A model generated the notes under the pieces. That model was not told the DNA's origin. It did not search any database and worked only from the letters and a program-made list of their open reading frames with translations. From Macrostomum lignano (taxonomy: Eukaryota): a DNA stretch of 64,000 nucleotides. Positions 1 through 64,000 of the stretch are shown here, piece after piece. The stretch spans positions 62,001 to 126,000 of the forward strand of contig NIVC01001382.1 in the NCBI GenBank assembly GCA_002269645.1. The letters are read 5' to 3'. The stretch's first letter is position 1. Every line of letters begins with the position of its first letter. The position numbers and the translations under genes are program-made.

Positions 1-453
1 TGTACTGCTATTCAGAATGTGCAATCATTGCTGAAAATGTATAAAGTAAACTGTGTATCATATATAGCAGTTTAGGTATTGAGTTAGAACATTAAGATAA
101 AATGTATAAACAATAGTTCTAGCAATAATTCAAATAAAAAATCTAAGCAAAATAGTTCAAAATAAGTATTAACAATAAAATTATATTATATAACTCTAAT
201 TCTAATATCTCTATGACTTAATCTTCCATGAAATATAATTAGGCACTAGTGCTTATAATTGCTTTATGAAATATATTGAAATTCAGTAAAAATACTAAGA
301 TAAAAAGTGTTTTAATAGTAACATTTTATGTTTTAAAAGATATTGTCCCAGGGCTCTTAATTATTCTTTTGTTTAGTCTTACTTGCTACCACCAAAGTTG
401 TTGTAGGGCTATTTCTTCTTAACAATCCTACTGGTTATTAATTTCATACATGC

Positions 454-616
454 GCAACCTCGGGAATCACCTGGCCGTTTCTATTGGCAATACACTATAA
501 GTCGTAAGTGGTAAGTCGCTATTGGCTGAGAGCAGTCACATGACTACTATTCTGTCTAATAGCGACTTACATGTGTGTGTTGCCAATAGAAACGGCCAGG
601 TGAATCCCTAGGTTGC
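454..616. mobile_element. Hairpin/MITE-like palindromic element (~163 bp)
   Basis: gcaacctcgggaatcacctggccgtttctattggcaatacac at 454 is the reverse complement (3 mismatches) of gtgtgttgccaatagaaacggccaggtgaatccctaggttgc ending at 616. An inner inverted pair (taagtcgctatt/aatagcgactta) is also present. No clear TSD. Confidence 0.7.
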
Positions 617-812
617 TCCCAAGCATGATTAATTGCCTTTCTACTGATAGCACATGTACTTCTATTGGTAGCGTATGTACTTCTATTGTACTTTCTGGCC
701 TCAGTGGTCTAATGGCACTGTCTATCCTATTCCTATACTCGTACTCCTCTAAAGATATTATTCTCTTAGCCCTGGGTGTTCCCTGGATCAGAGGGTCATA
801 GCTTATGCTCCT

Positions 813-910
813 TTTCTGCCCTGAGGCGATCTTTTCCTGCTATGAAGCATTTTCTCTGCCCTGAGGCAATCTTCTCCTGCTATGAAGCGTTTTCTCTGCC
901 CTGAGGCGAC
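813..910. repeat. 40-bp tandem repeat, ~2.5 copies
   Basis: ctgccctgagg recurs at 816, 856 and 896. Confidence 0.85.
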
Positions 911-959
911 CTGCTACTCTGTAGGTCCTTTCTACTCTTCTACTCTTCTACTCTTCTAC

Positions 960-2201
960 TCACAAGCTTCAAGCTTCATGCACAAATCTAATTTTCTACA
1001 TAATCCCCTCCAGGGTCAGATACTTCTCCATGCAGTGTCGCCATCTCTCCAGGCCATTTGTGTAGAAGGCAGGAGGCTGTGCAGCAAGCCACTGTATGGT
1101 AGCCTTCTTGGCAGCCTCTTTGCTGTCATGTCAAACTCCCTTGATCGCCTCCTTCAGCTTTGGAAACAAAAAAAAGTCTGAAGGAGCCAAATCAGGGCTG
1201 TACAGAGGATGCTGAAGTATTTCCCAGCATAAATCTCGCAGAGCCTCTTGGCACAGTCAAGAAGTGTGGGCTAGTGCATTGTTGTGGTGGAAGAGCACTC
1301 CATGGTGCAGCTTGCCAGGTCACTTTTTGGCCAGTTTGGTGCGGAGCTTTCGCAAAAGCAACTCGTAGTAGATGGCATTGATGGTTTTCTGGCTTTCTAG
1401 GAAGTCAACCATCACAACTCCCTCAGCATCCCAGAACACAGTCGCCAAGACCTTTGCTGCTGACCGCTCGGCACGGAACTTCTTAGGACCCACTGAACCA
1501 CGTGGCAGCCACTCCTTAGACTGGACTTTGGACTCGGGATTGTACTGATATATCCACATTTCATCGCCGGTCACCATCGCATCCAGGCGGTTCAGCAGGC
1601 TGATGGCACATTCAGTGCGCTGAACCTGGTGTTCAGGCTGCAACAGCTGCAGTACCCAGCAGGCACTCAGCTTGCTCAGACCAAGGCTGATGGTGACAAT
1701 TGAGTGGGCACTGCCGTGAGAAATACCCACTACCTCAGCTATCTCATCAATAGTCACACAGCAATCCTGATCAATTAGCTGCTGCATAGCTGCCACATTG
1801 TCTTCTATGCTCAATGTCGTTGGCCTGCCAGACTGCTAGGCATCTTTCACGGATTCTTGGCCTTCCTTAAAGGCTTGAATCCAGTAGTAAAGCATCGGAT
1901 CAGATGGCGCAGTATCACCGTAGACCTTCTTGAAGGCCTCAATAATGTCGGCTGGCTTCTAGCCAAGTTTCACTAGAAACTTTGCATTGATGCAAGCTTT
2001 GATTTTTGAATTTTCCATGGCTGAAAGGGGTATACTGTGTTTAGAGCTTCACAAGCAGACATATATCATTCTAGAGTGACCAAAATTCTATTAAATAAAG
2101 AAGAAAAGACTATTTTTCAAATTAAACCAGTTTCACTTTGATGCACCATATATTTTAGGAATTACAACAGTATTATCATTACTTTTTGACTGACCCTCGT
2201 A
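960..2201 (-). mobile_element. Mariner element relic, one TIR retained
   Basis: Minus strand reads ta-cgagggtcagtcaaaaagt from 2201, a mariner-like TIR next to a TA dinucleotide. The matching TIR at the other end is not found. Confidence 0.75.
988..2018 (-). pseudogene. Mariner (DD34D-type) transposase, degenerate
   Basis: ATG at 2018 (MENSKIKACINAKFLVKLG*). ORF 1320-1814 contains VTGDEMW. The frameshifted C-terminus reads HPLYSPDLAPSDFFLFPKLK...GDYVEN* (stop at 988). Internal stops and a frameshift near 1320. Confidence 0.93.
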
Positions 2202-4380
2202 CTCCCAATTGGGGTTCTTACACTAGGAAATGAATAAGTCTTTAAGTCTTGCAAATAGGATTTAATAGAACTCACAAATTGCGGTAGACAAGCCTAAGGA
2301 CAGTCAGACAAGTTTTCCCAGTTGACTTCTTTAGGCCCATTCTGGGCTCCTATTTATACTAGTTGTGAAATGTATTAAAAAAATTATTTCCTGAAATGTT
2401 ATTTGAACTCACAACAGTAAAACAAAAATAATAATGACTTCTTTTTTGTGCAGATTTGAAATATGTTATTTTCCTAGAAATGCTTTATAATGTATCTAAT
2501 ACTTATATTGGAAGGTCTTTTTATTAAAACAAATACACTACATCAATATATTGTCTTTTAAATACAACAATATCAGAATGATATTTGAAGAAAAAACTTA
2601 ATAAAAGATTTACTCAATTTTAGCTCACTTTTTATTATAATATAATTGAAATAAAGAACTTATTAAAGAAAAAAAACAAGTAGGAATTTAGCTTAAAGGC
2701 AAAGTATAGTTAATAACAATAACTTGGTTTTATAGTAGCTTTAGACCCAGGAGCATTTTATTTAATTGTCAGATTACAAAGCACCCAATAATAATTTTTT
2801 TTTAAGTGGAACTCTGCTATACTACTAAATTGAGTTGAAATTTTTTTTGTAAAAAGGCTTTTACATTTGGGAAAATTATTATATTATAATACTAGCTATA
2901 CATAAATATAATTCATACTTCATAACTCATTCTTTTATTTTTTTAGGATAGATTCTATCAATTATTTTGCATTTTATTTGTACATATACTACTTTAGGTC
3001 TAGGATAACATGCCAATTTAGCTCAGTTTATGTGAAACTATTCTGGAATTTTATAATTTATCCTGCAACTAGCAGTGATTAGGTTCTTTCTGAGGTTGGA
3101 CCTTCTGTGTTATGGGCCATTCCATATAAATAAGGTCATAACATTTACAGATAAAATTCAAAGTTACACTGTCAAAAATAGTGTTATGTCATGACTATTT
3201 GGTCCTAAAATGCTTAAAAATCTGAAGCATTTTTTAGTCAGTGAACTAATACATGACCAAAGAAAAGGATGAATAAAAGACAATCATGAACTTGAATTTA
3301 AGGCTACCTGGTGTCAAAAAATGGTCCAAATGACCTCCTGAAATCAGAGTCCTCTGGTACCCATTATGTACAAAGTTTTATAGTCAAAATGACGTCCATT
3401 CACTACTGACGCGGGACTATTTTAGTACAGGAAAATTTGTCTTCTATTCTACTATTAGTAGAATATGAAACATTTTTTCGTTACATTACCCACATTTGCA
3501 TTCAGGATTTTATAGGTCCAATTAGAAAATGACTTGGGATATTGATGTCTAGAAATATTTTCTTCCCTAGTATGGTACGTGTTTAGGGTTGGTTGCTGAA
3601 ACTTATTTATTTTTATTTCAATTTTTAGCTGCCAGCAAAGGTAAACCACTTCTGGCCAACAAAATATTTTATGGTATAAAAATATTAATACAAGTACAAA
3701 TGCTTACAAGCAAATGTACTTATTACCAGGAAAGCAAATAGGCAACATTTTTAATGATAGGAAATAAGATCAAATAAAGCACAGATTAAAGGTTACTAAA
3801 AAAGTTACTAAACTGACTAGAAATACACTACAGCTACAGTAAAATTTAAACATGTCGCCCAACAAGTTGTTACTAAGCAAAATACATAAAAAAACTGGAA
3901 AAAATGAAGCAAACGCATGAGTAGAATGCATGAGGGCGGCTTCTGGAACAAATCTGCATTCTTCTCCCCATGGGCCAAGCCTGCGCATCTATAGTTTCTT
4001 TTATATTCTGCTTGAGAAATCAGAGGCATTTTAAAAAGAGAATAAAGTGAGACAAAAACTAGTTTATATCCAAAAGATAGTATATTTTTATTCAAAGAGT
4101 TGTTCTATCCAAATTACAATAGCATAAAATTTATCGGTTAATCCAAACTGTATGAAACTATAGCGTAATCACATACTTGTAGCTAATCATATATAGTCTT
4201 GTGCGTGTTTATGCTTGTTGATTGCCAAAGACTACTCATACCGCCCACATATCTTACAGTCCTAAAAGATCTAGAGAGCCTAGGTGCGCGGTCATATGTT
4301 AAAATCTTAAATATACTTGCTTTTGGTTCAATCTTAAGCTTAGCTTGTAGCAAACTTGCTACAAAACCACCCGTGGAATT

Positions 4381-4872
4381 TCATCCACTGTGAAAGCGGA
4401 GGCGATTCAGATTCTCTGGGGCGTCCTCCATTTCTACGTCATCATAATCTGGTAGCTCTTCTGCTCCACTAGGATGTCTAGTACCTCCTCCAGAATGTCC
4501 AGTACCTCCACCAGAATGTCCAGTACCTCCACCAGAGTGTCCAGTTCCTCCACCAGAATGTCCAGTGGTAACGGTGTCGTATGGTGGTGGAGATCGTTCT
4601 TGTTCTTCTTGAACGGTAATTGCAGCGTCGACCATATTTCGGTATTTGATGGCGTTATGGGACTCCATGCGTTTATGTTTCAGAAAGAGACCTAAATGTT
4701 TAAGTAGTTGTTCCTCATTGACGAATGAATAAAATGTGTCCATGCCCTCTAGAATACTCAGGTCAACCTTTAGGATACTTCGATTATTAAGTGACCTGAT
4801 GATTTTTAGGGTCTTCTCCTTGTTTTTCCTAGCCTCGTTGTATCGCTTTTTGAGTTCATTAGCAGACGGCAT
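4381..4872 (-). CDS. Polinton accessory ORF, 163 aa, with (GHSGGGT)n repeat; function unknown
   Basis: Open from ATG 4872 (MPSANELKKRYNEARK...). A 21-nt tandem repeat at about 4475-4565 encodes GHSGGGT. Transcribed divergently from pPolB. Confidence 0.6.
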   Translation of the reverse strand: MPSANELKKRYNEARKNKEKTLKIIRSLNNRSILKVDLSILEGMDTFYSFVNEEQLLKHLGLFLKHKRMESHNAIKYRNMVDAAITVQEEQERSPPPYDTVTTGHSGGGTGHSGGGTGHSGGGTGHSGGGTRHPSGAEELPDYDDVEMEDAPENLNRLRFHSG

Positions 4873-5014
4873 TGTGATGCTAGTTGAGCTAAATTCTAAA
4901 CGTAAAACGAAAACTAAAACCAAAACCAAAACCTGCGAATTTATGGCAGCCGGCGTGGCAAAAAATTCATGTAATTCAAAAAATAACATGAAACTAGTGA
5001 CTGCTGAAAAACCC

Positions 5015-6815
5015 ATGGAAAACCCTCTTGCAACAAGGTACTACCTAGTAGGTTTTTTAATTGGAGATGGGATGCTTTGGAAAGCCCAATTAATGATACC
5101 ACCGCAAACATCTACGACTATAAAGACAGCATCCAATCAGTTGTTGATCACACACTCAAAACACGCAAGACCTTTAAACTACAGATATCATTCAAGATTG
5201 CGTTTTATATGCCTGCAAAACCCACTGAGCATCTCGAGTATTACATGACAACAAAGGCAAAGCCATTCACCCCTACATACACACTGGATCCTTTCCTTCA
5301 AGATGTCACTAAGAAAATTGAAGCGTTTACATCCATAGGTTCCGGATGGGTCGTAGGAGGGATTCAAAGAGCGACTGTTATGGTCATGAAATATGACCCA
5401 CTTAAAGCCTCCTCTTATATAGAGCTCCCGCATAAGCTTGCCGACAAAAAAGCTTGCATAAATGTTAAAAATAAAGACAATTGCTGTGCTCTATGGGCAG
5501 TTCTCTCTGCACTTCTTCATGATAGTGTCCTTCACCACCCCGAAAGAACCTCAAATTATCAAATTTATTTTAACGACTATCTTATCAAATGCGAAAAGAA
5601 GGGGGTCAGGTTTGACAAAGGAGGCTTGGCGATCTCGCAGATTTCAAAGCTAGAAGAAGTGTTTAATAACAAAATTAGAATCACAGTCTTTAAGTGGAGT
5701 GAAAAAACTGAGAAAGTTCAACCAGTCAGATGTAGCAAAGACGTTTTAGATCCTGAGGGGAAAAGGTGGACTGAAGTGGATCTTCTAGTGATTGGTAATT
5801 TACTAGAGGAGGCTCACTATGTTTGGATTAAATATCTTTCAAGACTCATTCACAAGCAGTTGAATAATCATCACGAGGCTGTTTCCATCTGCCGCTTGTG
5901 CTTTAAGCATTACAGTAGACCTGAACGTTTTGAAAAAAACTAGCAGAGCATGAATTATCATATGAGGATCACCCGACCAACTGCTCTCTTCCTTCAGCTG
6001 AAGAGAAGTATCTCCGGTTTAAGAACTATCACAAGATGGAGAAGCTCCCATTTGTTGTATATGCTGATTTCGAATGCTCAATCATGCCAGAAACTCAAAA
6101 ACAAACTCAAACTCAAAAACATGTCCCCAATTCAGTGGCATATGCCTTTATTACTACAAAGGGACTTGATGAGTATAATTATTTCTTTGGAGAGGAGTGT
6201 GTTGAGCAGTTTATTGCCAGAATGTTAGAGTTGCAAAAAGTGATTAGCACCCTTCAACCTGTTCCAATAATGATGACTGAGGAGGATGAAAGCAATTTCC
6301 TATCAGCAACTCATTGCCACATCTGCAGGAAACAGTTAACTTGCACTGATATTAAAAACCCCATCGTTAGGGACCACTGCCACTATACTGGGAAATTTAG
6401 AGGTGCAGCGCATAACACCTGTAATCTAAAGCTAAAATCGAACATTCATGATCTAACGATATTTTGTCACAACGCAAAGAACTATGACATGCATTTAATA
6501 GTTGAAAAAATCGGCATGATTCCAGACATACACCTTGACTGCATCGCAGAGAACAAGAAGTTTAAGTGTGTTGATATTAAACAGGATAATTCAGGTAAAT
6601 GTATCGGTTCGACTGAATGATTCATATCAATTTCTAGCTGCCAGTCTAGACGAACCAAGCATGAATCTAAAATATGAACAATGTACAGATACAAATATGT
6701 TTGCAAGTAAAATTAACAACAGTGATGAATCATTTAAACTTTTAAGAAAGAAAGGCTTCTACCCCTATGAGAATATTACTGGTTATCACGTATTTAAAGA
6801 AGGTTTGTGTGTAAG
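5015..6815 (+). pseudogene. Protein-primed DNA polymerase B (Polinton type), N-terminal and exonuclease half, frameshifted and 3'-truncated
   Basis: ORFs 5077-5943, 6036-6620 and 6535-6840 carry SSYIELP..KKACINVKN.D..C, ExoI VYADFE, an endonuclease-VII-like CHIC...RDHCHYTGKFRGAAHNTCN, ExoII HNAKNYD, DSYQFL and KGFYPYE. Sequence switches to terminal repeats near 6815, before the polymerase motifs. Confidence 0.88.
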
Positions 6816-7161
6816 ATGTAGGACACTTGTTATGCTCTGATTCTGTCGTGGAAGGATGATAGGTTAGGAGGATTTTGTTTGAAGTTTTCGGAACAAGTGT
6901 GACCCCTTTTTTCTGATTCAGGGATAATATGGATGGATTTAATGGGATTATGTTCGAAGTTTTCGGAGCAAGTAGGACACGTGTTATACTCTGATTCTGT
7001 CAGGGATAATATGGATGGATTTAATAGGATTATGTTCAAAGTTTTCGGAGCAAGTGCGACCCCCCTTTTTCTGATTCTGTCGGAGATAATATGGATGAAT
7101 TTAATGGGATTATAGAGGACATGAAAAATTTTGTCCCAGAAGCCCCCTCATGCATTCTACC
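6815..7161. repeat. Polinton right-terminal repeat array (~70-75-bp imperfect units)
   Basis: Repeated gataatatggatggatttaatgggattatg blocks ending in cccagaagccccctcatgcattctac. The same array and end occur at 57095-57373. Confidence 0.8.
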
Positions 7162-8071
7162 AGCATGGCTTTTAAAATCTGTCTGTTTAAAATCATTGTC
7201 GCTACCGGAACTACTTATTCTTCGACGCCGTTGCTGCTGATGCCGAGCCGCATCTGGCTGTTGGTGCCCAGCCGGCTGCTGATGCGCAGTAGCATACGGC
7301 TGCTGATGATGATGCCCAGTCACCTCAGGTCCTACTGTCCTTGGCGGCTTCTCTTTCTGAAGCGTGCTTCAGTGGGTCTCGAATCGCACCCTCTACCTCA
7401 GCCTTGGAGGGCCTCTGTCTCTCATCAGGGTAGAGATCCTCAACAGCGTCTGCAGGTTGTGATTGGATGAATGGATTTGGTTTGTTAATTCGCCAACAGA
7501 CCTCCGAGGAAAACAGCAACGATATTCAAAAAACGAGAACAAGAAGGGATACAGAAAAGAATTAAATCATAGGTGGGGAAGCATTGAGAAACTGTCTGTG
7601 TATTTAGAAAGCCATTAATTTGATGTTGCGAGCCGATGGTAACTCACCAATAAAAACTGATGGCATTTCGGAACGCCAAGGCAGAGTCACTTAGACGCAA
7701 GTGAGGGTGCTGCGCAATTACTCGCGCCGACATGTTTCGGCCCGACCAATTTACGAGGCATTGCATCGACGCAGAAAGGCACTTCTCCAGCATGCGCTTG
7801 CAGTTGTCGTGCACTGACGAACCTCGACATCCACTTAGACTCGAGACCTGGTAAGTAAAGTTTTGGTTGTCGATAGTTGACGTTGAAAGATTTTGCTAAT
7901 TTTTAAAGTGTTTTAAGATTAAAAAAGCGCTCAAAAATTTACAAAAAATAATTATAAAATAATTCAAATTTCCTTCGCTTTTTGCACACTACTATTTTTA
8001 GTAGTTTACGTAGTATATACCGTATTCCTGTCAATAGCTGAAAATCATTGCAGTCATTAGTTCAAGTCTAT

Positions 8072-8284
8072 TTATCCAAGCATTAAGTGTCTCACCAGAC
8101 GGCTCTGCTCAAGTTGAGATGCAGAGATGAAGCGGATGTAGTCCTGCCAAGAGTTTATTTGCTCAAAAACTCTTCGAGAACCCGCATCTGCAGCTGCAGC
8201 AGTCAATAACCTGTTATCGGACAGCTGGCAAAGTAGCCGCCCCTGAGCCGTGACTTGCGCCGAGAGGCCTTCGATCTGAGCCCG
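8072..8284 (-). pseudogene. Probable downstream part of the CACTA-like partner gene interrupted at 18267
   Basis: Reads RAQIEGLSAQVTAQGRLLCQL...RHLMLG on the minus strand. It abuts the truncated Gypsy at 8285 and continues the reading that stops at ...LTNEL (18268). The link is an inference. Confidence 0.4.
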
Positions 8285-8286
8285 GG

Positions 8287-9465
8287 ATGCGGCGGAAGGC
8301 CCCATTGGAGCCGATTCCCAGCAGCCATGTGTTTGAAAGAGTGATGGTGGATTTGATTGGACCACTGCCAACCAGCGTCCGAGGCAACAAATACATACTG
8401 ACGATGCAGGACGCGTTCAGTAAGTGGCCAGTGGCAGTACCGGTGCCAGATCAGACGGCCAGCACCTGTGCAAGGGCAATGCTCGAGGAGTGGGTCTGTC
8501 ACTACGGAGCCCCAGGGACAATCCACTCGGATCAGGGAGCCAATTTCGAGTCGCAATTGATCGGCCAGCTGTGCGAAAGTCTGAATATCCGAAAGACGCG
8601 TACGACCGCCTATCACCCCTCTGGAAACGGCCAAGTGGAAAGCTTCAATAAGACGCTGACTGCAGTGATCCGGGCGCACCTGGTGAAGGAGCCGGATCAG
8701 AGGCGGTGGGACGAATTCGTTGCCCCGGCGCTCATGGCGTATCGCTCCAGTGTGCACCGCGGCACCGGCTACTCACCCTTCTTCCTTCTGCATGGTTGCG
8801 AGATGTCTCTGCCAGTTGACTTGGGAGTGGCGCGCCCACTGGACATCGAACCGTACTGCGAGGAAGTCCAGAACCTGCGGGAGACGCTCGTGGAAGCCCA
8901 TCGGGTGGTGCGTGAGAGAATAACGTCATATCAACGAGTGCAGAAAGACTGGTACGACCGGAAGGTGAAGGGTCGAGAATTCTTGGCTGGCGACGAGGTG
9001 TTCGTCTACAACCCCGTGTTGAAGGCCGGTGCCAAAGCGAAGCTCCACTCACCCTGGACCGGACCTGCCGTAGTTCTCGAGAAGCTGTCGGAGACGCGCT
9101 ATAGGATTCGACAGGAAGGTCGACGGAAGCCGATCAAGGTGGTGCACTTTAACAACCTCCTGCCTCGGTACCGGAAGTACCCGGTCGACGGCACCGGTGG
9201 CCCTCGGCGTCCTGCACCAAGGAGGTACCACCCAGGTCCTGCTCAAGAGACGGAATCCGGCAGGGAGGACTCGCAGGAATCGGACGATGAGGATGAGGAG
9301 CGATGGTGGCGACATGCCGGGCGGGTTCGAGAGGAGGGAGAACCAATGGATGTGCAGCAGCCAGGAGTGCAGCCGCAGCCGGAAGCGCCAGTTGAAGTCA
9401 TCGAAGGTCGACCCCAGAGGGATCGAAGGGTTCCGCAGCGTTATGGAACGCCCGTTTATTATTAA
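8287..9465 (+). CDS. Gypsy integrase catalytic core and C-terminal domain (pol remnant lacking the HHCC N-terminus)
   Basis: VMVDLIGP, IHSDQGANFES, TTAYHPSGNGQVESFN (D-D35-E spacing) and a C-terminal SPWTGP motif. Open for 392 aa. Confidence 0.95.
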   Translation: MRRKAPLEPIPSSHVFERVMVDLIGPLPTSVRGNKYILTMQDAFSKWPVAVPVPDQTASTCARAMLEEWVCHYGAPGTIHSDQGANFESQLIGQLCESLNIRKTRTTAYHPSGNGQVESFNKTLTAVIRAHLVKEPDQRRWDEFVAPALMAYRSSVHRGTGYSPFFLLHGCEMSLPVDLGVARPLDIEPYCEEVQNLRETLVEAHRVVRERITSYQRVQKDWYDRKVKGREFLAGDEVFVYNPVLKAGAKAKLHSPWTGPAVVLEKLSETRYRIRQEGRRKPIKVVHFNNLLPRYRKYPVDGTGGPRRPAPRRYHPGPAQETESGREDSQESDDEDEERWWRHAGRVREEGEPMDVQQPGVQPQPEAPVEVIEGRPQRDRRVPQRYGTPVYY

Positions 9466-9492
9466 GAGCGGACGTGAGTGCGTGCGCAATGT

Positions 9493-9690
9493 CGCGTCAT
9501 CTCCTGCGTCATAAATAATTGGTTCGAAGCATCATCCGCGTCATCTCCTGCGTCATAAATAATTGGTTCGAAGCATCATCCGCGTCATCTCCTGCGTCAT
9601 AAATAATTGGTTCGAAGCATCATCCGCGTCATCTCCTGCGTCATCAACATTTGGTTCGAAGCATCGTCTGCGTCATCACCCGCGTTATTG
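9493..9690. repeat. 44-bp tandem repeat, ~4.5 copies; candidate internal promoter/enhancer
   Basis: Units start at 9493, 9537, 9581 and 9625. Each carries gcgtca twice, and the first three carry cataaata. The array lies just upstream of the accessory ORF. The regulatory role is inferred. Confidence 0.85.
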
Positions 9691-9886
9691 AAAACTGGGC
9701 TCGTGTTATTGCCTCTGCTTCACAAACAAAAATATATATTTCCCCTCTTAAGGCCCGTCAGTGGAGGTCCCACCTGCCCAACCCTGCCATCAGGGATGAA
9801 GGATCGGCGCCCCAAAGAGGCTCGAAGGAACCATTGCCCTGCTCTCAAAAGTGAGTCGTGGTTGTTGCAGGCACTGCTTTCCGGGC

Positions 9887-10738
9887 ATGGACCTCTACGC
9901 CGAGTTTGGTGTCAGCCCCTTCGCGACGGAGGAGGAGCTGCGACGTGCGTACCGCCGTGAGAGCCTGCATTTCCAGAATTTCCAGAGGCTGCAGCATGCG
10001 AGTGCGGTCCTGCTGTGTCCGTTTCGACGAGCGCTGTACGACCGGTTCGGGCAGGATGCCGTTAGCAACCCGCTCGAGTGCGCCCGGTATTTTGTCCCGC
10101 CGGATGGGATGTGCGTCCCGGAGGAGTTTGTCGTAACGATTGAAGACGAAACAGAAGAGTCAGACGAGGACAGGGAGTCGGAAGGAAGCGAGCGTGGTGG
10201 TTGCGGCGGCGAGGAGACTGCTCAGAGCTGCTATGAAATCACGCAGTCAGAGGAAGAAGAGCTCTTGAATGAATTCGACGGCGAAACTTCGATGTCAGAA
10301 GACGAACCGGAGCTCGTCATCGACCAACGGGAGTCGCCAGCGTGGCTGATGAGGAGCGAGCCGAGTACCGAGGTGGAATACACCTGGAGCGGGGAGGCAA
10401 CGCAGCGAAGAGCTCGAATCCGGTCGGAGCTTCGGCACGCTTTGTTGTCGGGGAGTCCAGCTGCGATGTTCCGGCTTTTGACTGAAATGGTGGGACTGTG
10501 CGGCAGCGAGCGGCTGGATCATCGACGCGAAATCGCCGAGCTTTTGGCTCAGACTGTCAAGTTCATTCTCCGTGACATCAGCGCCAAGTGTCGGGGTCAT
10601 GCTCGGCGTGTCTGGCGGCGGCCTGCCTTCAAGCGAAGCACTCGGTTCGTCATGAGTGTTGCGATCCCTCAGTTTGAACTAATCGACGGAGGACGCGTGT
10701 TGGGGTTGTTGCGCCGGGCGGCGGAGGTGGCGGTCTAG
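9887..10738 (+). CDS. Accessory ORF (283 aa) with N-terminal J-domain-like region lacking HPD, acidic linker and helical C-terminus
   Basis: MDLYAEFGVSPFATEEELRRAYRRESLHFQNFQRLQHASAVLLCPFRRALYDRFG follows the DnaJ helix I-IV pattern (DYY.ILGV...A...EI..AYR...F..I..AY.VL.D...RA.YD.FG). HFQ stands where HPD is expected. Confidence 0.7.
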   Translation: MDLYAEFGVSPFATEEELRRAYRRESLHFQNFQRLQHASAVLLCPFRRALYDRFGQDAVSNPLECARYFVPPDGMCVPEEFVVTIEDETEESDEDRESEGSERGGCGGEETAQSCYEITQSEEEELLNEFDGETSMSEDEPELVIDQRESPAWLMRSEPSTEVEYTWSGEATQRRARIRSELRHALLSGSPAAMFRLLTEMVGLCGSERLDHRREIAELLAQTVKFILRDISAKCRGHARRVWRRPAFKRSTRFVMSVAIPQFELIDGGRVLGLLRRAAEVAV

Positions 10739-10864
10739 GGGGTTCTGGGCAGGATGCCAGGGCGGGCAAGAGACCTTCACTCCTTCATTTCATCCCATCT
10801 CTCATCTGATCGTCGTTGTGATCCCTCTGTTTGGCACTGGGAGCGGCCCCGAAGGAAGGGCGGG

Positions 10865-11380
10865 GAACACTCTCGGCCATGCCCGGCGTTCTCGGTCGCT
10901 GCCCGGTGTTTTCGGCCGCTGCCAGTCGTTCTCGGCCGCTGCCCGGCATTCTCGGTCGCTGTCCGGCACTCTCGGCCATGCCCGGCGTTTTCGGTCGCTG
11001 CCCGGTGTTTTCGGCCGCTGCCAGTCGTTCTCGGCCGCTGCCCGGCATTCTCGGCCGCTGCCCGGCATTCTCGGTCGCTGTCCGGCATTCTCGGCCATGC
11101 CCGGCGTTTTCGGCCACAGCCCGGCATTCTCGGCCGCTGCCAGTCGTTCTCGGCCGCTGCCCGGCATTTTCGGTCGCTGTCCGGCATTCTCGGCCATGCC
11201 CGGCGTTTTCGGCCACAGCCCGGCATTCTCGGCCGCTGCCCGGCATTCTCGGTCGCTGTCCGGCATTCTCGGCCATGCCCGGCGTTTTCGGCCACAGTCC
11301 GGCATTCTCGGCCGTGCCCGGTGTTCTCGGCCTGTCCGACATCCTCGGCCCCTGTCCTGCGCTCTCGGCCGCTGCCTGAC
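10865..11380. repeat. GC-rich ~20-bp tandem repeat array inside the Gypsy 3' region
   Basis: Variants of cccggcattctcggccgctg. The six overlapping ORFs here come from the stop-free repeat. Confidence 0.9.
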
Positions 11381-11475
11381 ACTCTTGGTCTCTTTCATTC
11401 AGTTTCATTTCATAACATTTTTTTTTCATTTTCGTTCAGTCAAAGCGCGTCGTTTTCTTTTTTTAGGGGGGAGGG

Positions 11476-12447
11476 TGTTGTGACCTGTGTCACAGTGCTC
11501 CCCTGGTGCAAGTGCACTTTGATAGTTGTTGACTTTGGTAGTTGATTATTGTTACCCCCCCCCCCCCCGGCTCAAGCCAGTCTGGAGCTATGAGCCCTTT
11601 GGCTGAGCCTCTGCTCTCTTTCTCTCTCTCTCTCGCCTTGGCTGTTTAGCCCTTTGGCTAGCCGTGCTGATTGGCTGGGCCTCTGCTCTCTCTCTCTCTC
11701 TCCCTGGCCGTGCGCGCTTCCACCCTCCCCTCGCCGCAGCCAATCAGCTGTCAATCAGCTCCATTGCGTAAGCCCTTTCTTCCCCCCCTTGTTTGCGCCC
11801 CTGCCCCTTTTTACTCGTTATTTAAGGCGACGCTCAGACCCCGCCCCTTTTCTCACCGTGCCTGCGCCCATTTGCGCCCACCGCGATAAATAAACGAACG
11901 TGACCAGCGATCAACCGTAGAGACGGTCTCTTACTGCGAAGACTCAATTTATTGCAATCGATCGGCCTTCCCGTGTATGAGTGCTATAATCGACCCGGCC
12001 CGGTAAGCTGTCGAGACAATTGCCTGTGTTCCTCGGGGTCGCTCTCCTGATCTCTCTCTCTCTCTCACTCTCTCCTCAGTCTGACTCACCAGGCTGTCGA
12101 GTGGCCGACCGCCCGCAGCCCTCTCTCTCTTCCTTGACTCACCAGGCTGTCGAGTGGCCGCCCGCCCACAGCCCTCTCTCTTTTCCTTGACTCACCAGGC
12201 TGTCGAGTGGCCGACCGCCCGCAGCCCTCTCTCTCTTCCTTGACTCACCAGGCTGTCGAGTGGCCGCCCGCCCACAGCCGCCCCTCCCCTCTCTCTCGAC
12301 TTCTCAACCTTGCCCTCCCCCCGAAGTGTCCGTACGCCTCGGGGTCGCCGATCGAGCTCGTAAGCCCTGGGCAGTCCAGTACCCGAACCCCGACACCGCT
12401 ACCCGTCACCCAACCCGGCCGTGCCAGCGAGGAAGGGGGATACAACA
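11476..12447 (+). repeat. 3' LTR (972 bp)
   Basis: Starts tgttgt directly after the PPT and ends acaaca. aataaa near 11887. Internal ~45-bp repeats (ttgactcaccaggctgtcgagtggcc...) at about 12080-12290. Confidence 0.85.
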
Positions 12448-12569
12448 AAAGCTCTTGACTTACTTGACTTAGCTGCAGGGGGCGTCCGGCGGATGCAGCG
12501 GGGAGGCGGAGGAGACCGCCCATTCCGCTAGCCCCTGGCGACCAACGACTTCCGTTGAAGCGGTGTCGC

Positions 12570-15500
12570 TCAGGGGGACCCGTCGGTCTCGCCTGCAGCG
12601 CGGTCCTCCTCACCGACGGTGGGGAAGAAATCAGCTCGTCCGGTGTCCCTGAGGTACCGGGCGAGCAGCGGGATGCTCTCGGGCCTGCAAACGTCGGAGA
12701 GAACCGGGTTTGGCCCGAGGTGAGTAAGCCTGGCCCTGGTGAAAACCGGGCAGTGGCAGATAAAATGCTCGGCGTTTTCACTGCCTGAGCGGCAGAAGGG
12801 GCACCGCTCCTCGGGTACTTGGCCCTGAAGGAAGCGGTGGCGAGAGAAGCAGCCATGCCCGGAGAGGGCCATGCTAACTGCTCTGAGGTCTCTGCGGTTG
12901 AGCCTGAGGAGGGCTCTACGCAGGAGAGGAGAGGGACAGGGGACGGCAGCACGGGATTGCCTACAATTCCGGGTGTCGTGCCACCTGCGGAGATGCTCGG
13001 AGTCAGCCCAGCGCTTAACGCGGGAATTGATCACCGAGGCGGGGATGGGGGCACCCGGGCCCGGCCCCAATAGCGCGCCGGCGGAGCCAGCCTTGGCCAG
13101 CAGGTCAGCGCGCTCGTTGCCGAGGAAGCCGGCGTGGCCCGGGATCCATCTGAGCTCCACCTGGTTGCCTAGCGCAAGCCCGTTGAGCTGGGTGTTGCAG
13201 TCCAGGACGGACCTGGAGCTGGCGGTGCTGCGGCAGAGGGCCCGAAGGGCTGCTTGGCTGTCAGAGTGAAAAATAAATTTCCGGCCGCTAAGCTGCCTTC
13301 GGCGCAGCTCTGCCGCGCAGGAGCTGATGGCAAGCACCTCGCTCTGAAAAACACTGGAGTAGAGCCCAGTGTGCTGGGAGTAGTTCCACACCACTTCTCC
13401 CTTGAAGAAGACGCAAGCTCCGAAGCCTGAAAGACCATGCCTCATAGAGCCGTCAGTGTAACAGTGGACTTCAGAGTCGCTCCAGCTGTCACTCGCCTCG
13501 TGTCGAGGCTGAATGGTGACCTTATACCTTTGGCTCAGGAGAAGGGTGGCTGGGATCGAGTCCGTGAGGATGTTGAGCCCGCCACACTCCTCGAGAGCCT
13601 TGAGGCAGAGGTCAGAGTGCGGGATAAGCGACCGCTTCTTAAAGGCCCGCACTTTCTTGAAGGCCACCCCAGCATCCAGAAGACGCCGGGTGCTCTTCGC
13701 CGCCTCTCCTTTGATATAAATATCCAAAGGAGGGGCACAGAGGAAGGCATTCATGCCTTCAAAAGGAGTAGAGGGTGGAGCGCCCATAGTCATGCGGCAG
13801 GCTCTGCCCTGGATTTTGTAGAGAGCGTCGAGGTTGCTCTTGACGCTCAGGCCGCTAGCCCACACGAGGCTGGCGTAACTGATCGAGGGGCGAATGATGG
13901 CAGTGTAAATCCACCACAGCTTCCTGGGGGTGAGCCCCCAGGTGGTGCCCACGGCGCGCCTGATCTGAGCCAGTACAGCCAGGGCTTTTTTGGCTTTAGT
14001 TTGAATGTGCGGAGTCCAGTTAAGCCTGTGGTCCAGAGTGAGGCCCAGGCAGCGGACCTGCTTCTCCATGGAAATATTCTTTCCATAGAGGGTGAGGGGC
14101 TTAATGGTCCAGAGCAGTTTGTTGGTAACATGACTGCTGTGGTTTTCGACTCTGAGAGTCTAAGGCCACATTGGTCTGCCCAACGCTCCGCTCGTCCCAG
14201 AAAGCCCTGCAGAAGGTCTCTGATGGTATCAACCGAGGGGCCCGCGCATATCGCGGTCACATCATCGGCATAGCCCACCTTGAGAATGGGGTCGTGGAGA
14301 TCACTGCAAAGCAACTCATCCATGACCATGTTCCAGAGAACGGGGGTGAGAACGCCGCCCTGGGGGCCCCCTTTCAGGACAGGCACCGAAAGAGAGCTGC
14401 CGCTCAGGTGGGCCACAACAGTGCGGTTTCGGATCATGAACATGATCCACCGGACAAGGTGAGGGTGCGTGGCCCTGGATTCCAGGGCTCTGCAAAAGGC
14501 CTCGAAGATGACGTTGTCGAAGGCCCCCTCAATGTCCAGGAAAAGCGAGAGGGCAAAGCCGCTGCCAAGAACGGCCCTCTCCAGGAAGTCAACAATGACA
14601 TGGAGGCACTCTCGGTTGACCTGCCCGCGCGGAAGGCGTGCTGGTTCTGCGAGAGTGGGAAGCGCTTCAGCTCGACCGAAAGTAGGCGCCAAAGCACCAG
14701 TCTCTCGAGGAGCTTGAGGCAGAAAGAAGTGAGGCTGATAGGCCTGAAGGCCTTCACCGATTGGTAGTCGCTCTTTCCAGGCTTGGGGATAAAGACCACC
14801 CGGGCCTCTCTCCACGCAACTGGTACATAGCCCAGCTCCACACAAGCTCGAGGAGACGACAGAGCAGGTCCAGGAAGCGGTGGTTTTTCACCGCCTCGTG
14901 CAAGAACGCTGGGTAGATGCCGTCGGGCCAGGCGCCTTGAACGGGTTAAAGGACCTTGCCGCTCTAATAATGCGGTCTTTGGTGATCATAGACTTTGCTA
15001 GGCTTGCCCTCCCACTGTGTGGTCGGGCGGGCCCTGCTGAGTCGGAGATTTAGGGAAAAAACTGTTGAGCATGAGCTCTAGAGTCTCTTCCGAACTCTCT
15101 GTGACCGAGCCGTCAGGTCTCTTCACAACAGAGAGTTTAGAAAAACGGTCATTAGTGAGTGCCTTAACCACGCGGGCTACAGGGCGAGAGCCCTCAAGCC
15201 CTTCGCAATATTGGCGCCACTTGGCCGTCTTGGCCCTTTTGACTTGGCCCTTAAACTCGTGGATCGCACGGGTATAGGCCTCTCTGTCAGATGGGTCTTT
15301 GGTTTTGAGCGCTCGCCTTTGGAGGGTCCTGGCTCGGCGCCGAAGGGCCCCGAGCTCTGGGTTCCACCTGAGAGCAGATTTCTTGCCTTTATAGGCCTTT
15401 AGGGGGCAGGCTGCTTCAAAGGCAGTGGTATCGCCCCGCCAGGGAGGAGGCGAGATCGTCCACCACCTGGCAGTCAGAGAGGTCACTGGGGGGGTCAAGA

Positions 15501-16267
15501 TCCCGAAGGCCGCGGCTCAGCTTCGAGCCAAAGGCGGCCCAATCGGTGTTCCTGACGTTCCGACTCCAAGTGACCTTAGGCTTTTGCTTGGTCGGCCCAA
15601 TGCAAAAGCGGATAAAGCGGTGGTCCGAGAGCGAGTCCTCGTCCCACACTCGCCAGCCCGTAACTGCGGAAAGCAGTCCGGGTGAGGCGATGGTGGTGTC
15701 GATGACTTCGGCCCACCGCCCATTATTGAACGTTGGTGCATTGCCCACGTTACAGAAGTTGAGGTTAGTGCTGCTGACATAGGCCAGCAGCTCCTCGCCT
15801 CTGCTATTGATGTTCTTGCTGCCCCAATGCAGGTGGTGTGCGTTCACATCCCCTGCAATGAGCAGCTCGAACCGATGGGACGCAGCATAGTCAGTAAGGT
15901 TGACTAACGCGTCGCAGACAACTGGGGCATCGCCCGGGAAATAGGCAGAAGCTACCAGCACAGGTTTATTGGGAATGAGGTTATTGATTTGAACAACACA
16001 GATGTCCCCAGTCGAGAGATCAGGTCTCATCCATGCCTCAAAAGCTTTTGCAGCAAAGACCAGAGATCTTGGGCGAGGCTGAGAGCCCGCCATGCAAAAA
16101 CAGTGGTAGCCAGATGGCACATTATTTGGCTTACCTTTAGTCATCCAGGGCTCCTGTACGAAGACCAGGCCCGGAAGCTGTTGCTCTGCCGTGCGCATCA
16201 GGTTGACCGACGCCGCCACGCAGTGCTGGGTGTTGATCTGCAGACACCAGGTAGTCGCTGGCATCAT
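12570..16267 (-). pseudogene. LINE ORF2: APE endonuclease, reverse transcriptase, RNase H, C-terminal CCHC; about 4 frameshifts
   Basis: QINTQH, VQEPW, GDVNAHH, SDH (APE); VFIPKPGK, FRPISL, FLDIEGAFDNV, PQGGVL, YADD (RT); YTDGS, SEVLAI, SDSQAAL, WIPGH, GNERAD (RNase H); CPFC...EHFICHC. Split over ORFs 15416-16267, 14998-15498, 14434-14841/13847-14845 and 12570-14069. Confidence 0.95.
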
Positions 16268-17784
16268 TGCAGATCGGATGTTGCAGCCGCCAGGAGTTCC
16301 CCCTCCTCCTCGGCGCTCACCGGCTTCGGGTCGGGGTCGCCGGTGTCCATGGGCTCTTCTTCAGCAAAAGGCCCCCGATTGGCCGGAAGGCAGTAGGCAG
16401 CGTTCGCCGCCCTTTGCCCACCATCCATGGGGTCCTCCGCCTCAGATTGGCCCAATGCCCTGGAGCAGCCAGCCGCCTGGGCAGGCGGGTCCGTCTCCAG
16501 TCGGCCCTGCCCCGAGGGGTTGGGCCCAGCTGGGACGTCCCCACCCTCCCTGGACGAACTGGTGCGCCTAGGCGTCCCGGCGACCTCTCGCCTCAGCTGG
16601 GAGATTTTGGCGGTACGGACTGCCTCAGCTGCACGCTGGTACAGGCCGCGCCGCTTGGTGCTGCGCGCCGGGCGTCGGTCGCCTCCGCCCTCAGCAGCGC
16701 GCTCAGCTTTGCCCGCGCGGCCGTGCTGCCGGGCAGGGCGGTTTGCTTTGGCAGTCTGAGCAGAGGCTTGCGCCTCGGCCCCGGCCGCCTCCGCATCCCG
16801 CCCGCCCTGCTCACTGCCACGGGGAGGGTCGGCCTCGTAGGAGCGGATGCGCAGCTTCCAAAGGCCGACGTTGATGAAGCTGCCGTGCGGATAACGCTTC
16901 ATCCAGGCGTCCGACAGCCCCAGGATGGCTGTGAAGCCAGTGCCGTCGGTGCGCTTAAGGGTGTCATGCACCACAAGGCCCGCGGCGGGAAGCTCCCGGT
17001 TGACTGCTAGCAGTCCTTTCCGGAGCTCGTCAGCAGAGGTAACAACGCTCCTGGCCGGGACCCAGATTCGATGCCTCTTGGTCCGGGGGCGCTCGTCCTC
17101 TCTGCAGAAGGCTAGGTTGAGGTCCCAGCTCTGCTCGGCCAGCAGCTCAAGGAGCCGCCGACCCGAGTCAGCATCACTGGGCCAAATGAGAAGGCACGAG
17201 TCCCTCGTCGCATTCGAATGAACGTTCAGAGGCGTGCCCTTCAGAGTAAGCTTCCACAGGAGGCCATCAACGGCACTTCTCACCTGCTTCAGCTGATCGG
17301 GAGACAGGCGCGCGTCCTTTCCCAGGATGACAACCGCCGGTTGCCTCTTTGCCGCATCAGCGTAGGAGGCCCGGGGGTCAGTGGAGCTTTCTTCAGGTGG
17401 GCTGTCCACCCTCCCGGCTGCATCGGCCTCCCTATCCTGGGCAGGGGCTTCCGTGGGCTCGAGGCCCTCTTCCGCCACCGCCCCAGACTGGGAAGCTTCC
17501 GCTGCCGCGGGCCGTTGGCCCCTGGCACCGGTTTGGCTTCCGCCCTCCTTGGCCCGCCTCGCCTTGTTAAGTCGACGGCGGGCAGCTCCAGAGGTGGTGC
17601 TGCGTTTCTTAGCAGCTGGAGTAGCAGGTGTCTTCTCGGAGGCACCGCTCAGAGTTGGCTCCACGGGTCTCGCCGAGGCGTCCCCGATGGTAGCAGGTGG
17701 TATGGCCGAGGAGTCCACGGCCCCAGCCGAGGCCGGAGGCACTGTGTCATCCACAGCCGGTTTGTTACTTTGGTTAGAAGCCAT
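16264..17784 (-). CDS. LINE ORF1 (gag-like, 506 aa from ATG 17784)
   Basis: Open frame directly upstream of ORF2. Its stop overlaps the ORF2 start (ATGA at 16267-16264). The central domain resembles ORF1 proteins of LOA/R1-type elements. Confidence 0.85.
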   Translation of the reverse strand: MASNQSNKPAVDDTVPPASAGAVDSSAIPPATIGDASARPVEPTLSGASEKTPATPAAKKRSTTSGAARRRLNKARRAKEGGSQTGARGQRPAAAEASQSGAVAEEGLEPTEAPAQDREADAAGRVDSPPEESSTDPRASYADAAKRQPAVVILGKDARLSPDQLKQVRSAVDGLLWKLTLKGTPLNVHSNATRDSCLLIWPSDADSGRRLLELLAEQSWDLNLAFCREDERPRTKRHRIWVPARSVVTSADELRKGLLAVNRELPAAGLVVHDTLKRTDGTGFTAILGLSDAWMKRYPHGSFINVGLWKLRIRSYEADPPRGSEQGGRDAEAAGAEAQASAQTAKANRPARQHGRAGKAERAAEGGGDRRPARSTKRRGLYQRAAEAVRTAKISQLRREVAGTPRRTSSSREGGDVPAGPNPSGQGRLETDPPAQAAGCSRALGQSEAEDPMDGGQRAANAAYCLPANRGPFAEEEPMDTGDPDPKPVSAEEEGELLAAATSDLQ

Positions 17785-18266
17785 TGGCTGGAAGTAAAAA
17801 GGTGGGACTTCCTGCAGAACACAGGCAAAGAGCCGCAAGGCCGCAACCCCAAACCAAGCGGCAGGCCCCCAAAAAGCAAAATACCACCCTGCGGGGGGAC
17901 CAAAAAGCGCAAGGGGAACCGTTAGCGACCAGACTACTCCCTGGCCAAGCGTCCATCAGCACGGAGTTACACTGGGACATTAGAGGGTGCGTTTATGGTC
18001 ACACCAGGACCCGGCGCCAACGAATCAGCTCGGCAGGGCCCAAGGGGGCCTGCCTTAACACCCACGGGACGAGTACCCTTCGAAGTGCGCCTTGCAAGGT
18101 GAAAATCAGGAGACAGAGTCTCTAGAGCTATCAGCCCGCCAGGGGAGGCAGGTGTGAGCATCGCTGGCTGGGATAAAGGCCATACCAGTCTCATACTGCA
18201 CAGATAGTTCACCACGCCATTACGTGCAGGACCCGGGGTCCTGGGGGCAACAGCCCCGGCGAGCTG

Positions 18267-19328
18267 AAAGCTCATTCGTCAGTCATGTGACGGCGTCATA
18301 TGTATCGCATGCCCGGCGTGCGGCCATATTTGAAAGAAACGAGGCAGCCCTTGACGAGCCAGGATCCATGCCCAAGCTTGTAAGCTTCGCCATAGTGCTG
18401 CGCAAAAGCGTTGGGTGAAATCCAAGCGGCTCAGTCGAGTTATCTGTTGCTGTCTTTGGGATGGTGCTTGCCTCCCGGTCCGACTGCATACATCTATCTG
18501 CAGCTCCATCAGCAGACAAAGTGGAAGCTGCCGAAGGCGGTTGACAGAGCAGTTCCTGAGACATCGGACTTTGTCTTCCTGTTTCGGCTGCGAAGACTCT
18601 GGCCTCCTCCCGCTGCGGCTGTGGACTGTCATGCATAGCAGAGGGTCGCAGGCCTGTAGATTGTCTGTTGGGTAGCACTGGTCGCCCTTCTTCTCTCTGG
18701 GGTGTTAGAGTCACATCACCTCGGTCTTGGCCATGAGCATCATCAGTGACATCGATTTCGCTTTCTGACGTTGTCCACTGCTGTTTTAAGAAAAATAGGA
18801 AAATCTAATTATTTTTCTTCATCGCCCATCGGCAATCACCTGCGCTCATTTTGTCGCTCATCCACCCATTTACTTCACTAATCACCTACTCACTCATTCC
18901 CCTCCCTCACTTTAAAGTTTGTTTCTAACTTTCTTTTAGGATTCTCGTTTAAAAAATACTTACTTCGATGGGCCGAATTGCGTTGCGTCGGCCGATATTT
19001 ACTTTTCGTATTGTTCTTAACAGGCTCTGCGGCGTCTTCATTTTTTCACTTCTGAGCCTTCGGAGAGCTCGATCGTCGGCGTGTTGTCGGTCTCTGGGCT
19101 TAAGACAACTTGCAAAAGTAATGCATCGAACCAGTCGCTTTGATACTCAGCACGCACATCTATGGGTACCTGAGAAAACAATTCTGGCGTGCTCATAGCC
19201 CGCCAGTCAGCGTCTGTATAGCTCTGGTAGTCTCCGAGCAAAATCTCGTTCTCTTGAACTTCGATTATTTCCCCATCTAAATGGAAAAATACTATATACC
19301 TAATTCTTAAATCGGATGGCTCAAACAT
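18267..19328 (-). pseudogene. Spliced partner gene (second ORF) of CACTA-like element A
   Basis: Exon 1 from ATG 19328 (MFEPSDLRIRYIVFFHLDGEIIEV...). Donor gtaagt at 18964, acceptor ...aaaacag at 18781. Exon 2 reads QWTTSESEIDV... One slip in an A-run near 19042. Exon 1 is homologous to 40305-40562. Confidence 0.6.
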
Positions 19329-19685
19329 GTTGGAACAGTGCTTGCTTGCAGGGAGAAGAAAATTCTGTGGATAACTGAGGAGCACGGGATTACGAGCTAG
19401 ATATTTAACTATAGTGGGGGTGCACTCTTCTCAAATATTCCTTTTTCCGTGTGCCTTAATTTCTATTGGCTGTGACAGGGAAGCCTCTATGGTCGCTACC
19501 TTGCGGGCCGGGCCGGCAGCGAGCCAATACGATTCCCCGGCTGTTCGATTGTTGGAGGAAAAAGAGCCCTGATTCGATATTCGGGCATAAAATTATGGTG
19601 TCATGAATAATAGTTTCATTAAAATTAAATCTATTAAATGTACTATGCATACACTTCGAACAAAATATTCATAACAAGCACAGAG

Positions 19686-21983
19686 ATGTCAAAAAGACGC
19701 CGTACCGAAGGCGATACGAATAAATCGCGACTTTTCCGCAACTAGCTTCATAAAAACTTACTGGACGAAGGTCCCGAACCAGAATCACCCCCCTCTACAG
19801 ACCCAATTACTGCTAAAGAGGCTGTTTTGGAATCAGAATCGAATGGAAGCTGTTCCCATCGAAAAATCGACTACGACTGATGACTTTTTAAGAGAGCTGA
19901 CTGAGGTAAGCAGTTTTGATGATGATCTTGTTTGGCAAGCTGTCAAAATTTTAAAACTCATGCCCACCCCACTATTACTCACCTAAGCATGCATTTTCCT
20001 CCCTTACTTCAGCTCGAGGAGCAACGTGGCATGGAGTGTGACCATGTAGAGTTTGGCGACGTTTCAGCTGACATGGATAACGAATCTGACTCCGAGAAGC
20101 TGTCCAATTATGACGATGATGAAGGGGAGGAAAATTAGAAGCCTACGATGGACACTTTAAACGAAGAGCTTTTTGTTTTTTTCTTTACGTTTAACAGTTC
20201 AAACCGAGCCATGCAATTTCTTCTAAATGCGTTGGTCAGCCTGCCTGTTGCAAAAACACTTTACCGACTTACTAAATCGACCCGTGAGTCAGTAAAGAAG
20301 TTCAACATGGGAAATGGCCGCTTCTCCTATCTCGGAATTGCTTCGAACCTTGCTTTCTTACACCGGAGCGGAATGTTGGCTCTGATCAATCCAACGAAAA
20401 CTTCCGATGGAAGACAAGGGTACGAGGTTGATGCCGATTTTTGTGTTGATGGCATGCCAATGTACAACTCCTCCAATTATGCCGCTTGGCCGATTTTGGC
20501 AAAATTTTCTTGTTTTTCTCGCCCTCTTCCTGTCGCTGTGTACGCTTGTTTGGGCAAGCCCCCTCTCAATGAATATCTGACTGATTTCTGCAAGGAGCTG
20601 GAGTCCTTCATGGCTGGTTTCATCGAAGTCGAGGGAGTCCTTATCCGCATCCGACGAGCCACTTTTATCTGTGATTCACCAACTCGGGCCTTCATTACTT
20701 CTACATTGGGTCATACCACGCACCATGGATGCCCTTATTGTAGGGCGGTCGCCAAGACAGTCGACCGGCGAATTGTCTACCCGAAACAAGCTCCAGAATT
20801 TCGCACAGCCGAATTCCACCGAGCTAAAATGTAAGTCCTCCTTTTATGCTTCTTTATAAAGGCAGGGTAGACATGATAGATAGTAGACTGGGGAGCTTAA
20901 ATAGAAAGGTGATTCGGTAGAAAGGGTAGATTTGGTGTAGATAATCTTGGTACATTAGGTAACACCATCTTTCTTTGACCATTTAATTTTTTATTTGCAG
21001 GGAGTCAAATCAGCGGAAAGATTTGAGTCCTTTGCTGTTGCTTCCAGGCATCCAGCTGCCTGAAGCTTGCCCACCTGAGCCGATGCACCTGCTATTCCTT
21101 GGCTTTGCCAGGCGACTGTTTCACTTTTTGTTCGCCGTTGACGGTCGGCATCGCAATATTCGGCCTGATGCGATCACCAGCTTGTCTGATTATACCGAAG
21201 CGCGCCAGTCCTTCACGCCGACAAACTTTCAGCGGTGCCCACGCAGAATTGACCAGGAACTGAGTCATTTCAATGCAACTGTATTTCGCACTTGGGTACT
21301 CTACGTAGCTACGTAGCTACGTATTTACGCCCCTACTTTCTGCGTAAATTTCTGCCGAGTGAACTGTACAGGCATTTTCTATTATTCCACTTCGCCTGCT
21401 ATATTCTATGCTCAGACCTCCTCCGAGATGCTGAGCTTTTTGAGATGGCTGAAGCCGCCATTCGTCTATTTTTCTACGATGCCTACCAACTGTACGGTGA
21501 TAGTTTTTTTTAACACACAATGCCCATGTACTTTTACACCTGCCCGCATTTGCCAAGCAACTTGGAAACGTCTCTAATTTTTCAGCTTTTCCATTCGAGA
21601 ATTATCTGTCTCACCTTAAGCGTCGGCTCCGTGTAACGCGTTTTGCTTCCGCTCACTTATTGAATCAAATGCTATGTATTCGCGAGTTGCTAACTACTGA
21701 CCAAATTTCCCCTGTAAGGTATTCAGCTAAAAGTCCAGACAACTGCTGCATTGTGGATAGCAAGGTCATTCGCTTAACTAGTGTGCTTGGCCACAAAGTG
21801 AGTGGTGCTGTTTTAACTTTCAAATCCAACGTGTATGATTATACATACGAGTCTTCCAAATTAGGAATAGGAATTTTTGTTGAGACGCGATCTGTAATTG
21901 TAGGCGTTCCCCAGAAGAAATGTTTCTTGTTCCCCCGAAGTTCTGGAGCTTGGCTAGTTATTCCTCTTGCCGAAGCTGAGTAG
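19686..21983 (+). pseudogene. CACTA/EnSpm-like (CMC) transposase A, with intron 20831-21000
   Basis: CVDGMP..SS...WPIL, ICDSPTRAF, GHTTHHGCPYC, PEPMHLLFLG, FPFENYL. A GT-AG intron (gtaagt...ttgcag) joins RAKM to ESNQRK in frame. Stops and frameshifts elsewhere. Confidence 0.85.
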
Positions 21984-22649
21984 CTGAGTAGCTCGCTGAA
22001 TAAACTATGGCTACTCAGCTTCATCGTTATTTCTACGAGTACATGCAAATACATGACAGCTGACTCAAACTGTAGCTGAGTTCTTCTCTGGCTTTGCCTA
22101 ATGCTATCAGAATTTTTTCAGTATCCGAGTAAGTTCCTTTAGATGTCGATTTTTTCATCCAATACAGCAAATATTCTAGATCGTCTGAAACGAAGAAAAG
22201 CAGTTTTTTGGAAACCTTATTTTGCTAATTATATAAATACTTTCAGAACGAGAAGTCAAAAACAATAAATACTTTATACTTACCACTGACGCGCTGAACT
22301 GACAAAATTGGATGCGTTTTCCAATCGTTCTGAGGTGGCCCTGCCTTTTTCAGCAGCCTAACGAATGCCGTTGGATTCATCGCGAAGACTTTAGGAGGAA
22401 GTTTGACCTCACTTTCGGTCATTCAGTTGGTCGAAATAACTATGTCTCCATCTTCGAATTCGACAATTTGATACATCTGCAAAGAAAGAACAGTCATGCT
22501 CTTATAATTAGCTTCAAATGTATTACGAAAAATATAAGAAACAGGAAATTAAAATAACCATGACTTGCCTAAATAAATATTAATGCTAAAAAATGGCCTT
22601 CATATCTGAATTACTCACTCTACTTAAAGCAGAGTTTGCCTGATCTAGA

Positions 22650-35654: not shown

Positions 35655-36015
35655 ATAGAGGCGCTATAATACACACTAGAGGGGCGCCATAATACACTAG
35701 AGGCGCCATAAGACACACTAGAGAGGCGCCATAATATGCACTAGAGAGGCGCCATTATATACACTAGAGGGGCGCCATAATAAACACTAGAGACTAGAGA
35801 GCCGCCATAATACACACTAGAGAGGCACCATAATACACACTAGAGAGGCGCCATTATATACACTAGAGGGGCGCCATAATACACCCTAGAGAGGCACCAT
35901 TATACACACTAGGGGGGCGCGATTATATACACTAGAGGGGCGCCATAATATGCTCTAGAGTAGAAAGGCGCCATAATATACACTGGAGGGTGCCATGATA
36001 ATATACATTAGAGGG
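35655..36015. repeat. 23-bp tandem repeat, ~15 copies
   Basis: Variants of acacactagagaggcgccataat (for example at 35702 and 35725). Confidence 0.9.
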
Positions 36016-37299
36016 GCGTAAGGGTTGTAACTTGTAAGCTCGTTCGAAAGGCAAAAAAATTATCTTGTGTAGGCCAGTGGCTGCTTTATCCATTTTATAA
36101 AAACTATAGAAACTGGAGAGGCAGGCAGCCCGGAGCTCATAACATTCAAAGAGCAGTCAGAAGTGTAGCAGTAACTTCAGTAACTAAGAATAGGTTGAAC
36201 CAAATTTAAGTTTTTCTCCGTGTGGTTTGGTGCCTCCTATCTGCTGTCTGTAATTAATTCACAGCTTATCTACAACTTTTACATTCAGAGCTCCATACCA
36301 CATGCTCACAGGATTTTTTGACTTCGAGTTGTAAAAGACGATCGCAAACGAAGAAAAATTTGGTGGTGAGAATATTTGTGAGTGGATGTTGGCGCCCAGC
36401 AGCAGTTTTTCATTGACTCCAGGATTCGCGGGAAAATGAAGGAAGAATGATCGAGTGACAATAAAACTGTCATGGGAACACAGAGACGCGTCGAGGCGTT
36501 TATGATGCAGTGAATGTATCATCTGCAATAATGGGAAAGGTCGGGTTAGCTACCCGGAGCCAGCTGTCAATGCGGCCCGCCGCCCGTAGAAGTTTGGGGA
36601 GCCTGGGTTAGATGATTACTAATTCATGATTTGCCTCTCCCACGGAGCTCTGAAAAAGGAAACTGAAAAGAACGAAATCCTAACAACACCCATATATTAT
36701 AGCAAATAGGGATGTGCCCCGATTACGCAGTAGATATGAAATTTGCTTGCAGAACCGAAAAGAAATATGAAGTTGTTAAAAGTTATATGTATTAAAGAAA
36801 CAAAAGCTGATAGAGCTGAATAAACTCATAATGATACATGTACAAATTAGTATTTAAAGAGTATGCAAGGGCTTCTAGACTTCTAGACTAGATTTAGAAG
36901 TCATTGAGGGTATGCTTTACACATTCATTAAAAATTATATGGTTGTTTACTTTATGGGAGACCGAGTTGGAACAGAAAAGGAACCATTTCACAAAGGCCA
37001 CTTTGATAGTGATCGCAAAAAAGCGGCCAGTGTAGTAGCAAGCGGTTGGGGAAGTATGTATCAATTTCATTTCGAACTGAATTGCGAGGGATAGCTATAG
37101 TGTGTGGAGCAACGCAAATCCTCTCGACATTTTTATAGCCACACCACACCAGCTGTTTCCTGTCTCGTCATCTTGACACAAAGAGACTAAGAGATCCAAG
37201 CAGAAAAAACAGTCTAGCATTATCGAGGTTTCAGTTTCTGCATATGTATTCGATATAATTGCCAGTGTCCCGGGATCCCAGGATTGCAAACCCTACTCA

Positions 37300-37434
37300 T
37301 AGCCTCTCATCTCGCCTCTCTTGTCATCTTTTATCCCCTCTTTCTTCTCTCTCCTTTCCACTATAGCTCTCATCTGGCCCGCAGCCATGAGCTGTCCTTA
37401 TCTGGCCCTTAGGATAAAAAGTTGCCGACCCCTG
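37300..37434 (-). mobile_element. hAT-like non-autonomous element end
   Basis: The reverse complement reads caggggtcggcaac...ctaagggccag...cagctcatgg...gccagatgag, the same family as 45267-45440. Confidence 0.6.
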
Positions 37435-38292
37435 CCCTACCCCAAATGATTGATCATGTTAGTAGGAAAAGACACTGCCCCCTTCTTTCATATCTACAGA
37501 ACAACAACAGTATAATGAACCGGAGCCCCAAGGGAGTCTAACTAAATGTATATAATAATAAACGATAGTAGTTAAGACACTTTACATCCAAACTTTTTAT
37601 AGTTTTACAAAACTCTTAGATATTAGGTTTTACTGACCTTATCTGCTACTGCTAGCTAGTACGCTCGTATGTTAAAGTACTTAGTAGAAAGTAGAATTTA
37701 GCAAGCAAGCAAAGAGATCGAGTTTCCAGTTTATTTTTTAGCATAGGTCTTTAAACGATGACAAATAATAGAGAGATTTGCATGCAGTGGCCTGACCCAG
37801 CAGCCAGGCGAGCAAGGGGCTTGCGTACAACGTTATAATTTCTTCCTATTTCCTATCAACGTTACAATAGCTTCCATTTTACTTACTGGAAAGGAGGAAA
37901 AACATTTTCCCCACATACGCACTCTAGTTAGATTTCTTGGTCTGTGGTCTCTATCTCTATCGCTCGGTTGGGGGTTAGGGCTGAGGGAAGGTGGGTTAAT
38001 TACCTTTGCAATATAATGAGTAGGCACCTTTTTTACAGTCATTTTGACAAAAAATAAGCCCATACGCAATACGGGATGCGCAGTCAAGTGGGAGTTCTTT
38101 GTCTGTGGAATATGGAAAATTGATCGATGACGGAAGCTATGCTTACAAGCCCCACGTGAAAAGCAGACAATAGGAAGAGACAGTCAGTGAGCAGCATTAA
38201 AAAATAGGTCACCATAGACAAACAATAGATATTAAACACAACTTTTGCTACCCGCCGCCGTCTTTACACGTACAGGAATTAGTTGATTAGAC

Positions 38293-39825
38293 CTAGTCAC
38301 TTGACAGTGACACCAGTGGTACAATGAGGTAACAGTCTGGCTGCGGCAGCATTATGCACTTCGTCGTGGGCACTCCCGTAATAGTTTGACGCGAATCAGA
38401 ATAGTAGCCGATCCGTAGGAGTGACGAAAGGTAGGGGTAGTTGTATAAGGTGCCGGTCAAGGTGAGAACAACTTCATAGAATTTTTTGTTGCCATGGACT
38501 GCGGCTATGCGCACTACATGGTCTCCAATCATGCAACAATAATCGGGCGCATTTGAGCTGTATCGCAGAGATGATAGCGGACTCTTGCTTAGCAGGTCGC
38601 GGACATTAAGCATTTGCGTTAGCAAGTGTGAAGTGACAAAACGCGTCACTTGAAGCCGCTTCTCAATTTGTGATAAGTAGTTCTCAAAAGGGAACGCTGA
38701 GAAGTTGCTTAAGCACCCAAAAATTTGAACGAATTCAGGGAGATGCACCAGTACGTGGGTGTTGTGTCTCATGACGGTGTCACCGTACAGCTCGTGGGCT
38801 TGGGCGACAAACTCCTTCAGGCAAGTTGCGGCGTATTCACACTTCAGGATTGATGCAGTAGTCGAATGACATAAACACATAGATTGCAAAATGTAAAAGA
38901 AGAAAGTTCTTGAAAAGTTGATCAGGAAAGAATCACCGGAACAGAACTATACCGAAGTAAAGAAAATAGTTTTTTTACTCAGACGCCTTGAAATGTGCTA
39001 ATTCTTGGTCAATCCGACGAGGACGTCGCTGTAATTGTGACGGAGTGAAGGGAGCAACCCTTACGATCTCCTCGGACAGCGCTGTGATTTCACCGGGCCT
39101 CAGTTTACAATGGCGGCCGTCATCTGTCGAGAACAAAAAGTGAAACAGCTTCCGCACTGTTCCAAGGCAGACAAGATGCATATAGTCCGGTGGTATGCAC
39201 TTAGGGAACTCCAACCCCGGCAGTTGCATAAGTGGACCGGATCCGGCTCGCTGGTTTGACTCACTGCAATTTGAATGAGAAATGAAGTAAGAGAATGAGA
39301 GATGAAGGGAGGGGATGGGAGATCAAAGGGAGGAAATAGGAAATGAAGTAAGGGAATGAGAGATGAAGGGAGGGATGGGAGATCAAAGGGAGGAAATAGG
39401 AGATTAAGTAAGGGAATGAGAGATGAAGGGAGGGGACGGGAGATCAAAGGGAGGAAATAGGGAATGAAGTAAGGGGGTGAGAGATGAAGGGAGCTGGGGA
39501 TGGGAGATCAAAGGGAGGAAGTGGAATTAACTGACCATCCTGCGCGATAATCTTCAGTTGTACGAGACTCTCCTGCTGTTTTTGGATAGACGATTCGTCT
39601 ATCTACGGTATATGCGGGACTTTTGCAATAAAAGCAGCCGAAATGTGAATCTTCTGGCAGTTCTACGGACAACAGGTATTGTGCAAGGTGTTGCGGGTCG
39701 AACTCGTGATTTGCGGTTACGCTGTCAGCACAAGGAGGCAGTTCGTCGGGTTGGTTGTCAAGCAGTTCGTCGGGTATGTCTTCTACTTCATTTTGCTGTG
39801 CGCTTAATTTGGTATCTATTAGCAC
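38293..39825 (-). pseudogene. CACTA/EnSpm-like transposase B, with intron 39264-39535 and an in-frame internal deletion
   Basis: HFGCFYC, PPDYMHLVCLG, HNTHVLVHL, FPFENYL. The intron (gtcagt...ttgcag) sits at the same position as in transposase A. The DG/WP/CD region is missing at about 39650. Confidence 0.85.
39290..39520. repeat. Purine-rich ~60-bp tandem repeat inside the intron of transposase B
   Basis: gagatgaagggag...gggagatcaaagggaggaaatagg...gaagtaagggaatga, about 4 copies. Confidence 0.85.
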
Positions 39826-40304
39826 ATTACTAAATTCTCTCCTAGAGTTGGAATAAAAATCTTTCTCCTTTTAGTCATACCTTTGGATATAAAAGTAGGA
39901 TCGATAACAATTGAGTGGGATAGACTAGAACTAAATGAACTGGTTGAAAGTAGTATAGAATCAAGCTGTTTTACTGAAGAATTTAATTAAATTTGTTTAA
40001 TTGGTTCTTTCGTAAGTTTGTATTAAAACTGAGTATAGCAAAAATATGCGGAATAACAGAATGAACTGAATCGAGAAGGAAAGACCATGTTCATTCAATC
40101 GAGGGTTCGTGATTGGAGCAGAAAAGCGAGCTTTTTACAGCCCACCAATTCTATTAGCCAAAAATTCTATTGGCACGCTATACATACGTTTGTATTTCAA
40201 GTATATCCAACTATAATCTGCAGTCTGTAGTCCAACCAGCAATCTTTTTAGTTCAAACTGTGTTTTAAATTCTAGAAACTATACTATTGTACAACTGTAC
40301 AAGC

Positions 40305-40562
40305 ATGGAAAGCATCCGCTTCATAGTGTTGTTTCTAGATGATAAGCAAGTAATTGAGGCAGGTTACAGTGAAGTTTCCCTATGTGAATTTCAAGAATTT
40401 ACTGTAGAGACATGGGAGAATTTCGGCTCTTCGCAAAGATTCTGTGATGAAAAACTGAAGGTTAAAGCCGAGTATGAATCTGAATGGTACGACACCGTCA
40501 TCGTGCAAGTCGTACTTGATGACGCGGTGAACACTGAGCCAACGATTAAGTTTACTTATTAA
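40305..40562 (+). pseudogene. First exon/domain of the partner gene of CACTA-like element B
   Basis: MESIRFIVLFLDDKQVIEA...VKAEYESEWYDTVIVQVVL...EPTIKF aligns with IRYIVFFHLDGEIIEV...VRAEYQSDWFDALLLQVVL...TPTIEL (19328-19040). Confidence 0.65.
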
Positions 40563-40689
40563 ACTTAATAAGTCTTAAAAAGAAGAGCATATAAAGTGTT
40601 CTTAGATTGGTGCCTCGAGTGAACTGCGGTCAGCGAAACCGGTTCATAACTTTAAAGGTGAGTAAAGCAAAATCTTGAATTGCAAAATT

Positions 40690-42061
40690 TCTCAGCATCA
40701 TCTCTCTGTCACTCAGCGTTGTCTCTCCATCACTCAGCGTTCTCTTTCCGTCACTCAGCATTATTTCTCTGTCACTCAGCGTTCTCTATCCATCACTCAG
40801 CGCTCTCTCTCCGTCACTCAGCGTTGTCTCTCTATCACTCAGCTTTTTTTCGCCGTTACAGCGTTCTATTTCTCCGTCACTCAGCGTTGTCTCTCCATCA
40901 CTCAGCGTTCTCTTTCCGTCACTCAGCATTATCTCCCTGTCACTCAGCGTTCTCTATCCATCACTCAGCGCTCTCTCTCCGTCACTCAGCGTTCTCTATC
41001 CATCACTCAGCGCTCTCTCTCCGTCACTCAGCGTTGTCTCTCTATCACTCAGCTTTTTTTCGCCGTTACAGCGTTCTATTTCTCCGTCACTCAGCGTTGT
41101 CTCTCCATCACTCAGCGTTCTCTTTCCGTCACTCAGCATTATCTCCCTGTCACTCAGCGTTCTCTATCCATCACTCAGCGCTCTCTCTCCGTCACTCAGC
41201 GTTCTCTATCCATCACTCAGCGCTCTCTCTCCGTCACTCAGCGTTCTCTTTCTCCGTCACTCAGCGTTCTCTCTCCGTCACTCAGCGTTCTCTTTCTCCG
41301 TCACTCAGCATTATCTCTCTGTCACTCAGCGTTGTCTCTCCATCACTCAGCGTTCTCTTTCCGTCACTCAGCATTATCTCCCTGTCACTCAGCGCTCTCT
41401 CTCCGTCACTCAGCGTTCTCTATCCATCACTCAGCGCTCTCTCTCCGTCACTCAGCGTTCTCTTTCTCCGTCACTCAGCGTTCTCTCTCCGTCACTCAGC
41501 GTTCTCTTTCTCCGTCACTCAGCATTATCTCTCTGTCACTCAGCGTTGTCTCTCCATCACTCAGCGTTCTCTTTCCGTCACTCAGCATTATCTCCCTGTC
41601 ACTCAGCGCTCTCTCTCCGTCACTCAGCGTTCTCTATCCATCACTCAGCGCTCTCTCTCCGTCACTCAGCGTTCTCTTTCTCCGTCACTCAGCGTTCTCT
41701 CTCCGTCACTCAGCGTTCTCTTTCTCCGTCACTCAGCGTTCTCTCTTCGTCACTCATTATTGTTTCTCTGTCACTCAGCGTTCTCTATCCATCACTCAGC
41801 GCTCTCTCTCCGTCACTCAGCGTTCTCTTTCTCCGTCACTCAGCGTTCTCTCTCCGTCACTCAGCGTTCTCTTTCTCCGTCACTCAGCGTTCTCTCTTCG
41901 TCACTCAGTATTGTTTCTCTGTCACTCAGCGTTCTCTATCCATCACTCAGCGCTCTCTCTCCGTCACTCAGCGTTCTCTTTCTCCGTCACTCAGCGTTCT
42001 CTTTCTCCGTCACTCAGCGTTATCTCTCTGTCACTCAGCATTATCTCTCCGTCACTCAGGG
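40690..42061. repeat. ~21-bp-unit minisatellite (ctctccgtcactcagcgttct), 1.37 kb, with higher-order blocks
   Basis: Continuous gtcactcagc cores. The long HS/TQR/SLS ORFs are repeat artefacts. Confidence 0.95.
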
Positions 42062-43948
42062 AGACAGCATTATCTGAGACAGCATTTTTCTATGGACCTA
42101 GTAACTTCTTCTATGGGCCTAATAACTCTATCCATGTGGCTAGTAACTTTATCTGAATCTAGTAACTTCTTGTATGAACCGAGTAACTCTGGGCCTCGTG
42201 GTTCCTAGAGTCTTTGTTCGTCGGCAGACTATGACTCACACGCACTCTAGCACTCTGATGATTCAGCGTCTGACCTTGCTCAGACTGACCTCTTGTCCGC
42301 GAACTCTTAGTGAACGGAGTGACTGGTTCCTCTATTTCCGGGTGGACAAGAGTCCCAAATAACTTTAACTTTCGGTAGCTTTCCGAGAATTGGCCTAAGG
42401 CTAAACTGCTTATTTTGCACCAGTCGAAGAGCAGTACCCTGAGATGGTCTGATAGAGCAATACCAATAATTTCTTGATGAGTTACGTTCCCCAATGTATC
42501 GATAATCAATTCCCAAACTAAATATGTCACGAAAGGTAGTTCGCTGCCACCAATCGAAGCTATGATCAAATGACTGAGCCAAAACCGCTATCAAAGAGAT
42601 TTGAATAAATTGAGTTAGAACTAGAACTTAAATTAACCAGTAACTTAACGAACTATCAATTGCAATTATTAAACGATAAATTAACAAATATTGGAACTAG
42701 CGCACCAGCAGAAAATGATAATTAACCTTAACAAAATTAAAAGACAAAAACACAAAAATAAGCTCGGCCTCCTGTGTCCTTACTAACACAGTCTGTTAGA
42801 GCTAAGATTTAGTTGGCTAAACTAACTTAGTACTTAGGAGCAGTGCTCAACTAAGACTCAATAGTTACTAATAACTAGTCATGGACTAATAGTTTGTCAG
42901 GCACACCGGGCCGATCTTACAAGGCAATACTACACTAGAGCACACAGTCCGGGCTAAGTTGCAAACTCGGGGCAACCAGAGGAGAGTAAGCGCGGAAAAA
43001 GTGCGCGTGCGAGAGCGAGAGCCAATTCAAATTGGTGCGCGCGGTATTTATATACCCGCAGAATGAGTGCATTAAAACAACTGGTAGGCCTCTTGGCACA
43101 ACGTTACAGTATCCTATTCGGTTTCGGATGTGCAAGAGTTCCTAGTGAATTAATTGCGCACGTTAGTATTTTCACTTGAGTCATTAATAATAAATAATAA
43201 TTCGCGTAATTAACGATGAATTTCAGGAGCCCTACCACACATATAGCTAGATTAAATTTTTGGTATATTTGCATTGACAATTTACTGTCTCTTCGCATGC
43301 CCAAAAAGGGTTTTTTGACGTCGGGTTTTAAAATACAGAAACAATATGATGAGAATAGAGAATATACTATGAAAATGAAGCATTTATGTAAGTGCTGTGT
43401 TACAGTGGGTATTGCAATCAATATACATGCATTCAGGGACTACTCAAACACCGGGACGGGAAACTAGGAATTTTTTACGAGGCTGGTCTTTAGCAGCTGA
43501 CGAGGCTGGCTGGCTTATTTTCATCCCTGCATGCATTCGTGTTTTAAGTGTGTTGCGTTCGAGAGCAGTAATTTTTCTACTCGTATAGCTAGCTAGCACA
43601 AGTACGAGCGTATACACAACATTCGCAGTATACTTTTAATTGAAATATAATTTTGCATTGCTGAAAAGTAACAAGGGCGAACCTCGTGGGACTCACAAGT
43701 GCTGACTTTTACCCCTCTGCTTCCTAACTGCATGGCACTATTGATGCTATCTTTAGAACTCCTTTGCTTTGGGGCCCAAATCCAAGTTATCTGCCCTCAT
43801 AAGTATGAGCACCGAGCACCGAGTGCAAAATTTATCAAAGCAGAAGTGTACAACTTTAAGTCAGAGGCAGTCCAGTTGTATGTGCTATCGGAATAAAAAT
43901 GGGGATACTTGGAGTGGACCTGTCACTACTAGCCCTGTCCCAGGGAAG

Positions 43949-44610
43949 GGGTGCTTTCACAAGGTCGAAATTTCACAACGTCGAAAAGTAAATTATTTCC
44001 CAAGGTCGAAACTTCACAAGGTCGAAATTTCACAACATCGAAAACTTTAGCAAGAGACTTCATAAGGTCGAAATTTCATAAGGTCGAAATTTCACAACAT
44101 CGAAAACTCAAATAGCAGCCACTTTCACAAGATCGAAACTTCACAAGGTCGAAATTTCACAACATCGAAAAATCTAGCAAGAGATTTCATAAGGTCGAAA
44201 TTTCACAAGGTCGAAATTTCATAACATCGAAAACTCAAGTGCAGCCACTTTCACAAGGTCGAAACTTCATAAGCTCGAAATTTCACAAAGTCGAAAATTT
44301 TATCTATCAAGAACCATACAGTAGTTTTCTACGTTGTGAAATTTCGACCTTATGAAATTTCGACCTTATGAAGTCTCTTGCTAAAGTTTTCGATGTTGTG
44401 AAGTTTCGACCTTGTGGGGTTTCTACCTTATGAAAGTGGCTGCTTTTCGAGTTTTCGATGTTGTGAAATTTCGACCTTGTGAAGTTTCGACCTTGTGAAA
44501 GTGGCTGCTATTTGAGTTTTCGATGTTATGAAATTTCGACCTTGTGAAATTTCGACCTTGTGAAAGAAGGTGCTTTCGACGTTGTGAAATTTCGAGTTTG
44601 TGAAACCCCC
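43949..44610. mobile_element. MULE-type foldback element (~660 bp) with 16-bp modular repeats
   Basis: Left arm of ttcacaaggtcgaaat units and an inverted right arm (atttcgaccttgtgaa). G-run and C-run termini. TSD cccagggaa(g) at 43939-43948 and 44611-44620. Confidence 0.88.
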
Positions 44611-45266
44611 CCCAGGGAAGAAAGCCTAGGGTAGAGTGAACAAAGAGGCAGACCGGGGAAGGGGCATTGCAAAATTTTTATACTAAGGGTATCCCATAGT
44701 ATTTTTTGCCGTTTGGCAGATGTTATCTCTAGCCGAGCTCGCAAGTAAAGTGGAAGAATGCTTTATGATATTTATACTGGTAAAACGAGCATACACAACA
44801 AACTGGGGGCTGAGTGGGGGGTTTTGGACCAACTTGCAGGAGGCTTGAGAGGGGGAGGGGGGAAAGGAAGTGAGGGAAAAAACCACACTCACCACACTCG
44901 AATACAAGCTTGTAAAAGAAACTGGCTTAGGCGTGATTGTATCCAATGCGAATGATTTACGCAGTATGAATATGTGATAACTCGAATATGAATTGAATGC
45001 TAGTGCTTCTCGGTCACAAATATGAATGGTATGACTGTTATGGTTCTCAGTCCCGCCCTGATTGAACCAACTTTGACTCTTGCCTTCGTTGATCTTATCG
45101 CTCCCTTTTTTCACAATGAAAAACAAACGACTGTTTATGATTTTCTTCCTCGTCTCTTATCTCCTCCCAGGGCATGTCTAGCTAACACACAGGCTTCCCC
45201 TATTTCATCGGTCTCTGATTTCGCTTACCGGTACTCTTTCCAGATTAGAAGCAATAACTTCTAGTC

Positions 45267-45440
45267 CAAGGGTCGGCAAACTATTTTACCCTAAGGGCCA
45301 GGTAGAGAAGAATCCAGCTCATGGCGGCAAGCCAGATGAGATTGGAAAGGACAGAAAATTAGAGATGAGAGAAGAGAGGAGATGCAGGAGATGAGACGAG
45401 AGGAGAGATATGAGATATGAAGAGAGGCGAGACGAAGTCA
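45267..45440 (+). mobile_element. hAT-like non-autonomous element start
   Basis: caagggtcggcaaact terminus; internal sequence shared with 37300-37434. Confidence 0.6.
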
Positions 45441-46480
45441 GACACACTTCGAAGCAGCTCATCCACGCCCTGGAATCCTCGATTTCAGAATAAACGGTTC
45501 CCTTTAAAGTTCTCGAATCAACTGGAAAATTAGCCCCAAAAAGTTGGCTAGCTTCAGATTTCTCTAAGCGCTACTTTGGTCATGTTGCACGAAATTTGCA
45601 GAAGAAGGAAAGCCGCAGCAAAAACGATTCGCTTGTTACAACCGGAGGGGACATTCTTAAACAAAGTCAACTGTTCCTCGAAGCTTACATCAGCTCCGCC
45701 TCCATGGTCGAAGTCTTCGTCTTCGCGTTCGTAGGCCTTTGTCCGGTTGTCCGGTTCCTTAGTCCGAATGTCATCAGCTCCAGAGTCCTCCGCCAGTTGA
45801 CCGCCACCGTAGGTTGCAGTCTGCGATAAAACAGCGAGGCAAAAGGCAATTTAGTTTCGTGTGAGTGTTATATTATTATTATCATTTGCAGAAAAGAGGA
45901 AAATACGACAAAGAGAGAGAAAACACTTACAGAATTAGGGATGACTGGCTCCTTAGGTTCAAGGCTCGTTGCAGACTGGTCATGGCTATCTTCACAGTCT
46001 TGTGACTCCCACACTTACTCCAAAGTCGGCCGAGCACAGACTCGTTTGTAGTGTCGCAGACGTGTTTCCTCCTTCTTCTAGATCCCACTAGATGCCACCA
46101 AGTTGTCGCAGACCTAATCGTTCCTAACTGCGATTTCACCGTAAAGCCACCGAGTCTTTACAGACTTTCTGGCTCTTATCACTAAGCTGCCTATTTCTAG
46201 TAGTATTGGCTGCCCTAAACTATGACCTTTCTCTAATTTCACACGATTTCTTTGAAACCTTGTGATAGCGTGTAGTGCCCGAGCGGTAAGACACTGTCTA
46301 ATATCCTAGTTTAGTCCGAAAGTCTAGCGTTTTCCGAGGATCAAGGGTGTCCAGCAGTAGCTAATTCACTCCTCTAATGCCTAATCTCCTAGCGCCTAAT
46401 ACCTATTATTAGCCAGTACGGCTTTCTTAGAGTCTGTACGACCTTAATTTTCTCCTTATTTTTAGACCTCTATCTTGGAT

Positions 46481-46797
46481 CTCCACGACCTCTGGTTTCT
46501 CCCTATTCAGATCCCTAGTTCTGGGTCTCCACGACCTCTGGTTTCTCCCTATTCAGATCCCTAGTTCTGGGTCTCCACGACCTCTGGTTTCTCCCTATTC
46601 AGATCCCTAGTTCTGGGTCTCCACGACCTCTGTTTTCTCCCTATTCAGATCCCTAGTTCTGGGTCTCCACGACCTCTGGTTTCTCCCTTTTCTGATCCCT
46701 AGTTCTGGGTCTCCACGACCTCTGGTTTCTCCCTATTCTGATCCCTAGTTCTGGGTCTCCACGACCTCTGGTTTCTCCCTATTCTGATCCCTAGTCC
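46481..46797. repeat. 46-bp tandem repeat, ~7 copies
   Basis: ctccacgacctctggtttctccctattcagatccctagttctgggt at 46481, 46527 and onward. Confidence 0.93.
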
Positions 46798-47249
46798 TGT
46801 ATTCGTACAAATAACTAAGACTCGCAGGTTTCAACTTACGTTTTGGTTTGAATGTCAAACGCTGCTTCTCCGATTGAGAGCGAGCTCGCGAAGATTCGCG
46901 GAAGAGCGAGTTACTTTTATTTTTGGTAAATTGTTTCGTTTATATAGGGGATAAAACTTAACTTGATTGGTTGAAATTAATTATAAAAAAATAGTTTACG
47001 AAATTTTAACAAAGTATTAAACTCCATTGGCTGAGATTATTTAAAACAAAACAATTTAGGGATTTAAACAAGGAAATTCGCTGATTGGCTAAGTAAAATA
47101 GCTCATTAAACCCGCTTAAAACTACTATTAGTAAGAATAAAAGATCGACCCTATTACAGTAGCCCTGCGGAAACATCGTTGTTGGGGAAGCTGAAAATGT
47201 AAAATAGAGATCGTATGGGAAACTGAAGTAAAATAGTAAAAAACGAGGG

Positions 47250-47525
47250 TTGGGGAGCAAGTGGAAATGGAGGAGAGTCGAGTTGGTCGACTTGGCTGTG
47301 AAAGAGAACAAAGGAATTGCTATCACTGCTCTTCAATATGGAGCTCTATATCCGATGTTTGGCGCTGATGTGTCTGCCAGACAAATGCCTACTAATAACA
47401 GCCCTGTGAATATTGTGACTAACATTGAGATGACTGTCGCAACACCCGTGGACCTTTACATTATCTATGCATTTGAGAGGAAGGTGAAGCTTAACATGAT
47501 CAACAATTCATCCAGTAAAGTTTAA
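47250..47525 (+). pseudogene. C-terminal fragment of Polinton major capsid protein (double jelly-roll)
   Basis: YPMFGADVS...NSPVNI......DLYIIYAFERKVKL resembles the YP.Y.FDVS...D/ER.L C-terminus of Polinton MCPs. It lies immediately upstream of the minor capsid gene. Confidence 0.55.
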
Positions 47526-47544
47526 AAAAATTTTAGGACAAAAA

Positions 47545-48432
47545 ATGGAAGCGATTGCTGAAAGACTAAATAATATTATTTCTCACTCTAAGGAGAGCAA
47601 TCCTATTACAATAACTGGGGCGAATTAATGACTCAACGGGATATTTGTTCAAAAATTAGAGCAGGCAGTTCGCCTGGATCCAGGTGCTAATTACCATGTC
47701 TATCTTAACGACTTCACTGGTTGGTCAAACGTTCCCAATGTGACGGCAGCAAATAATAAGTTTTATTACTAATGGAAAGGTGCGGCAGCAGAACCTGTGG
47801 TATTCCCTGTGAGCACGCAGTGTGGATACCTACAATTACTTTCTAGAAAACGTCTTTACTAAAAGAGGCCATTTTGAGACACCTGATCCGATTAAGCCAG
47901 AACTGTTCCCTGTCAAACTAACCTATGATCTCACTGTAATGAGAGTGGTCATGCAAGTTCACAAAGATGCGGAGGTTGAGTTTAAAGATGACACTTAGTA
48001 TAGGGAATCGGGATTCGAAAAGAAAGTTTATAAGGTAGAATCCACGGCGCGGACCGGCACTCAAGCGCCGAAATCATCGGGGGTCGTTTGTATGGCCCGG
48101 AAAAGTGTAAGCGGTTTGTTCTTAGCACCCAATATTGCAGACATTGTAAAGGGTTTGAATATTCTAATCAGAAGATTAGAATCTCAGTCTAGATCTCAGA
48201 TCTCAGTCTAGATTGGGTATTTAAGGGAAAGCGAACGAATATTTTGTACAACATCTCCAACTCTGTAGCTGGAGGACAAATACTGGTAGAGAAACCAAAT
48301 CCAGTGAAAAGAGTTGCATTGAGTAATAAGGAGATTCACGAGATTGTGCTACAGTTTGAGACTGAAGATGGGGTGGGCGTTGATTTCAACGGTGAAGAGT
48401 TTTTACTGACGTTGATAGTTGAGAGAAGATGA
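47545..48432 (+). pseudogene. Polinton/adintovirus-type minor capsid (penton) protein, degenerate
   Basis: YHVYLNDFTGWSNVPNV...NNKFYY at the N-terminus; ILYNISNSVAGG.ILVEKP...I.EI.LQFETEDG..VDFNGE..LTL at the C-terminus. Several stops and frameshifts. Confidence 0.75.
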
Positions 48433-48656
48433 GAAATCACAATTGTCTAATGATTTCTGCAGAGTTATAGTAGCTGTCGTAATCTTTTATGTTGGGGTTG
48501 GGGATTGGCGGCTGTTTAGGAGAAGGGGTGGGCTTTGTATTGCATGCACCAAGTAAAGAACTAGTGAATGAAGACGCTGTCGTCTTCAAAGGTGGGACGA
48601 TGGTTTTAATGTTTGTAACTTTTATGGCTATGACCTGTTTATTAAACCCAAATTAA
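48429..48656 (+). pseudogene. Small putative two-helix membrane protein downstream of the penton gene
   Basis: ATG overlaps the penton stop (ATGA). After an early slip it reads VIVAVVIFYVGVGIGGCLG...TMVLMFVTFMAMTCLLNPN*. Confidence 0.35.
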
Positions 48657-49351
48657 GAACTTAATTAAGAAACTATATTGTGTTTTTATCTTTTATGGCT
48701 GTGACATATGAAGAACTAAAAAGCTTAGTTATAGGCTATGACTATAATTTAATTTAAACAAAGTTTATACATAACTGTTGAAATATAATAATAAATAAAA
48801 AATAATTAAATAAATGCAGTTCTTACACTACTTAGTAACAGAATTTAGCATTATTATTATTATTTAAAACTCAACTCATTTTACAAAACTTAAAGTATTC
48901 GATAAATAAAAAATTGGAAAATATATTACTGTAAAGATTCAAACTAAAAAAAGAGTGCATAAAGCAAATTAATATTTACAACAATAAATAACTATTCGTA
49001 TAAATTACGAGCAGTACCCCCCTAAGATAAAAAGGCGGACAACAGTTAAAACAAAGTTGACAGTTGTTTGATATTTTTATAAGATTGCATTTAAAACAAA
49101 AAATTCGTTACAACTAAAACATTTATAGCAAACTGCTGTAAGTAGTACGTACTGGATAAGAATAAATTTGCACAATTTAACAGCAAATAGGAAAATAAAG
49201 AATTTTTGTTTCCCGTTTTAATAAATTAAATGCCAAAAAAGTGGGTTTCGGACATAGAAAAAACATTGAAACAGACGCTTAGTTTAACTGACCTATGAGT
49301 TTAGCCCGCTAATTGCGTTGGCATTAAGTAAACAATTAAATATGCTTTATA

Positions 49352-50206
49352 CACTCAGCAACATTTAAAACGCAACACTCTAACTAGAAGAAAAATCAAC
49401 TCACTCAGAAGAGTCAAAGCGCATAGTCTATGGTTCAAATCGAGCTTCAGAAACGCGTGTAGCTTCCTCTCGCAAGTAACAGGGCGTTGACTCGACGTGG
49501 CATTCCCAGAACAAGGCGTCGAAAAAAGTCCTGGGGAATTTCCTGCCACGCGTTAGCAACAGCGTTTCGCAGTTCAGCGACTGTCTGCGGCGGATTCTGC
49601 GCCCGCTGCATGGCCCACAGTTCCCTGTTAGCGACATGTGCAGGACTCAGGCGCGGCCTCCTCCGCATTTTTCTTGACCGCAATCCTGCAGCGTGAATCC
49701 TGCGGCGAATCGTCTGCGCGCTGAGAACGTTGCCTCTGCGGCTTCTCTCTGCCCACATCAATCGCAGGAGTGTGGCATGCAGTGTGGGGTTTCCACGCAC
49801 TATTCTCAGCAGGCGTCGATCTGCCCTCGCTGTTGTACTGCGAAGTTGGTGAAGCACCATACCTTTTCTCGCGTGAGCCACGCTTCCAGTGGCTCTGCTC
49901 TTCTGTAGCAGACGTAAAACTGTTGAAGGCGACCTCCCGAAGTGGTTCGCAACTGTTCGAAGAGTACAACCTGCTTCCAACATTCCGACTGCTCGCCATC
50001 TTTCCGCGTCTGTCATCTGTTGAACCATTCTCTCAGCTGGATCACTCTATCTGAAAACAGTCCATAGTCATCGCCCTGTTACTTGCGAGAGGAAGCTACA
50101 CGCGTTTCTGAAGCTCGATTTGAACCATAGACTATGCGCTTTGACTCTTCTGAGTGAGTTGATTTTTCTTCTAGTTAGAGTGTTGCGTTTTAAATGTTGC
50201 TGAGTG
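49352..50206 (-). mobile_element. Tc1-family element (855 bp), 141-bp TIRs, TA TSD, internally deleted
   Basis: 49352-49492 is the reverse complement of 50066-50206 (one mismatch seen). TA at 49350-49351 and 50207-50208. Confidence 0.95.
49447..50028 (-). CDS. Tc1 transposase with DNA-binding domain and C-terminal tail but no DDE domain (193 aa)
   Basis: Paired-like HTH region (AVGMLEAG..LRTVANHFGRS.STV.RL; TTARADRRL; SAQTIRRRIH.AGL) joined in frame near 49600 to PQTVAELRNAVANAWQEIPQDFFRRLVLGMPRRV...GSYTRF. Confidence 0.88.
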   Translation of the reverse strand: MVQQMTDAERWRAVGMLEAGCTLRTVANHFGRSPSTVLRLLQKSRATGSVAHARKGMVLHQLRSTTARADRRLLRIVRGNPTLHATLLRLMWAERSRRGNVLSAQTIRRRIHAAGLRSRKMRRRPRLSPAHVANRELWAMQRAQNPPQTVAELRNAVANAWQEIPQDFFRRLVLGMPRRVNALLLARGSYTRF

Positions 50207-50292
50207 TATATTTAGAGCATAAAAACATTTCAATGTTTCAATTTTAATTCAAGTGGGAACGCAAAACGGAGTCAACAGAATGAATGAACCAC

Positions 50293-50470
50293 TTCCTAGA
50301 ATCGCTCATAAACCATCTCTATAATCGGTCATAATCCACCCCTAGAATCGCTAATAAACCACCTCTAGAATTGCTAATAAACCACCCCTGGAGTCGCTCA
50401 TAAACCACCCCTAGAATCGGTCATAAACCACCCCTAGAATCGGTCATAAACCACCTCTAGAATCGCTAAT
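50293..50470. repeat. 23-bp tandem repeat, ~8 copies
   Basis: taaaccacccctagaatcggtca variants (50401, 50424). Confidence 0.88.
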
Positions 50471-50569
50471 CAATACAGTGCCCAACACTATTGCACAACG
50501 CACCTACCCCCAGCCACAGCCCCAGCCCCAGTCCCAGAATTATGAGAAGCAGCAGCAGCAGCAGCAGAC

Positions 50570-50835
50570 GTCCGGACGGCAGGAGCAGTCGGGACGGCAG
50601 GAGCACTCGGGACGGCAGGAACAGTCGGGACGGCAGGAGCACTCGGGACGGCAGGAGCAGTCGGGACGGCAGGAGCACTCGGGACGGCAGGAACAGTCGG
50701 GACGGCAGGATCACTCGGGACGGCAGGAGCAGTCGGGACGGCAGGAGCACTCGGGACGGCAGGAACAGTCGGGACGGCAGGAGCACTCGGGACGGCAGGA
50801 GCAGTCGGGACGGCAGGAGCAGTCAGGACGGCAGA
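50570..50835. repeat. 18-bp GC-rich tandem repeat, ~14 copies
   Basis: cgggacggcaggagcagt variants, open on both strands (SGRQEQ / AVPTAP). Confidence 0.9.
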
Positions 50836-51278
50836 AGCAGCCGCAGCTGGAGTAGCTGCCGCCCGTGCGGCAGCAGCACGTGCAATCGCCGCACGTGCTG
50901 CTGCCGCACGGGCAGTCGGCGCACTAACAGCTGCAGCAGTAGCAGCTGCAGCAGGAGCAGCTGTAGCAAGGGTTAGTTTTTTAGTCAGTTCATAGCACGA
51001 AAGACAACCAAGTGGGGAGGCGACTTTTCTTTCCAATTGCCAAAATATTGGCGCAACGCTTTTTCTGCCAGCTGGCAGACTTTTTGGCAGAACGTTGGCA
51101 ACAAGCGCTGTTAAATATTGAGAGAATACTGTGAGAATACTGAAAATGCTGTGTGTGGGCTCAGGGCCATAGACACCTGGGAACCACCACAGTAAGTTTA
51201 TTTTATAATGTAGATCAGAGCAGAATTTAAAGAAAGCCAAGAGGCCTAGAAGACGCTTAGTGTGAGCGCTCTGAAATA

Positions 51279-52225
51279 TGTTGTACTCGCGTGCTGCGAT
51301 CTCGTCTTGCCCGGTCGTTTTGTTTTCCCCGGGTAGCGGGTTCGGTGCGGGACTGCCCCGGGCGCGCGGCGGAGGGATGGACGGAGGACGAACTCGGGGC
51401 TCGGGGTACTTCCGCGGTCAGCGGAGCGGATAGCCACTCAGAGCCGGCCCGGGAGTCACCGAGGTGAATGTGAAGGATTGGCCGGGGCGTACAGACACTC
51501 CGGAACAATCAAGAGATACGAGGTGATGGATTAGCCGGGGCGTACAGACACTCCAAGCCAATCGAAGAGTGCAGGTGAGCAAGGGGCCGAGTAGGTGAAG
51601 CGATGAGGCGGCGAGGATGGAGGGAAGACACGTGCAGAGAGCCCCAAAAAAACGCGAACGCAACCCGAATAAACGTAATTTAAGCTTACCGGGCGGGGTC
51701 AAACCGACTCATGCAACGCAGTTTATTTGGCCGTAGTAACTGTTCTGGCAGCTCGGAGACGGCGGGTGGCACGGATTAGCTTGCTACGAAGTGTTCCGAA
51801 AGTTTACTGGGCTCGTGCAGTTTTGTACTTTTATGATAGTTTTCTTACTCAGTTGCTGGTGTAGCTCTAACCGCAAAAACCAAGCAGCGTGCCACCGGCC
51901 GGCTCCAAGCCAGCTAATAAATAGTATGCCAAAAAATGGGGGAGTGGGCCAAACCGGCCTGAGCGCAAATACTCACACAACAGAACCCCGCGAGCACCCC
52001 ACCCTAGCCCAGCCAATCAAAACACGCGCTGGGTAAGGCTCTACGAACGAGGGGGGGGGTAGAAAAGCGAGGGTCTGCCGGCCCAGCCAGCCAATCAGAG
52101 CACACGCCGGCTGCCTAAAACCAAAGCCGGCTGAACCAACTCAAACCAGCTAGGCCGGCAGACCGGGCGGTTCGCATGCACCAAAAAAACAAGTTGATGA
52201 GGTCATTGTGGCGCAGGCCACAACA
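51279..52225. mobile_element. Solo LTR (947 bp) of another family inserted in the 5' LTR
   Basis: tgttgt...acaaca termini and a 4-bp TSD aata (51275-51278, 52226-52229). Removing it restores the 3'-LTR sequence ctctgaaatatatgagtac. Confidence 0.85.
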
Positions 52226-52316
52226 AATATATGAGTACAAAACTCTCGCAATCGTCTGACAACAACCGAATGACTCAGTCTCCTTAGTGCATACATAGCA
52301 GTGGCGTCGCAAGCTT

Positions 52317-53270
52317 TTGAACTTTGTCAACTTGCGAGATATGTCGAAGTCACCAGGAAAAGTACCTGGTAAGACACCAGTAAAGTCTCCAGTGAAGATT
52401 GCAGCAATAGCTCCGAGCATGCTCTCACAGGATGCGACTTTGTCGAACCAAAGCAGCCGTCCAACGTCGGGAATGGCCCAAATAGAGCGATTGGACGTGA
52501 ACTCTAGCCTGGAGCGATGGATGGATCGCCTCGAGATCGCGTCGAAGTTCTTCAACTGGAGCGCGACCGACAAGGCTCAGGTGCTGCTTTTAAGACTCGC
52601 ACCGCAGCTGTTTGAAAAACTGGCGGACTATCTGGCGCCCAAAAAGCCTGGAGATAAGAAATTCGACGAGCTGAAAACAGCGCTGGAGGAAATAATGCTG
52701 CCCAAAACGTACGTCCTTGCCGAAGGATTCAATTTTCAAAGTATAAGACGAGAACCAAACGAAAAAGTGCGAGTGTTCTCCGAGCGATTGATCAAAGCGG
52801 CAGAAAAGTGTGAGTTTCAAAACAAGGACGAAAGACTGCGTGATCAGTTCATTTGCGGCCTAAACAACCAATGAATTATTGGGAAGCTTATCGTCAAAGA
52901 TCACAAGAAGCTCAGTTTTAAGGACGCAGCTAGCGAAGCAGAAGCGCATGCAAGTCTGTTGGAGACTCCTATTATGAAGAGTGCACCAAAAACTGAGGCT
53001 GGGTCCATCCTAAAGGTCGATTTATCGAAGCGTAGAACCGTCGAAAAGAAGAGCAATCAGACTCACGGAAAGGGTCTCGAGAAGGCGTGTCAAAAGTGTC
53101 GACGCGCACATGCCAGGATGCAGTGCCCCCCGTATGGGAAAAGTTGCAATAACTGCGGTAAGCCTAATCAATTTACGAAGGTCTGCAGAAATGGTGAGAG
53201 TAAAAGCAGGACATCAGGCGGAAATTCTGTACAACATGTAGCTGGGAGTGGAAACATTTTCGCGGCGGAA
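52317..53270 (+). pseudogene. Gypsy gag, degenerate
   Basis: WMDRLE, LRDQFICGL, then Zn-knuckle-like CQKC...H...CP..GKSCNNCGKPN.F.KVC. Stop at 52872. Confidence 0.85.
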
Positions 53271-53321
53271 GCCCGAAGGTGTTGTCAGCGACAGCAGCCT
53301 CGATAGCCGATTGCTATCACG

Positions 53322-56172
53322 GTGAAGATTCTCGAAGCAAACAGAGGGCATCCCATCCGTTGCGAGCTCGATACGGGAGCTGGAGTGTCGATCTTGTCAG
53401 AAGCCTTGTGGAACCAACTTGGTCGCCCAACTCTAAGACCTTCGGACGTAAAGCTGGGAGGCTATGCGAGTGACCATACGCTTCATGTATTGGGAAGGTA
53501 TGAAGCAACTGTTGATATCGAAGGCAAATTTCGGTCAATCAATTTGAAGTTGTGAAAGTGAACAAGAGCTACGCTCTTCTTGAAAGGGACGTGCCTTGTG
53601 TCCATCTGGAATCAAGTCAGGCTGTGGGAGAGGCGGCACCTTGTGCATCTATGAAAGCGCATCTAGAGTTAAAGGCGGGCGCGACACCGAAGCACATAAA
53701 GGCAAGGCCTGCCTTCTGCCCAACGTGAAGCTGTTCGAGAGAGATAGATCGATTGCTCCAGGAGGGAATCATAGAGCCTGTACGTTTCGCAGAGTGGGCA
53801 TCGCCTATTGTGGTCGTGCCGAAACAACGTGGAGGAATTCGGCTCTGCGTGGATTACAAAAGGACTCTAAACCCGCAATTGGTACCTGACAGTTACCTGA
53901 TGCCGACTCCGGAAGAGGCGTTTTCAGTAGTATCTAGCTGCAAGCGATACACACTGCTCGACTTGGAGAAAGCCTACAATCAAATCGAGCTGGATGCCGG
54001 ATCAAAGCCGCTAACAGTGATGTCAACACCATTTGGGAATTACCAATATAACAGACTAGTGTTCGGGATAAAACGGCGCCGTCCATTTTCCAAAGATATA
54101 TCTCAGAAGTAATTCAGGGAATCAATGAATCTATAGCCTACATAGATGATGTGTTGATCGGTGGAAAGGATGAGGACGAGCTGTTATCAAGAGAGGAGGA
54201 GGTTCTGCAGCGGCTGGAAGCAGAGGGACTGCGTGTAAATAAGGAGAAGTGCCAGCGGAATCAAAGCAGGATTCGGTTTTTGGGCCACATACTCGACAAC
54301 GGCAACATTTACCCAGACAAAGAAAAAGTTAGTGCAATTAAAGACATGGAAGCGCCTAAAAACCTGGCTGAGCTAGAATCATTCCTGGGCTTAGTGGCAT
54401 TTTGCTCGCGGTTCATTCAGAATTTAGGTGACCTGACTGCTCCGCTGATGCAGCTGAAGCAAAAAAATGTACCCTTCGAGTGGGGACCGAAACAGAGCAA
54501 GGCGCTGGAAAACCCCAAAGCTTCAATATCTAGAGATGCGCAGCTAACGGCCTATGATCCAGATCGGCCTATGGAGCTCGAGTTCGATGCTTCGCAGAAG
54601 GCCCTGGGAGGAATTCTGAGCCAGGAGGGTCGTCCAGTGCTCTACATCAGCAAAATATTGTCGAAGGCTGAGCGAAATTACTCGCAGATAGAACGTGAGG
54701 CGTTGGCCATAGTTTGGGGTGTTCGCAGATGCCATCGATTCTTGTGTGGCAGGAAGTTTACGCTGGTTACCGACCACAAACCGCTGGTTTACATATTTGC
54801 CGTGGACAGCGAGCTACCTGCTCGTGTTTCAGTGAGATTGCAGCTTTGGTCGATTTTGCTTACGGCGTATGACTATGAAATCAAATATCGAAACACCAAG
54901 GCGATGTCATCAGATGCGTTGTCCAGACTAGTATCGCAGCATAAGAGTAAAGCAACTTTGGAGATTGGAAATGTAAATGCTTTCTGCACGCTGTTGCCAA
55001 CTAAATTGATGATAAAAGCAACTCGAGAATGCAACGAGATGCAGCGCTTGTTGAGTGCTATCAGATCAGGAAGTTTCAAGTCACCGAAGCTACGAGCCTT
55101 CAAGCCGGTCCGAGATGAGCTCGAGACAAGACGGTCTAATTCTTCGAGGTCATAGAGTAGTGATACCTCGATCACTGCGTTGTAAGACGATCGGAGTGGT
55201 TCACCAAGCACACTTAGGAATAGTCAAATCTAAATCTCTGGCAAGAACTGAGTTCTGGTGGCCAGCGATGGACAAAGACTTGGAGAAAATCATTAGCAAG
55301 TGCTGGGTATGCCGATCAGCCAAACCACAACATAGAGTTTTTCGGACGCCCTGGCCGCAGGCTGCTGGGCCATGGCAGCGAGTTCAGAGAGTTCATGCAG
55401 ATTTTGCAGGACCAATTCAGAAACAGTACATCTTGGTGCTGGTAGACGCATACACTGGTTACCCAGAGATTTACATCGTTAGTCGACCACAGTAATAGAA
55501 CGTCTCCGTCGAACGTTTTTCCAGTTCGGAGTACCACAAACTTTGGTTACCGACAACGGGCCGAGCTTTATGAGTTCTGAATTGAACCAGTGGCTCACGG
55601 AAATCGACTGCGAGCATCTTACTACGCCAGCATATCATCCGCAAAGCAACGGTGCGGCTGAACGGCTGGTAAGAACTGTGAAGGAGACAATAGAAGCAAA
55701 CGGGTTCAGTCAGAAGACGATTGACCGTTTTCTTTTGTTTTATCGAGCATCGGCTGGCAGAAACGGTGTTTCACCTGCAGAGCAACTGTTTGCGAGAAGG
55801 ATTCGGGTGCCGTTCACTGCTAGGCAGGTCGGTCTTGAGGAGCAGGTGATTTACAAGAACTTCCGAGATGCTGCGGTTCCGGCAAGAATTGTGCTGCAGC
55901 TAGGAAGGAGCATGGCGCTCATCAAGACTGAGAAACAGAAGCCAGTCTACCGGAGGGCTCATCTGGATCGACTGAGGCCATGCACTGACTCTGATCAACA
56001 GCCTGGAGGGCAAACGGATCAGACGGCAGAGCAGTCCGATATCGACCAGCTGCCCAAGTCCGGGGAAGAGGGAGAGCCGGAGGACAAAGAGCATCTCCCA
56101 TCGGAGGATCAAGGCCAGCCACGGCGCAGCTACCGACTGGCGCTAAAGCCACGGATTGACTATAGATTCTGA
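53322..56172 (+). pseudogene. Gypsy pol (protease, RT, RNase H, integrase), frameshifted
   Basis: LDTGAGVS; WASPIVVV, RLCVDYK, YIDDVLI; FDAS, NYSQIEREALA, TDHKPL; HQAHLG...CWVC, HADFAGP, VTDNGPSF, NGAAERLV. Confidence 0.93.
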
Positions 56173-57094
56173 TGTTGGCTTGAGCTTGCATTGTCTATTC
56201 ACTAACTTGCGATACCCATTGTAAGGGGAAGGTGCTGTGTGTGGGCTCAAGGCCATAGACACCTGGGAACCACCACAGTAAGTTTATTTTATAATGTAGA
56301 GCAGAGCAGAATTTAAAGAAAGCCAAGAGGCCTAGAAGACGCTTGGCGTGAGCGCTCTGAAATATATGAGTACAAAACTCACGCAATCGTCTGACAACAA
56401 CCGAATGACTCCGTCTCCTTAGTGCATACATAACAGAGAGAAAATTTTTACTCCGCTGTGCTCTTTATATTGAAAAAAGACATGTCTTCAAAGGGTGAGC
56501 TCGTCTTTCGCTACAAGGAGTCAACGGCGAAGTTAACCACTTTTACCACGAAATCGCTGCTGTTTGGCCTGAAACTGTATTGAAAGACTTTGATATCAAC
56601 ATTATTTTGAAGTCGATACCTATCGACTAGAAGTTTACAAAGGAACGGGACCTTTTCGATCTTCTAGACAAGTTGAACGCTGCAAGAAGAAGCCAGGAAG
56701 CCGCGGCTGCTTCAACTACGCAACAGGGGATCAAAGCCAATCGAAAAAAGAAAATTGGAGAAGAAGAGCGAAATATTTTCTCGCGTGGTTACCCGCTCGC
56801 AAACGAGTCAAGAGTTGCCTTAACTAATATTATCATCGTTTGGTAATGTCTCTCATACTATTGTCCGCTGTATGAGAATTTTTGCGGAGCAATCTTATTA
56901 TCATAAATATATCAGTGAAGATAGGTAAATTGAGTGAATTGTGACTTGTGAGAAAAAAGCAAGTTCTTTCGTAGGATCAGCACCCCGGGTTTAGGGATTT
57001 AAAGTCTTAGGGATCTGGTTTCGCGTTGCGAATCGAATGTGGGGAGAAGAATGCAGATTATCTTCTGATTGTTTCGAAGATGCTATGGGTGGAT

Positions 57095-57373
57095 GTCAGT
57101 GGATTATGTAGGACACCTTTTATGCTCTTATTCTGTCAGGGATAATATGGATGGATTTAATGGATTATGGATGACGTTTCGTAAGCGAGTTTGACCCTCT
57201 TTTTTTATTTTGTCGGGGATAATATGGATGGATTTAATGGGATTATGTTCCAAGTTTTCGAAGCAAGTGCAAACCCCCTTTTTCTGATTCTGTCGTGGAT
57301 AATATGGATGGATTTAATGGGATTATGGAGGACGTTAAAAAAATTTCCCAGAAGCCCCCTCATGCATTCTACT
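57095..57373. mobile_element. Second Polinton terminus (terminal repeat array plus TIR)
   Basis: Same gataatatggatggatttaatgggattatg blocks as 6815-7161, ending cagaagccccctcatgcattctact (AG...CT-type end). Confidence 0.8.
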
Positions 57374-58544
57374 TAGAAGCCTTTGTTTCTATACTTTCAG
57401 ATTAAAAAGACAATTGATATGGAAAATTGGTACCATTTATGATAAAAATGACTCTTGTCATCAGAAGCAAGCAGTGATGCTGATGCAATCACTCTGTTGA
57501 ATCATGCAGAGGCAGTTCCACTGACTCCTTTGACCGGTTCTTCTTTCGAGCACGGTCTCGTGAGGCTTGATTGAGGGACAAACGTGCCTGCCCCCAAAGT
57601 GACAAGCCTCCAAATCGGACACGGAGGGCATCTTAGAATGGGAGGGCAGGGTGGTATATGGGCAGTAAATGTCCTATACCTTTAAGACTGCTTGCAAGTC
57701 ACACAATTGATAATGGAAATCACAAATATGACTTTACTACTTTACATTTTCTAAATATAAAATAATACAGAGAAATAATCTGACTCTTCCACCAACAAAA
57801 TTAAAATGTTCCAATTTGATATATATATTAACATATTATTGATATACAAATTTAAAAATCTTATATATAGAGCCAATTATAATGTTATAATTATAAATTT
57901 TATAAAAAGGAGAAAACATCAATACAAAGAAAACTCACTCTTCAACTGAGAGATCAATTCAGATGAAGCTGGCTGAAATCCACCTTTCATTGGTGACTGT
58001 TCAAATCGATGGGTTGCAACATAATCAGGTCCCATCAAGCGATCAACCAAATTTAGTACAAACACTAGCAATTTAAGCCCCCCGTTGGGGGGCGCAAAAA
58101 ACACAAATTAAGTGGTTTCCATTTTTGCCCAAGAGTCATTATTTAACTAATTACGCCCCCCTTTGGGGAACAAAGAATGAATATAATAATTTTATTAATA
58201 ATGTAATTTAATAACATACAATAATAATGTACACGTACACTATTACATAAAATGTACATGTCCCACTCCATTCCAGATACCAGGCCTGTATAATATGTTG
58301 ACATTCAATTAATTATAATAATTAATAATTTTTATTTTATTATTCTACCGAATTGTTTGTTCTTTTTCAAGCTTTGTCGCAGTCGAGGTGTTGATTTTTT
58401 ACTTTCAGCTTGATGATGGAATTGGCGTGTGTAGGAATTTATATTTTTTTATTTTAATATGCGTGTGGTAATTTCGCTTTAAGCACTTATTAGCGCAGTT
58501 TGCACTTCTTTTCAACAGGGAACAGGGAACAGAGAACAGTAGAC

Positions 58545-61500
58545 TAGGGGGCGACCCAGTCCCGGGCCCGGGCCCGAAAAGTCGGGAATCCCGACCAAAA
58601 TCGTGGCCCGACCCGGGCCCGGGCCCGAACCTAAAAAAGTCGGGAAATCGGGACAAATCTTTTTTCCCTAAAGGCACTAACCGCGTGCGAATAAGAAAAA
58701 ATTATTTTTCAACACATTCACACTAATTTACCCTTAATTCCAGCCCCAGGAAAATGCAACTGCAACTGCAAGGCATGACTGCATGAGGCATCTCTGTCTC
58801 TGGTCGGTCACTGACCTCACCTCGACCTCACCTGACCTGACTGTGAGCGGTCTGTGATTCTATGAAGCTGTCGGTCACTCACTGTCACTGGTGACTGGTG
58901 TCAGTCAAGCTCAAGCCTGTCTGCCCTGCCCCGGCTGTCCGTGAAGTTCGGTGATGTCTGGTGCTGCTCCCATCCCGATTCCCGATGTCCAGTCCAGGTC
59001 CAGGCTGCCAAGTCCGAGTGCCGATGCCGACTCCCGTTCCCGTTCCGTCACCGTCCTGAGTCTTGGACAGCTGGACTCCTGTCCTGAGTCCTGACTCCCA
59101 CTCGAGCTTGAGTCAAGTAACCCACTCACTTAACTAAACAGTCAGATTCGAATTTTCGAGTGTACATGTACGACAATAAAATTACATACTGTTCAAAATT
59201 GATGATACATATCATACAATATACATACAATATAGATATATGTATATATATATATGTAATACTGATAGACTGATAGTGATATCATATCTGATACCGATTT
59301 ATTGAAATTGACATCGTAAAAGATTACTGACTTCTGAGTTTTGACTTTTTCCTTTTTTATCACTTTCGTTTCGTCTGGACTCCTGGAGTGGAGAAGAGAA
59401 GTTGAGTGGAGGCCGAGGCCCGAGGGTGGACTGGACTGGACTTTGAACTTTCTGGGCTCGTGGAGTGGAGTCGTGTCGTGTCTGAGGCGTGAGTCGTGAC
59501 TTGTGACTGATTCGTGATTCGCGAGTTTTGTTTTGACCGTGACGGTGACTCGTGATTGTGTAGTGACTCGTGAGTCGTGATCGTGACTCCGTAAGTGACG
59601 GACTACAGACGGAGTGCTAAAAATTACAGCTATGACGCCTATGAGCTACAGGCTACAGCAGACAGACCAGAGTTGCATAAGTCATGACTTATGATTGATG
59701 ACACGTTCGCGTGCAAAAGACAAATGACTAAATGAATGAGTCAATTCCTCAAATGACAATTGCGTAAAACTTTGATTTGACTAAAAAATTATTCGTAAAA
59801 TTACACAAAATGGCAATGCAATTGTGCAAGCAAGGACTTTATTGATAAATTAAGGCAAGGCAAACGAGCCAGCAGAAAGAGTTAAGAATTAAGGAGCCTT
59901 AGACTTGGAGTTAGTAATACTTGTCAGTACTAGATGCTACTATGTTTTCTTTAAAAGTTTTTTAGTTTTCTGTTATAAAATACTTTCTTAAAAAGTTTAA
60001 ACCTAGTAGTACTAGTCGTAGTAGCATCATAGATTCATAGTACACAACACAAGATAAAACAAAGTACGACTCAAAGTAAACAAAGTACACAAAACTAAGT
60101 ACGACGTACTACGACGACTACTACTAGTCTACGTCTACGAGTTTACGAGGTACGACTACGAGTAACAGAACAGTCACGGACTCACGGTCCCACGGAATAA
60201 ATCGAATAGGAAAAAGGATGTAGGAAATTAGGAATAGATTAGTCCGAGCTGATTATAATCACCGACTGACCGACCGGCTCACCTACACTTCATACAAGTA
60301 CAATCCCTACGGCATACGCCCAGTGTTGCCACTCCAAAAAAGACCTAATTTAGCGCAGCACAGCACTAATTTTTGCTAAATGTTGCATATTTTCTTTCAT
60401 TTAAAATCGCTTGCAGTTTGCACTATGGACGCGCATCAAAATTGGTTAAAATCAATTAACGAATAAAAACAGTGCAGCAGGTAGTTGGTTAGTGACAGGA
60501 GAGAGGGAGGGGAGGGGAGAGGCAGAGACAGGGAGGGGTAGAGAGAGAGGGAGAGAGAGACGGAGAGGGAGAGACGGGGCGACACATGCTAGGCTAAAAT
60601 AGCGCCGTTATTTTAGCGAAACTTGTAGACATAATTGATGAGCGGCAAATTAATTTGACAGAAAACTAACTTTTCAAGGGTAGAAGGCTTTAATGAAGCC
60701 CGGTTGTCACAGAAAACATTGGACGCGATACTAAAGAGCCGCTCGCTGGCGACACGTAGCAGGAACACAGCAGTAGTGGCGAACAATCGGCTTCAGAAGT
60801 TCCAGTTCAGCTTCAGGCTTAGCCCAAAAGTGTAGAGGGTTGCTGGAAAGAGGCTCCAGTTCGCTAGACCAGAAGCTAGCTAGCCTATTCTTCCAGACAG
60901 CCGACCTTTTCGTTTTGCGGCGGCGACGCAGTGCTGATGCTGATGAGCTCGACGTCGACGATGCATCAGCAGCTGTAGTAGATGCGCATGCGCGTTGTTG
61001 ACTGTGTACGAGATGCAGAAGCTTCTGCGGCGGAGGGGCTGCTGCTGCTGGTGCCGAATCGTCGTCGCCATAGTCATTGTCACTGTTGTCGGAGTTGTCA
61101 CGGGCACGGCCCACAAGAGCATCGTCCATCTTGTCGAGTTGGTGATCAATGGCTTGAAGAACTATTTCTGCAGCGCTTGATTTGTCAGGAAACCAATCGA
61201 GTTTAAAACGCGGATCGAGAGCAGTGGCAACCATCAGGAAGGTTGTGTTGCAGTTGCCACCGTCAAGGTCGAATTCGAATCGTCGATCAATTTCGTTTGA
61301 CAAGATCATTTGAATATTTTCGATAGAACGCCTTGCTTTAGCCGACATCCCTGCTCGTACAGGAGTGACGCGTGCCAGAGAATTTTGCAGCAAACTCCCC
61401 AACGGAATCATCAATGACACTGATGAGTCTGCTTTGCTTACCATAAGGGTAGCATCGTCGAAAACGCTTAGCAGCTCAATAATGCATTCACAGCATTGAA

Positions 61501-64000
61501 ACTCATCCGGGCGGAGAGAAGTAAAGTTAGCTGCTTCCGTTGAGTAGATTCCAATTGCTCTTTTGAGCTCCAATATCCGCTGAAGCATGTGCAAAGTTGA
61601 GTTCCAACGCGTGGAAACATCAAGTATTAGAGCCTTTATTTGGCGCTTGCTGTCACTGTCTTCCCTCTCAAGATCAAAAGTCTCAGCCTCAGGCTCAGCA
61701 GTTGCACTTGAACTCAAATAAAGATTCTTTTGAATCTCCTCAAATCTGGTGCATGCAGGCGATGAACGGTGAAAGTGGTGCACCATTTGTCGACAGGTGT
61801 TCAGAAGCTCTTTAATGTATTCATCATAATCCAGTGCAGCCTGCACAATTAAGTTCAGTTTGTGTGCAGCGCATCCAAAGTGTTCAACTTGCTGATCAAG
61901 GCTTAAATCTAGCACAGCTCTGCGCATGTTTGCTGCATGATCAGTGACGGCGGCAATCGTTTTGTTTTCGAGATCCCACTCATGCAACAACTCTCTCAGC
62001 TTTTGACTTAGAAAAGCTGCTGTGTGATTCTCATCCAGGATAGTAGCCGCCAAGACTGTTGAGAAGTTGGTCATGTCGGCTGAAATAGCATGAACAGTTA
62101 GGCTAATGATTGACTTTCGCTTCTCTGACCAAATGTCTGAAGTCACTGCAGCATCATCAACTTTTGCCAAGATAAGCCTGATGGCAGCAGCGACACCATC
62201 ATACATTCCAGGTAGCCTGGTGCGGTAAAACTTTTCGGTTTTTATCTGGTAGCTTGGAATAGCTTCAGCCAATAGTCGCTGGAAGCCAGGCCCTTGAACA
62301 AATTTAAATGGCTGCTGATCAGTTGCAATCATTTCAGTTATTAGCTGGTCAAAAATAAGTGACCTCTTGTGGTTAGCTGGCCACTTTGGCTTTGGATAGC
62401 AGTCCTCAATTGTTCGTTGCACTTGCTGTGAACTTGGAACAGCAGTTGTGGTCATGGTAATGGCAGAGGCAGTTGCACTGTTGTCAATGGTCATTGTAGT
62501 ACTAGCACTAGTACCAGCTCCAGCAGTTGCATATGAGTCATAATATGACACTATGCTCTGCTGCCGCTGCCTTTGCACTTGTACTTGCAGTTGCAGATTG
62601 ACTTCCTCTTCTTCTCTGATTTCAATTTTGTGCACTCTAGCAAGATGTCGTTTAAGTCCTGATGTGCTTGAATATTTTACAGCATACACTTGCTTACAAA
62701 TTTTGCACTGAGCCTTTTGCTCACCCAAAACTTCAATTTTTTCATAGTGCTTCCAAACAGCAGAACTTGCCATGTAGATGAGCAGTAGCAGTTCAGTGTT
62801 AAGTGAAATTGCAGATCCAAAAGCTAGGCTGAAATTTTTTAATAAAAGTTTTTTGAATATTAAAAAAGAAAAATTATAGAATGTAGTAGGCTGTCAAAGT
62901 CACTAGCAATGACTCAATTCTTATATGCCATGGTCAATTGGTCAATTGGTCAATAACTCTATTGGTCACTGGTCAGTCATGCTTATACTCATACTAATAG
63001 TAATAGTTAATTAGATATAAAAATCTATTTAAAAATCTGTATTAGTTAATAACTAATACATACTACATGCTACATACGTCAGGTCACAGACTCACAGGCA
63101 CATTATAAAATGAATAAATCATTTCAATTGTAATTTCAAGAATCAAGACAATAAGCCTTGACAATTAGCCTACAAGTCAAATTTAAAGCAATAGATGTCT
63201 ACAAGACATAAAAAATTAAATAAGTTTAAATTCATCAATAGTATAATATTTAGTTATAATATTAACAATTATATTTTATACTTTAAATAAACTGACAAAA
63301 TTAAAATTTATTTACTAGTTCATAACCAGTGAAAATCTAAGGCCTGTCTAGGACCAGAGCTGATGCTGTGGGCTGTGGCTTTACATTTGCAATGCTGACT
63401 GAAAGACTACAAAGTTAGACTTCACTAGTCCAGTACAGTTCACAAACTCAGTATTTCTAGTATTTAAATTTTAAAATCACTGCTAGGCTAGTGCTATAAG
63501 TATCGAGTAATTATTACTGTCACTTTCGTTAGAATTATACAGTGTAGTGTAGTGTACTCTAATCAATAATCATTTCATCGTCATCCGTCATGTCAGGTCA
63601 GTGGTCAGGACTCAGGACTCAGGATCAGGACAGCACAACACTCAGTTAAGCATCGCATCAGTAATAGTAATAGATTTAGTATATTTAGATGCTATGATGT
63701 GAAGTAGCAATATCATTGATTCGTAGTAGGCTCTTAGCGTGAGCGTCTGTGACCGTGAGCGTCAGCCACAGCCAGTTTCCACTTTCCAGGAAGATCGGAT
63801 TTTTTTCCAGGAAGATAAAATTAAAACATAGTTTTGCAATACTTTTTTGCAATATTGATTCCACTTTACACGCTGCAGGCTGCAGCCTAAAAGCAAAAAT
63901 ATGATTCTTTAAAAAGTTTATTTGTCATTTTTAAGCTTTTGTAAATAACATTTCCTATTTACATTCCAAGAAGGCTACCATTTTTCCAAGAAGTTTGCTA
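58545..64000 (-). mobile_element. hAT DNA transposon; the other end probably lies outside the window
   Basis: tagggggcgaccc terminus with GC-rich subterminal cccgggcccg repeats at 58545-58660, plus the hAT transposase. The extent to the right is assumed. Confidence 0.6.
60613..62773 (-). CDS. hAT transposase with BED zinc finger; 680-aa ORF plus a frameshifted C-terminal tail
   Basis: VWKHY, CKIC...LKRHL..VH (BED); VTSDIW, VTDHAANM, CAAHKLNL, DVSTRWNST, ALDPRFK, PLHFW. After a slip near 60755 the alternative frame reads VASERLFSIA...RASLKPSTLEKLVF...* (stop 60613). Confidence 0.93.

What the first reader, a model, noticed from the sequence alone, without database searches (positions are those of the whole stretch)
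9887..10738. Gypsy LTR element carrying a J-domain (DnaJ-like) accessory gene without HPD
Seen: an intact 283-aa ORF in the env position (after integrase, before PPT/LTR) whose first ~55 aa follow the J-domain helix pattern, with HFQN replacing HPD and a shortened loop, followed by an acidic linker and a helical domain. Known: HPD is required to stimulate Hsp70 ATPase, and polyomavirus T antigens use a captured J domain. I do not recall J domains as a recognised cargo of LTR retrotransposons. Inference: a captured co-chaperone used as an Hsp70 decoy or scaffold, for example affecting particle assembly or chaperone-dependent silencing. The direct repeat tttccaga at the HPD site could also mean a copy-specific lesion.
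Basis: partly seen in the sequence, partly recalled or inferred. Interest (0 to 1): 0.72.

Follow-up and report, generated by a model that had tools for sequence, protein, structure and literature searches.

The report
Flatworm retrotransposon carries Hsp70 co-chaperone gene
A family of flatworm jumping genes carries an extra gene for a J-domain protein that likely puts the host's Hsp70 chaperone to work for the element; the copy in this window has lost the key HPD motif in a small lesion, whereas a sister copy and distant relatives keep it.

Summary
The ORF (9887-10738, 283 aa) is real and lies between integrase and the 3' LTR of a 5'-truncated Ty3/gypsy copy, almost certainly of Macrostomum lignano. 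The HPD loss is copy-specific. Contigs from 4 of 4 runs hold 30 more in-frame bases there. A database sister copy has HPD, as do all 6 relatives with a J domain. The 'HPD-less decoy' reading therefore fails. What remains is a conserved cargo gene: J domain, acidic linker and a basic five-helix domain with no family or clear structural match. It follows pol in two M. lignano families only about 30% identical. Best reading: a class C J-protein that aims host Hsp70 at a client, likely the element's own RNA-protein particle; the client is untested. Six literature searches showed no retrotransposon-encoded J-protein, and this scan had not noted one. Side finding: the LTR holds a 41/42 copy of the host spliced leader; the scan noted such copies earlier in dinoflagellate and Perkinsus LTRs. 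New variant of a known kind, interest 0.64.

The parts
8279..9465 (+). 3' end of pol (integrase ORF 8287-9465) of a 5'-truncated Ty3/gypsy copy; family sequence starts at about 8279
   Evidence: Pfam rve and Integrase_p58_C; 98% identical to a M. lignano protein; contigs of 4 of 4 runs join the LTR end to 8279 across 3,760 letters that the window lacks (table 5)
9493..9668 (.). About four 44-bp tandem repeats between pol and the J gene; possible enhancer or internal promoter (inferred)
   Evidence: family D2; ATTGG and CGTCA boxes read by eye
9865..9870 (+). Candidate splice or trans-splice acceptor 16 bases before the ORF start
   Evidence: Only YTNCAG between the integrase stop and the ATG; YTNCAG is the top motif at M. 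lignano trans-splice acceptors (PMC8629364). Use not shown
9887..10738 (+). Accessory ORF, 283 aa: J domain (about res 1-58), acidic linker, basic five-helix C-terminal domain (about res 166-283)
9968..9986 (+). Copy-specific lesion: net 10 codons missing, HPD motif included, with a short duplicate of flanking DNA at the break
   Evidence: 30 more bases in the contigs of 4 of 4 runs (table 4); 10-residue gap after residue 28 against sister copy P0126
10868..11390 (.). GC-rich tandem array of about 20-bp units between the ORF and the polypurine tract
   Evidence: D1; repeat-derived peptide follows the J gene in both M. lignano gene models
11465..11475 (+). Polypurine tract
   Evidence: sequence
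11476..12447 (+). 3' LTR, 972 bp, 6-bp inverted termini; TATA-like box 11819, AATAAA 11889, GTAAG donor 12003; no canonical heat-shock element
   Evidence: end at 12447 confirmed by the contig joint
11915..11956 (+). Copy of the host spliced-leader exon inside the LTR (41 of 42 bases; the final TG is absent)
   Evidence: Published M. lignano leader (PMC5173321) compared by eye; a 27-base core is unique in the window, 0 of 100 shuffles

Best explanation
The ORF is the accessory gene of a Ty3/gypsy lineage: its relatives keep an HPD-bearing J domain that likely stimulates host Hsp70, joined by an acidic linker to a basic domain predicted to fold as five helices, which likely aims the chaperone at the element's own RNA-protein particle, while this window holds a truncated copy whose HPD loop is deleted. 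Shown: the position after pol in two divergent families, HPD in all J-bearing relatives, the lesion in this copy, and conservation of both domains around a fast-changing linker. Predicted: the folds. Inferred: Hsp70 stimulation (from HPD), expression from a subgenomic RNA spliced or trans-spliced to the acceptor at 9865-9870, and the client (assembly, export or uncoating of the Gag-RNA particle). Odds by step: lesion is copy-specific 0.95; gene is selected element cargo 0.85; works through Hsp70 0.8; client is the element's own particle about 0.4.
For: Lesion: in 4 of 4 runs (4 studies) the contig over the ORF has 30 more in-frame bases at 9968-9974 and carries all the depth there. UniRef A0A1I8H0P8 (P0126, M. 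lignano) joins gag zinc knuckle, protease, integrase and the same ORF with HPD, Pfam DnaJ 45.7 bits. Cargo: a second M. lignano gene model (P0118) is collinear from protease to integrase tail to J gene to repeat array at 26-35% identity. The ORF contig and pol contig have similar depth in each run (527.6/518.7, 29.6/30.6, 264.9/286.9, 11.9/14.6; a hint only). Selection: HPD at residue 30 in 6 of 6; 5 of 5 scanned pass the Pfam DnaJ cut-off; J part 42-73% and C part 27-45% identical, linker mostly 20-33% (range 8-49%). Fold: the J part of the P0127 model overlays many solved J domains at about 1-2 A; the C domain model has pLDDT 87 and five helices. C domain net charge is +10 to +15 in 7 of 7, and no transmembrane helix is predicted. 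HPD is required for Hsp70 stimulation, and phages and polyomaviruses encode J-proteins (PMC13254874, passages).
Against: No function was tested, and nothing identifies the client; net charge is weak evidence of RNA binding. Linkage to a gypsy pol is shown for only two families, both from M. lignano and partly through automated gene models. The 5 other relatives (P0117, P0119, P0120, P0121, P0127/P0125) have no DNA context here and could be host genes. No spliced joint to the acceptor is among the 7 joints listed. In the two runs guessed to be RNA, ORF depth does not exceed pol depth, so a separate subgenomic RNA is not seen. The whole family is small: 5 of 6 hits and 4 hits. The window's short form was seen in no contig, so an assembly error in this copy is not excluded.
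Confidence: 0.55

Rival explanations
1. Counter-silencing: the J-protein is active but aims Hsp70 at the host's PIWI/piRNA machinery, or competes with the host J-protein that stabilises PIWI, so the element escapes silencing.
For: In planarians DNAJA1 binds and stabilises SMEDWI-2 (review PMC11663942, passages; primary paper not read). The family is young and homogeneous: 7 substitutions over about 2,500 bases between this copy and the main contigs (table 8). All J-domain evidence of the best explanation fits equally well.
Against: No sequence or fold link of the C domain to DNAJA-type client domains or known silencing suppressors. The planarian result is from another flatworm order.
Confidence: 0.2
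2. Host-signalling hijack, like SV40 T antigen or phage Rki: the protein uses Hsp70 to take apart a host regulatory complex (heat-shock factor or cell-cycle control) in stem or germ cells.
For: The known mobile J-proteins work this way. A short acidic Leu-Leu-type motif recurs in the linker of 7 of 7 proteins (pattern chosen after seeing the sequences, shuffle fractions 0.01-0.20). M. lignano LTR families are known to exploit the heat-shock response (PMC12801592).
Against: This element has no canonical heat-shock element. Its 972-bp LTR differs from the LTRs of the heat-element families (223-402 bp). No LxCxE motif was seen by eye in the alignment.
Confidence: 0.13
3. Passenger host gene: a lineage-specific host J-protein mRNA was captured and is carried without benefit to the element.
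For: Five relatives have no known context. This LTR also holds a host spliced-leader copy, so the element does pick up host RNA.
Against: Two families about 30% identical carry the gene at the same place with both domains and HPD intact. No broad host family with this C domain appears among 1.84 billion representatives.
Confidence: 0.08
4. One reading: the HPD-less form is the selected form and blocks or scaffolds Hsp70.
For: The lesion is in frame, so this copy could still yield a protein; pseudo-J proteins exist.
Against: 0 of 4 runs show the short form, and 6 of 6 J-bearing relatives keep HPD. The copy lacks its 5' LTR and gag.
Confidence: 0.03

Closest known systems
Virus-encoded J-domain proteins: polyomavirus T antigens, phage RB43 Rki (PMC13254874 passages; PMC3486835 seen as search listing)
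   Same: A mobile element carries its own HPD-bearing class C J-protein, presumably to recruit host Hsp70.
   Different: Here the carrier is an LTR retrotransposon. The review passage on hijackers lists phages, polyomaviruses, herpes ICP22 and Plasmodium, and the text has no mention of transposons. The C domain is unrelated to any family searched.
Non-envelope ORF3s of Ty3/gypsy elements: rotifer GDSL esterase and DEDDy exonuclease ORF3s (PMC5408684, passages), plant additional ORFs (search listing)
   Same: Captured sense gene between pol and the 3' LTR, not an envelope.
   Different: The cargo is a co-chaperone; 'DnaJ' and 'chaperone' occur 0 times in PMC5408684 and PMC6338049.
CERV of C. 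elegans Cer1 (PMC10309623, abstract)
   Same: Accessory protein of an invertebrate gypsy element, made from spliced RNA and acting on the element's own RNA; the model for the favoured mechanism.
   Different: No J domain is described in the abstract; homology was not tested.
Burro/GYPSM1 giant gypsy elements of planarians (PMC6431247, section 7)
   Same: Flatworm gypsy elements that carry host-like regulatory domains.
   Different: Their cargo is BIR, BCL2, MATH, ankyrin, ubiquitin-like and env domains, mostly inside a giant polyprotein; no J domain is named.
Heat-inducible LTR families of M. lignano (PMC12801592)
   Same: Same host and superfamily; a link to the chaperone system.
   Different: They use heat-shock elements in short LTRs. 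This family has none, and the main text has 0 mentions of DnaJ, J-domain, Hsp40 or chaperone.

Membership tests
J-domain protein (family as a whole) | Pfam DnaJ above the curated cut-off | tested here: met
   5 of 5 relatives scanned: 45.7-68.7 bits against 27.8
J-domain protein (family as a whole) | HPD motif in the helix II-III loop | tested here: met
   6 of 6 J-bearing relatives, residue 30; P0121 and P0125 are fragments without the J part
J-domain protein (family as a whole) | J-domain fold | tested here: met
   Model of relative P0127, pLDDT about 90 over most of the J part, Foldseek probability 1.0 to solved J domains, rmsd about 1-2 A for many; the window's own protein was not folded
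J-domain protein (family as a whole) | Stimulates Hsp70 ATPase | not testable with these tools
   needs an assay
J-domain protein (this window's copy) | HPD motif and Pfam cut-off | tested here: not met
   no HPD; 23 bits
Class A/B Hsp40 | G/F region and beta-sandwich client domains after the J domain | tested here: not met
   acidic linker and an all-helical C domain; no DnaJ_C hit, so class C by exclusion
Type IV (pseudo) J-protein | HPD replaced as a conserved family trait | tested here: not met
   loss limited to this copy
Ty3/gypsy LTR retrotransposon | Integrase at the end of pol, polypurine tract, LTR with TG...CA ends | tested here: met
Ty3/gypsy LTR retrotransposon | gag and protease upstream | tested here: met
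   in the sister-copy gene model P0126; absent from the window copy
Ty3/gypsy LTR retrotransposon | RT/RNase H and RT-based clade (e.g. Gmr1/Osvaldo); paired LTRs and target duplication | not tested
   5' part missing from the window; no genome held
Retroelement env gene | Transmembrane or signal helix | tested here: not met
   highest 19-residue hydropathy 0.94-1.56 in 7 proteins
Heat-shock-element LTR families of M. lignano | Canonical heat-shock element in the LTR | tested here: not met
   no perfect or one-mismatch triple unit in the LTR
Any known fold family for the C domain | Significant structural match | tested here: inconclusive
   best Z 8.3 (rmsd 2.9, 80 aligned, cobalamin cap); FAM86A Z 7.6 (rmsd 3.1, 98 aligned); both within the range usual for helical bundles

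The most novel reading that the evidence does not exclude
An old, flatworm-restricted gypsy lineage encodes its own Hsp70 co-chaperone with a new targeting domain, the first retrotransposon counterpart of the polyomavirus T-antigen J domain, used to remodel its particle or to disarm PIWI loading. It expresses the gene as a downstream cistron through the host's spliced-leader trans-splicing, which also left a leader copy fixed in the LTR.
Probability: 0.4. Interest if true: 0.82.

Novelty: new variant of a known kind. Interest (0 to 1): 0.64.

Why it matters
Hsp70/J-protein machines fold and uncoat viral particles and, in flatworms, stabilise PIWI proteins. A retrotransposon that brings its own J-protein would act directly at that junction between element replication and host silencing. 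The host has transgenesis (PMC12801592) and knock-down methods (recalled), so the question can be tested. The C domain is a new, confidently folded module whose partner would name the target. The case also warns that a single decayed copy can mimic a 'pseudo-J protein'.

Tried and rejected
Word-index homolog search with the window protein: 0 of 2,537 candidates. No genome held for a copy census. C-domain alignment too divergent for a metagenome scan; P0120 gave 146 pattern matches and 0 relatives; viral contigs gave 0 relatives for the C domain and for the integrase. The 44 metagenome integrase loci are distant (23-43% identity, many short, many probably IS elements). None has a J-profile hit; six give only weak 30-residue C-profile hits (E 0.002-0.04), taken as chance. 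A second gypsy-like element at about 52-57 kb of the window has no J hit either. These are weak controls. C domain: no Pfam family at its cut-off, only designed helical proteins below E 0.1 in PDB sequences, no usable Atlas hit, no Foldseek match at E<=0.001 in PDB or BFVD; absence does not show a new fold. C-domain homodimer job: no answer. Rfam: 0 matches in 9400-12600; leader region fold not better than shuffles (z +1.57), so not a whole SL RNA gene. No RNA holder listed on record. Three short motifs found no match in supplement 5 of PMC12801592, but long runs there are cut. DnaJ rows in its expression table cannot be mapped to this ORF. Biryukov et al. 2020 (M. lignano LTR classification) is not held and may mention this ORF; Repbase and Dfam could not be searched. 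The integrase tree is a quick tree only. Bacterial origin of the J domain was considered (P0127's best solved hit is DnaJ chain 1bqz) but P0119's best hits are DNAJB12, DNAJB1 and DNAJC5; unresolved.

Full report
Observation. The ORF at 9887-10738 is open for 283 codons. It lies between an integrase ORF (8287-9465; rve and Integrase_p58_C) and a polypurine tract plus a 972-bp LTR with 6-bp inverted ends (11476-12447). Residues 2-52 match Pfam DnaJ below the cut-off (E 8.5e-5, 23 bits against 27.8). They align to solved Hsp40 J domains with a 9-11-residue gap at the HPD loop. The integrase is 98% identical to a protein labelled Macrostomum lignano, and the LTR contains the published leader of that species, so the host is almost certainly this flatworm. 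No genome was held.

The window holds a damaged copy. I laid the contigs of 4 of the 20 runs that hold the stretch (4 studies) on 8100-12600. In 4 of 4, a contig joins the LTR end (12447) to 8279 across 3,760 letters, which is the 5' part that the window lacks. In 4 of 4, the contig over the ORF has 30 more bases at 9968-9974 and carries all the depth at that place. Read by eye, the extra letters are in frame and include the HPD codons. Independently, UniRef A0A1I8H0P8 (P0126) is a M. lignano gene model of a sister copy: zinc knuckle, protease, integrase domains and the same ORF, with DnaJ at 45.7 bits. It differs from the window protein by a 10-residue gap after residue 28 (242 of 271 columns identical). 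The short duplicate of flanking DNA at the break resembles a templated repair scar (my knowledge, not tested). An assembly error is not excluded, since contigs drop rare variants. Apart from the lesion the copy differs from the main contigs by 7 substitutions in about 2,500 bases (run X1, table 8), so the family is young.

The cargo is old and conserved. The profile-free search of 1.84 billion representatives gave 6 hits. Five share the C-terminal region; one (P0122) is an ordinary insect J-protein matching the J part only. A C-domain profile gave 4 hits among 8,000 scored candidates, 2 of them new, and P0127 came from the cluster of one of these. P0118 (UniRef A0A1I8G8I7, M. lignano) runs collinear with P0126 from protease through the integrase tail to the J gene and a repeat-derived stretch, at 26-35% identity. 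A second, distant family therefore carries the gene in the same place. HPD is at residue 30 in 6 of 6 J-bearing relatives. The J part is 42-73% and the C part 27-45% identical between sequences, the acidic linker mostly 20-33%. The other five relatives come from unnamed Logan and JGI records whose DNA I could not fetch, so their link to an element is open. Unnamed integrases from the same kinds of source group with the window's integrase (5 rows, SH-aLRT 97, quick tree, 59 of 60 rows kept), which fits a small clade but links nothing.

Structure. A model of relative P0127 gives a J domain that overlays many solved J domains at about 1-2 A, a low-confidence linker and a separate helical domain. 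The C domain alone (P0120 first, 6 rows) folds at pLDDT 87 and pTM 0.81 into five helices. It has no family or clear structural match: best Z 8.3, within the usual range for helical bundles. It is basic (net +10 to +15 in 7 of 7), with invariant Arg-Arg and Trp residues in a loop, and no protein has a transmembrane helix, so this is not env.

Mechanism. HPD is needed for Hsp70 stimulation, and mobile J-proteins are known from phages and polyomaviruses (PMC13254874, passages). I infer a class C J-protein whose C domain chooses the client. I favour the element's own RNA-Gag particle, by analogy with CERV of Cer1 (abstract) and from the domain's charge, at about 0.4 for this step. Counter-silencing is the main rival, since planarian DNAJA1 stabilises a PIWI protein (review passages). 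A heat-shock feedback is less likely: the LTR has no canonical heat-shock element. For expression, one YTNCAG acceptor lies 16 bases before the ATG and a GTAAG donor lies in the LTR at 12003. YTNCAG is the top trans-splice acceptor motif in this host. No such joint is among the 7 listed. Runs X6 and X12 are only guessed to be RNA. Their depth over the leader bin is about 5,200 and 5,900 times the element body, against about 40 and 70 in X1 and X11 (by hand), which fits RNA libraries. Their contigs cover the ORF, a weak hint of transcription.

Side finding. Bases 11915-11956 match the published M. lignano leader at 41 of 42 and lack its final TG; a 27-base core is unique in the window. Element-depth contigs in run X1 cover 11717-11941 and 11928-12111, so both junctions are family features. 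The copy starts about 20 bases after AATAAA (11889), and one X6 contig ends at 11913. This fits capture of a trans-spliced 5' end at the RNA 3' end during reverse transcription (inference); a start-site mimic is the alternative. Earlier notes of this scan report leader copies in dinoflagellate and Perkinsus LTRs (unchecked). One literature search on leaders and LTRs gave no title on this (25 of 48 listed).

Novelty. Six searches on the J-domain cargo (listings only) showed no title on a retrotransposon-encoded J-protein; Macrostomum + retrotransposons + DnaJ gave 0 papers. PMC12801592 (parts 1-2 of 6 read, term counts on the whole text, supplements 1 and 4 read, term searches in all five) does not mention one. 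Term searches in PMC6431247, PMC5408684, PMC8775202 and PMC6338049 gave 0 for DnaJ. Other papers seen as passages: PMC5173321, PMC8629364, PMC10468722, PMC4558846. The 2020 classification paper was not held, repeat databases were not searchable, and UniRef already labels P0118 'J domain-containing protein' automatically. The scan's own index had no look-alike. Verdict: the HPD-less decoy is an artefact of one broken copy. The real finding is an apparently undescribed, conserved co-chaperone cargo of a gypsy lineage: a new variant of a known kind (accessory ORF; virus-type J-protein), interest 0.64.

Noticed in passing
window 11915-11956: Near-exact copy of the host spliced-leader exon inside the LTR, just after AATAAA, without the leader's ATG; present in family contigs.
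   Followed up: partly
window 11915-11921 and 11955-11956 (loose ends): Several other contigs carry the leader with different flanks in runs that look like DNA, suggesting more genomic leader copies (retrocopies or other LTR families).
   Followed up: no
window 9493-9668: 44-bp tandem repeats with ATTGG and CGTCA boxes upstream of the J gene; possible internal promoter.
   Followed up: no
window 12454-17784 (-): LINE-like element (ORF1, endonuclease, RT region, RNase H) whose 3' end lies about 7 bases from the LTR end.
   Followed up: no
window 5209-6800 (+): Broken ORFs with an endonuclease VII hit, recalled as resembling Polinton-type DNA polymerase B regions; a 211-aa ORF with 21-bp repeats lies at 4381-5016 (-).
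   Followed up: no
window about 52000-57000 (+): Second gypsy-like element in pieces (RT/RNase H-like and integrase-like frames, read by eye) without a J gene.
   Followed up: partly
P0001 122-127 and relatives: Short acidic Leu-Leu-type motif in the linker of 7 of 7 proteins; pattern chosen after the fact.
   Followed up: partly
C-domain model m6b4bcf8d5bd9: FAM86A N-terminal helical domain overlays 98 residues at 3.1 A, Z 7.6: not significant for a helical bundle, a lead only.
   Followed up: no
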